Origin: Podospora anserina
Taxonomy: Eukaryota
Direction of reading: 5' to 3'
DNA length: 64,000 nt
NCBI GenBank assembly: GCA_017654855.1
Contig: CM030332.1
Coordinates: forward strand, 2,046,001 to 2,110,000
Positions 1 to 64,000 of this stretch are shown here, piece after piece; within the stretch, counting starts at the first letter, position 1; every line of letters starts with the position of its first letter. A program made the position numbers and the translations under genes. The notes under the pieces are model-generated. The model did not search any database, was not told the origin of the DNA, and worked only from the letters and a program-made list of their open reading frames with translations.

Positions 1-937
1 TATGACTAGAGTCGCAATCAGACAGAAATGTCACAGAATTGGAGAGCTGGCGAGAAAAAGTCAGTGTTATTTTGCCTTGGTTTTCGGATGGTCGTGTCTC
101 ACATGTCAGCAACCGACCCACCAAAAACCATCAAATCAGGGCCCGAATGGCGTTACATCACTGCATGTGCCAAGCGCAGAGTGCATAAGCATCTTGCATA
201 GGGCTAAGCGATTCTCTCTTGATCTCAAACAACTTGTCTGGGCTTGTCAGCAGCCTGGAATATATCTAGTTATTCGGTTCAACACCATGTTATGTATTTG
301 ATTACGGGCGTTGTGGTTAGCGAATAGGACATATTGATGGACGATGAGTGTCACCTAGGATTGAGAGGAAATTGCTACATTGTGTTGAGCTAGGTGTGAT
401 GTTGATATCTTCACCATGCCTGAGGATGATGACACTGTCTGTATATAATTATCCTTGTCAATGGCCTAGTCACGGCATCATGTCATGGTGTCATTCATCT
501 CTACCACCGGGCACCTCATCATGGAACTAGTGGTGTTTCTCAATGAGTGTGGGAGTGCCTCTCCAGGGGTATAGGAGTTCCTCTCAGGGGTCATTACACT
601 CTGCAATACTGGTCCTATTTCCAACCGCATAACCCCTCGTTTTCCCAACATAATAACTGTTTCTTAATCTGTATCTTTGAGAATCGTTAGATCGTCTTGA
701 ATGCACTAGGAAGGAGCCTCAGGTAGTTGCCTGGAGGTACTCTGGTCCGCTCCTTCCCCCTTCTGTTACAAGGTTGCAAAGCCCTCGGAGGAGTTTCGGC
801 ACACACACGACTAGTTCTTTTAGGTGTATTTCAATTTCTGCCAGGCTTCGAAACTTTCCTTTGATCTCTCCCGGCCTTCATCAAAGACATCACCATCGTG
901 CTTGGAACGCCTTCTTATGATCCAACCCATCACCACT

Positions 938-1168
938 ATCTCGCAACGCCCTCTCACGATCTTGTAAGACCTCCTCACTACCATTGAAGGTATTGATTCT
1001 AACCTTTTAGGCCTTTCGATTTCAAAATTAGGCCTCGATCTTCTGTTCCAACTCCTTTCAAATCTCTCGATAGGCCTCAATATTATCTTTGAACGCTTAG
1101 TCACTATCTTCGAACGCCCAGTCAGCAGCTTCGAACGCCTCGTTTTTCTCTTCGAAGACCCTCAATTT
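938..1168. repeat. Degenerate 21-bp tandem repeat upstream of the MSH4 start
   Basis: Units ATCTTTGAACGCTTAGTCACT, ATCTTCGAACGCCCAGTCAGC, AGCTTCGAACGCCTCGTTTTT, CTCTTCGAAGACCCTCAATTT at 1085-1168. Weaker copies lie at 938-979. Confidence 0.6.
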
Positions 1169-1172
1169 CACA

Positions 1173-4100
1173 ATGGACGCGTCCAGCAGTTTTTCCGACT
1201 CCTCCATCATCCGGAGAGAGGCTCCTCCAGCTATCGTCAGGAGCAGCAACTTTACCCCCCGCCGGCCTACCACTCCCACCCTGGACAGCTCCCCTGACGC
1301 CTCCAACACCTCTCTTGGTCTCTCCAGCGCCGCTTACTCTGCCACCTATGACGCCTCGTTGGCTCCGTCTCCCTTTGCCGCTCCCTCCTACTTTGAAGCT
1401 GAGGAGTTCCAACATCATGTCGTCTGTGCTGTAGCCGAATCTCGCTCAGCCGGCGTTATCGGCCTCGCCACGATCAATTTGAACCTAGCCAGCTCCCAGA
1501 TTATCACCATTGCCAATGAAAGCAACTATACGACTCTCAAGCAGACTCTCTCTGCTATGCAGCACAAGCCGACCACATTCATCACTCTGCCCCGTATCAC
1601 TGCGGACCGTGCCTCTTCCAGACTGGCCGAGGTCTTGGAAGACGAAATTGGGTGGCCTACTTACACCACCACGATGCCCAGAGGATGTTGGGACAAAGCT
1701 CTTGGAATCATCAACATTGAGTACTACGCCTATAGCGACCAGATTGTCCCTCTCAAAGTCATACTGTCATCCAACAACTTCTACGCCGCCTGCGCCTTCG
1801 CGGCCGTACGTATATCATATCCTAATCACTTGGTTGACTGTCATGCTAATGAAATCTAGGTCGTCTCCTACATCGAGAGCTACCATGGCCTCGCAATCCG
1901 AGCAGGCGCACTCAACATCGAGTACGTCGAGCCCTCCGGAGTCATGCGGATGGACAAAGCAGCCATCCAAGCATTAGAACTCCTCCGCAACGGGCGCCAA
2001 GCCCAACCGGGCGACAATACGTTGTTCGCGTTAGCGAACAACACGCGGACTCCGGAGGGCCGGCGCCTGCTCACGAGGAGCGTCCTCCAGCCGATGACGA
2101 ACGAGGAGGAGATCAACCTCCACCACGACGCGGTAGAAACTCTGTGTGGCGACGAAGACGTGTTCCGGAAGCTGAGAGATTGGTTGAAGGAGTTCGACGG
2201 GATCGACTTGGAGTCTATCTCCGGCTGGGTGAGTGAAGACCAGCCCATGTAAAGTATGAGGCTTAGGTAGCAAAGAAAGTCTGACATTTTTGGTTAAGTT
2301 GGCAACAGACCATACTGTGATTCGGCAACCCGTGCAAAGCGGAATCGTGTCGAGCAGTGGTCGGCACATGTCGGCGGCCGTGGGAGCCCATGAGCTCTCA
2401 CAAGCCGAGGGGGATTTGAGCCGGGTCCTTGGGCTCAAATCCTACCTCAAAAACGTCCAAGCCCTCCACCAACTTCTCCGGGCCGCCGACGTGACCGACC
2501 ACTTGCTCGCGAGCGTAGCGAGCAAGACCGGCGCCGACAAGACCGGGCCGACCCTCGGCCTCCTCGCGGCGGTCCTCCAAGAAGACGCCGCCTACAGCCG
2601 TAGCGCGGCTGAGATTGGGCACGCCCGGATGTGGGCAATCCGGGCGTTGCCCAACGACGCCATCGACCTTGCCCGTGCTGAGCACAGGAGGACGCGTGAG
2701 GAGGCCGAGGCCTACTTTGCCCTGAAGCTCGCCCTGTTCCAAGGTAAGTTCGAAATGTTTTGGCTTGTTTTCTTTTTAGTTCTTTCAAGTTCAGGGTTGT
2801 TTGCAAGCGCTGCTCTCGTTATATCTGTCACCAGCTGGCAGCATTTCTGTTGATGTGAATGTCTTTTAATTTGTGTTTCCACGTGCGTTCTGATCTACCT
2901 CGCATTTTGGCTATATGAAGGGCGGTTCTGTATTTGTTGTTGATGTTTTTCCCTATCTGCTCTAATTCCTGGGCTGTATTGCAGTGCTAATATGACGTAG
3001 AGGTGTTGGGTGAAGCCGCTGCCCCGAAACTATTCGATGACAAGGACAAAGGACTGTGCTTCAAGTTCAAGTGGGCGGATGTCCGTCAATATGTCGACAC
3101 CGACGAGCCGCAGCCCGGGGAAATTTGGGGTCAAGCCAAGATTGGTTGTGTAAGGGTCAACCTCGGAATCCGAAGAGGCGAGCACTACCTGTGCCAGACC
3201 GACCGCTTGCTTGAATTGAGCCAGCAACTTCGAGTCCACTCCGACATCATCACCAAGGAAAGCGACAAGTACGTCCTCGAGTTGCGTAACGCCATCGCCG
3301 AGGCTGGTTATGTGGCCGACCTCACCTCGATATCAAAGGCTGTCGCCCAGTTGGACTTGATCTGTTCCCACGCCGAATTAACAACCACCCATGGATATGT
3401 TCGCCCAAAGCTCGGCAAGGAACTCGCTTTGATCAAAGCCCGTCACCCCATCATGGAAGCCAGAAGAGGTTTCGTTCCCAACGACGTGTTCTCTGGCGAT
3501 GACACCAAGTTCGTGGTAGTGACCGGTACAAACATGGGCGGCAAGACGACATACATCAAGACAATTGCCCTCATGCAGATTCTCGCTCAGATCGGCTGTT
3601 TCGTTCCAGCAGAGAGGGCAGCTGTTCCAATTTGCGACCGAATCTTTGTCCGGTCTGCAACCAACGACAATGCCGCAGGCAATGCCGGTACATTTGCGGT
3701 AGAGATGGACGAAATGTCTGTCATTTTGCAGTAAGTCTTGTCATTCTCCTGCGTCTCTGCAGACACCTAACTCTTTATGCAGCGGCGCCACCAACAAGAG
3801 CTTGGTGATCATTGATGAACTTGGTCGAGGAACCTCCACCGCCGAGGGTCTAGGACTCGCCGCCGCCATGGCAGAAGAGCTCGTAAAGAAGAAGTCTCGT
3901 GTCTTTTTCGCAACCCATTTCCTCGACCTGGGTAAGTCGGGTCCCTTGCCTCGATAGATGCCCTGAAGTAATACTGACCACGTCTTCAACCTTTTTAGGC
4001 AAAATGTTGAATGCCTGGTATCCATCACAAGTTCTTAACGTCCACATGACCAGCCATGGTTCTGTCGAGGACGGCCACGCCACGATTTCCCTCCCCCACA

Positions 4101-4435
4101 CCGTCGTCGCCGGCCCGGTGAACAATTGGGATTACGGCCTGGAGCTCGCCAGTCGCTACTTCCCAGCAAGCCTCATCGAGAGTGCCAGAAACTGGTCAAA
4201 ATATCACCAAGAGCAAGCAGAGCTTAGCCGCAAAAAGAGGACGTCAGCCGAGATGAAGAGCGCAGCGGAGGTCGCCCTTATGCATCATATGGAGCAGGCG
4301 CTGTCTTCGCAGATGAGTAACATGGAGTTGGCGGAGAGATTGGAGGTGATGACCGATCAGTACAAGGCCTTGGAAGAGAGAGGTGAGGTGTCGAATGAGG
4401 GCGGTGAGGCGTCGAATGATAATGCCGAGGCCTAA
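1173..4435 (+). CDS. MSH4: MutS homolog, meiotic MSH4-like; exons 1173-1805, 1860-2228, 2299-2743, 3001-3730, 3783-3931, 3999-4435
   Basis: GT-AG introns join the ORF pieces in phase. MutS ATPase motifs [32 protein letters not shown] and FATHF are present. The N-terminal S/P-rich tail followed by [13 protein letters not shown] and no mismatch-binding domain I fit MSH4. Confidence 0.85.
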
Positions 4436-5979
4436 GGGTTGTTTTTTGAGATATATCGCAGGGGGGAATGGCATCATATGGAGAGATGGAGGAAAATAAT
4501 AGGGATAATGGTAGATTTTGGGCCACATGTTATGGTTTTATCATGCGTTATTTGTTGGGACATGTATCATGGCTATTCTCATGCATTACTTGCTTTCTTG
4601 TAGGCGTACAATGAAACAATCGGAGCGTATCTTTGGCAGGAAGATGCATATCATCTGTTTTTTTCATCTCTTTCTGCTATACAGGTGTATCCCCAGCGTG
4701 CTTTCAAGAGGTATATTCCCAGGCCCTGCCCCATGAGCACCTACACTTAAAGGATGGAAATGACCCCGAGGCGACACACCGTTCTTTGCGGCAAGAATGA
4801 AGTTGTTCTAGAGCCTACTTGCCCGTAGTAGATCTCAAATGCGGTATTGGAGGAAATACGATGAATAAGGTGGTGGCAATGTTCGCTCGGTGAGATTGCC
4901 TAGAAGGTCATAGGTCCATAAAAGTCATCCTTGAGCAGAGCGGCAAAGGTGGCCGATTAGCCGCGCGTTCGAGGAGCATGGGACGGTCGTTGACTGGGTT
5001 GGTGAATACGAGCAGAGCGGGAAGTGGAAGCTGACAAAGCCAAATGAGGTCTGAAAGATCTCGGTGAATCTGTTGTGCAACAACAGGGGAAGAACTAGAT
5101 TCAAGAGCCTCAGGAAACCGATATACGATGAAAAGGCTGCCGAAGGTAGTTGTTGGGCGCTGTTGGTTTAGTGTGTATCGACCAATTGATGTTGAATCTG
5201 GAGAGAAAACAGATGAATCCGCTTGGTTTATAGAAAGAAACTCACTGTGGTATTTGTGAGACTGAGATCGAATGCAAACGAGGATCTAGGTACAAAGTTG
5301 TGAAATTATTGCTGACGCCGTCTGCCAACTAACCCCATATCCGAGTAATCCGGCTTGCGGAGACTTGCCCAAAGCTACCACAGTCCGCCCTACCACCATG
5401 AGCTGCCAGCCTCGACTCCAACCACCCGCTGGTTGACCGCTAATCTAACCGGTGAGTACCTTAATCCCGAATTACTTGCATTAGCTGACTGTTACCAGAT
5501 ATCCTCCAGGGCTGCAGATCGCTGGTCGCTTGTCATAGGTTCCCGAGTGCTGGGTTTTAGCGGAAATCCGAGCAGAACCACCCACCACGACGTATTCGCA
5601 AGCTCAGTCGCGATATGGATGAATCGAGGGAGCCACATAGGGCTGGTGATGGTTCAGCTGGCCAACTTGCTCTTATCAGTCATCGATATGCCCCGAAATG
5701 AACGCAGCTGCGGGAGGCATAAGGGCACCACTGGTCGAGCTGGGAGCTGGGAGGCGGTCAACTGATGCCGCTTCGCAGATGGCTTACACCAACTAGCTGC
5801 GCCTCGAGGGTCAGGATGACGGGAGGGTTGAGACAAGATATTAAACAGTATGGTGTTCGGTCTGGGGTATGGATGGCTGTATAAAGGGCTGCCGTTGTCA
5901 AGTATCAAGGACGATACGGACAGAGCAGTCTTGACAGAATACATCACAAGAAAGCACAACATTAACTTCAGCAGAAAAC

Positions 5980-8083
5980 ATGAGCACCACAGGCAACATT
6001 GCGATTACTGGGATTCCTACCACGGCCGGTCCAGATGGTAACACGATCCAACCATGCCAACATGCTGGGGCCGAGTTTGACACAGGCTGACATTGAACAG
6101 GATCGTTCCCCCTTCGCCGAGAGCTCCGGGACCTCCAGCGCAACTATCCTGACCACTTCAACCTCCTCGTCCTTGCGCTGAAGGACTTCCAAGCCCTCAA
6201 CGAGTCAGTCCAGACATCCTACTACCAGATCGCTGGTATCCATGGTCTGCCCTACAAGCCTTGGAACAACGTCGGCAGCAACAGTGACTGGCAGTCGACA
6301 AGCGGGTTCGGGGGGTACTGCACCCATTCCTCGATTCTCTTCTTAACATGGCACCGTCCGTACCTTGCTCTCTTCGAGCAGGCTCTGTACAACTCCATCC
6401 AGAAGATTGCCAACCAGTTTCCTCAAGGCCCCCTCCGAACCAAGTATGTCGAGGCGGCCAAGACATTCCGCATGCCTTACTTCGACTGGGCTAGCCAGCC
6501 ACCTTCTGGGTCTTCAGCTTTCCCCAGTGCTTTTACGGCCCCGAGCCTCCAAGTGGTTGATGTGGATGGCAAGACCAAGTCCACTGCCAACCCGATCTAC
6601 CGCTTCGTGTTCCACCCGGTGAACCCCTCGCCGGGCGACTTTCCTAGACAGGTATGGACCTTCTTACTCAAAGGTAGAATATCGAGATGGCTGACAACCT
6701 GATTCCAGTGGAGCCGGTTTCCCACAACTGTCCGCTACCCCAACCCGAGAACTGGGCAGTCTCAGGATAACCGCGTGGCACCCATCCTGGCCAACGAGCT
6801 GGCTTCTCTTCGCACCAACGTCAGCCTTCTTCTGCTGTCTTACACCAACTTTGACGCCTTCAGCTTCAACAGATGGGACCCGAACATGACCCCTGGCGAG
6901 TTCGGCAGTCTTGAGGACGTACATAACGAGATCCACGATCGAACTGGAGGGGGCGGGCACATGTCTTCTTTGGATGTGTCATCGTTTGATCCCCTGTTCT
7001 GGTTCCATCATACGTAGGTCTTCGTATCAAGGTGTGTACAACAGCCTTTGCTAACTACGAGGCAGCAACGTCGACCGTCTCTGGGCCATCTGGCAAGACC
7101 TCAACCCCGACAACTTCTTGACACCCCGTCCAGCCCCTTACTCGACCTTTAACTCGACGGAAGGCGAGTCCCAGACCAAGGACACCCCCCTGACCCCCTT
7201 CTGGGACAAGTCAGCTACCAAGTTCTGGACCTCAGAGGAGATCAAGGATACCACGACCACCTTCGGCTACGCCTACCCCGAGACTCAAGAGTGGAAGTAC
7301 AGGACCGGCTCCGAGTACCAAACCTCCATCCGACAGGCAGTCACAACCCTCTACGGCACCAACGTCTTTGCCAACTTCGCCGCTGCCAACGTCCAGGCCA
7401 GAGCCACCGAGCACACAGAGCTGATCAAGAGCCTGTCCCTCGCCGCTCCTCCCCCTTCGGCTCCTATCACAGCAGAGAAACCCCTCCTCATCACCCAAGA
7501 GATGAAGGCCAGCCCCATCCCCGAACATCTCCAACACCTCGCCCCGAACAACAAGTACCCCGAATGGGTGGTCAACATCCGCGCCCAGAAACACGGCCTC
7601 CACGGTGCCTTCCGCGTCATCGTCTTCCTCGGCCCCATTGACGAGTCCGACCCTGACTCTTGGCAGACAGAGTTCAACACTGTCGGCCGTGTCTCTGTCC
7701 TTGGGCGCTCCACTCAAGGACCGACAACCACCAAGTGCGCCAAGTGCATCACTGATGCGGCAGATGAGCTGATGATCTCTGGGACGGTGCCTTTGACTTC
7801 GGCCCTGTTGCAGGATATTGTCAATGAGAATACTGGCTTGCATAGCCTGCAGCCAGAGGAAGTGGTGCCGTATTTGAAGAAGGAGCTCAAGTGGAAGGTG
7901 ACGATGTTTGAGACTGGGGCGGAGAAGGATTGTGGGGAGGTTCCGGGGTTGAGGGTGAGTGTCACTAGCACTGAGGTTACTATTGGGGAGGATGGGCTGC
8001 CGGATTATTCGGGGGTGTATACCGTGTATCCGGAGATCACGGATGGAAAGCCGGGTGGTATGAGAGACGGTGAGCACATCTAA
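5980..8083 (+). CDS. TYR: Tyrosinase (monophenol monooxygenase); exons 5980-6037, 6101-6651, 6709-7013, 7066-8083
   Basis: The spliced product begins MSTTGNIAITGIPTTAGPDGSFPLRRE. CuA motifs IAGIHG, YCTH, WHRPYL and CuB motifs HNEIH, FDPLFWFHH are present, plus a C-terminal shielding domain with CxxC. Confidence 0.95.
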
Positions 8084-8273
8084 CGGGACGAGAAAGCACA
8101 TGTAGGAGATGGGAACGCACGATGGAAATGAACACAATAGCACAAGAAACTGGGTATCAAAATTTCAGTCAACGTAGCAAATAACGAAATAACGAAGACC
8201 ATGCTTTTATCGCCCAAACGCCGTTCCAAAATGCCCAACCGAAACCGTGCCAAAACAACAAGTCGCCCATCAT

Positions 8274-9122
8274 CTAGAAAGCAATCCGACGTTTCCGCCC
8301 CGTGTACTTGCTCGTAGTCTTGACAACCTTTCCCTTCCTCTCCATCTGTTCCTTCTTCTTGATAATCCACTGCTTGCTACCCTTCTTGATCTCCCCCTTC
8401 CCAGACGACCTGCCCTGCCTCCGGTTATCCACCACATCCACCCCCTCCATATTCTCAACCACACCGGTAATATCCCCGCTCTTGGTATTGGCCACCGCGC
8501 TCTGACCCGCCGTCAAGACCAAGTAAACCTTTACATTCTTCGTATCAGGATCATCCTCAAGCATACCCGCCCCAAAACCAGCCTTGACCGCAGCAGAAGT
8601 GATCATCTGCTTCTGGACATCGTTCTTTGGATAAAACTGACACACCGCCCTCCCACCCCGCTTCAAGCTCTGATACAACCCCCCGAAAAACCTCGCCAAC
8701 CTCTGCTGGGGAGAGGTCTCGCTGCTCTCGGCGTTGCAAAGCCACTGGATGGCGCTGATGCTGATCGCTGCGTCGAAGGTGCCGGCGCGGAAGGGGACGC
8801 CCTGGCCGATGTCGGCGAGGAACAAGTCGCCTTCTACGTCGCGCTGCAGGGCGACGTCGAGCATGGAAGGGGAGATGTCCATGCCGATCCAGACGTGAGG
8901 TCCGCCTTCCTCGGGGGGGATGTCGGAGAGGATCTCGCCTGAGAGGCCGGAGCCGCAGCCGACGTCGAGGATGAGGGAGGGGGTTTTGAGGTCGAGGAGC
9001 TCGAGGGCGCGGCGGGTCATGGAGGCTTGGATGTTTTGGATGCGGGAGGAGGTGGTGTACTTGCGGGCTTCGACGTCGTCGTAGTGGACGTCTGCGAGGA
9101 GGGTGTCTTCGGGGCGGGACAT
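8274..9122 (-). CDS. BUD23: 18S rRNA guanine-N7 methyltransferase Bud23/WBSCR22
   Basis: Starts MSRPE, has SAM motif ILDVGCGSGLSG and AISISAIQWLCNA, and ends SKYTGRKRRIAF. Intronless. Confidence 0.95.
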   Translation of the reverse strand: MSRPEDTLLADVHYDDVEARKYTTSSRIQNIQASMTRRALELLDLKTPSLILDVGCGSGLSGEILSDIPPEEGGPHVWIGMDISPSMLDVALQRDVEGDLFLADIGQGVPFRAGTFDAAISISAIQWLCNAESSETSPQQRLARFFGGLYQSLKRGGRAVCQFYPKNDVQKQMITSAAVKAGFGAGMLEDDPDTKNVKVYLVLTAGQSAVANTKSGDITGVVENMEGVDVVDNRRQGRSSGKGEIKKGSKQWIIKKKEQMERKGKVVKTTSKYTGRKRRIAF

Positions 9123-9974
9123 GGTGGGTGGTTGGGGTTTAGGTATTTACTAGGTAAAGCGCAGTTCTAGATAGTCACAATTCGCGATGCGCTCGAGAGG
9201 CTGTGGAGGGGGTCGCTGGTTGAGTTGGACTGTGGACTTGGGTCGCAAGCTTTGGCTGGGGAGCTTGGGAAATTCTACGATAAGGATTTTTTGGACAGAT
9301 TATGGTGGGGCGGGTGGGTGGTCTGCAGGGTTCTCGGTGCGCTGGGCGTTAAAATGAATTGCGCCTCGAAGCATATATCCACAGCTCGAGTGAACAATGA
9401 GAATGATGTATGTTAAATGAGTAGCTGCTTTAACATTAGTTACTCCTATTACAACATCAGAAGCATACCTATACAAGTGCTCCAACTAGTTGTAGTTGCG
9501 AACTTTAAGATCTTGTCGTTATCTAATCGGGATCAACAATGTACCGAATCCCGGTAGTTGACTTCTTATAGTGGAGATGCTGCTACAATAAAAAAACAGG
9601 GCATGGCCCGTCGCCCAAAATGCGGGAACGCGCCAAGCTTTCAATTAACACGCGTTCGCTTTCAGGGGGCAGTTGCCATTGACGTCGTTGAACACCTATG
9701 CTGGATTGTGGTTGCCCATACAAACCCGGCCTATGTGCCTAATAGAGGAACCCAGTACCGATTGAAGTGTACTGCTGAGACTTGTATTCCCCGACAAGCA
9801 CTCTCGAAGAATCTGTCCCTTTTCGAGACGCCTTGAAGCTATCTTCAAGAGGTCTTCTTGTTTCCCCAATACTACCTCATCTGCGCCGACAACACCCTTT
9901 TTACTTCTCAACGGCCTTTTCCTCTCTCGATAACCCTACCTTTCGCTTCAAGAGACCTCGAATTGCTGCTCAAC

Positions 9975-10932
9975 ATGTGGATCTTGCCGTTGGTCGGATA
10001 CCTCGGGTCGATCGTGGGCTTTGGCTTCATGACCCTGGCCATAGGTATGCTCCCTTGCATGCGTTCAAACTATCTTGAGAGGGCCATATGGTCGCTTCAT
10101 ATACCTTTGTCTTTTCTCCATATCCCTCTGAAGATAGTCTGGATGCCGCCCACTTTCTTTCCAATGTCTGTTGGTGACTGTCGAATGCGTCTCGCGATCG
10201 TTCGAATGGCTTTAAAACGGACCCAATACATCTTCACTTTCGCTGACGTGCTTCCAATATAGCCTCCGGCCTCTACTACCTCTCTGAACTCGTCGAAGAG
10301 CACACCGTCATTGCGAAGCGCTTCCTCTCCAAGCTCATTTACTCGATCATGGCCCTCCAGCTTCTCCTCTGCGTCGTCGACCGCTTCCCCTTCTTCCTCA
10401 CCGTTCTCGGCATCTTCTCGCACTTTATCTACTTAGGCAACATGCGGCGCTTTCCCTTTGTGAAACTCACAGACCCCTTGTTCCTCGCCTCGTGTGGTGA
10501 GTTGCCCCCGTCCCAACCCAAGTACCTACCGATAAAGCGTAGACTAACCCCTCTCTCTACCCAACAGCCCTCGTTTTAATCAACCACTACGTCTGGTTCA
10601 AACACTTCTCCCACCACCAAGAACGCGCCTACCAAAACGTCTCCTATTACGACACTCCTGACGACATCCCCACCTTCACCGAGATCGCCTCCTACTTTGG
10701 GCTCTGCGTCTGGCTCGTTCCCTTCGCATTGTTTGTTTCCCTCTCAGCAAGCGACAACGTCCTCCCCACCATGGGAAGCGGGAGCAGCGGTGACTTCTCC
10801 TCGTCGTCTACATCAAACGGCAGCAAAAAGAGAGGACAGGGCATGTTCAAGGCGCTGGTGGATGGAGTCCTAAATACAATGGCCGAGTTGGGCAACATGA
10901 CGGGGTTGAAGAAGCTGGAGGATAGGCTCTAG
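9975..10932 (+). CDS. SVP26: Svp26/Erv26 (TEX261 family) ER-Golgi cargo adaptor; exons 9975-10044, 10263-10496, 10568-10932
   Basis: Spliced product MWILPLVGYLG...LAIASGLYYLSELVEEHTV...LINHYVWF...EIASYFGLCVWLVPFALFVSLSASDNVLP. Introns are in phase. Confidence 0.9.
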
Positions 10933-11565
10933 GAGCGCCTCGCAAGAAACACAGTTGAATCAAGAAAAGGATTGGAGAATGAGCAAAGGCCGAATGAGCC
11001 GGATCTGGGAAACGCCGCGGTGGAGTTTGTGGCTACACGTGACTGGAAGAAACGGCTTCGTGGCAGAATTCAAGGCTTGCGATCGCAGCCGGACGAGCAA
11101 GGGCCTTGGCGCGAGAGCGAGCAAGTTCGCTTGTGGGCGGTGCTGGCCGGGCAAGATTGGGCGTGAGAGCAGGCGACGGGGGTGGGGGGGCTATGGCGAG
11201 CATACGTTTTGGAAGGGGAGGAGACGAGAGTAAGTGGGTTTTTTGTTCCGTGCTCCAACGCTGGAGATAGTATGGAAGTTGTGTTTGGCTAACGGAGGAA
11301 TTTAGGAATGGCCTTGCTATGACCGGTTGTCCCCCGGGATCTAGTTGATCCCATACATCTATAGAGCCAAGCCGAGCTGTTGAAGCCGGGCCTGCTGAAA
11401 GAACTGGGTCTGTCTCGATGTTTGACCGCAATATTGTTCTCCTCTTTGTGATAGTGTTGTTGACGTTGCTTGTTTCACTTGTTCGTCTGCTGTCTGGTAA
11501 TGTATATCCTCCTCCCCCGCTGCCAATTTGCCGTGAGAGCCAGCTCCCTATTGCTATCTATCTAC

Positions 11566-12471
11566 CTACTTACAATGCGCCTTCGCACAATCGGCCCAGT
11601 ACTTCCTCTGCAGCCCGTCAAAGTCGATCTCTATGCCCGCAACCTCCACTCTCGGCAGCTCAGCGAACCTTGTCTTGCCGTCCTTCTCGATTTCCATGAT
11701 AAGATCCCTTTGTGCGTCGAGGTCTCTCTGGAGCTGGTCTAACTTGGAGGGATCGATGCAAGTGCAATCTTCTCCATTAAGAACATGCCTACAGACCGCT
11801 TCTCTCTGTTTGCCTTTTTCTGAAGAGCTAGGGCCGATGGGCTCTAAGCTAAGGAGAGTGTTGGGTCCGGGGTAGTTGCTCAAGAGGTGAGGAGTTGGAG
11901 GAGCAGGGTTGATCCGAACGTCACCTGGTTCGGTGGTCATTCCATCTGAAGGATCATCGTACAGGTCGCCTGGGTCCTCTTCCAAGTCCTCTTCAACGAC
12001 CTCCAGGGCCGTGACCCCCCTTTCTTGGTTCGTCGACCGAATGCTCTCTGCATCAGTCCAGTTCCAGTTCGAATTCGCCCTTTCTGAGCCACCCCACCGA
12101 CTACTACTGCCATCGGGGGGGTCGTCCATGCCCCATTCATGCATGGGTCTTATCCATGATCGACGAGAGATGGTTGTTTGGGACCTGTTCGATTGGGTTC
12201 TGATCTCGTCGTCCTCCGCGGCCGTGGTGAAGATCTCTGTCCACCCATCTCCAGACACAGAGGATGCAGTAAAGGACTCGTCGTCGGTATCCGGGAATGC
12301 GGATGGTGAAAGCAAGGCTTGGTTGAGGGCTTGGTCTAGGTCAGGTCCAGATCGAGGTGCCGCGTCGGATGAACGCATAACGTCGTCGAGAAGGACAAGG
12401 GTGCCTTCGAACTGAGCCGCTGCTCGAACGGCTCCCTGTGAGGGGTCATGGGTATCTAATGATGGCTCCAT
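11566..12471 (-). CDS. Hypothetical acidic low-complexity protein; probably continues after an intron into ~11033-11510
   Basis: A ~300-codon ORF ending at a GTAAGT donor-like site. No recognisable domain, and the downstream exon was not resolved. Confidence 0.5.
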   Translation of the reverse strand: MEPSLDTHDPSQGAVRAAAQFEGTLVLLDDVMRSSDAAPRSGPDLDQALNQALLSPSAFPDTDDESFTASSVSGDGWTEIFTTAAEDDEIRTQSNRSQTTISRRSWIRPMHEWGMDDPPDGSSSRWGGSERANSNWNWTDAESIRSTNQERGVTALEVVEEDLEEDPGDLYDDPSDGMTTEPGDVRINPAPPTPHLLSNYPGPNTLLSLEPIGPSSSEKGKQREAVCRHVLNGEDCTCIDPSKLDQLQRDLDAQRDLIMEIEKDGKTRFAELPRVEVAGIEIDFDGLQRKYWADCAKAHCK

Positions 12472-14236
12472 CACGTGTTTGCAGCATAGAGGCGATGCGA
12501 TTCTGGGTTGCGTGTGAGGCGCGGGAGTGGTCGCGGTAGCGCCTCAGGAGTACCAGTCGTGCCATCTTATACTCCCACCTCTTCAGTGTCGGCCGGCCAT
12601 GTAATTGTGCCCCAAGGTGCCCGACTTTCAGCCCACGACACTTCCATTCCCCGCAACTCTACGTGGCTCATCCCTTCTGACCGACGGAAAATGGCAGTGG
12701 GGTACAACAGTCAACTCTTTGCTTCCGTTTGTGGTAGGGAAAACAGATACCCGGACTCAAGTCCGGATAGATGGATTCGCTCCGGCTCGGTTTGCCCTTG
12801 ATACTCCAGGCGTGCCCGTGTTACGAAGCCAGTGGACGTGCGCTGTTGTCATGGACGCTTTGCAGATTTGCAGGGCGAGCGAGTGCCTTTTTCTCGCCTG
12901 CTGTATCACCCCCACCGGGTCTTTTCCTGTCCTCTGACATTTTGACAGAGCTGTCTATTCCCTCTTTCTACTCTATCTTGAGGCTCTACGTGGGTTGGGG
13001 GAACTCTTTTCCATCGACTGCACATCGGATAGGAACCATCTAGACTATCCCGAGCAATGCACGCTTGTCTACACGTCCGAAAGCAGCGCCCCCATGACCC
13101 GCATCCGCCGTCCTTTGACTTATTCGCCAGCGTGGTCCCTACCGACCACGCATCATTACTGCCCGGTCTGGACCTGCTGTCCCCTTGGAACCCCTTACTC
13201 AGACGCACCCATTACTAAGACACCCCACGCTCGACGTCAAATCCAGACAGTCAAGCAACGTCCCACAACACACCGCGGAACGCACAGCAACCGCGGGATC
13301 TCAGGCGTCACCAACAGAAAAGGAAACGGAAATGATGATAAAGCAGTTAGTTCTACCCTTCAACACCAAAAGAAAGAGATGAGTGACAAAAGGACCCTGG
13401 CCCGTACCACTCCCGTGTTTCCCCATCCTCCTCCCCTTCCCTCCCTCGGACATCTTTCCCTTCCCTTTCTCTAACAAGAAAGAATTCCACTACCTCTTCG
13501 CACCGCATAAAAGCAGTATCATCAAACACCCCAACGTCGATCCCGACCTTGATCACATCTTCGGGTCGTTTATCTCCCCTCTCCTCCGTCCTCCTCCGCA
13601 TCTCGGCCTGACAGGTACCACGTGCTACCAAAACCCCCATATCAGTTTGTGCTATGTGTGTTCCCCCCTCTCTCGTTCACACAAACTAGCGATTTTGCAA
13701 CACCGTGCACAGCAGGAGGAGGGAGGGCACGAAATAGAACCGGCTATCAGAGCTTTACATCGGCCATCGCCCAGATGGATTATGGGGGGTTCGTCCTCGT
13801 GACAGAACTGGCGGGATGGTGGTGTTAGTGACCGTGCGGACTCGGAAGAGTCGGCGAATTGTGTGGGACCGAAGGGGCTGGTTGTTTTCGCGATGGAGTC
13901 GCTCTGGCTGTTGTAGATATCTGGGCATTCATTCACCAGAACGACATCATACTTCGGCTGCAGAGTCGGTATCAGAGAAAAAGAGAGGAGTGGATGGAGA
14001 AACGTAGAGATATCTGATAGATACTACCGAAGGGACAGAAGTGCCCTCGGGCTGACTGTCAAAAAGCGCTCATATTGCGGGAGTCTGGGCGAAGGTTGTG
14101 TGACAAACATGTTGAAGCTCGAAGTAGACACCAAGGTCACAAAAATGGCCGGACGCTAAATTGCCAAAACTGCAGTAAAGGATACCAAAAACAATCATCA
14201 TGTCCCGGAAGGGGTGAGGGAAATTACAAAACTTGA

Positions 14237-14308
14237 TGCCCACAGCCAGAATCGAACTGACGACCTCATCATTACTAGTGATGCGCTCTACCACTGAGCC
14301 ATGCGGGC
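14237..14308 (-). tRNA. tRNA-Thr (AGT), no intron
   Basis: GCCCGCATGGCTCAGTGGTAGAGCGCATCA-CTAGTAA-TGATGAGGTCGTCAGTTCGATTCTGGCTGTGGGCA folds into a full cloverleaf, with a T-run downstream. Confidence 0.95.
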
Positions 14309-15683
14309 TGAGCTGACGTGTTGAACATGTCACCGGCAATACCCTTTAACAGACGAATGCCGCTGAAAGCAACGGACCAAGAGATTCCTTCCTTCCTGAT
14401 CCTCTCCCTCTTCAAAAGAGCATCCACGAATGGGGATGGTGTCGAGCCATTAACATTGTCTCTCAAAGCCAAGAAGTATATCAGGCAGAAAGCGGGGCCC
14501 ATTGTCTCCCTCTACCTACCTACCTACCAAGAACACGACACCCCTTTGTCCAAGTAATCATGTCACCAGCAAACAATAACAATTGCCAGCGGTCGTGATA
14601 TATGAGCTATCAGAAAAGCATGGTACTTCTGGCAAAAATAAAAATAAAAATAAAATCCCTCTCTTGTATTAGGACCCGACGCTCTGGATGTGACAGAATG
14701 CTCCGGCGTCAACCGACGACGACGTATGATGGAGGCACGTCGATCTCGATGAAGCTGGCAACATGTGGCCAAAATGATTTTACCTTGCCACCCGGGCTGA
14801 ACGATGCAACAAGAAACACACTTTGACCACATGTCTGACCGGCTTGTGGAAGTGAGATGTGAGATTGTATGTTGTGGCCGAAGTCGGCTTGAGGATGGCG
14901 TCTAACTCTGGGGCATGAACGGTTGGGGATTAAATCGCAGGGCTTTCTTGGTTGACCGAAAGGATGATGCTGACTAGGTAGGTAGGTACCTTACATACAC
15001 CCCTTCAAGTTCACGAGTACACGGGAGTATGAGGTCTATGAGCATCAGCCCATCTTGTCCGTTGCTTCATCGCCCACGAGCAAAAGTTTGGGGCTTGGAT
15101 TATCTCATAAAACACAACAGTCAAACCCAGTAAGCAAGCCGAGCTTAATATCACACATTCATCAATGATGCTGATGGTGAGCTACTCCAAAGACACGAAC
15201 AGTGATGAAACGCAGAGCGCCTGGCAAAATCACAGTAAGTGGTCGGGTCATGAGGAAGAAGCATCCGAGCAGACCTGGCAGAATCATTCAGGTCTCATAC
15301 GTAACAGAAGATTGCATGGTGTAGGTACACACTGACGAGCTGTCTAACCCGCCTCATCATCCGTCACAAAGCTCCCATCCCCTTGGTATACATCATTCAA
15401 CATTCCCCAAACTCCACCCATCCTCGCGCCGAAATTAACAACCTGTCCTGGGTATAGTAAAACAAACTCATGACGCCCCGCTCACACTACCGTAATCCGC
15501 CGTCAGAACAAGACATGACAAACATACAGGCCGGCCTGTAGAAAAAAAGTAAGAACCCCGGGGATGAGCCAGCAGGAGGTGTGCCCGCCTTCACCTTGTC
15601 GATCGACAAGGCCATCCTCGTCATCACTCGAAAAGGCTCGTCAACCCATCCGCACGTGGTCGCTGACCACCAACCTCGCCCTA

Positions 15684-17881
15684 TCATAAAGAACCTCCCC
15701 TAATAACCCTGACCTGCCCCTGCCCAGCCCTCGGACTCCCCGGCCCCCCCAAAGGTGGCACCAAATACTCCGACGGTCTTCGACTCCCATACTCTGACGG
15801 CCGTCTACTCCCACCCCCACCATCAAACCCACCCGCCACACTCCCATGCCGTTCCCTAAACACCCTCTCCGGCGGCACCAACACATCATCCCCATCGTCC
15901 CCTTCCTCGTGACTAACCCTCCCTCTCCCATTCTGGTGCCAAGCCATCTTAAAGCCTTCCACCCCTTCCCTATCCACCACCGCCCCCCCTTCCTGTTGTT
16001 CCTCCTGCCACCGTCCCGGTATCCTCACCCCAGACCTGATCCACAAAGTCTTAAACTCCTCCGCCAACACAGCCCAGCTAGTCGCCGCAAAAATAACGGC
16101 ATTCCACAACCCCTGAAGCGGCAACACGACGGCAGAAGCAAGATTGAGCGAGTAGCTCGTCGTAGCTGGGTACATGAGAGCGTAAACGCGGTTGATACTG
16201 CTCGGCGTCCACGTCACGAGCACTGAGATCGCAAAAACAAACGAGGTCCGGAGATAGGCCAACTTGATCGGGTCCAGGTTGACAAGCTTGTACCGAAACT
16301 TCTTCCACGCCTGACCGACGTGGTTAAACCTGGTCTTCAACCAATTTTGCCTGTTGACATTCGCGACAGAGGCGGACCGGCATCTTGGGGCAGAGGAAAC
16401 GCTCGAGATAGTCTGGAACGGGTTCGAGTGCTGGGTTCGAGAGCACGAGTGCGAGGTGGGGGATCTCCCAAAGTCGTCGGAGTCGAGGGACTCGGCGGGC
16501 GATACCCACGGGTGGAGGGTGGCGGCTGGTGGCTGAGGGGCGGTGGCCATGGCATGGCGGTGGGCGGGCGGTAGGACGGGTGTGATGCTTGACGCGCCGG
16601 TGGGTGTCGAGGGCGGGGTCGCTTCGTGCTGCTGGTCGTGAGTGCCATCCGTCAGCGTCGAGGCGTGCGAGGAGCACTCTGCCGCTTCAGCTGTCACTTG
16701 GACCTCGGTCGTCACGGTGCCATAGCATGCGCCTCTTCTGTCGTCGAGTTGGGGTTCCTAGCGCGGTTGTTCATGTCAGCATGTCAAACACCCACGGGGC
16801 TAAAACGAAGCAGAGGAAAGAGAAAGAAAAGAGGGAAAACATTTGGAAATGACGTAGTAGGGTGTGACAAACATCTCGCCCCGGGAGACGAGAGCGCAAG
16901 AACAGAAAGAATGATAAAGGGAAAAAAAAGGGGCACCTTTTCCGCTGATCCTCTGAGGTCGGTGCCGGAGGCGTCCTTGGCCTGGTTGCTCAGTGTGAGG
17001 TTCCTCAACTGGTTACGCTGGTGAAACACATGGTAGCCGACTGCCACGTAGATGAGAGCAGACAGCGCGATGCAAGTCCAGATTGGTAGGTAGTAGAGAA
17101 AGATGCGCAGCTGATTGTACGCGTCGGCAATCCAGCACCACAGCTAAAAGCAAGTGTCAGCATCTTTGTATCATGAAAGTGGGAACCGAGGCCGCCATTG
17201 GAGCCGAAGTCGTGGTGTCGGTGTCGAGCTGAATGTGACGAGACCCTAGGTAGGTACGAGAGAGGTGTTGCGAGATGGGATGGAAAAGAGGACATACTGT
17301 TGCGTTCCCGTACATGTGCACATCGCCAGGCCGATGGAATAACATGACAACTGCCGGGACGGCGGGAACACCGAAGCAAACGACACAGTACATCCAGAGA
17401 TGTCTGTGAAAGTTGTTCGGGTTGTATGCCATGAAAAAAACCATGTACACATTGACAGCCATGGCAAGCGACCACCAAGGATCCGACTGCATGAACCTGG
17501 AGCTCCTATCAGCATCTCGATAAAGTCCAAAAGACAAAGGAAAACTTACATCTCCAGCAAAAACGCTTGAACTTTACATAGCCCAGAGTCATCCCCGGCG
17601 ACTATTCCAGCATAGCCGATCAAGCAGGCGATGCTGGCCCCAACGTTCGCAATGGAAGCAAAGAGGATAAAAGTGTTGGGTACCGTCCGAACCCGCTTAA
17701 ACATCCAGTAAGCCCAAAAGATGAAGGAAACCCCCACCAGGCTCAGGGAGGCCCCAAACCGTTCCACATGCTGGATGGTGTCTCGTTCTGTCGATGTCAA
17801 ATTCATGTAGCCGCTTTGTCCAGGGACAATCTTGAGAGCGGCCATAGCGAGAAAGAAGGAGGGAGACCAAGTGCTGGTCAT
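15684..17881 (-). CDS. cAMP-receptor-like 7TM GPCR; exons ~17881-17550, 17496-17298, 17143-16936, 16757-15684
   Basis: ERFGASLSLVG, PNTFILFASIAN, CKVQAFLLEMFMQSDPWWSLAMAVNVY, LWCWI, WTPSSINRVY and VLPLQGLWNAVIF are typical of the fungal cAMP-receptor-like class. The start may instead be ATG 17845. Confidence 0.88.
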
Positions 17882-20800
17882 GAACAGGGATATATTAAAT
17901 CTCAGACTTTTTTTGTTGACAAAAGCGGAAGCTGGTGTGGGAGGTGTGCTTGGTCGGTGGCCGGCGGGGGAAGGGGGGGGGAGGGGAGGGGGGAGCAGCA
18001 GTCGCGTGGGTGTGTGGGTGTGTGTGTGAGCGAGCGAATGGGTTCGGAATTCAGGTCAGGTCAGTATTCGACGTGGCTGCGCTAGAAGGTAGAAAGTGCA
18101 TGGGTGAGTGTCAATCCGCAAGATTGGGTGCTCAGAAATTGAAGCTCGCTGGTTTGCTGGCGGGGTGTATAGGTCGATAGATGGCCCAGCTGTGTCTCTT
18201 GCGGCTGGCTTAAGCTGGAGCAACTACCTTACCTGCAGCAATACAACCCCTGATCTGAACCTCTACAGGATCCGACGATGGCTGACCTTGTCCTCTCCAC
18301 TTTCAGCTAGGTAGCTATTTGGTTTCTGCTGGTATTCTGGTGTGATATCGCCAGCCTCAATGTTTGTTTCCGTGTTGGCATGCAGCAGCAGGTGCCTCGC
18401 TGTCAGTAGCAGGCCTGGATGGTTACCAGGTACCTGACCACAGATATCGGGTTGAAGCCAAGATGGGAGGAGGCTTGAAAGCCAAGGCGCGGAAGTGACT
18501 GAAATGATGTGCCGGGGAGAGACGGTTTGTCTGGGGAAGATGCGGCATGAGACAGCTGAAGAACGGCCGCCACAACGAGTGGTGGAAACAAATCTCGAGG
18601 GGGGTGGAAGGCGACCAGCGACACGTCCAAAACGTGCGGGTGCGTGTCTGGTTTTGGCAGGTGCGGATTCTCGAATCGAGTAGAGAGGGAGGGGATCTTT
18701 GCCAACACGAAAAAGGGGGCTGATTGTGCTGCTTCTTGGGTTCTGCATCCAGATGCAGTATCTGCACGCCACCTAATTCCGCCAGCAAACCTGCCCCTGA
18801 TTGGAGATGCCGTAATTTGTCTCCCTGGGTGTGTGGTATTCAGGACATGTGAGGCCTGCATGCACTGTGATATTCAAGCCAGAATGGCGGCGACAGTATC
18901 AACTCCGTATGCGTCCTGCCGCATGGGCTAGACACGATCCACCAAGGCTAAACAAGAATAAGGCACACAATGCCTTCCAGTCTGGCAATGCCAAGGCGGG
19001 ATTTCGAATTGTTGTTTCTCCTCAGATACACTTGGTTTGAGCTCTTGTTCGAGGCCGCTCATGGATGATGTCTGAGCTCACTTTTCCTCCCCCTCAGAGT
19101 AGGAGTGGGACTTTGCTCCAAATTGCTCGTGTGACTCGATACCGTGCCATTGCTCTGTGTGATTGGATGTTCCAGCGGAAATCGACAGGACCACAGCATG
19201 TGTTCCGGCCGGCCCTCTGTGCTGGGTGCCTCAGCTTGTAAATTGTTTTTAGACCTCTCTGTTCCATCAAGAAACCGAACTTCACCTCAGTCCTCCAGTC
19301 ATTTGACGTACCTTAGCGACTAAGTGGTATGTGGGCGTCATGTAGGTTCCAATTATGTATGCATGTTTGATACAACGCAAGTGAGTGTTCGTATGGGGAT
19401 GAGGTGGGAAGTAGTGAGAGGAGTTTTGAAGGTTCATCATCAGTGAGTGAGTGGTATGTGAGTACCTACCTATGGATAAGGCCAATGAGGCGGCAACAAT
19501 GATAGCCAATCACACCAAAGCCAATAGCAGGAAAGATGGCGGTTAGCTATCCGAAAGCCGTTACAGAGAAGCAAACATTCGTCAACCGTTTGCTGGGGGG
19601 GGCTTTGTGGGCGTTCTTGGCACTCATGGCGAAGGGGGGCTTTTGGACAACATGAAGCAAACATGAGATGAACAAACATGGCAGCACAGTGAGCCAGGGG
19701 TGGATGAGCAAGCCACAAATTTGCCTCGATTGGAACTACTGCATTCTGGGACCAGACCTTCGGCCCGAGGGAAAAAGGAACAGACGTCATCCCGTTCTTC
19801 TCGTCCGAGTTTTGCCCAGTATCAACGCCATTGTTTCAAGAGACGAGATGGTGACCTTGACCTACCTACGACGAGCTTTCCATCTCCGAAAGAGGTACAA
19901 GAACGTGGCAAGAACATTCTTCCGTTATCGCCGCGCAGATTTCTGAGTTTCGGGTTGAGGCCTAACTTCTGACCAAAAGTCCCATACTCTCAAGTCCTTA
20001 CGGAAAGGACGAACCGGGGAGTCGGGCTGTGAGTGCCCCGGTATGGAGCAACCAGGCGGAGAAATTGAGATGAAATATGGATCTCTGTGCTGTCGCTCTC
20101 CGGTCAGAAAGGCCTGAGGCAAAATCAATGGACCTTGATGCAGTGTTGTGGAACTTGATTTCTGCGTGAAGCGATCGGACACCCGCGTTCGCACAGACAG
20201 GGGCAGCGCAAGCAACGGCCGTCGACCTGACTCCTTCGTCCCTCTTGGAGCGATGCTCGTCATCGATTGGGTGCCTCCTACTTTGAATGAAAACTCAGGC
20301 ACTGCAACCAAGCAAGTTGATATTCCGCATGTCACTTCTCGTTCGATGGGCATCTTTCGTCTTCGGTCGATCCAGCGTCTGAGGATCAAGGAAAAGAAGA
20401 GGCAGGGCAGGGTATTCGGGACAGACTGCATTTTCTATTGATTTATGTAAAGTGGGATCCCGGCTTGGCTGCCGTCGCCATGCGACACAGCGCATCGAGC
20501 TGGGCACAAGGCACAGGCACATCCTCGGCCTTCCGGTGAAGCGATGGTTCTGATGTTGTCTTGTTTCCCGTCCTTGTCCTTGACTGTTTCTTCTCAACCG
20601 CGAGAGTCACATTTCCGAGATGTCTTCCTGTCTTTTCTTCAGCTGCCATTGATCGTGACTCCATGTCGGAGAAGAAACACCGAGCCAGGGTAAAATTCTC
20701 CTGTCCGAGTCCAGCTCCATGGATTGGCAACAGAATTGGGACTGCTGTGTTCCGATGCAATTCCAACTCGGGAGTATCCCTGTAGTTTGCTGCCATTTTC

Positions 20801-21262
20801 CTAGAGTTGAAGACCAAAGTTTAGGGCTGTCGATTCGGTAGGTAGGCATCTTTCCCGCCTTGACTGGATAGATGCTTTGTTTGACCAACTTTGTCATCCT
20901 TGGAGAAGGCTTGCGACCAATGGTGATATCTTTGCATTAGTCTCCAAAGTACCTGCATTAGTTGGGTTGTTAACTCGACCAGTCAGATGGGTGGTGATGC
21001 TGTGCCGAATCCGTTGACGGGCAGTGGGCTGACGTTGCTGCAAGCCTCGAGACAGGACTAGAAGGCAAACATGCTATTTTGGAGGTGGAAAATGCCCGGA
21101 ACCGTTGAAATCTCACCGCAACCGCTTGGCGCGAAGATAACTTACCTTATGCGAGTTCACCTCTCATGTTCATCGCATGCCGCCCAAGAAGCCAGTAATG
21201 AGGATTGTGCTCGTAAAATTCAGGAGAGGAGCTGACAATCTTTCTAGGTATGTACAAAAGTC

Positions 21263-23602
21263 TCAACGGGTGTAGGTGCCATCGATCGTGTAATCCTTCT
21301 GCGGGCCATTGACAGTGTACGCCAAATTCCAATCCACCAGGTTGACCGCCTTGAAGCGAAAGTCATACTTGACGTCGTAATAATCCTTGATACACATGTG
21401 TCCAGCCGTCGCCTTCCAGCTCTTTTCGTTATCGTCCTTTGGCACCGTAAATTCCACCTTGTGAAAGAGGTAATCGGCCCTCTTCTGATCATCCGTCTTC
21501 GCAAACCAGACACTGAGCTCGTCCTTGTTCTCGTTGTAGCGCCAAATGTAGCGACGAGTGGCTCGGAAGGTGAAGCCGCTGTCGGCCTCAAAGTCGCCTT
21601 CTTCGATGTACAGGTACTCCATGCCGATATCACCGCCTTCTTGGACAATCTTGTCGAATTCGGCTTCGCGACCATCTCTTGTGCCCTCCCGGAGCAAGAA
21701 CCTGGCCGTACCGCTGAAATGACCGCTAGGGTGACTGGGAAGCTTGCTTGTGAGTTTCCTCTCCAGCTTCCACTCTCCCAGTAGAGACCGAAACACGGCC
21801 TTTGCGACAAATTTGCCAGATGATACACCTGCCCATACTGTTGCTTCGGTCTGCTTTAGAGATTTCGTGAACTCCGGCTGCTGAAACTCGTTAAGCCTCT
21901 TCGATGGATATCGCGCCGGAGTCAGAATGTTCATCTCGTTGCCAGCAGGGGGGAGTGCGGGCATAGCACCGAGATGGTCCACACGCTCCATTTCCAATGC
22001 TGTGGCAAATTCTTGCATGAGCCAGGCGTAGTCTCCCATGGGGAACTGAGATGCTCGTGGGTCGTCCCGAAGTGCGATCGTCCGTTGAATAGACTTGTCC
22101 TTGTCCAAAGCTTGTTTCAGGGCTTGGGCCAGAGCAACAGATCCTGATCCGCCGGCGTTCCAGAGAGTCGTGACAAATCGAGCTTGCATCTCCATCACAC
22201 CCCAGTATTGAGATCGGTAGAATCCCACGAATCCAAGGTTGGAAATGCAAGGGTGATATGTGCCATGGAATGCCAACGCAACGGTGTTGTTCAGATCGTC
22301 TGGAGAAAGAGAAAGCGTCTCCAGTTCTTCCTGCGGTAAAAAGGAGATTGAGTCAGATGCTTTGAAGCCAGTCGCCAAAACCACTGCTACAATGTCGTCG
22401 ACTTTGCCCCCTGTTGGCGAGATGATAGCCTCATGACCGGAAAGCTTGTCCAGTTTGCCCTGGGTCACAGTGATGAGCCCTGACCGGACGAACTCGTTGT
22501 AGTTGTCGCTGACTGCTATGAACTGTGGGTTGGCATGGTCCTTGTGGGTGAAGGCGAGTGCAGGGGAATAGATGGACTGGTCTGTTCCGAGAGCAGTTTC
22601 GTAAAGGGAACTGGTTCGAATTGCTGACTCCTCGGTAATGTGACCTTGCGTATTCGTCAATGGGTGGGGACGGTTGGAGAGGTTATAGGACGCCAAGTCC
22701 AACGGCAGGAAGGGGGGTGCCGGTGAGCTTGCCTGATTAGTACACATTTATCAGTTTTGCTCTCCCAGTTCTCCAACAACATGGAATGAATAGGTACCTT
22801 TGGTGATAGAAACATTGGCATTACCCAGACCGGTTTTTGAATAATGTGATGGACAGAGTATTTCTCAGGGTTCGCTATTGGGCTTGTTCCAGGCGAGTTC
22901 GTGACAGAAGACAAGTGTGTAGCAATGGTGCCGGCAATCTCAACGCCTGACATTTGGCCTCCGACAACAAGAATCTTGCCCCCTTTGGGTTTACCTCCTC
23001 CAAGCATATCCTTCAAATTTCGGTACTTGCTGCTGTGGATGACGGGTACTTCGGGATGCTCAGGAATCACGTCGGACCCAGGGACTGCTGGCTTCCCAAA
23101 ATAGCCCGAAGCAACGAGGAGATAATCAAAGGGACGTTCTCCCAGAGTTCCATCCTTTGAGCGAGTCCAAACACGCCAGGATCCAGAACGAGTTTTCTCG
23201 GTCCTCTCAACGCGAGTTTCTAGGCATAGCTCTGCCGCGAGGCAGTACGCTTTGTAGTACCGATCTAGATACTGGCCAACCTGCCACGCTTGCGGCAACT
23301 CAGGGGCATCTTCGGGCCAAGCAAGATCACTGAATTGGACGGTGTGTTTGCTCTGGTTGGCGACCATGAGAGGATGGATGAGGCCACCATTGTCGTCCCT
23401 CTGGGATGGCCAGAGACCCCCCAGTCGAGGTTGGGAGTCGACAATGGTGACCTCAAAAGTGCCCCTGGGCACGTCGTGGAGAAGAGACTTGGCGGCCACG
23501 AGACCCGAAGGCCCGGCCCCTGAAAAAATATTAGCATCAATATAAAGACTATAGTGTGGACAGTCCGGGTGACCAACCAACAATGCACACCGTCTTCGTC
23601 AT
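21263..23602 (-). CDS. Flavin-containing monooxygenase with a C-terminal beta-barrel-like (DUF6314-like) domain; introns 23577-23520 and 22797-22733
   Basis: FAD motif VCIVGAGPSGL, FMO-like motif VIHSSKYR, second motif VVGGQMSGVEIA and ATGF. The C-terminal domain reads LLGEWKLER...HMCIKDYYDVKY...GPQKDYTI. Confidence 0.85.
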
Positions 23603-24043
23603 GACAGCGTTCAACTGCGCAAAAAGTCAGTAGGCCGGCGCGCCCGGGAACGATCAGACTCCTCCTCACTTCGGATAGCCGAAGCCAGGGTCGGGCCGCG
23701 AGTAAGCGGGTCCGAAGCAGGGCGGGCAGCCGCCAACTAAGGCGAAAAACAGTCACTATCTTCTAAAGATGATGGCTAAGACTATGAAAGAAGATGGTTG
23801 TCTCGGGGCTTTTCGTTTGTTGGTTTGGTTCATTTCACTCAGGTTTAGTCATAATCATTCTCACCAGATCAGATGGCTTCTCACCAACCAGTAAGCGAGA
23901 CCCACCTCTTTGGCAGTTTTGATTGGTCTAGGCTTAGGTAGTGAGAGTATTACTCATCAACCCTCCAAGACAAATCTCATCTCACTCATCTCAACTCTCA
24001 GCTCATCGACTTCAAGCTCACGCACCTCTCATCACTCTCACAT

Positions 24044-24205
24044 ATATCCCATCCACTCGTCAAATTGGAAAATAACAAGACATGGGTTCAGACAACCTTG
24101 TGCTCTTTGCGTCCGCCCAGGCTCGGTGCTTGCATGGTGTAGGTGGCAGAGGGTGGTTGGAACCCATGTCTTGTTATTTTCCAATTTGACGAGTGGATGG
24201 GATAT
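24044..24205. repeat. Perfect 46-bp inverted repeat with a 70-nt spacer (hairpin)
   Basis: 24044-24089 ATATCCCATCCACTCGTCAAATTGGAAAATAACAAGACATGGGTTC is the exact reverse complement of 24160-24205. Confidence 0.95.
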
Positions 24206-27200
24206 TTTGCATTCTTTCGTCTTTTCCCCCAGCAATGACAAGACGTCCGCCCCGGGGTTGCCGAAGAGTGGCGTCCAAAACGTGACTTGACATGAGGTCA
24301 CATAAGGTTCGCTGCCACAAATCACAGGATTGCTGTATGGCCTCCTGCAGAACGCCAGGAACGCCGAGGACGCCCCCACTGTCACCATCAGCAAACACCA
24401 AAAGTCCCACGGACAGCAAACTCGAATCGTGACCGGCGCTCTGCATACTTGGCTCTTTGTTTACCGGCATACATACACATGCTGCCGGTCGTTTGATGAA
24501 GACTAGAGCATGCAAAGAGGATGCGGCCACTGTGACACAACATCATGCCCCCGAGACGGCCACCGAAGGGCCCCACATCCGACAGCTGAAGTCCGACTCT
24601 CGGGAGCCCGAGTGGTGCCGTCGTGGAGCGGTGAGGGTGGTCTGCTACTTTTCGTGGAAATGCCTGCCTGCTTTTCTCCATGCGCTTCCTGCGACTTCCT
24701 GGCCGCCCTATGCGTCTTTCCACCGGTCAAGTCGGCATGTCGCAGCTCAATCACCTGAATTTCTCCTAGCGGATGCAACCTGTCAAAACCTCCTTGCCTC
24801 AGCTCTGCAACACTCACGACACCACGGCGCATATTCCGCTCCTGGAATGGAAGAAGCAAAGAGTGGATGGACACTTGGGGATTTACGGAGGCGCCTCCGA
24901 TGGGCGCGGGGCGTGCCAAGCCAGATGTGTGGCTTGCAGAGAGCCGATTGGCGAATCCTCGGCCGTCTGGGCAAGAATTCGCAGAAGCAATTCCGAACGT
25001 CTTCCCGTCTTGGCAGATGCTTACCAACCTTGGCATCGAGACGATCTGTCTCCTCTTTTGACCTCTGCCAAGTGTCTGTTATCAGAACCCCCCCCTGAAG
25101 AGCAGGCAGTCCATTCTAATTTCTCCATCTCAGCAGACACGTGGGCGAGGTCGCAGGGAGGCAGTCCTACCGGGCACTTGCCTCATGGCCATGTCTTCCG
25201 CCGGAAGCAAAGGTAGAGTCTCGCATTAGTCTGCCCATTGTTGCTCATCGACAATCTCCCGGCAAGCCCACGTCCACGAGGGGGGGTGCTGGTTGCGCTC
25301 TGATGGTTGGACAGGTGTAGCAAGGATTTGAGGTTAACCACGGCTTCAAAGAGCAACTGCGGGGAACTCATTTCCTAGAGATTCACTCAGTCTCCCGTCC
25401 AGAACAATAGGACACCCACTCCATATTCAGACGTGATGCTAGGATGAAGCCTCTCGGAGTCGCCGTGGTAGGTCACCCACATCCAAAGCATACAGCGCGC
25501 TATGCCAGCGCAGGTATAGTTATTTTGCCGTTCTCTTGTTGGTCCTTTCTACCAATCTACTTCATGCTGTTGGCCAATAGGCCTTTGTTGTCGACTGGTG
25601 GCTGCTTACCGTAGTCTGGTCTGGAAAATGGCCACACTGAACAATGGAACCGACCCAAGGTATCCAGGTAGCTACCTCACCTTGGTACGGTGCTGAGGTA
25701 AAAGACATGCAGAAGCATGCGGGGTATAGACTCGGTGGCTGAACTCTTGTCCAGCTCCAATTTTCTTCCCGGTAAGCTATCGGAGCCGGTTCCTGGGGAC
25801 CTGGGCGCAATGTGAGTCTGGTGAAAGCTGACAAGATGGAGAGACAGCAGCTTCCCATAGACGGCGCTGGATCTGGGTCACGACCGCTTTATCTCCGGAA
25901 CTCTCAAGTACGTGCTGGGGCAGCCTACCGTGGTAAAGGCCGTAAAAGGCTCTGCGAGTGGGCATGTCTTGATTCTCAGTAAGGGGAAACTGGTGGGAGC
26001 CAAAATCTTGTGACACAGTACCTTGATCTGTCTTGCTGGGAACCGGTCGAGTGAGACACTATGACGCCCAGTCAAGGTCCAGGGTCGCGCTATCTTTGGA
26101 ACTCGTCAATCTGGCATGCGTGTGATTACCGCTGCGAACTCGGGTGCCCCAGGAGGCGTCGATATTAGGGTATTGGCCGGCCCCAGGTAGCTCCCAGAGA
26201 ACCAGAAGCAATATATGACCATGATATTCGGAGAAGCTACAAGCATCACCGCTTCGGAAAGACACACAAGTTAATTTACGATCCCTGCTCTGTGGCCGCC
26301 TGACGACGCTTCCAACGGTTCTAGAAACCTTCACCTCGTAGGCCAATGGCCGAATTCTCGGCGTTCGGATGCTGTGTCTCGTTCACTGGAAGCCGGCAAA
26401 GAGAGCGGGGGCGTGGAAAGGCGCTTTCGGGCATGGGCTCTTGGTCCTGCAGCTGCATCAGAGGTTTGGAGACACACTTCGGGGTCGTTCTAAGTCGCTC
26501 TGCTTCTCAACAAGAGGGGAGGGGGGCGCGGTCTATTGGACTTGGCTGTTCGGGAACATGCGCAGACGAAAGGACTGACTGGCAGGGATACCGAGAAAGC
26601 CAGCTTCGTCCATGCCGGGAGCCAGTATATTGAGGTTTGCGATATCCCTGTCGCTGGTTCTCAGTGGAGAAACACGGACGGGCAGTGGTGTCCTGTGGAG
26701 GGTGGCATCCGTCCGTGGCGTCTGGTGCCAGCGCCATACATATAACATGCTTCAGCAGTTGAAAGCCTCCTCCGCAACTCAATTCCGGTCATGCATCGTT
26801 GTCTCGACGGTATAGCGGCATCCCCCAGGCTCCACGAGGTGACAGATCGACCAATTGCGTGTTAACGAACCAGCGGCTCGCTTGCCATCCAACACCACCA
26901 CACCTTGATAACACCCACGTAGCATTTCCTGCACGCCAAACACCACCCTCTCTGCACCTTCTGCTTACAGAGACACGCTGGGATTGGTCGTTTGTGGCCT
27001 CACTTCCCGACAGAAGACCCGGAACAAAGATCCTTTTCGATATTCGGGAGTGCATCGCGCTGATCGCCCGCTCGGTGATATCGGTGTGGCCCCCGCATCC
27101 AATAGAGCGGACAATACGTCAACGAATAACGGTCAAGTGACTGGAAGAGGAAGTTGAGACTGACGCCTTCACTCCACACCACCAGAATCTGTTTTCTGCT

Positions 27201-27542
27201 GGGGGAAAAAAATGGACACCATGGGTTCGTGACTTCCCCCCCTCACTTCTCCGCCGTCTGGCTTTGAACATTAAATACACAACTCCCATCCCGCACCATC
27301 CAAGCAATTGATTCCCGCTCGTTCCTCTTCTTCATGATTCATTGCCCTCCCACCATCAACGGTAGCGTACTTTTCAAGCACCGTTGCTCAAAGCCCGGCT
27401 GAATCCCGTCTTTCCGGTCCACTGGACCGTCGTTTCAAATCAAACTTGATAGTTTGTGTCGGCTAACACAATCTGGGCTCTCACAGCAGCCAACGACATC
27501 GTCACATCAAAAGAAAGGCTAGTCCTGGAGCAGATGATTAGC

Positions 27543-29205
27543 ATGAGTGACGACAGAGAGAAAGACTCCATCAGCGAGGCTCAGCGAAGCCACGACGAAG
27601 GAATGGAGTTTCCAGAAGATCCAGACGCCCATCTCACGGCGGCCGAGAAGGCCGAAGTGGTAAGAATTGACTTGAGTCATGTATTTTCAAGTCAATTTAG
27701 CGCTAACAACCATCATACAGGACCGCAAGTTACTCTGGAAGCTAGATAAGAAGCTGATGCCATGGGTAACTCCATTGTCACTCCTTCACTCGGCCTTGAA
27801 CAAGACTAACCGCAATTTCAGCTTTGTTTCCTTTACCTCCTCGCCTTTCTCGACAGAACGAACATTGGCAATGCCAAAATCGCCGGTCTCTCTGAAGACC
27901 TCGGCCTCACCATCTCGTCTTACAATGCCACCCTCACCATCTTTTTTGTGTCGTACGCCGTCTTTGAACCCATCACCAATATCATGCTAAAACGATACCG
28001 GCCCTCGGTCTTCATCCCCATCATCATGTGAGTCCCGGTCAAATCTACTTCTTTGTACCACTCTGACAATCAATATCAGGGTGCTCTGGGGCGCAAGCAT
28101 GCTAGGAATGGGCTTCGTCAAAAACTGGTCCGGCCTCATGTGCGCCCGCTGGTTCCTCGGCCTCACTGAAGCGGGCCTCTTCCCCGGCGTGAATTACTAC
28201 CTCTCGTGCTGGTACAAGCGTTCTGAATTTGGCCTGCGCGCTGCCGTCTTCTTCTCGGCAGCTGCCTTGTCCGGCTCGTTCGGTGGTTTACTCGCTGCTG
28301 CCATCGAAAATATGCACGGCATCGCTGGCCTCCCAGGCTGGGCCTGGATTTTCATTCTGGAGGGCCTCCTTACCATCATCGTCGGTATCATGTCCTTCTG
28401 GCTAGTCTACGACTTTCCCACCGAAGCCAAGTTCTTGTCTGAAGTTGACAGAGCGAGAGTTGTCAGGAGGCTAAAGTTTGACAAGCAGAGCTCGGCGGAG
28501 AATGAAAAGTACACCAACAGTGCGCTGTGGGAGAGTCTGAAGGATTGGAAGATGTGGCTCGGGATGGTGATTTACATGGGGTGTGACATGCCGCTTTACG
28601 CGTTTTCTCTGTTCCTGCCGACGATTATCAGCGATATGGGTTGGAACACGTCTGTCATTCGAGCGCAGCTTATGAGCGTGCCCCCGTATGCAGCAGCTGC
28701 TATCCTGACGGTTGTTATCGGTTTCATCGCCGACAGGACAAGACAGAGAGGCCTCTGCAACATTCTGGTCTCAGTCTTGGGGGTGGCGGGGTTCGCAATG
28801 TTACTGGCGAGCGAGGATGCAGCGGTCAAGTATGTCGGCACGTTTCTCGGAGCGTTGGGGATCTACCCTTGCATATCGAACACTATCTCGTGGATGGCAA
28901 ACAACACCGAGGGGGTTTACAAGAGGGGGGTGGTGATGGGGTTTGTGATTGGGTGGGGAAATCTGAACGGGGTAGTGAGCAGTAATATCTTCTTCAACGG
29001 GCCGAGATTTGTGGAGGGACACGCGGTAATTATTGCGTACATGGCGGTCTTCCTCTTTGGGGGGTCGGTGTTGATGACGGTGCTGTTGAGGAGGGAGAAT
29101 GCGAAACGGTTGAGGGGGAAGAGGGATTATCTGGTGGAGGGCATGAGCGAGAAGGAGATGGAGAGATTAGGAGACAGGAGGCCGGATTTTATTTATACGG
29201 TTTGA
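27543..29205 (+). CDS. MFS transporter, anion:cation symporter (Dal5/Tna1-like); exons ~27543-27659, 27721-27764, 27822-28027, 28080-29205
   Basis: DRKLLWKLD, LAFLDRTNIGNAKI, ARWFLGLTEAGLFPG, WYKRSE, WIFILEG, LMSVPPY and terminal GDRRPDFIYTV. Alternative in-frame ATG at 27534. Confidence 0.92.
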
Positions 29206-32200
29206 GGAGGTTGAATGAAGGGAGGGAGAGGGAGAGGTGGAAGACGATGAAGATACCATTTTGCTGTTTTTTTTTTTTTTTGGTTGCTGGTAGGCATTGC
29301 CTGTTGTGTCTTGAGGCTTCAACACCTTTCACCGCACATTCGAACTATTTTGGGCCTTTTTATCTGGTATTATTTCTCCGCGGCAGTAAAAAAATGGAGT
29401 GGTTCTTTTTTTGTTCGCTCTGTCTTTTTATTTTATTTTACATTTTTATACATGAGCAATCATGGCACAACCACCATCTATCTTTATGGACTCCCCCCCC
29501 CCCTCTCTCTCTCTCTCTGCACATGTGAAGTGAAGTCTGCTTGACTGACGCTACGCAGATTGCAGTCACAGGTCACAGTCACACGGTCCACAGTCATGAG
29601 CTGAGAGGGTGTGGTGGTCCTGTATCCAGACGGGGAAAATTGGAGGCATCACATGTGGATGTGAATCCCTCAGTTTGGAGAGGGACGGTAACGTCGGAAA
29701 GCACGACATGTGGTTTCCCACTGGCTAGTTGTACAGAGGGCATGTGTAGGACAGGTTGGGAGAAAGAGGTTTCGGTTCGGGAAGAACTCAGGTACTCAGG
29801 TTGGCCGAGAGAGTGACGGTAGGAAACATGGCGGGAGAATAGGTGCACATGTTAGCTGTACCCAAGGTGATTGCTTGGTTGCGGTATGGCTTTGGTGGTG
29901 TGAATTCTGGGAGGTGTTGTAAACTTCTCTTCACTCTAGAACAAGAAAGTCGCATTGGTCCTCATGGAATGTATGGTTTGATAGGATACAATCTACCCAG
30001 CATCCAGGTGTGGGTTTGTTCAGTGTGCGGAGGATTACTCCTGACGGGAGACCATCAGATTTGAGGGGTAACAGCTTGCCATGGCTAGTAGTACAGTCTT
30101 GAGAGTACTACTGCCCAACCTGAGGAGACAGCTTGCTTAGCCCGTTTTGTAAATAAAGAGGCTCGCGGCCCGGTCGAAAGGAGACAGCCTGTGAATGACG
30201 TCTGCCAAAAAAAGGTGAGCTGCTTTCTGTTGTGCCCGTCCTCCGCATACGGCGGCACCTACAACTGCCTCGGCTCCTCCGTCGGTCTTATGCGTGCGCA
30301 TGCCAGAAGAGTGGTGTTTGTTCAATGTCTCTTTCTGATATCGTACAGCCGTCGTTGCCGTCGGTTTGGGCCGTTGTTGGACCTGGTGGTCGGCGGGAAA
30401 AGGGGTAAGGAAGAAAATGCCGAGCTTGCCGACGGCATGGAATAGGTACCTGGTAGGAAAACGGTAGCGCCAGGCCAAGAGCTGAACTTTCGACCTGTCC
30501 GTCGGGCGAACACGCGTGTTGTCTCGGGGTTTGCAGCCAAGGTGAATACGTCAAAAAGGCGCAGCTGCGGTTCTCGCTATCGAGACGCAGTCGAACGGGT
30601 GCCTATGGTAGGTAGCTACACGGACAGTAAGAGTTGCATTTGCTGCTCAGGCTGGCTGCCCGACTGCCAGGAAGCAAGGATGGGGGCGGTCGTTTCAGGG
30701 GTAATTGTAACGTCTCTGACCTTTTTGACTAAGATCAAAGACCACAAAGCTCGAGCGCCGGGCACAGCAGCGACATTGTGCGTTGACAAGCGGGCTCGGT
30801 GACACTGGACTTGCCGGGAAGACGGGCAGGAGGGCGATTCAGCGGAGTCTGTTGACGCTCTGTGGCAGAGCGCGGACATGGGACTGCCATGATGGTTTGT
30901 GTTGCTGGTTCAGAGGCAGGTCTTGGGTGCTGCTCAATCGTGTCTGGCGAGGTTGCAGTTTGGTGTACCCTGCTGTGTGCTGTGTTACCGTGGCCATCCC
31001 ACGATGTCCCTTGGCCTTGGTTGCCCGGACTGGTGCCTTTCGGCGGTCCTCTTCTGAGGGGCACAAATGTCCAGGACGTCTCTGTATGGCGAGTATATGT
31101 CTCAACATCCAGCGACGTTTGTGTCACCGCGCAAGAAGTTGCAAAAATAAAATAAAAAATCATGAAAAGGAAACAAAGACGGAATACGGGCTGCGTGCCA
31201 AGGGAGGCCCAGTTTGAAATGTGTCGGCCTTTGATTGTGTTTGGTGCCCGATCAGTGCTTGCCTTTCGAGGCCCCCACGTTTGAAGTGTAGTGCTCTCTG
31301 CAAGGCTCACTTCGGATGAGGCACCGTTGACACGCGTTGTCCACAGGAAGTTGTTGTCAAGGCTGGCCAGGTTTGAGATTTTCTGCTGTCCTGACACCTG
31401 ATTGACTGCTCGAGATGCATGCTGAGATCACCAAGCCAGACACAGACGATTAATGGTCGATGACGGGCGGGAGAGTGCTGCGGAGGAGTGCTTGTCCCTG
31501 CAGATAGCTGCAGGCTGCAGGACCGGCAGCAGCCACACCACCTGAGCCCCTTTCTCACCGATGCCCGACGGGGGAGATGGTCCTGGTGGTCTTCATTCCG
31601 GTGACTTGAGGTAGGAGCCAGGTAGGTAGGTATCATCAAATGATAACCTCGCCTGCATATTCTGACCGACCCGAGATTCAGCGGCATGGCTCGATCGGCA
31701 CAGTTGGTGAGCTGATTCTGGGTGCCGCACCACATACATATCAATATGCGTAGGGAATGCCATTGGTGTCGGATGAAAATAGGATTCACCGTCCAACGCC
31801 TCTACAACGTCTCCCTGCTGCCGGGCGCAGCTGGGGGTGTTTGATGCAGAACGAGCTGACGAATAAGACGATGGCCTTTCATGAGTCACGAGATTTCAAA
31901 GCAGCGCACAGGCACAAGGCAAGAAAGAAGGCGGCCAAAATGGAACCGTTCCGGAAGGGCTTCACCGCTGCTGTAATCCCAGAGGACCCTGGTCAGTCCT
32001 TCACATCGACTGCCACTTTGGACCATATTCATCATCACCTCGACAGTGGATTGGCTGCCGCCGTTGAAGTAAATCGAAGCCATTGGCTGGACCAAAGTGC
32101 AAGAAGAGGCACTCCTGCTGCCAGACCGGACAACTGTGTGGGACCTGACAGCTGCGTCGGGCTATGAGAGCACTCACCAGACCAGGGCATCATTGTAAGA

Positions 32201-32487
32201 TTCAACTACTCCTTCCCTTTCCCTCAGGTAGTGCACCTTTCTTCCTACCTTCTTGTCAGAAGGTTCAGCCATAAGAACCCACAAGAATCGGAACTCAAAC
32301 GTACCATTAAAAACCCCTCAGTCTTCTCCTCTATTCCCAAATTCTCTCCCCTCTTCACTCTTTTCCAACCACAAACAAATCAATCACCACTTCAACTGTA
32401 TCATATCACTCTTCAGAGTATACTACAGGCATCCTTCATCACCTCTCTGGCAGCAGCATCACGGCATATCAAATCATAATTCTCAAA

Positions 32488-32768
32488 ATGCCGTCCTCCA
32501 ATTTCAGCAGCTCCTCTTCATCCACCGCTGCCGGCGAGAAATCTCGGATTCCTCCCGACTACGAGTGGAAGTACCACAGCGGTCATGAGTCCAGTCGCCT
32601 CTGTTCCTGCAAGACTTGGTGTGTCACTCAGTCCCCTTCCGTCATTGATCTCCTTTTCAATGTCGACAGGACAGTTGCTAATATCTTTGATTTTGACACG
32701 ATAGCTCCTGTGGTGCTGCTGTCCCCTACGCCGGCGACCTCTGTGACGACTGCTCCAAGCCACACTAG
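32488..32768 (+). CDS. 64-aa Cys/His-rich microprotein; exons 32488-32618, 32705-32768
   Basis: AAAATG start after a CA-rich leader and an 86-nt intron GTGTGT..GCTAAT..TAG. Product: MPSSNFSSSSSSTAAGEKSRIPPDYEWKYHSGHESSRLCSCKTCSCGAAVPYAGDLCDDCSKPH. Confidence 0.72.
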
Positions 32769-33331
32769 GACAGACGTGTTCTTTGGTTGATTTTGGGAGG
32801 GCCGTCTTGGTGTCGGATAGGTAGACTCTGTGGGAGGCCTGTTATGTTCTGAGATGGGTGTTGGTGTTCTTTCTGTGGACTCTGTGTCTGGATTCAAGCA
32901 GCTGGTGCCTCTGATAGGACCGGAGAAGGAGTTGCTTTAACATGTTTTGGTTCGTCACTTTCAGTCCATCATCTCTTCCAGAGGTTGGCCTAGTGTGAGC
33001 TGGTGTGACTGACACTCCTTGACACAGCACCATTCGTCCAAGCAATGTACCTTTACTCGGTTTCTTTCTCTCTGCTTTCCCCACGCCGGTACTTCATTCC
33101 CGACACGCCTCTCGGCCCTGGGACCACGAGGCCGGATCCTATTCTTATATCTCCACAACGAGCAGACGGTAACCCATTATCGCGACCGCTACTCCTATAC
33201 CAGTCCGGTCCTGTCCTCCCCGGATTTCCAGAGACTTGACATCGGCACCCAAACAACCAGTACTGGGTCTTTGCCAGCTCCTTCTCCTTTCGAGCCCCTT
33301 CTGCCTTGCGACACTTTGGGCGGTCATCCTC

Positions 33332-33385
33332 CGCTCCTCTCCAGAACAGCACCTCCACCGCTCCTCTCCGGAACATCACCTCCAC
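33332..33385. repeat. Two tandem 27-bp copies
   Basis: CGCTCCTCTCCAGAACAGCACCTCCAC followed by CGCTCCTCTCCGGAACATCACCTCCAC. Confidence 0.8.
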
Positions 33386-33778
33386 CGCCTTGACAACCAT
33401 GTCCCAGTCAAGTCGTCATGGGGTGCCACAACGAACTCGTTGCAGTCAACTTCCAGTGCCTGGTTCCGTCGGCAGAGGACTGGGTGCGTGTCGCGGGTTC
33501 CCTCTGGCCTAGGATCTCGTCGGTACTATCCTTGGAACGAGGATCTCAAACCAGCCAGATTGCCCTCATGAAATCACTTTTCTGAAGAAAGGAGTATTAT
33601 GGGTTGGCAACGAAGGTGTGGGTAAAGTTGATGATATCGGTGATGTATGGGAGAAAGACAGAAAGGAAAAGACTGTGGCCCAGGTTGCACCCTTCGAATC
33701 ATTTTTCTGTATCAATACACATTGTACCATTATATATTGATCCAGTCCGTCTAGACGTGCCTAGTTTGTTGTGAGCGT

Positions 33779-34463
33779 TTACCAATCCCCACCGCCCCCC
33801 GAATAATCAATTCCATTATACGCCAATGCATCTGCACTTCCCTCTCCCTTGTCCTTGACCACGTGCGTGAGAGCAGCATCCATGAGCCTCTGCCTCACCT
33901 CCTCGGGCGTATGAGCCCCATAGACCATCATGAAATACGCCGCCAACCTAGCAACATGCAGAGCAGCCATGCTCGTCCCGCTCATCACCGCACTGGCATG
34001 ATTATCTCCAAACCCAGCCGACATGACGTCCACCCCGGGAGCAAAGATATCAACCCCCTTCCCATAACTGGAAAACCCAGCTCTGGTACCATTCTGGTCC
34101 GTGGCCGCAACAGTAATCGCATCAGGACACAAAGCAGGCGAGAGATGCTCTGTCAAGTTATTATCATTCCCTGCGGAGTTGAAGCGATCTGGGTGGTCGG
34201 GTGGGACGGTGAAGTTAGGCCCAAAACAGACTTTGGACTTTGTAGAATTGGAAGGGGAGGAGTCCTGGTTGGGCTGGAAGTGGGAGAGGCGGGATTGGCC
34301 CCAGTTTTGGGCTGGTTGGACGTTGGTTTTGAGGTTGAAATGGGGGGCTTTTGGGGGTGGCTCATTGGTGTTGCTGTCTCTTTTGGAGTTGGTCGGCGCG
34401 AGGAGATTGAAGATGGTATTGGCTTGGGTGGTGACTTGGGCGTTGGGTTCAACGCGCTTGATC

Positions 34464-34495
<32 letters not shown>

Positions 34496-34801
34496 CAGTA
34501 GAGCTCTTGATGGTTGGAAATGAGCAAGCTGTCTCACAAAGTCCAGCTGCTTTAGCTGCTCAACGTGCTCGGGGTCAAGGTGTCCATGGAAGGCTCGAAA
34601 CCCGGACCCGATGTTGAAGTGCCGGATGACACCGGCGTATTGATTGGCGGCTGTTGAGAATTTTTGCGCCGTGGCGTGAATACCCACGGTATGGGCAAGA
34701 AACTGCTCATGAGAGAGATCAGGGCCGTCGTGGAATTGGACCGAGTACTCATTCGCGAGCGACTTTTGGGTATTGGGGTTGGAAGGGGAGTGAGAAGACA
34801 T
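33779..34801 (-). pseudogene. Degenerate S8 subtilisin (proteinase K-like) with I9 propeptide; catalytic Asp and His segments missing; probable intron 34537-34463
   Basis: I9-like N-terminus, NWGQSRLS, SAGND, SPA, FSSYG..VDIFAPG and SGTSMA are present. There is no DTG or HGTH motif and no signal peptide. Confidence 0.75.
34465..34493. repeat. (GTT/AAC)n microsatellite, about 10 units
   Basis: Seen directly; it sits at the 3' end of the subtilisin intron. Confidence 0.9.
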
Positions 34802-35327
34802 CCGTCAGTAGGATGAGGCTTGAAGTGAGTGACCTCAATGTTGGAGTCATGTTGCCGAGACGTAAACAAATTAGCAGTCGAAGACGAACAAAACAAATCT
34901 CGATGTTGATGAGAAATGGGTAGTGATATGTCCCAGAACAGATGCCTAAATACAATGAAGTCGAAGGCAACCGTGGTCGTTACGTGGAAGGGGTTGCATG
35001 AGCACGCAGATGATGTTGCCTTTAAGAGCTGGACAGGTATCCCAGCAAACGGAGGTTGTATTCATCCCACTGGGAACAGTAGCCACGCACTTGTCATAAA
35101 ACATCATCTCAAGATCTTGAAACAATTGTCATTCTTCATAAGGCATCAATCCAAGGTATCTAAACAACAATAAGCACGTAACCCCATTCCAAACTCCAGC
35201 TCCTCTGACTGACCGGTCAGGCGTCTACATCCTGAGGCCACCAATCGGTCAGTGACCATCCGTCATTGTCCAAACCCATTAATCACCGGAATTACTAGAA
35301 AATAGCTCCTCGAATGACCCATGTTGA

Positions 35328-37847
35328 TTAACTCCTTACAGGCTTTCTCCTTCTCGAGGCCTCAAACTCCACAGCATCGTTACCGAAGGGATGGTTCGGG
35401 GAATAACCTCCGCCGTTAGTGTAGTACTGCTCGGGAGCGCCCCGCGGGGTGCGAGTAGTCGAGGTCGGAGAATACGCGCGACCCTCTTCATCCCTCACTT
35501 TTCCCGGCCGGGGCGGCGGAGGAGGCGCTGCCTGAGGTGGCCGTGTCGTGTATCCAGTGTCTGGAACATGATCAGTCTCCACAGTCACTTCCGGTCTGAT
35601 GGGCCCGTAAGTGGTGCTCGGGGCATGAGTGGATGGTGGTGGAGGAGCCTGGGAGGGGGGCTGAGAGTATCTAGTGTTGTCATCGTACCCTCTGCTTGGT
35701 TGCGGCTGTGGCGTGAACTCCCCACCGGAGGGCTGTCGCGAGCGTCTTGACCGTTTGCTGGTGCTTCGACGTACTGGCTTGGGAGCCTCATCATCGGACG
35801 TCGACTCGCCATCTTCGGGTGCATCCTCGGCGTATGCCCTGAGCTCCTTGCGCATGGCAAGACTGGCGCAGATATCCTTGGCCTCTTCGATGGCCTTCTT
35901 CTGGACCTTCAATGTCTGTCTCCGATCCCTTGTCTCCTTGTTCTCGGCAGCGATAGCCTCGACAATCTCGTTGCTCAAGCCCAAAACTTCGACCGAGTTG
36001 AAGATGCCGTACATGCCCTGGAGCAGATGTCTCTCGACAACCTGGACAATGGTATTGCGGATGAAGGTCTTGGCAGCGAGCTCATAGTAGATGAGCATCT
36101 TCTCGAGCACTTCTTCGGCTTCCGTGTACCGGGCACCATTTTGTGAGCTGGCGATGTGCCAGGCTCGCAAGCGCTCCTCGTATTCAGGGTCGTAGGGTTG
36201 GACCTCGAGGTTCTGGTCTTGCATGAGGAGATCCAGTTCGCGCTGGGCTTTGGCCATCAGAGCCTTCATTTGGGGGTCGAGGAAATGACGCCGGAGCGGC
36301 TCGCGCATGCGCTTCGGCCAAGCATAGTCGATAAGCTCGCCGAGAAACTCGTTGCAAACAACGCCGAGGTTGTCCTTGTGCTCTTGGGCCAGCTTGGGCC
36401 AGTTCTCCGAGTAACTCTGGAAGAGCATGTAAACAGCTCGGGGTTTGGCGTCCATTGGGAATTCAGTACCGCGGATCTGTCGGAGCAACATTTCAACCTC
36501 GCTAGTCACAAACTCTCGCTTAGCATGGTTAATCGGAGCAGGATCGTCGGCGTCTCCTGATGCGGGGGGCATGGCGAAGTTGAGCTTGCGCCCCTGGGCC
36601 CTGATTCTTTGCGAAAAGCGGTCATTTTCTTCGCTAGCACGGGCGCGGAGGTTCTGCGCTGGCGTGCCTCTCGGGTCGGCAGTAACTCTGAAGAAGGTCT
36701 TCTTCGGAGGGTTCTTGTAGAAGCCGTATACAGCTGGAATGACAAGTTCCTTGGATGCCGAGAAGAGTTCAACGAGCTCAATCCGCATCTCCTCCGGGGT
36801 GTCCTTGCCGATACCTAGGGATTCGAGTTCGGTGTTGGTGTCGTCAAGTGCCTTTTGGATCTGCTTGCGCAAGATATGGACGTGCTTTCCGATGTGAAGC
36901 TGGAGCTGGACGCTGAGCTTCTGCATCAATGCCCTTGTGCCACAGATGTTACGTGGGACTTGGGCCCATTTTCCGCTGTTAAAGAAGGAATCCTCTACCC
37001 GACGTCTCTCCTCCGGGGTGGGCCATGGCTGGCCGGCCTCTCGGGGTCCGGGGTTCAGGAGAACATACCAGCCCAAGCGGAAATCGTTTCTCTTGTCCTT
37101 GTTCATGACGAGGTCGATGAACTTGTCTTCGAGGCCAATCGACTCGGTAAGGTCGGGCTTGGTCAACACACCAATGGTTCTTGACCCATTGGGATCGAAA
37201 TGCCGTGCCTTGGTGAGAATAGGGGCTTGAACGTAATCCGAATTTCCGCCGACGACTGCCAGAATGATGGTGCGAGAGCTCTTCATGTAGCGATCGGAAA
37301 GGGCCTCGATAGTTCGGATATCTTCGAGCGACTGGTCGTTGTTGGCGTTGCGAACGAGGCCAGGCAAGTCGACGAGGGTCAGAAGGGGCATATCAGGACC
37401 CCTTTTCTCCACCACAAGGATATCTCGAGCAGCAAAGCGGCCGGGGATGTTCTTTGGCGCAATCATGTCGACAGCCGACCGCATGAGCTGCTCAAACGGC
37501 ATGTTGGTGTTAACCATTCCGCCAAACTGCCTCAACCTCTCCTGCTCGGGAAATGGTCTGTTCTTGTCGGGAATGACAGAAACTGTGATGCTGGCTTGTG
37601 GTGCCCTCCTCAGCCTGATTTCGGTTGCAAATCTGGTGCAGGCGCCGGCATCTCGTGGAAAAGGGGTGCCGGTGATGGCCTCGAGGACGGAGCTCTTGCC
37701 GGCGCTCTGGTCGCCGACGACGACGATCTGCGGGAGCTTGACATTGTCAAGTTGGGCAAACTGAAGCTTGTCAATAAGATCGAGGAGAGCGCGTTGGTCT
37801 CCGGCCAGCTCCTGGGCGTCCAGGGCGACCTCTAGCCTGGTGACCAT
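35328..37847 (-). CDS. Dynamin-like (Mx-like) large GTPase with GED and a Pro-rich tail
   Basis: LPQIVVVGDQSAGKSS (G1), CTRFAT (G2), DLPG (G3), TKPD (G4) and a C-terminal GED-like helix. Intronless, 839 aa. Confidence 0.92.
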   Translation of the reverse strand: MVTRLEVALDAQELAGDQRALLDLIDKLQFAQLDNVKLPQIVVVGDQSAGKSSVLEAITGTPFPRDAGACTRFATEIRLRRAPQASITVSVIPDKNRPFPEQERLRQFGGMVNTNMPFEQLMRSAVDMIAPKNIPGRFAARDILVVEKRGPDMPLLTLVDLPGLVRNANNDQSLEDIRTIEALSDRYMKSSRTIILAVVGGNSDYVQAPILTKARHFDPNGSRTIGVLTKPDLTESIGLEDKFIDLVMNKDKRNDFRLGWYVLLNPGPREAGQPWPTPEERRRVEDSFFNSGKWAQVPRNICGTRALMQKLSVQLQLHIGKHVHILRKQIQKALDDTNTELESLGIGKDTPEEMRIELVELFSASKELVIPAVYGFYKNPPKKTFFRVTADPRGTPAQNLRARASEENDRFSQRIRAQGRKLNFAMPPASGDADDPAPINHAKREFVTSEVEMLLRQIRGTEFPMDAKPRAVYMLFQSYSENWPKLAQEHKDNLGVVCNEFLGELIDYAWPKRMREPLRRHFLDPQMKALMAKAQRELDLLMQDQNLEVQPYDPEYEERLRAWHIASSQNGARYTEAEEVLEKMLIYYELAAKTFIRNTIVQVVERHLLQGMYGIFNSVEVLGLSNEIVEAIAAENKETRDRRQTLKVQKKAIEEAKDICASLAMRKELRAYAEDAPEDGESTSDDEAPKPVRRSTSKRSRRSRQPSGGEFTPQPQPSRGYDDNTRYSQPPSQAPPPPSTHAPSTTYGPIRPEVTVETDHVPDTGYTTRPPQAAPPPPPRPGKVRDEEGRAYSPTSTTRTPRGAPEQYYTNGGGYSPNHPFGNDAVEFEASRRRKPVRS

Positions 37848-38643
37848 GTCGAGCGAGAAGTATATAGGATGCTGGTAGGCGTGCTATACAGTTGGATATA
37901 ATGATGGAATATGTCGGTAAATATAGGGAAAGTTTGGTGATAGATGCGCAAACAGCTATGGCTCAGCTGTGAGGCTTGATAGGGGGAAATGGCGGACGGG
38001 ACAGGAACAGCAAGAGGAGAACACCAGAGATGTATTAAATACCTACGACGCCCTACCTTTGCCCGATGACAATGGCACAAGTTGGGCGGTGCCTGGATTT
38101 CCAGTGGAGTGGTTGCGCAAGGCCCGTTGGGGACGGTGACGACTGCAGGCGATGCAACGCGTCACTCGTCACTGGTCCCGGGCAAAGAGTTGGGCTGCGC
38201 AGCCTCTCCGGGTGGCGAGCTTGGGCCTGCCAAGACTGCCATTGGCTCTTGAGGCCTCTTGAAGCAGGCAACTGGTTCGAAATAAGCTCTCTGATGCTGT
38301 GGGAGCGCCGATGCCTCTGTGGAAGTTGACGAGCTGATGAGCCATGTGTTTCTCGTTGTGTCGTAGCGTAGTCCTGATATTGGGGAAAGGGATGGCATGT
38401 GACGTGGGACAGAAGAAGACAACAGACCCTAACCCTCTGACAAAAAGCTACCTTGGGTGTTTAGTCAGCTGTAAGACTGTGCTTCACCACAACAACAAGG
38501 CCAGCAGAGACCCCTGAATCAGATCGACAATCGTCTTTGATATCGACGTCGGCTGCGGACAGTTTCGCTTACTTCCATCTTCTCATAAGGCATCCAGTAC
38601 TCTATTCGCAGTCGACTCCATAGCCACTCCAAGCTCCGTCAGC

Positions 38644-39228
38644 ATGGCATCCCAGGAGGCCACCAGCCAAGCAACCCCGCAAAAAATCGTTGTTGCCTCG
38701 CTGAATCCCGTCAAAACCGGTGCCGTTCTCGAGGGCTTTACGCACATGTTTCCCGGCGGAGCATACCAAGTGTCTGGAGTTAGTGTCCCCTCAGACGTGC
38801 CAGACCAGCCACTTTCAGACCAAGAGACCCTCCAAGGTGCCCTCAACCGCATAAAAAACGCTCGCTCGCTTGAACCCGATGCCGACTTCTGGGTGGGTGT
38901 GGAAGGAGGCGTTAACCCCGAGGGCGAGACGTTCCAGTCTTTTGCTTGGATTGCCGTGGAGAGCAAGGAGGGCCGTACCGGCAAGGCGCGCACCGCAACG
39001 TACTATGTTGCTCAAGAAACGGCCAATCTGATCGGTGGGGGGATGGAGTTGGGCCACGCAGATGATCTGATTTTTGGGAAGACAAACTCCAAACAGCACA
39101 GCGGTTCGGTGGGCATCTTGACGGACGATGTGGTCACCAGAACTTCGTATTATATTCAGGCTGTCATCTTGGCCTTGATACCGTTCAAGAACACCCAGTT
39201 GACATTTTCATCGAACAAGAGTGGTTAG
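38644..39228 (+). CDS. yjjX: Non-canonical purine NTP phosphatase (YjjX-like inosine/xanthosine triphosphatase)
   Basis: VVASLNPVK, VPSDVPDQP, ETLQGALNR, DFWVGVEGG, ELGHADD and SKQHSGSVGILT match the YjjX/DUF84 pattern. Intronless. Confidence 0.85.
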   Translation: MASQEATSQATPQKIVVASLNPVKTGAVLEGFTHMFPGGAYQVSGVSVPSDVPDQPLSDQETLQGALNRIKNARSLEPDADFWVGVEGGVNPEGETFQSFAWIAVESKEGRTGKARTATYYVAQETANLIGGGMELGHADDLIFGKTNSKQHSGSVGILTDDVVTRTSYYIQAVILALIPFKNTQLTFSSNKSG

Positions 39229-39904
39229 AGGTCGGATGGCAGCGCAGCTAGGCGCGTAGAGCTGGATCTCGCTCTTCTGCATCTTGAGCCAGGTGATACG
39301 GAGTGGTAGAAACTAACATACGCATTGCAAGAAACATGTTACCCTCTCGGCCCCCAAAATGACCTTACAATCGTTGAGCAGAAATATTGTCCAATATCAG
39401 TGTTTGCAAGTCCCCAAATGAAGCCTTGTTCAGCAGCAGGCAGGCGATGCATGTGTAAGGAAGGCGCATCTTGCCGGTGGGCCCCATTTGCACGTCACCA
39501 TGCAGACCGGCCCCACAGTGTCCTGTCGCATGTGGAGCCGTGAAACTGTTGCTGTTGAAGGTACTCGAGGACAGTACAAGGACGAGTCTACATTTGCAGC
39601 TTTGAGGGCTTTGCATACTCTGTTGATGACAGCTTTATGTTTAAACTTGCCTGGTATATACTTCTTCGAGAGTTGAAGTCTACATTCTATCATCTCCAAT
39701 CACAAAACCCCTGTTACTTCGACGGTAGTTGTACCCTTGACCCACTCTTTTTGTAATCTACCAGCGCCAAGCCTGCGTGACCAGTCGTCGGTTGTGGTCA
39801 ACAGTCGACAGCTCTAGCTCGTCAGTTCACTCTGAAAAGTTCATCCCACGTCGTCCATCTTCGACGTGCCCGTTCACATTCCCCTCAGCTTCAACTATGC
39901 AATC

Positions 39905-42720
39905 ATGAACGGATTCGAAGACGATAAGAAGCCAAAGTGCGATGGCGACGAGTATGTCAAGCCTGGGCCCAAGGACCTCCAGGTTCAGCTCGTCATTTCC
40001 CTATCGCTAGGGGTTTCTGCCTTTCTAGCCTTTTGTGTACGTACGCTTCTCATTTTTCTAGTCCCAGTGAGCCTCTAACGAAAAGCTCCTTGACAGATAT
40101 TACGACGACGATGGAAATCCCTATACGCCGCGCGCAAACGACATGCCGAGATCGAGCTCCCACACTTGCCCGACACTTTGTTTGGTTGGATGCCCGCCCT
40201 TTATAGGATTACCGAACACCAGGTTCTGGCTTGCGCCGGACTGGACGCATATGTATTCCTGACATTCTTCAAGATGTCGTTGCAGCTCTTCGCTGTCATG
40301 TTCTTCTGTGCCGCCGTTGTTCTCGAGCCCATCAATCGCCACTTTGATCCCGGACACAAACGCAACGACACCCACCCCTCCGAATTTTCCCTGCTCCGCG
40401 AGTATGCGCCGTATAGCGACTATCAAAGAGTCAACCTCTTCGGAAACGCTGGCGAAAACTCTGGCGACGACCATGGGGGCGATGACGAGAGCTTCAACAA
40501 GAACATGAGCTACTTGTGGTCTTACCTGGTGTTTACCTATGTATTTACTGGACTTACCCTGTTTATGCTGAACCGGTACACTCTGAAGGTCATTGGCATA
40601 CGCCAGAACTACTTGGGCACACAATCTACAATCACCGACCGAACGTTCCGATTGTCTGGCATTCCTGAGAACCTGCGCACCGAGAATGCGATCAAAACTT
40701 TGGTAGAAAAGCTGGAGATTGGAAAGGTGGAAAGCGTCACTTTGTGCCGCAACTGGAAGGAGATCGACGAACTGATGGAGCGCAGAACCGCAATACTCGC
40801 CAAATTGGAAGAGACATGGAGTGTTTACATCAGCCAAAAGCCAAAATTACCAGTTGGAACGCAGGCGAATGGCGATGGGACAGCTTCGGGGGCACCAGAA
40901 GTACGGTCTGATGAAGAAGCCGGCGAAAGTGAACGACTGCTGCGAGGAGGGCATGATATGCAGATTGACCGGCCCCGTCCTCAGGCAAGGCTCTGGTACG
41001 GCTTTCTTCGTATGCAAAGTCGCAAGATTGATGGTCTTGACTATTACACCGAACGCCTCCGGTTGCTCGATGAAAAGATTATCGCTGCTCGGAAGAAGAC
41101 CTATGAACCGGCCAACATCGCATTCGTGACCATGGACTCTATTGCAGCCTGTCAGATGGCGATCCAGGCCCTCATCGACCCTGGGCCGGGCCAGTTACTA
41201 ACGAAGCCTGCCCCAGCCCCATCCGATGTGGTATGGAGGAATACATACAAGCCTTGGTGGAGGCGGCGCTTCCAGTCGTGGACTGTCACCATCTTTATCT
41301 CGATTCTTTCCATCATCTGGGTCGGTCCCGTCGCTGCCCTAGCATCTACCACCATCTGCACCATCAAGGCCATTATGCCCTCTCTAGCCGAGACCCTCAA
41401 GGACCACGAAATCATCCGCTCGCTTATTCAGACCGGCATCCCGACTCTCGTGGTATCTTTGCTCAACGTCGCCGTGCCCTACCTCTACGACTTCTTGTCC
41501 GAACACCAAGGCATGATCTCGCGGGGCGATGTGGCCCTCTCCGTGATCAGCAAGAACTTCTTCTTTACCTTCTTCAACATTTTCCTCATCTTCACCGTCT
41601 TCGGTGCCGCTGTGGCAGGTATCCAGGAGACGTTTCGAAAGAGCCTGACAGACAGCACCTACATCGCCTACACCATTGCCACAAAGATTGAGGAACTGAC
41701 CAGCTTCTACAGCTGCTTCATCATGCTCCAGGGTCTGGGGTTGTTCCCCTTCCGACTGCTCCAGTTTGGCAGCATAAGCTTGTACCCGATCAACCGCATG
41801 GGCGCAAAGACGCCAAGGGACTTTTCCCAGATCATGCAACCGCCCATGTTCTACTATGGCTTTTACCTGCCCACGGCGCTGTTGGTGTTCATCTTGTGTC
41901 TGGTCTACAGTGTGTTGCCAGACGGGTACCAGGTCTTGGGGTTGGGCGTGGTGTACTTTGTGTTTGGGTATTTCACCTACAAGTATCAGCTGCTGTATGC
42001 CATGGATCAACCGCAGCACGCGACGGGGGGTGCGTGGAGGATGATTTGCTATCGGGTCATTCTGGGGCTGGTGGTGTTCCAGGTGACCATGTCGGGGTAC
42101 TTGGCGCTGAAGTCGGCGTTTACGGTGGCGGTGCTGGTGACCCCGCTGGTGATTGGGACGGTGTGGTATAGTTGGAACTTCAAGTGGCAGTTTGAGCCGC
42201 TGACGAAGTTTATTTCTTTGGTTAGTATCAAGAGGGGAGAGGACGAGGAAGAAGGGGTGAATGAGGTGGCGATTTTGGATGATGAGAGGGAGGGGGGGTA
42301 TGAGGAGGATGTGGATCAGAGGTCGTTGAGGCGGAGGGGGAGCACGACGGTTGATGAGGCGAGGGAGAAGGGGTTGCGGTTTGTGAATCCTAGTTTGGTG
42401 GTTCCGTAGGTTTTGTCTTTTTTTCCCCTACTGTTGTCGAAAAGCGAGCAAGCTAACAATGTACGTCTAGTCTGGAGCAACCATGGATCTACCAAGACCC
42501 ACCACCGCCATTAACAGAAGAGAACGATAGTCTCGAGTTCGCCATTGGTGGTAGCGAAGGGGAGTACTCTTACGGCGCGGGGCCATCAATACGGAGCCGA
42601 AGAGACGAGACGCGGGTCGAGGGAATCGCAACTAGACCTCCGGGGCCCGGGAGCGGGGCTGCTAGTAGTAACTCTTCTAGCTCGATAAGCTTGGGGGATA
42701 CACATATTTGGAGGCAGTGA
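39905..42720 (+). CDS. CSC1: CSC1/OSCA/TMEM63 (DUF221) calcium-permeable stress-gated channel; exons 39905-40036, 40097-42405, 42471-42720
   Basis: GLDAYVFL, AFVT, PAPAPSDVVWRN, KNFFFTFFN, YFTYKYQLLY and many TM segments. Introns are in phase. Confidence 0.88.
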
Positions 42721-44062
42721 GGGGTCAGTTTGTTTGTACGAGGTGGAAGGAGTGGTTCGTTCATTGCGTGGCGCTTGGTGCTTCACACATGGTATTGGCT
42801 TTTTTCGATACACAGTAGAGCGAAGCAAAGCATACTGGATGGAGGGATGGCTAATGGTCCTGGCGTGTTACATACACGCCTACATGATGAAGGAAACGAA
42901 GTACATGACGGGAGGCAGGAATGGATGGGCGTTTTTGATGGGAATACCAGGGTACGCGTACATAACAGAGTTGGGGGGTTTATGATGAGAGAGAGATTGT
43001 AATGATGGGGGAAAAGTGCAGTATTGCTTCCACTTTTCTTTCTTGCGTTTGTTTGCCTCGAATGTTTATTCCTACGAGGTCGTTTTGTATTCTTGTGTAA
43101 AGTAATTCATTGTCTGGTGTTTTATTCTCAATATTTTTGACGGTGTTGCGATGGAATTTTCCCCAACCGGAACATGAGATCGGGACAAGCTATATTTGCT
43201 ATATTTATGAAAGTAACCTATTCTCATGGTGGTGGTGGTATTTGAGATGGTGATGCCCTCATCGTCCTGGTAAACAAACCAACCCCTCCTTTGCTGCACG
43301 CCTTTGCCTTCCAAGAAACCCCTTGGCACTTCTAGCGCTTCAAGCATCAAAACCCCCACTGTCGACACCCCTGTCCTTTCATGCCACTTCGCGTCTTTCG
43401 TTCGCATCAAAAAAGAACCCCAACCCCTGCCCCACTTCTCGCCGATAAATCCGCCGCTTGTCCGCGCGCTCGCTCGGCGCTTCGGAGGGTCACGCCGAAA
43501 GGGGTAGGTAAGCTGCTCGAGGGGGGGCAATTGGCATGTCGATAGGGTAGGATTTTGGATGTTAATTTTTTTTTGTCTGGGGTTGGGCCAAGTTGAGGAT
43601 TTTCAGGTCTGGTTTGAAGGTCACAGCTCATGTTCGGGAATATTCAAGAATATGTTTAGGATTTTTTTGGTCCATTTCGTTATCATATCATTAACATAGG
43701 CCACCGCCACCCTTCTAAGCTTTCCTCTCAGCTCTCCAAGTGTGGTAGCCAGAAATAAAGGAAACATGAGTCTCTCTGTGTGTGCCGCATGGCCGACCAG
43801 TTCTAGCTCCCCCTGTCTCACTCCAGCGTCTCTACAACGGGTTCTCTCTCCGCCCCATGCCAGTCTCACTCGTTTGATCCCCGTCTAAAAGTCGTCGCTG
43901 TAAAACGCCCTTCTTCCTCCGTTCCTGGTATCACTCCTTGGAAAAGTCAAGGATCCCCGTATATAGGTCGATATTAACGAATTACCGATGAAGAGCAACG
44001 CAATCGGATCATGTACATGGTAGGGGCGCGTGAATTAGCATTGCGTGTGTGGTTGGGTATCT

Positions 44063-45415
44063 TTACAACGAGTTCTCCATGGAGGTGAGGATGGCGCGGG
44101 TGAATTCGTGGGTGGTGGCATTACCGCCCATGTCGGGGGTGCGGATCTTGCTGTAGTGGTATTAGCAAACTGTGCATAGCAACAGACCTCATCATAACTT
44201 ACCCCTCGGCAATCACGCTGTAGACGGCGTTGGAGATGCGGTTGGCATGGTCATCAAGGCCGAGGTGGCGGAGAAGCATGGTACCGCTGAGAAGAAGAGC
44301 GGTAGGGTTGGCCTGGTCCTTGCCCTTGATGTCAAGACCAACGTGTCTGCAACCGGGCTCGAAGACGGCGACATCACGACCCATGTTGCAGCCGGGAACG
44401 ACACCAGGACCACCAACGAGAGCGGCAGCAATGTTGGACAGGATACCACCATAAAGGTTGGGCATGACCATAACGTCGAACTGCTGGGGCTTGCTGACGC
44501 ACTGCATGGAGGCGTTGTCGACAATCATGTCGTTGCACTCAAGCATGGGGTACTGCTTGGAGAGACTTTGGAATGTGTTGCGGAAGAGACCATCGGCAAG
44601 CTTCATGATGTTGGCCTTGTGTATGCAGGTAACCTTCTTGCGGTGGTTGGCAAGGGCGAAGCTGAAAGCGAACTTGGCGATGCGCTCAGACTTGGCGCGG
44701 GTGATAATCTTGAGGGACTCGACGACACCGGGCACGCTCTGGTGCTCGAGACCGCTGTACTCGCCCTCGGTATTCTCACGGATGATGGCGAGGTCAATGC
44801 CGTCGTGGCGGGTCTTGAGGCCGGGGATGTTTTTGATCAGGGAGATGGAGGCATAGATATCGAGCTCCTGGCGCATGGCGACGTTGAAAGACTGGTGGCC
44901 GGAGCGGCTGATAGGGGTGTGGAGGATACCCTTCAGACCGAGCTTGTTGCGCTTGAGGGAGGCAACGGCATCGGCGAAAGCCTCCTCGGTGCGGCCGGTT
45001 GGGGTCGCATCTGAGAGACCGGAGACCTCGATCTGCTCCCAGGTAACTGGCACATTGTCGGCCTTGAAGATGGTCTTGACGCTCTCGGCGACCTCGGCAC
45101 CGATACCATCACCAGGGATGAGGGTGACGGTGTACTTGCCACCGTACTTGGTGGGCTTGAAGATATCGGCCTGAAGGGACTGGGCGGGGGTGTCCTGGAC
45201 ACTGGCGAAGCCGCGCGCAATGTTGAGGCGCTGGCTGGGCTGAGCGGCAGCCCTGAGAAGGCGCTATTCGCGGAGAGAAAGGCAGTCAGTATGAGGATGG
45301 TTGGTGGTGGGGAAGCTGGCTAATCGCAACGACTTGCAGGGGTTCCAGGAGGGGGGGTGTTGGTGACGACAAGACTCAAGACTAGACTCACCTGCGCAGA
45401 GTTCCTGGAAAGCAT
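44063..45415 (-). CDS. IDH1: Mitochondrial NAD-isocitrate dehydrogenase subunit 1; exons 45415-45392, 45263-44203, 44150-44063
   Basis: Basic presequence, KYGGKYTVTLIPGDGIG, SFNVAMRQELD, IIRENTEGEY, HKANIMKLADGLF and FEPGCRHVGLDI. Confidence 0.95.
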
Positions 45416-45883
45416 GTTGAGAATATGGATAGGACGGGAAGAGGGTATCGTGAGGCTGGCCGGCGACAAAAAAGAGCGAGCGGTAGGAAATGCGAAGGGA
45501 AGGAAAGGTTTTGACGGGAGGAGGAGAGCAAAAGAGCAAATGCCGCAAAGCAAAAGGAAGCACCTGCCTGCCTTGTTGGTCGAGCTGTTTTTTAGGTCTC
45601 CATCTTCCCGGTTGGGTGGGTCTCGGCGCTGTTCAGCAACAGCGCGCTAAGGCGAAGAAGTTTTAGTGCAGCAAGGCGGGCGGGGCACGGATTCCATTCT
45701 GTGACGTCTGCAACGTCGGCGCCACGGAAAGCTGCGGGTTTGGAACCATCTGCCAAGACCCCAAGAGCCCAGCGAAGGCCTTGCAGCAAACGATTGATCA
45801 TGGCGGTTGATAACACAACGGCCGATATCATGATGAGATCTCTATCTTTATTCATTGCCTATCCATACCTATCTCACTACCTA

Positions 45884-47177
45884 CTGTGGTGCAGGGGTAA
45901 GTTTTGCCTTCTTGTCAAGTACTCGCGCTAGTCAAGGTCCACCCTGACGATTGTATTCTACAAAATAATCACCATATCTATAGCTAGTATTTTGTATGCA
46001 TACCATTCGCTGCAATTACTGCCTCACACCGACTGGGCATCGAATCCAACAGCGTTTGAAGGTAAGATTCCGGAAGCTCTTGCCAGGCCTCCTCCACGTA
46101 CCTCTTCAACTTCGCGTACGACGGCTTCTCCTCAAGGCCGTATTTATCCTCAATATAATCCTTCATCCAATTCCAACAGGATTCAATAGGGTTTAAATCT
46201 GGGGAAAAAGGAGGCCAATCAACTACTCTAATCTTCCTATTCTCAAGATCCTTCTTCGTACCGGCCGCTCGATGGCCAGGTGCGCCGTCCTGCATAAAAG
46301 AAAGCTGTAAATGGTGTTGCTCGAAGGTATCGTCAATAAATTCGTAGACGTTAGGAAGGATATTCTTTCGGTAAGAATACTCATTGATCGATCCCCATTC
46401 CTTTTCCCAGAAGATACCAGGGCCTTTAGTTGAGCCGTAAAAGCAGCCCCAGAACATCCACCCTCCTTTTCTCTGGTGCTTTTCAACGATACAAGTAGGG
46501 TCCCATTCCTCGTCGATTCGGCGTGTAACATACTGCTTACGGTAAGGACCACCAACTACCCAGGTTTCGTCACTCCAAAGGATTGTACGCCATTGTTCGA
46601 GAGTCCAGTCTTTATGTTCTATAGCCCAGGCCAGTCGCTTTTGCTGGTTGGCTTCTGAAATAGGAGGCTTCTTCCGAGCAACTCGACGGCGAAATCCGTG
46701 GCGGTAAAGGGCGTTGCGAATCGTAATCCAGTTAAGAAGGGAGTTGAAAAGGGCAATAGAAAGCTCCAGGAAGCTCATCCGACGGTGTGCCTTTGATTCA
46801 CACACATACCGAATAAGCTCGAGCTCTTGATCGGCCGTAATAACGCGTGGTCGGCCAGATCGTGGGGCGACCTCGGCCGCCGGGGCTCGTATCGCATGGC
46901 GGATTTGGTATTTCGTATAACCAGTGGTTTCTTGAATTCGGGGTTGGCTAAGGTGGCCGTCGAAATAAAGGGTACGAATTCGTTGACGCTCTTCAGTAGT
47001 AAGGTGGCGATTGGGAGCCATTGTGGTGCTGGCTGGCTGGCTAAGTGGTGTTGAAAGGTGGAAAATACTGGTCTGGAGGAAATTGCGGTAGAATTTTGGC
47101 CGAAGTTGGCCTAGCCAAAAAAACAAGGCCCTGGGCGGTACTTGACAAGGGGGCAAAACTTTTGTACGTAACCACAG
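45884..47177 (-). mobile_element. Full-length Tc1/mariner DNA transposon, 1294 bp, TA target duplication
   Basis: Imperfect TIRs CTGTGGT-n8/9-AAGTTTTGCCyyCTTGTCAAGTAC at both ends, with TA at 45882-83 and 47178-79. Confidence 0.93.
45984..47021 (-). CDS. Tc1-family DD34E transposase, 345 aa
   Basis: HTH region with GRPR, then WSDE, QDGAPGH and SPDLNPIE, with 34 residues between the second D and the E. The ORF-track start at 47225 lies outside the element. Confidence 0.93.
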   Translation of the reverse strand: MAPNRHLTTEERQRIRTLYFDGHLSQPRIQETTGYTKYQIRHAIRAPAAEVAPRSGRPRVITADQELELIRYVCESKAHRRMSFLELSIALFNSLLNWITIRNALYRHGFRRRVARKKPPISEANQQKRLAWAIEHKDWTLEQWRTILWSDETWVVGGPYRKQYVTRRIDEEWDPTCIVEKHQRKGGWMFWGCFYGSTKGPGIFWEKEWGSINEYSYRKNILPNVYEFIDDTFEQHHLQLSFMQDGAPGHRAAGTKKDLENRKIRVVDWPPFSPDLNPIESCWNWMKDYIEDKYGLEEKPSYAKLKRYVEEAWQELPESYLQTLLDSMPSRCEAVIAANGMHTKY

Positions 47178-47559
47178 TAGGTAATATCTATTGTAGTCAC
47201 CAAACAGCTCCATGTCTCCGCCCACCTCAACCTAACTCACATGTCACGTTTCCGAAAACAGAACACCAATTAACAGCTGTCCAATTGGCCAATGAAAGGA
47301 AAACGATTGCGGTGGCGGCAGGCATTCCTCTGCTGTGGCAGCAATCCATGCGAGGGTGACAGTCCGGACGAACTACAGCAGTCATCGGTAGTATATCTTC
47401 GGCCTCTTTACAATATCTCAAGTAATTCTAAAGCTAGCCTTGCGGGGAATAACCCAGCACCCAGCCCACGCAAAAAGAACCATCAAGCTTCTGGCAAGGC
47501 CACCTGGCCCAGATCACCAAACAGAAAAGGTCAAAAAGAATCGTCTGTGACGGGAATTG

Positions 47560-47646
47560 AGCCCGACGTGGGGGTCGAACCCACAACCTTGAGATTTCGG
47601 AGTACTCCTTAAGAGTCTCACGCTCTACCGATTGAGCTAGCCGGGC
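47560..47646 (-). tRNA. tRNA-Lys (CTT) with a 14-nt intron
   Basis: GCCCGGCTAGCTCAATCGGTAGAGCGTGAGACTCTTA[AGGAGTACTCCGAA]ATCTCAAGGTTGTGGGTTCGACCCCCACGTCGGGCT; the intron is at the canonical 37/38 position. Confidence 0.95.
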
Positions 47647-47726
47647 AACGGCTAATTGGTTGCTCAAAATTGTCCGAGGTTGGCTACAAGTCAATAACTT
47701 TCCACAATATGCAGCCCTGGCAACAG

Positions 47727-48776
47727 TCACAGCGTTTTAAACTCAACATCCCTCCGAAAGCTCCAACCACCCAGTGCCGGCAACAGCTCGTATCCCAGCA
47801 CACCCTCGATCAAAGCAGCAACCATGGGCGCCGTCACTTGGAACTCGTTTGTGTACCGGGTGTGCTCCGTGCTAAGGACGAGCGAGTTGAACATTTCGCC
47901 CAGCCCGAACGCAGACTGATGGAGCGTTATCTGGACAGCTGGAGGATTGGTGGTATCATGGCGATTGACCCGACACCAGCGTTGCAGATACTCCGACAAG
48001 AACTGAAGGGTAGGGCTGTGGCTGCAGTGCAACTCGATCCTCTTGGTGCTTGCCGTCATGGTCAGGTAATAGGGCGGTCGAAGAAACAGCTGGTCGGGGC
48101 GTGGTAGAGACGCCGCGTCGGGAAGAAACTCGACCTTTGCTCGTGGCTTGGAGGCGTCGACATTGACCTCTACCTCTGCCCAGTCGTCTCCAGGTGTCGT
48201 GGTGGCCTGGGCATCCCGAACCGGAAGCTCGGTTTGCTTCTTGTCGGTATCGAAGCAAGTAAGGAGGTTGCCACGAAAGATGGGAAACAATTCGGTTGGT
48301 TGAAGCTGAAAGGTCTGTTTCTTGGGAAGAGAGACGACAAACCCTCGCCGCTGCTCCGACCACGACGTGGCGGCCTTGTCCGAGTCCGCAACGGCTATAA
48401 AGATCCTGAGGCGAGAGGGGACCTTTTCCAGCAACTGCTCCCCCCACGCTTCGTGTTCAGAGTCATCCAAAAGCTCGATCATGCTCTTGACCCATACTAG
48501 AACGCACCCGGTGACGCTAGCCACGAGGTCCAGTTTGTCGGGATAATAGCAGTCAAGCTCGGCGATCAAAAGATGCCATTCGGGCTCAGCGTCCACCTCG
48601 TGGCCCAAGATTTCTTCGAGCTTCCTGATGGCCGTTTGGAGTGCGCCATCCTCCTTTTTCCAAACGTCACGGATTCCGATTTGGGCTTTGAGCGGTATGT
48701 CGTGATCAGTTAGCGTCAGGTATGCTCGTCTGTTGGCACACGTGTGGTGGCATGGCATTACTCACATCGAGGGCAT
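47727..48776 (-). CDS. Uncharacterised protein (~326 aa), N-terminal domain related to the neighbouring divergent gene; first intron 48765-48697 ends in AT
   Basis: Long ORF with the micro-exon ATGCCCTCGAT, donor GTGAGT and branch GCTAAC. An alternative in-frame ATG lies at 48758. Confidence 0.75.
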
Positions 48777-49512
48777 GGTTGCTGGTTTTGCGCTTCGCAC
48801 CGGTTACTGATTCTGGAGGACAGAAACATCGAGCCGTGCGGTGTTCGTCTCTTTTAACCACATTGTTGATGCCACGAACTCGCTACCCTTTGTTGAGGGA
48901 GGCAGCATGCTTGGCGACCCCTGAAGGCGCGCGAGGCGCCAGAGCTGAGCGCGGGGATGGCTTGGCACCAAAGGGCGATCTGCAAGGCGGACTGGAGATT
49001 GCCATGTTCTTGTTAAGCAATGTCAACAAACTAGATGTCATATCTCGTGTAGGACGGCGGCAAAGTTGCCTTTCTTGGAATAACAAGGAGTATGCATGTT
49101 GACTTTGGCGTTTCCCCTCGGTTGCGTTCCTGATACTATGCAGTTCTTTGGGCGCTAGAGCGGCAGCCTGGGGTGGGCCGACGACTCATTTCCACAAGCA
49201 GAGCGGTCAACGTTTTGGAAACCGAGCTTCTGCAACAACTCCCGTGAGGCTGACCCAACCTCCGTGACTCGACAGAATGTGGCCCAGGGTATCACCGAAC
49301 CCCCGGAAGGGATGCTTAGGCAAGTGATGTGCTCGGTCACTGGAAGACGCGGGTGGGCGTGAGGAGCGATGCGACTTTTGGCCATAAAGAAGGGACCTCT
49401 GGCTGTCCAGGAGGTCCAACATCTTCAGCATCATCTCGAACATCCTCACCCGCCTCTTTTCAACTCTATACCACATTCTTCCCAACTACCACCACTCAAT
49501 ACATCCGTCACC

Positions 49513-50488
49513 ATGGCTCCTCTTCCTCCTGCGGAGAAGCTTTCGCTTGCCGTCCGCAAGAATGGTAAGACAACCCAATCCCGTCTCTGCTCGCTTTACT
49601 AACAACCAACAAGTCAGAGACGAGTGGGAGAACAACAAGGCCGACCTCGAGAAGCAGCTTTCCGAGCTCCTTGGCACCGAGTGGACCGTCGAAGCTGACC
49701 CCAAGGCCATCTGGCCTTACCACAACGACGGTTACGCCAAGGAGAGTCTTGGTTCTTGCATCAAGGCCTACGTCGAGGGCGCTATCTACCAGATCAAGTA
49801 TCTGAGTGGAAGATATGGAAGCGAATTCGCCACAGAGATCAACGACCTCGCCCATGCTCATGTCTTGACGCTCGAGGTCGAGGACCAGGACCCAGCCCGT
49901 TTTAGCTACAATGGTTGCGAGATCAAGGATGGCAAGCTGCGCATTCTGTTCAACGAGACATGCCTTGGCACCAACGTCGATTACGCCTTGCAAGAGAACA
50001 GCCTTTTGCCCGCCCTCAACGCCGCTCCCAGTGACAAGCCTTTTAGCTTCCACGCTCGCAACAGCATCAGACAGGACTACGAGCCCGCCATCGGCGCTGT
50101 CAAGAAGGACATTGCCGACCTTCTCGGCAAGAGTGTGGATGAGATCACGATCAATCCCAACTTCGAGGCCAACTTTGCCAAACTCAGTGAGAGCAAGCCC
50201 AGTCTCGAAGACTGGCAAGAACGGCTCGGGAACTTCACGCTGAAGTACTTTGAGGGCTTGGCTTACCAGATGAAGTACCAAAAGGTTGGCGAGGACGAGC
50301 TTATCCAGGAGGGTCTTCTGGAGGCTGTCAGCAAGAACGAGTACGCCCTTCGCATTGTGGACACCCTCACGTATGACTCGTATGGTGAGGTTGTGGTGGA
50401 AGATGGGGTGCTCTACATCCAGGCCAAGCCGGATACCTTCGGTACCAACATTGACTACGCTGCTCAGAAGCTTGTTGATCAGCTCTGA
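49513..50488 (+). CDS. Uncharacterised protein made of two tandem ~150-aa repeats; intron 49565-49613
   Basis: Repeat 1: LSLAVRKNVRDEW..YVEGAIYQIKY..SYNGCEIKDGKL..LGTNVDYA. Repeat 2: FSFHARNSIRQDY..YFEGLAYQMKY..SYGEVVVEDGVL..FGTNIDYA. Strong codon bias. Confidence 0.88.
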
Positions 50489-51550
50489 GAGAAAGAGATG
50501 CTTGGTCGAAGTGGTCTACGGACACATTGTTCTAGACCTGCGGTGCGCAGATAGATAGTCATTGATAGGAATACAAAGGACCCGTGTACATACACAAGCT
50601 GTCTCACACCATCGTCGTCCTACTTTGCTGCCTTCATAGTCGGAGAATATTTGTCAACGGTTTGGGACAGGACCACAGGAACGAGAGACTGGGGACGTTG
50701 AGGGGTCCTGGTAATCCTTGAAGAATACCACCTCCACCACAGCGGAACGGGATGCCACTTCGAGAATCGCCTCTATCCATCCCATGTCGATCATTCCCCT
50801 CAAGCCCCGTCGGATAAAATTGGAGGTTCGGCACCGAGGAACGGGGACACACGAAGACAGCCAGCCGTTATCAGCTTGCAAAGTACGGCGGCATGGATGG
50901 ACGATGGGGTCATTCCCAACCTCGCCGACGTGGAGAATTCGAGCGATCATGTTCTACAAAACGTCTTCTCAGCTTTCACTCACATTCTTCTTGGCGACAT
51001 CGGTCCAATATCACCGGACAGATCCCTTTCAAGGCGTACAAGCATAACCTCTAGATTCCGCCGACGGATGCGCTGTTATACAGGCAACTGGTAAGTTACC
51101 TCACGCTAGCAGACAAGGTATCTTCGAATCCACCCGAGGCAACCTATTGGCTGATCAGGAGCTAGACTCCAACCGGCTATCTCGAGCATCGGCTGCTCTG
51201 ACTCTCTGCCTACTAGTGACCGAAACCCGATGAAGGTCAGAGATGGTGGGAGGCTCTAGCAAGCGGAAGACGGCGCTGGGCACTACTCGCACAAGACAGA
51301 GAAGGAGGTCAGGCCACTTGAAAGGTCAGTTTTGCCTTATTTGATGGTGAGGCCTTTCGAAGATCATGCAACACCAGCCTGGCCTCGAGGCTGGTCGGAC
51401 TTGATATGATCGAGAAGTGGCAGTCTATATGAGCATATAACCAGGGCAAAAGCCCACCATCTGACCTCATCTCTAACTTTCTCTACACCCACGCACAGAT
51501 CACCCCACCACCAACTCTCCCCCAAAACCTCACACTTAACCACCCTCACC

Positions 51551-52180
51551 ATGTCCACCTCCCTCCTTCTCCTCCTCCTCCCCACCCTCACCCAAACCTC
51601 CCCAGTCCTCCAACAAGCAACCCAAACCTGCTCCGACGCGTCCCTCTCGTCCCTGAACTGGACAGCCAAATCCTTCCACTACTCCTCCCTCCTCTCCCTC
51701 CTCGGCCCCTCCCTCACCTCCCCCTCCACCGCCGGCACCGCCTCCCTAACCTTCAACCTCTCCAACCCCGCCCTCGGCCCCTCCTTCGACCAGCTCTGCA
51801 CCGCCGTCTCCACCACCCCCAATCAATTCTTCTACCTTGATCAATGGTTCACCTGCCTCTACACGCCCCCCAACAGCACCGCGTCCAACCTCTCCCCCCT
51901 CGTCGCCGACACCTCGGCGGCGACCTTTCGGTTCGACAAGCTGACCGGCCGGCTAGAAGTGAAGCAGGACTGGGAGTGCGTGGACGGGAAAGACAAGACT
52001 TATCCGACCACGTCTTTCAAGGGGCAAGGGGGGGTGAATGTCACTCTAGATTGCCAGGTAGACGTGTGGGCGAATCCGGAGTGGAGGGCGGGCGGGGAGG
52101 GGGTGATTAGAAACCAGACGGTGGATTGCGGGGTGGTGGATGTGAGTGTTGGGTTGGATAGTTTGGAGGCTATGGCTTAA
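51551..52180 (+). CDS. Small secreted Cys-containing protein, Alt a 1 (AA1)-like
   Basis: Leu-rich signal peptide, six Cys, and the pattern WT..F.YSS, TFNLSNPA, C, WFTC, FRFD..TG.L.VKQDW.C.D. Confidence 0.7.
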   Translation: MSTSLLLLLLPTLTQTSPVLQQATQTCSDASLSSLNWTAKSFHYSSLLSLLGPSLTSPSTAGTASLTFNLSNPALGPSFDQLCTAVSTTPNQFFYLDQWFTCLYTPPNSTASNLSPLVADTSAATFRFDKLTGRLEVKQDWECVDGKDKTYPTTSFKGQGGVNVTLDCQVDVWANPEWRAGGEGVIRNQTVDCGVVDVSVGLDSLEAMA

Positions 52181-52456
52181 CGACTACAAGATTGAGATCG
52201 GGGGCGTTTAGGTCTCTGGGATGGTGTTTTTAGGCGTTTTGGTGGTTTACCTAGGTAGATTAGGTAGGGGACAGGGGTTTGAAGGGTTTGAACTTTATGA
52301 CTTGCTCTGAAACCTGACTCTACTCTTGTGAGGGCTACTCTTGTATCTTGGTCCTAAGCGTGAAAATCACATGTCCCATTTATTTTCAACCTTTATCACG
52401 ATAATCCAACCACACATCCTCAAATCCTCTCATCATCACCCCAACCCTCCCACCAA

Positions 52457-52512
52457 CACCACTTGACCATCACCACTTGACCATAACCACTTCACCATCA
52501 TCCACCTGAACA
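52457..52512. repeat. 14-bp minisatellite (CACCACTTGACCAT), 3-4 copies
   Basis: Two exact copies at 52457-52484 plus degenerate copies. Confidence 0.75.
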
Positions 52513-53620
52513 CCACATCATCTCCCGCAACACACCCACTAACTAATTTAAAACAGGGAAAACAAGAAAAACAAGAAAAACAAGGAGTTAACCTACCTAC
52601 TAGCCATAAGTACATACCAAAACCAGAGAAAGTATATATTTCAACTCTCGTCCTATACCCTCAAGCAGATTTCAAACACCAGATATCCCAGGTACACACC
52701 ATCTCCACCCCCAAAATCAAAAAGGTCAATAATACAATTGCCTCCATCCCATTCTAAAAGAAACGGACGAGCCAGTCTTTGGTAGTTTGTCGTCCCCATT
52801 CTCAAATCTGCTTCCAACGCGGAAGACCATCTTCATTCCCTTAGTACCTGAGCTATCAGCCATCCTCACTTTTCAACCACCAAACATATATAAGGTACCT
52901 TACCCAACCATTAGAGACACCACTACCAAGTACCGCAAGCGTGTTTTCACGCAGCAAAATATCGATCTATCCAACACCATCACCACCACATCACATCTTC
53001 ACAGAACCATGCCCCAAAGAATCACCAACACGGAGAGCCCACGGCCCAAAACCCTCAAATTTAATACCTCTGCTATGCTATACTACGCCATGCCTCCATG
53101 CCTGCGCCCCCCCAAAATCAGCAACAAATTGGTATTGTAGAAAATGTAAAAACGTTTGCCTCATCCCTCTCTCAAGCTCCTTCATCTTTTCCACTCCATG
53201 CCATCTCCCCTCCCATACCTCTCTATACCCATGGTTTTTGCCTGCCTTCCTCCGCTAATACCATGTATGTGCCTGTGCCATGTAGCGACTCCACCAAAAC
53301 AAAAAGAGAAATACAAAGCCGCTTAGTCGTTTCATGCCCTCGAGCAAGTCGGGTGCTTGCTTGCTTTTTCCGTCTCCGTCCTCCTCACATAGTGTAATCG
53401 CAATTTCCCCCGTCCGTTTGTTGTGGTGGTGTAGGTAGTGCTCTTCTCAATGGCCGTGATGATCAAAGATCGCAACTGCTAGTGCTGGATATGCCGAGTG
53501 GTCGACCCCAAAATGTCTGCATTGATGCTTGACGCAAAAGAAATCCCCCAATATCTTCACAAGAGCTGGTTGAGCAACATCTTGAAGTAGATGTTCCTTG
53601 TCAATGTGTTGTGTTGTCGC

Positions 53621-55820
53621 TCATCTTTGAGCCTCCTCCTCATCAAGCGGCTCAACCCTCACCAAGATCTCCTCAAGCAGACCCTCCAAAAAGGTTGGCA
53701 CCTCCTTGCCCATACCCACAGGCTCTTGCTTGTCGTGGTGGTCAATCTCCTTGCACACATGCGCAAGCTTATACACCAGCTTCCGGATCCTCTCGTGCGT
53801 CGCCTCGGCCCGCTGCTGGCTCGGCGTCACCGGCGGAAAAGGCTTGCCCGGCTCTGGCCTAAAGAGCTGCTGCAGGCTAATCTGCCGCCTCTTGAGCGCC
53901 TCCTCGAGCGCCGGGAAAATCACGTCGTTGAGCGCGTCCAAGTCTCCATTCGGGTTCGCAGGCGCTGGCGACGGGAACGAGGATGGCGTCAGCGAACCCG
54001 GATCGACAGGCTCGCGATTACGAGGCAGTTCCTTCGAGATCAGCGACGAGCTTGGCTGATGGGCAGGAACCTGCGCGCCATATCTTTGATAATGTTGTTG
54101 GACCTGCTGCTGTTGCTGATAGCTGTAGGGACCATTGTCGGGATACATCATCGGAGCGGGCTGGTTCGTAATCTTTTGGAGAGGCACTTGGGATTGTTGC
54201 TGCTGTGATCCCCGGTATGGCGGAATCTCTGGCAGCTTCATCGGCGATGCTCGAGTCGACGACGTGTGAGACCTCAGAGATGGTCCTCGAGAATATCCAC
54301 CAGGCCCCAACTGCAGAGCACCCATTTCCTGCTGGATCTGCTGCGCGAGTGCCCGTTCGTATTCGGGGGAGCCCGGGCCAGGTGTTCGAGGCACCGGTTT
54401 GGAGGTATAGGAAGCGCGAGGAGTGTCGTTGAGGTCGGCAAGTGGCTTCTCGGGCGAGTTCTCCCTAGAATACCTGCCCTTGGTTGGCGAAGAAGCACCG
54501 ACGGGTTTTCGCTGAGGTGACATCTGCCTAGAATTGCCAGCCCCAGTGACTGCCTTCAGGGTATCCTTAGTATCCAGAGTCAACTTCGCAGGACTCCCCT
54601 CCCTCCGCCGCTCGCCATAGTCGTCAGAGTTCTCCTGTGTCCTCGCGGACCTGGCATTGGTTGCCGACTCGCCCATGGCGTTCAACATGCCCGGCCTATG
54701 GATCAGGTGACCACGCTCATTAACCAGTCGTACCGTCCCAAAATCCCACATGTCATCGTCGGTGCGGGACTGATTCTCGTATTGAGTCTCCGGCTCGTCG
54801 TCCACATCGTCCTTCTCAGGCTCGTGCGTCGCGGCCCAGCGCTGGTATCGCTCAATGAGCTCCGTCAGGTAGCTGGTCTTTTTCGCGCGTCTGATAAACG
54901 GATGCTTGAGCAGTTCCTTTGCTGAAGGTCGATCCTTGGGATCTCGCTGCAACACCACCTCAATGAAGTCTTTGAAGGCCTTGCTGAACTGTGCCCCGTC
55001 AAGCCTGGGTGGAGGATTCTTAGGTATCAAAAACAGAACTTTCATGGGATGAATGTCGGCATAGGGAGGCTCGCCATTGGCAAGCTCCAGGGCGGTGATG
55101 CCCAAGGACCAGATGTCGGCCTTGTGATCATAGCCACTTTGCTTGATCACTTCCGGTGCCATCCAGAAAGGCGTGCCCACAAAGGTGTTCTTCTTGGTCA
55201 TGGTTGCCGAGAGTTGTCCAGAGACACCAAAGTCAGCCAGCTTGACCTGTCCATTAGACGTCAAGAGAATGTTGGCAGCTAGAACATGATTAGCCCAAGA
55301 ATCCCAACATCCCACAACTTACAAAGCAAGACTCACCCTTGATGTCCCGATGAAGCTTCTTGTCCGAATGCAGGTAATCCAACCCCATGAGCAGCTCCCG
55401 AACAATGATGGCAATGCAGTCCTCCCCAATAAGGCCGGGCTTCATCAAGTCGGCACAGCTCCCGCCAGAGCAAAACTCCATGACGATCCACAGCTCGGCG
55501 CCTTTGGCATACGACCCGTAATACTTAGTCACATGGGGCGACTGAAGCTCCGACAGGATGGCAATCTCCTGGATGATATCGTCGACCTCATCCTCAGCAC
55601 TTTCTATGTCGATGATTTTGATTGCCACCGCCTGACCAGTACGCTTGTCCACCCTGTGAAATTTATGTCAGCCCAAGCTAGCAGAATCAGATTGTTGTCA
55701 CGGGTAGAAATACCCTTTGTACACCTTGCCGAAACTACCCCCTCCAATGCATGACTCCCGGGTATAGAGCAGCTCAGGATCAAGCGAGAGCTCTCGATCG
55801 TTGTATTCACGTTCCGACAT
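53621..55820 (-). CDS. mst-1: Ste20/GCK-III Ser/Thr kinase (Neurospora MST-1 / STK24-like); exons ~55820-55714, 55653-55338, 55279-53621
   Basis: [71 protein letters not shown] and a C-terminal helical domain. Confidence 0.88.
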
Positions 55821-57443
55821 TGTGGTTCTGCTGGTATCCCTTGCTTGCGGCTGTCAAGGTAGGTCGATTGGACGAATGTGTGCTGCTCTCGAAGGCTACG
55901 TTTGCTCTCGAGAGCAAAAAGAAGAAAGGAGAAAACCCCAGTCCGTATTATTGTTGGCCAATCGTGACGGACAATGCGAATGGCATGTAAGAGAGAGAGA
56001 GAGAGAAAGAGGGAGAGAGGAAGTTTTGAGTCGAGGGAGTTTGGCAAAGCGGAAAGTTGTAGTGGGTAATCGAAAAGCAGGTAGCCCACAGAAGCAGGAG
56101 GGCACGACCGAGAAGAAGCAGGAGCGAATGATCGGTTCGGTCGGACGAGTTCGAGGGTTGTAGATGCTCAGTTCGGGGAGCAAATTTCTTCGAGATTCGA
56201 AAATGGGTACTGTGTCTGTGTTTCTAATGGGAGTGAAGGAAGGAAGGGCGAGGCGCTCCAAGTCACAAATGCTAATACACCGCAATGGACAAGTACTCCA
56301 GGCTGGTTGGCTGTATAGCTGCTGTGGTAGCCAGATATGTACCTAGGTCATACAAAATGTACCTGGCTCGCCCACACCTCCTATTGTCTGAAGCAAGAGA
56401 CAATTCGCCAACGGTTTGCTGCTGCTGCTGCTTGCTGCATCTCTCAACTTGCCAGGAGAGAGAGCGAGAGAGAGAGATAGGTGCCTACTATGCCTGCTTG
56501 GTGGCTTGCGGCGGTACCTTGACCTGGCGAGAGCGCTGTCTCACCTGGGCACGTCAAGGCAAGCTCAAAGCAAGAGTATGACGTCCCCCCAAATGTATCG
56601 CGCAGTTGTAGGGGGAGGTTGCGAGTGAAGTGTGGGGTCTGCGGTGCTGGCCATCTGAAAGGGAAAACAGATGGCGTCTTTCTAGGCGTTGTCCACACAC
56701 CGTTGCCCGCCCAGCCAGGCGCAGCCGCCCAGAACCAGGGGAATTTAGTTTACGCTATGCGTTACAAACCGGCCGGACTTCCACCTCCACTTTTAATGCC
56801 TAGCGCCATAGCCACCCACACTAACCGAGGCATCTAAAAGCCTTAATTTTTTCCACTTACTACTTAAATCCATCAATTTTAACGCTTTTATATACTGAAA
56901 AAGCACGTAAATAATATTTTTACTATAGTTTTTATAATTTAAGCTTTATACTAAATTATTTAAAATATAAAAAAAATATTTAAAAGTTAAAAATTATTTT
57001 ACTATTAATAATTGAAGATTATTATAGCGCTATAATTATAAAGAAAAGCTCGAAATATTACCTTAAGCTAAAACTTATTAAAGTAAGTATAAGATAACTG
57101 GTATATTTTCTATTCTAAGGAAATGTAATCAAAATAATATAATATTTAAAAGTATAACTATAAAAGGATAATCCCTCGTTAAATCTTTAAATCCTTTTAA
57201 AGTTTATTAACAAAAAGTAACTATATTATAAAATAAATTAAATTTATTTTTATAAAATATAGAAATTCTTTATAAATTATTTATTAGTTATTATTGACTA
57301 ACAGTAAATATAGTAAAAAGATTAGTATATTAGCTGATATAATTAAATAAAAAACTTTAATTAAATCAATTTCAGGAAGTAAGAACCGTAGGTATGGTAC
57401 GTAACATATTGTATAAAAAAGATGACATTCAGAAGCAAGAGTT

Positions 57444-57740
57444 TGTCGCAGACTAACTATATAGCAAGACCGAGTGGGAACTGCAGCAGACTGTGGTAGC
57501 CAATCAAGGGAAAAGTAGCGGCGGGGCTGGAGGGTGATAGGGCGCTCACCTCTTAGCAGAGGTGAGCCGGATCACTACCGCTCACTAGTGAGCCGGAATA
57601 AGCTAGGTACGGAGGTACCTAGAAGATAGAGGTTTATAGATATAGAGGAACTAATTAGTATAGATAGATAGTTCTGTAGTATATAATTTAAGTTATAATC
57701 GTTAATACTTAGACTATTATTAGTTTAGGGTGCGGCTACA
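57444..57740 (+). mobile_element. Truncated, partly RIP-mutated solo LTR of the same family as 58984-59406
   Basis: Starts TGTCGCAG. 57629-57692 aligns without gaps to 59209-59272 (49/64 identical). The 3' end is uncertain and there is no TSD. Confidence 0.75.
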
Positions 57741-58983
57741 GGCCTGGAGATATGAGTGAGGAAGTGGGGCTCTCGCAGGATTCGGGAGAGTTCAGGGGTC
57801 ATATATATAAGCTGTCTGCTTCTGACATTCTATTTTAGAGAGGATATCGACTTTTATTTTCTTTGTATTTTGTGCCTTGCATGCGTGCAGGCAATTCTGG
57901 CCTTCTAATCAGGCCAATCCGGTGCTTATTATATGGCCTGCAAGCTTGTAGCATCTTTTTTTTGTCCTGCGCGAAGTGCCGCCTGCGAGCGAGTCACTAT
58001 TACGTAAGTATATTATTCAGGGACCTATTAAAACTATATTTGTTGTATTATAGATAGAGGTCGTGCCTGGGTTAACTAAAGTTTAAGGTTTAAACTGGAC
58101 TTATAAGCCTTAGGTATTTAAGAGAGTACGAAACTATAAATGATAATAAATACCGATAACTTTACTAAACCTTATAAAGTTCGAAAAAAATAATTTCTTT
58201 CCGTTTAATTAAATGAAGATTTTTTATTATCGGCTAAACTCCAAATTTTCCGTTTACGTATAGAGAATTAAACGTATAGTTTAGATAAAATTAGGAAATA
58301 AATTAAAAATATTAATTAACATTCATTTATTAATACACTTTATTTCGGTAATAATTATCAAAGTGTTTTGTTATTTTTAATCAAGAAAAATCTTTTGGTA
58401 TATTGTTTAATAATAATAAATGATTAAAGGGATTTCCGGTTTAATTTAATTTAAGATATTAGAAATTCGAAAGTAAAAAAACGAAATTTTTTTTAATTTG
58501 AATAAAAGTAATTTATATTTATATATTAAAGTTACAAAGAATAATGTTTTTTTTTATTTTTAATAATATATATAAAAAATCTATATTATTAGTATAAATA
58601 TACACAAATGATATTGTTAATAGAAATATAAGAATAATACTTCGTTTATTACTTCGATTAGCTTTTCTAACGATAATTAAGTATATTAAGCTCTTACGAT
58701 TCGTTCCGTAATAAAGACGGCTATCCTAGCAGTTAAATCTCTGTTATTATTATTATTTATTTTATTTTTAATTGCGGACCGTATTTACTTTAAAAACGCT
58801 AGAACTTTTTACCTTCTTTTAAATTAAAATAGTTTAATTATAAGTTGAAATGCTTTTAATACATTAAATAAACCTCGTATTTATTTAAATTTTAATATTT
58901 AAAATTATAGTATACTTCTTATTCGGTATATTAAATATCCTATATTCTTTTAAAAAAAATTTATATTAATTTTAATAACCTAG

Positions 58984-59406
58984 TGTCACAGTTAAGCCAA
59001 ACAGGCAGGACGGACCGTGTGCGGGGCACAAGACGCACAGCCAATCGCTAGCAGGACCAATCAGGACAAGGATACGCGATCATGGACAGCAGACTGGGAA
59101 AACACAGTAATCGCGGCAACACAACCAATAGGGAGCCACGGAGGATCATAGCGATCATTGTGATCATTGGGAACGAGCGGAATGATCACTATGATCAGGG
59201 CTTGGCACGAGGTCTATATATACGGAGGAACTGGCTGGTGTAGATAGACAGTTCCGCAGTATGCAATTCAAGCTTGTATTCACGGCATCTTGTGTTTACA
59301 TTGAGACATCTTGTTGTGCACTGTTTAGCTGCACCGAACCAGGATTATTCAGAAGTTACCTTTAACCAGTATCCCTTTCAGAGGTTCTGGATAGGGGTTC
59401 GTCACA
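58984..59406 (+). mobile_element. Intact 423-bp solo LTR with a 5-bp TSD (possibly the Podospora crapaud family)
   Basis: TG...CA ends (TGTCAC..GTCACA), CCTAG on both sides and an internal TATATATA box. The family name is from memory and unverified. Confidence 0.92.
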
Positions 59407-61974
59407 CCTAGATACTTTTATCTTATAAGAGTTTACTTAAATTATTATTAATTTAAAAGGTCCTTTACGTTTAATTTGCTAACCTTTTATTCTATAGTAC
59501 CTACATATTTTTTAATATAAATTCCTTAATTTAAAAAAAGTCGGTTTTAAAAATAATTTCTAAAAAAATATTTTACGGAATATTTAAAGTGTTTCTAAAT
59601 ATTTATAAAAAATATTAAATTATATAATTTACTTTTTATATTTATAAAATTACATCCTAATATAATTTCGATATAGAAAAACTAAATCAATAAAGATATA
59701 AATTTGAATATTTTTAATATTTTTAATGTTAAAAATGTTAATAAAAGTACTTAATATTTCAAATTTAATATAGATTCTAATCAACGAAATACAAAAAAGT
59801 AGTGTTTATTTAACTTTAAGTGATTATTTTCGGGATTTTAGTATGGTATAGTTTATATTTAAACAAGTCGTAAATTAGATATCATTATTAAGCTTTGATA
59901 TTTTATATTTACTTTAACATATTTAGCTGGGATTTTCTTTTTTAATTATTGGGATAATATAAGTAGTAATAATATTAAAGAATTGTATAGCGGGCTTTCG
60001 GTATTATGGTTCAACCGGGATCTTATATATTGTATAGCCAGTTTATTTAAAAATAAATTTTAGTTTTTTACAATTAATATAAATATTACTATAGAAAAAA
60101 AGTGAAGAGCTTTTAGAAGTAAAAATTATATTTATAAAGTTATTTTAGATATTATGATTACTATAGATACTAGTAGCAAGGGATTTTTCATGGAGTTTAA
60201 TTATCTTAGCTAGTGTGGGTGACCATAGCGTCAGGCATTAAAAGTGGAGGTGGAAGTCCGGTTTATACCGCACAGCGGCATCTTGGGACGAGTGGCCTGT
60301 GCCCCTCCCCCCGCACACTACCCGCCTTGCCGCCGCTAACATCTGGTCAGGGGTAAGCCTGCCTCCCTGCAACCCTGTTGACAAGGACAGAAGCTGGCGG
60401 CGGGGTTGCTGTTGACCCCCCACGAAGAGACATCATAGCAACAGCTGCTCACTGATGTCTTGAGATGGTTGGAGAAGATGATCTTTGACTCTAACACCCA
60501 TGTGCCTAGTCTGTGGCTGATGCCGTGAACTACCTTACCAACTATATGTGACATATGTTTGTGGCCATGTTGGCTCTCAGATAAATCTTAAACAGATCTT
60601 CTGCCATACATCATCGCAGCATGAATCCCCTCTGATGAAGGTCAAAAACCTCCGGATGGAAGCAACAGTGATATGATCTCCTCATCAAAAGCCAGCGCAA
60701 GACTCAACACACTGTAGCCACAACCACTCTTCCCCAGTCATACTTAGGTACCTATCTTGACTAGCCAAAAAGAACATATTCTCCAGTTTTGCCCAACCTG
60801 GACCCTCAAACTCAGGCGACGAGTGTGAGCTTCAACTGGAAATTACACCCCCCTTTCCCCCAAACATTCAGGTAGCTATGCCCAAACACACATCATCCAA
60901 TCATTTTTAATCTTGACTGAGAGTGCTCAGCTTCAGGTGAGCCACCTCACCGAGGTGTTTCCCGCTCACCTTGTATCAACCAACCGACTGCCCATCATTG
61001 GAGGTTGACATGACAATGAGCCGAGAATGTCCAGCACACTCCGTACAAGTCAAATGTGGCACACTAAAAATTGCGCATCATCCGTAAAAGGACCCGACCG
61101 ATTGGATACCAGAAGCTATCTCCTGCGCCATGAACTTGCATGGTCTTGTGTTGGGTTGTGGTTTGGGTGCTCATCATCCATCACTGACATCAACTCATCA
61201 TCAAATCCCTGGTCACAGCAAAAAACAGTACAAAACATACCCTCGTTGCACAATCACATCAGCACAAACAACCATACCTCACATAATAAACACCACCCAT
61301 CTATTCTCACTCTAACATTTATGCACAAAACCAACGGCATCAGAGCACCAAAAATCTTAGCATCTTTTCTTCGCTAACGGATCAAACCCCCAATCCTCAC
61401 CCATCCTAATTCACGCAGCAAAGCCGACACCCCCATAAACCCCCCACAAGAGCCAATCCAGCCTCTCCCATGCTGAGTAAGTAAAAAGGGAAACGTAAAC
61501 GGAAAAATGCCCATTAGCAACTAACCTCCCCATTCCAAATTACGCCATTTTCATTCCTCCCCCATCTAAAGACAAGAAGAAAAAAAAGGAACGGGATAAC
61601 ATAACCTACGCGCTGCTTTGCACGCCTGCCTATAATCCATGTTGCAGGCCCAATCATCTCTCCGCAAGGTCCCCCTCTCTCGACTTCCTGGTCTTCAACA
61701 TCGCTTGCCTAACCCTCTCACCGATGGCCCTAATCTGACCAGCCGCGTCCAAAAGCAATTGGCTCATCTCCTCACCTGCTGCATTAGCACTACTTAAGTT
61801 CTTCTTCATATCCTCCGCCAGGACTGTCCGCTCTAGAGACGTCAACAATCCCGTAGAGGTACTCGGAGACCCTGCATCCTCGGCAGATAGAGCTGCATAG
61901 CAATCGACAGCCCCTAGAAGCTGTTCCCTGATCTTCTCCGTCAGGTCATGGATATTACGACTCCAAGCGTCCTC

Positions 61975-63591
61975 CTAACTCTCAAATTCAAGCATCACCG
62001 TTCCGTTAGCGAGGCCAGCCTCCTTGATAGTTTGATCCAGGAGGTCGATCAGGTCCACACCACTGGGCGATGTCTTGAGCTCAAATGGTACCCCCTCCAT
62101 GCCTGGAATGGGTGGCTCAGCCTTGATCCATTCGTAAATTCTGGACACCGTATCGTCGAGGCGGAACCGCCTGATAGTGCGGCCAATGCTGTGCCTGATT
62201 TGAATGCGCGTTGTGGTCTTGGGATCGGCGGCTGGCTCCGAGTGTGGCTGATTAGATGGAATTCTGTCAAAAGCCGACTCAACCTTTGGAGGTTCTGCTG
62301 GTGGCTCCTCCGCCTTCCCCTTGCCCTTGTCGTCCGCAGCCAGGTTGCCAGTTGAACGGGTTAGCGCATCGGGGTCGTCGATGTTTGGCGGCGAACCACC
62401 CGTGGCAGCCGCCAGACTGTTCTGAAGTGCGAGCTCAAGCTGCTGCTCCTCCGTCAATCGATCGAAGTCGATAACGCGCTCTGGCCTCTTGGCCTTGGTA
62501 ACGGGGTTTTTGCTGTTGGCTGCGAGGCTGTACCTATCAAGGAACTCGACAAGCTGAGCGTGAAACTCCGAGGGCGATGGAAATGGGATGCCGCTCCAGA
62601 CCTTGACCTGTTCACCAGTGCGGGGGTCGACAACCGACACATGAGGATAGTTGTTGGGGTTCTCATGGGTCCGGTTGGGAAAGTAGAAGTTGATGTACCG
62701 CTCGGCAGAAGGATCCAACTTGTCGTACTGCAGGAAAATGAAGTTCTCCTTGATGAGGGAGACAATGGCTTGGTCCTTCCACACATCGCGGTTGAGCATC
62801 TGGCATTGAAAGTCTGAGGAGTCTTGCAGGTTGACCAACAGCCACTTCTTCTCCTCCTTGCCTTCGTCGCGGGCCTCCTCCCAAGAGAAGTCGGAAATGA
62901 TGTCGTATGGTGGCCTGAAGAGCTCAGCCAGGCGATCTGCCCTACTAACCGCAGCACCGGCTGGTCTAGAGGCTGCTGCCGGAGCACCCGCCGACCAAGC
63001 TGATGGTTGTGCGAACGGGTTGTTGGCTCCAGCACGCCTACGGGCTGCAGCGGCAGCTTGTCCGTGTTCCCTTCTAGCACGAATCTGAGCAAGTACCGAC
63101 TCATGATCGTCGTCGTCAAAACCGCCACCAGGGGCCACGAGCACCTCAGTTGTACGTGCCATGGGAGCCCTAACGCCATCGTCGTCGAGGCCTGCGCCGC
63201 CACCCCCAGCCCCAGACGCTGAAGGATTGTAGAACTGCTCTTGCAACTCCCTAGCCAAGGCAGCATCTTCGTCTTCTTGAGCCGCACGGGCAATGCCGGC
63301 AACATCGTCGGTATCGGAGTCGAAACCCGGGTCCTGCATGTCGTCGTCGCTATCGTCAATATGGATGACGCCTTGGGCATCTTCTCTGCCTTGGGAAGGA
63401 CGGGGACGGTTCGAAGCTGTGGTCAACGCAGGGGTTTGCAAACTTTGCTCGATATTTCTCTGAAGGTCGAGGTCTGAATACCACATGCTGATGGCCTGGG
63501 TGGAATCGCCGCACATGTCGATCATACGTTTGGCCACGGCGTGAGACGTTGCCGTGACCGTCATGAATTCTTGGATCTGCTCCTCGTCCAT
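61975..63591 (-). CDS. UBX5: UBX-domain Cdc48/p97 adaptor (UBA-UAS-UIM-UBX; Ubx5/UBXN7 type)
   Basis: N-terminal UBA-like region, LAELFRPPYD, KWLLVNLQD..FQCQMLNRDVW (UAS), TEEQQLELALQNSL (UIM) and TTRIQIR..TIKEAGLANG (UBX). Confidence 0.92.
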   Translation of the reverse strand: MDEEQIQEFMTVTATSHAVAKRMIDMCGDSTQAISMWYSDLDLQRNIEQSLQTPALTTASNRPRPSQGREDAQGVIHIDDSDDDMQDPGFDSDTDDVAGIARAAQEDEDAALARELQEQFYNPSASGAGGGGAGLDDDGVRAPMARTTEVLVAPGGGFDDDDHESVLAQIRARREHGQAAAAARRRAGANNPFAQPSAWSAGAPAAASRPAGAAVSRADRLAELFRPPYDIISDFSWEEARDEGKEEKKWLLVNLQDSSDFQCQMLNRDVWKDQAIVSLIKENFIFLQYDKLDPSAERYINFYFPNRTHENPNNYPHVSVVDPRTGEQVKVWSGIPFPSPSEFHAQLVEFLDRYSLAANSKNPVTKAKRPERVIDFDRLTEEQQLELALQNSLAAATGGSPPNIDDPDALTRSTGNLAADDKGKGKAEEPPAEPPKVESAFDRIPSNQPHSEPAADPKTTTRIQIRHSIGRTIRRFRLDDTVSRIYEWIKAEPPIPGMEGVPFELKTSPSGVDLIDLLDQTIKEAGLANGTVMLEFES

Positions 63592-64000
63592 GGTTGCTGA
63601 TGTCTAGCTGAGTCAAGCTAAGTTAAGTGATAAGAGCTGTCGTATGTCAAGATATGCGGGAAGTAGTATGCCCTGTGATGTCCGGCTGGAAGAGAAGAGT
63701 CGAAGGGAGTCAGTCGGTCGAAAGGTTTGTGGTAAAAGCCCACAGAGCTCGGAAGGAAATCTTGAGCGCACGCTGCGAGGAAGCAAGCGGCGGGAAGGGA
63801 ACGGTTGATCCCAAAAGTCGGTCGCAGTGGCTCTCCGGAGGAAGGTCTTGGGGAAAAGTCGGGCGGAGGAGAGAGTCCAGTGTCGATCGGTTTGCTCAAT
63901 CGCTCTCGTGGGTTGGTCGAGAGTGTGTCGGAGCAGGAAGAGTTGGGCTGCAGCTGCAGAAGGAAAAAAGGTTTTCGGCACGAGGCGTCGTAGCTCGGGG

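Follow-up and report, generated by a model that had tools for sequence, protein, structure and literature searches.

A candidate stop-loss editing site and a coding-like 106-codon open frame behind the UAG of a UBX5-type Cdc48 adaptor gene in Podospora anserina

The window analysed here, a 64,000-nucleotide stretch of Podospora anserina DNA, carries on its minus strand an unspliced coding sequence (61978..63591, ATG at 63591) for a 538-amino-acid Cdc48/p97 adaptor of the UBA-UAS-UBX (Ubx5 / Ubx2 / UBXD7) type. Pfam places a UBA_4 domain at residues 3-40 of the protein (4.3e-05), a Thioredoxin_7/UAS domain at 236-323 (3.2e-18) and a UBX domain at 458-535 (3.5e-07), the last of which covers profile positions 4-81 of 82. 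The best solved relative of the adaptor is the UAS domain of human UBXD7 (2dlx, E 4.4e-27), and proteins of 538 amino acids named in Podospora species share 99% identity with it.

The coding sequence runs through the codons TTT GAG AGT directly into its canonical stop, a TAG at 61977-61975 (minus strand), whose A at 61976 is the candidate A-to-I editing site. Behind this stop the same frame stays open for 106 sense codons (61974-61657, minus strand) until it is closed by a TGA at 61656-61654 (minus strand), with more in-frame stops 8 and 16 codons further on. An earlier note on this DNA had drawn attention to the open frame, and our translation of it is the same letter for letter. When read through, the sequence spanning the adaptor stop into the extension is ...LEFESWEDAWSR, the tryptic peptide that crosses the stop would be ...EAGLANGTVMLEFESWEDAWSR, and the C-terminal residues of the extension are ...DLAER. 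Each of the other two frames holds 8 stops across the same 106 codons. Only 0.22-0.30% of sequences simulated by first-order Markov models of local composition (400,000 per model) stay open for 106 codons, which is rare for any one gene, yet tens of chance cases are expected per fungal genome if ~10^4 genes are assumed. Among the 18 large ORFs of the window, the next in-frame open stretch measures 0-57 codons in 16, and the remaining two have 104 codons (probably a following exon) and the 106 codons of UBX5. Neither an entry in the protein databases nor an ORF on the opposite strand explains the extension, which agrees with the earlier statement that no gene overlaps it.

Evidence on the RNA comes from assembled contigs of 4 of 24 listed runs whose RNA origin is our guess. 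All four behave like transcriptomes, in that 59608-61215 is uncovered except for one small low-depth contig at 60519-60766 in run X11. In each run the adaptor lies on one unspliced RNA-like contig. Those of X1 and X11 extend without splicing from beyond 64000 down to 61295/61300, that of X16 spans 61300-63602, and that of X15 runs from 61447 to beyond 64000. The contigs therefore end at 61295-61300 in three of the four runs and at 61447 in the other, in every case past the TGA at 61654, which places the extension within the 3' UTR of the mature mRNA. With no contig end upstream of 61654, the premise that the open frame is carried by the message holds in 4/4 runs. Adapter sequence appears as a loose end at 61295 in X11. 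The remaining 3' UTR (61295..61653, minus strand) is T-rich, has stops in all frames and no codon periodicity (chi2 4.7), and includes at 61322-61317 (minus strand) an AUAAAU that we take to be a poly(A)-signal-like hexamer. An Rfam scan of 58000-64000 returned 0 matches.

The composition of the extension is coding-like rather than UTR-like, as the earlier note had suspected. Its codon-position periodicity (chi2 25.4) is reached by 0.4% of 503 simulated open frames, and the signal ends at the TGA. When chi2 is scanned along the locus, intervals in the CDS give 14-68 and those in the extension 25-28, and just beyond the TGA the value falls to background, with 1.5-11.6 in 51 downstream intervals (61724 down to 56107). 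Across the window, 7 of 284 intervals without long ORFs attain at least 25.4, all 7 of them at two probable short exons, and long ORFs have a median of 22.6. Each half of the extension is periodic by itself (chi2 13.5 and 15.7), so an internal start at the ATG of codon 56 is no explanation for the signal. We also rejected a plus-strand gene as its origin, because ORFs on that strand reach no more than 79 aa, use different frames and have codon scores of -0.23 to -0.40. The codon log-likelihood of the extension itself is 0.03 per codon, against -0.088 +/- 0.06 in open simulated sequences (2% of which reach it), and lies low in the range of real CDS windows (-0.036 to 0.289). Under the simulated null, openness and periodicity would coincide in ~1e-5 of genes. 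Codon adaptation is at random expectation, with a CAI of 0.699 against 0.685 +/- 0.03 for the null (33% of null sequences are equal or higher); among 182 windows taken from real genes, the 5th percentile is about the same, at 0.693. C occupies the third position in 0.15 of extension codons and in 0.35 of CDS codons.

The earlier note had also read the extension as helical, and structure prediction bears this out. AlphaFold2, run without an alignment, predicts a helical hairpin with helices at 3-34 and 46-105 (pLDDT 83.9, pTM 0.61). The sole fold control, which is not matched to the extension in composition, is the tail of a distant orthologue (L001), where 161 codons are open behind a TGA with a chi2 of 8.2 and a pLDDT of 32.5. 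Pfam assigns the extension to 0 families at E <= 1, and the ESM Atlas relates it to unnamed bacterial helical clusters alone (0.89-0.90), with a recognition score of 1934, under the 2300 that most known families attain. Foldseek against the PDB aligns it with generic hairpins at TM-scores of 0.5-0.64 over 70-105 columns and 6-18% identity, and 0 of the 477 matches reach E <= 0.001.

Protein searches confine the extension to the immediate relatives of P. anserina. Word-index searches gave 26 candidates for the extension alone and 656 for residues 530-645 of the read-through product, none of them at E <= 0.01. HMMER, run exhaustively over 1.84 billion representatives, matched the extension only to near-identical ORFs and one artefact, with no homologue beyond the species complex. 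Two candidate relatives were discarded. One (P0003, 78 aa, 66% identity), which has Q at the stop and might have passed for a relative with a sense codon there, proved on inspection by hand to be C-to-T-converted DNA, being the window's own sequence with every C as T, with the TAG translated as Q and with its end at a CAA turned into TAA. The other (P0004) is an irrelevant repeat protein.

In all 127 UBX5-type orthologues seen, only 1-12 residues follow the EF/EY/EW motif. Those from other genera of the family (86-77% identity) already share this end point, from which it follows that the stop is old. The metagenome scan provided distant orthologues alone (44-60% identity); four of these have the stops TGA, TAG, TGA and TGA, and the tails behind them are unrelated to the extension in 4/4. 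In the ORF of one near relative, 2 replacements fall in 51 extension codons, and the 538-aa CDS of species-complex members differs from that of the window, as judged by eye, at few residues (for example, 4 in P. comata), a comparison that hints at weak constraint on the extension. One longer orthologue (P0109, 688 aa) has its extra residues at the N-terminus and not at the C-terminus.

What is reported of editing in related fungi gives these observations their context. Editing is described as favouring U at -1, A or G at +1 and +3, and sites in hairpin loops (PMC11156358), and A-to-I mRNA editing is presented as a common feature of Sordariomycetes (PMC11087585). Stop-loss editing of UAG to UGG is given for 403 genes of F. 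graminearum in section 15 of PMC13123824, and PMC6794485 reports peptide proof of stop-loss in 15 transcripts of Sordaria macrospora, one of which gives white collar 1 a 131-aa tail. According to the same section 15 and to PMC13684032, most published stop-loss tails are short, rich in coil and destabilising. For Podospora itself, a literature search returned no demonstration of mRNA editing. The main texts of PMC13123824, of PMC5381528 and of PMC6794485, whose gene lists sit in supplements, contain the term 'UBX' 0 times.

At the candidate site, the mRNA reads G-U-U-A-G-G-A-G: a U stands at -1 to the A of a UAG that can be converted to UGG, and purines occupy +1 and +3. The bases that the earlier note took as a full fit to the editing preference are indeed present. 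However, every UAG brings the U at -1 and the G at +1 with it and only +3 is free, so the context barely discriminates; of the 6 large ORFs in the window that end in TAG, 2 have a purine there. Folds of 41 and 61 nt place the candidate A at the start of a 5-nt loop. The hairpin that forms this loop is weak (-5.4 kcal/mol, z +0.33), with 120 of 200 shuffles being equally or more stable, and in a 101-nt fold the A sits in a large open loop. Position 61976 reads A in the consensus of all 4 RNA-like contig sets, which is weak evidence against editing in view of the fact that contigs hide partial or stage-specific editing.

Considering these findings together, we believe that the 106 codons are probably a young, lineage-restricted but real coding extension and not plain UTR. 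The most likely route of access to it would be A-to-I stop-loss editing during the sexual stage, to which we assign a probability of roughly 0.4. In vegetative mRNA, translation would stop at the UAG and yield the canonical 538-aa Cdc48 adaptor. During sexual development, an ADAT-type complex (Tad2-Tad3-Ame1) would deaminate the A of the UAG, the resulting UIG would be decoded as Trp, and the ribosome would continue to the TGA at 61654. The product would be a 645-aa isoform in which the predicted helical hairpin is joined directly to the UBX domain, and the tail might dimerise or bind a partner, or might influence protein stability as a tag, as other stop-loss tails do. Such a sexual-stage isoform with a helical domain after UBX had been proposed in the earlier note. 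The coding-like character of the extension, its presence in the mRNA and its predicted helicity speak for that proposal, and the sequence context and weak RNA hairpin at the stop add little to it.

This interpretation has to be weighed against its rivals. A chance open frame in a purine-rich 3' UTR, never usefully translated and with any editing of the UAG amounting to noise, is unlikely in our judgement. A per-gene probability of about 0.25% for openness still allows many cases per genome, and the longer 161-codon open tail of the distant orthologue is plainly non-coding. The random level of codon adaptation, the want of homologues in protein searches, the two replacements in 51 codons of a near relative and the low ESM Atlas score all fit a frame of this kind. 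What such a frame would not readily produce is periodicity and a codon score at coding level that stop at the TGA, the ~1e-5 coincidence of openness and periodicity per gene under the simulated null, or a confident fold prediction, the last judged against one control of unmatched composition. A related idea is that the segment was coding until recently, whether as an exon or small gene since lost or as an inserted fragment, and survives as decaying UTR whose frame matches by accident. Periodicity without codon adaptation and the seemingly fast replacements in the near relative would suit a relic. However, the HMMER search found no resembling protein, the orthologues of other genera already end at this old stop, and the right frame (1 in 3) would have to coincide with a continued absence of stops, so we regard such a history as improbable.

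Two further explanations would grant the extension a coding role and dispense with editing. Alternative splicing in a minor or stage-specific isoform could remove the TAG with a weak facultative intron of 66 nt (61914..61979, minus strand), a multiple of 3 that would keep the frame and join ...LEFE to the last 85 codons, and thereby account for the coding character. The candidate intron has a GTTAGG donor, a consensus-like CTGAC branch 28 nt from the 3' end and a TAG acceptor followed by G. The usual fungal donor consensus is GTRAGT, from which this donor deviates at +3 and +6; no such joint appears in the contigs of 4/4 runs; and the open frame also includes the first 21 codons, which the intron would take up. 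A permissive pattern scan found 4 in-frame candidates, which makes one by chance likely, and we consider splicing of this type to be a slim prospect. Programmed ribosomal readthrough of the UAG, the alternative raised in the earlier note, would also call for an extension that is open and coding-like, and readthrough tails do occur in fungi. Leaky stop contexts such as C at +4 or UGA-CUA are absent here, where a G follows the UAG directly. This disfavours readthrough by the usual context rules, and the ...DLAER tail is without a C-terminal signal of the peroxisomal type, so that we rate this route as very improbable.

We return to stop-loss editing as the preferred interpretation. A bolder version of it, which we put forward as speculative and rather doubtful, is that a helical-hairpin domain arose de novo from 3' UTR in the Podospora lineage, that its frame is under selection, and that editing adds it to UBX5 only in fruiting bodies. 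Whether fungal stop-loss editing is adaptive or noise is in open dispute (PMC13123824, PMC13684035, PMC13684032), and the dispute is stuck at editing-level statistics. If our interpretation is true, a tail with its own signature of coding selection would make a case for function that does not need such statistics. Editing would then supply a core ubiquitin/Cdc48 adaptor with a folded module in a single life stage. In the bolder version, it would serve as a gate through which a new domain is tried in that stage while the vegetative protein stays unchanged. The periodicity test requires sequence alone, with the chance tail of the orthologue as its negative control, and could help to order the candidates for stop-loss editing across a whole genome. 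Should the site never be edited, the frame is an ordinary chance ORF and a caution about long frames behind stop codons.

Comparison with known systems helps to define what might be new at this locus. In shape only, and without kinship, the predicted tail is like the ING4 dimerisation domain, the ESCRT-III protein CHMP1B, prefoldin and designed antiparallel hairpins. The Podospora protein has UBA, thioredoxin-like UAS and C-terminal UBX domains in common with yeast Ubx5, Ubx2 (S. pombe naming) and human UBXD7-UBXN7, but at most 12 residues follow UBX in the 127 family members seen, whereas the Podospora gene has an open tail of 106 codons. Restorative editing, the PUK1-like correction of premature stops in 'functional pseudogenes', likewise depends on UAG->UGG to reach coding-like sequence. 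In contrast to the stops corrected there, the UBX5 stop is the ancestral end of the protein and not premature, as indicated by 127/127 orthologues and by outgroup tails that are unrelated. Against the mostly short, coil-rich stop-loss tails described in the literature, the Podospora tail stands out by its length and its predicted helical hairpin, and A>G is not seen in its contigs. A close parallel is Sordariomycete stop-loss editing by Tad2-Tad3-Ame1, of which FgDBF2 of Fusarium graminearum and white collar 1 of Sordaria macrospora are examples, with the same UAG, the same context and the same extension into the 3' UTR. Podospora belongs to the Sordariales, and PMC6794485 provides, in the tail on WC-1, a precedent proven by peptides for an extension of more than 100 aa.

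The UBX5 coding sequence, on the minus strand, runs for 538 codons from an ATG at 63591 and ends in ...TTT GAG AGT TAG, with the stop at 61977-61975. Its protein contains UBA_4 (residues 3-40), Thioredoxin_7/UAS (236-323) and UBX (458-535) domains, and the closest solved structure is the UAS domain of human UBXD7 (2dlx, E 4.4e-27). Because the UBX match extends to profile position 81 of 82, and is thus filled almost to its end at the TAG, this codon is the natural terminus of a Ubx5/UBXD7-type Cdc48 adaptor. Relatives comprise 1438 proteins at E <= 1e-20. Among the best 120 of these 1438, the top cluster (99% identity, 538 aa) has Podospora comata, P. pseudopauciseta, P. pseudocomata and P. 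bellae-mahoneyi as named members, and further relatives include Cercophora samala (86% identity), Triangularia setosa (81%), T. verruculosa (78%) and Apiosordaria backusii (77%). These matches assign the window to the Podospora anserina species complex, within the Sordariales. In 127 of 127 family members the C-terminus lies 1-12 residues past a conserved EF/EY/EW motif, and so the UBX5 stop is old and its position conserved; the sole long member (P0109, 688 aa) owes its extra length to the N-terminus. Restorative editing of a pseudogene is excluded by this conserved position.

Behind the stop, the frame of UBX5 is indeed open as the earlier note had read it, with 106 sense codons (61974-61657, minus strand) to a TGA at 61656-61654 and an identical translation. 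We assign a probability of about 0.6 to the view that this extension is selected coding sequence. Openness by itself is weak evidence of coding. Only 0.22-0.30% of Markov simulations (400,000 per model) stay open for 106 codons, from which tens of comparable cases are expected per fungal genome. A distant orthologue from a metagenome (L001, 50% identity) clearly illustrates how a long frame behind a stop can arise by chance, with 161 codons open in frame behind its TGA (L001:4148-4633).

That the extension is a chance ORF of this kind seems to us rather unlikely, given its codon structure. The proposal that it resembles coding sequence rather than UTR is backed by a 3-periodicity chi2 of 25.4, which just 0.4% of 503 simulated open frames match, versus 4.7 in the remainder of the 3' UTR. 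The signal is present in both halves (chi2 13.5 and 15.7), and base composition at codon positions 1 and 2 is like that of the CDS (at position 1, G 0.41 vs 0.39 and T 0.13 vs 0.14). Along the locus, chi2 is 14-68 in the CDS, 27.7 and 25.4 in the extension and then 9.6, and over the 51 windows between 61724 and 56107 it stays at 1.5-11.6. In a scan of the whole window, the median inside long ORFs is 22.6, and 25.4 or more is reached in 7 of 284 windows without ORFs of at least 130 codons, all seven at 10442-10972 or 27614-27984, where exon-like short ORFs score highly. The chance tail of L001, as a negative control, gives 8.2 over its 161 codons and is at background level straight after the stop. 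When codon log-likelihood is scored with a model trained on nine long ORFs (4526 codons), the extension has 0.03 per codon, UBX5 CDS windows have -0.036 to 0.289 and open simulated sequences -0.088 +/- 0.06, and 2% of these simulated sequences equal or exceed the extension. As a separate observation, the intervals 10442-10972 and 27614-27984 reach chi2 27-44 despite having no ORF of at least 130 codons; positive-scoring short ORFs overlap or flank them, and neighbouring genes probably have short exons there.

Single-sequence AlphaFold2 predicts two helices in the extension (residues 3-34 and 46-105; pLDDT 83.9, pTM 0.61), in agreement with the helical character suggested previously. The L001 tail, a single control of unmatched composition, scores 32.5 and 0.21. 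Helix-prone sequences frequently score well in fold prediction. A Foldseek search with the model returned generic antiparallel hairpins only (none of 477 matches reaching E <= 0.001), and the ESM Atlas recognition score is low (1934).

Other properties speak against long-standing coding. The codon adaptation measure of the extension (CAI 0.699) equals the null (0.685 +/- 0.03) and lies close to the 5th percentile of windows from real genes (0.693), third-position C is 0.15 vs 0.35 in the CDS, and base skew is UTR-like (G-rich, C-poor). Neither family profiles nor a word-index protein search gave a match, and an exhaustive HMMER search of 1.84 billion representatives gave three. One (P0002) is a 51-aa ORF starting at Met56 of the extension, whose cluster also holds an entry identical to the window (P0132). 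It carries 2 replacements in 51 codons, where comparison by eye finds only a handful over the 538 codons of the CDS among members of the complex (4 in P. comata, for instance). This hints at weak constraint, although counts this low do not allow a test. The second (P0003, 78 aa; 61744-61995, minus strand; 66% identity, Q at the stop) is not a relative, being the window sequence with every C as T and TAG read as Q. Its apparent origin is C-to-T-converted DNA that was assembled and then translated with an alternative code, and entries of this type can be mistaken for diverged homologues in which a sense codon replaces the stop. The third (P0004), a repeat protein, was rejected. Four distant loci (L001-L004) have TGA, TAG, TGA and TGA stops followed by open tails of 161, 19, 18 and 18 codons, unrelated to the extension. 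With near-identical ORFs as its only homologues in these searches, null-level CAI and unrelated distant tails, the extension, if coding, would be young and confined to its lineage. That it is instead a relic we regard as quite improbable.

RNA-like contigs came from 4 of 24 sequencing runs, whose RNA nature is a guess, and each of the four gave one unspliced contig over the gene: X1 from 61300 and X11 from 61295 (a loose end that is sequencing adapter) to beyond 64000, X16 over 61300-63602, and X15 from 61447 to beyond 64000. The ends at 61295-61300 place the transcript end about 355 nt beyond the TGA, near an AUAAAU at 61322-61317 that we take to be a poly(A)-signal-like hexamer; 59608-61215 is without coverage in these runs, bar one small low-depth X11 contig at 60519-60766. 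The extension therefore lies inside the mRNA, and a poly(A) site upstream of 61654 does not apply to the main form. Two differences in all three covering runs, C for T at 61366 and T for G at 61426 (plus strand), are likely strain polymorphisms of the distal 3' UTR: the former is A>G on the mRNA, but its -1 base is A, it is at full depth and it accompanies a G>T change. Upstream, contigs of three runs continue unbroken past 64000 for at least 261 further letters, whereas that of X16 stops 11 nt short of the ATG, with a second contig over 63790-64000; transcription there reflects a neighbouring transcript that abuts the gene or else a long 5' leader. At 59196-59412, some 200 nt are matched by many short RNA-like contigs (90-95% likeness, unrelated flanks, depth up to 659) and have no match in Rfam, which suggests an expressed repeat of the dispersed type.

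If the extension is coding, a route past the stop is needed. Sexual-stage editing of UAG to UIG, which would yield a UBX5 isoform of 645 aa, is a tentative candidate at somewhat below even odds. Fungal editing sites favour hairpin loops, with U at -1 in >70% of cases and A or G at +1 and +3 (PMC11156358). The U-A-G-G-A context agrees with this, as the earlier note had emphasized, but any UAG stop leaves just +3 free (a purine in 2 of 6 TAG-ended large ORFs of the window), and the local hairpin, which places the candidate A at the start of a 5-nt loop, is weak and does not outperform shuffled sequences. The site would thus permit editing without standing out. No joint and no deviating letter occur at 61447-64000 in the contigs of the four runs, so the consensus of all four retains A at 61976. 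Since low-frequency variants are lost in contigs, this is compatible with editing as well as with its absence. A facultative intron of 66 nt (61979-61914) could remove the TAG in frame, and a permissive scan found GTTAGG, CTGAC and TAG|G signals for it, but no contig of the four runs carries such a joint and we think it improbable. Ribosomal readthrough would also produce the tail, but the base after the UAG is G, which favours termination, making this route very unlikely.

For stop-loss editing, the precedent is good: published work describes 403 genes in F. graminearum (PMC13123824), 47 sites in S. macrospora protoperithecia (PMC5381528), and 15 events in S. macrospora with peptide support, one of them a 131-aa tail on WC-1 (PMC6794485). 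A P. anserina preprint refers to the process and names ADAT genes with raised expression in perithecia, but reports no editing sites. Stop-loss tails are thus a known kind, to which the UBX5 tail, if real, would add a case, one that would stand out from the known fungal examples in length, in predicted fold and in the protein that carries it.
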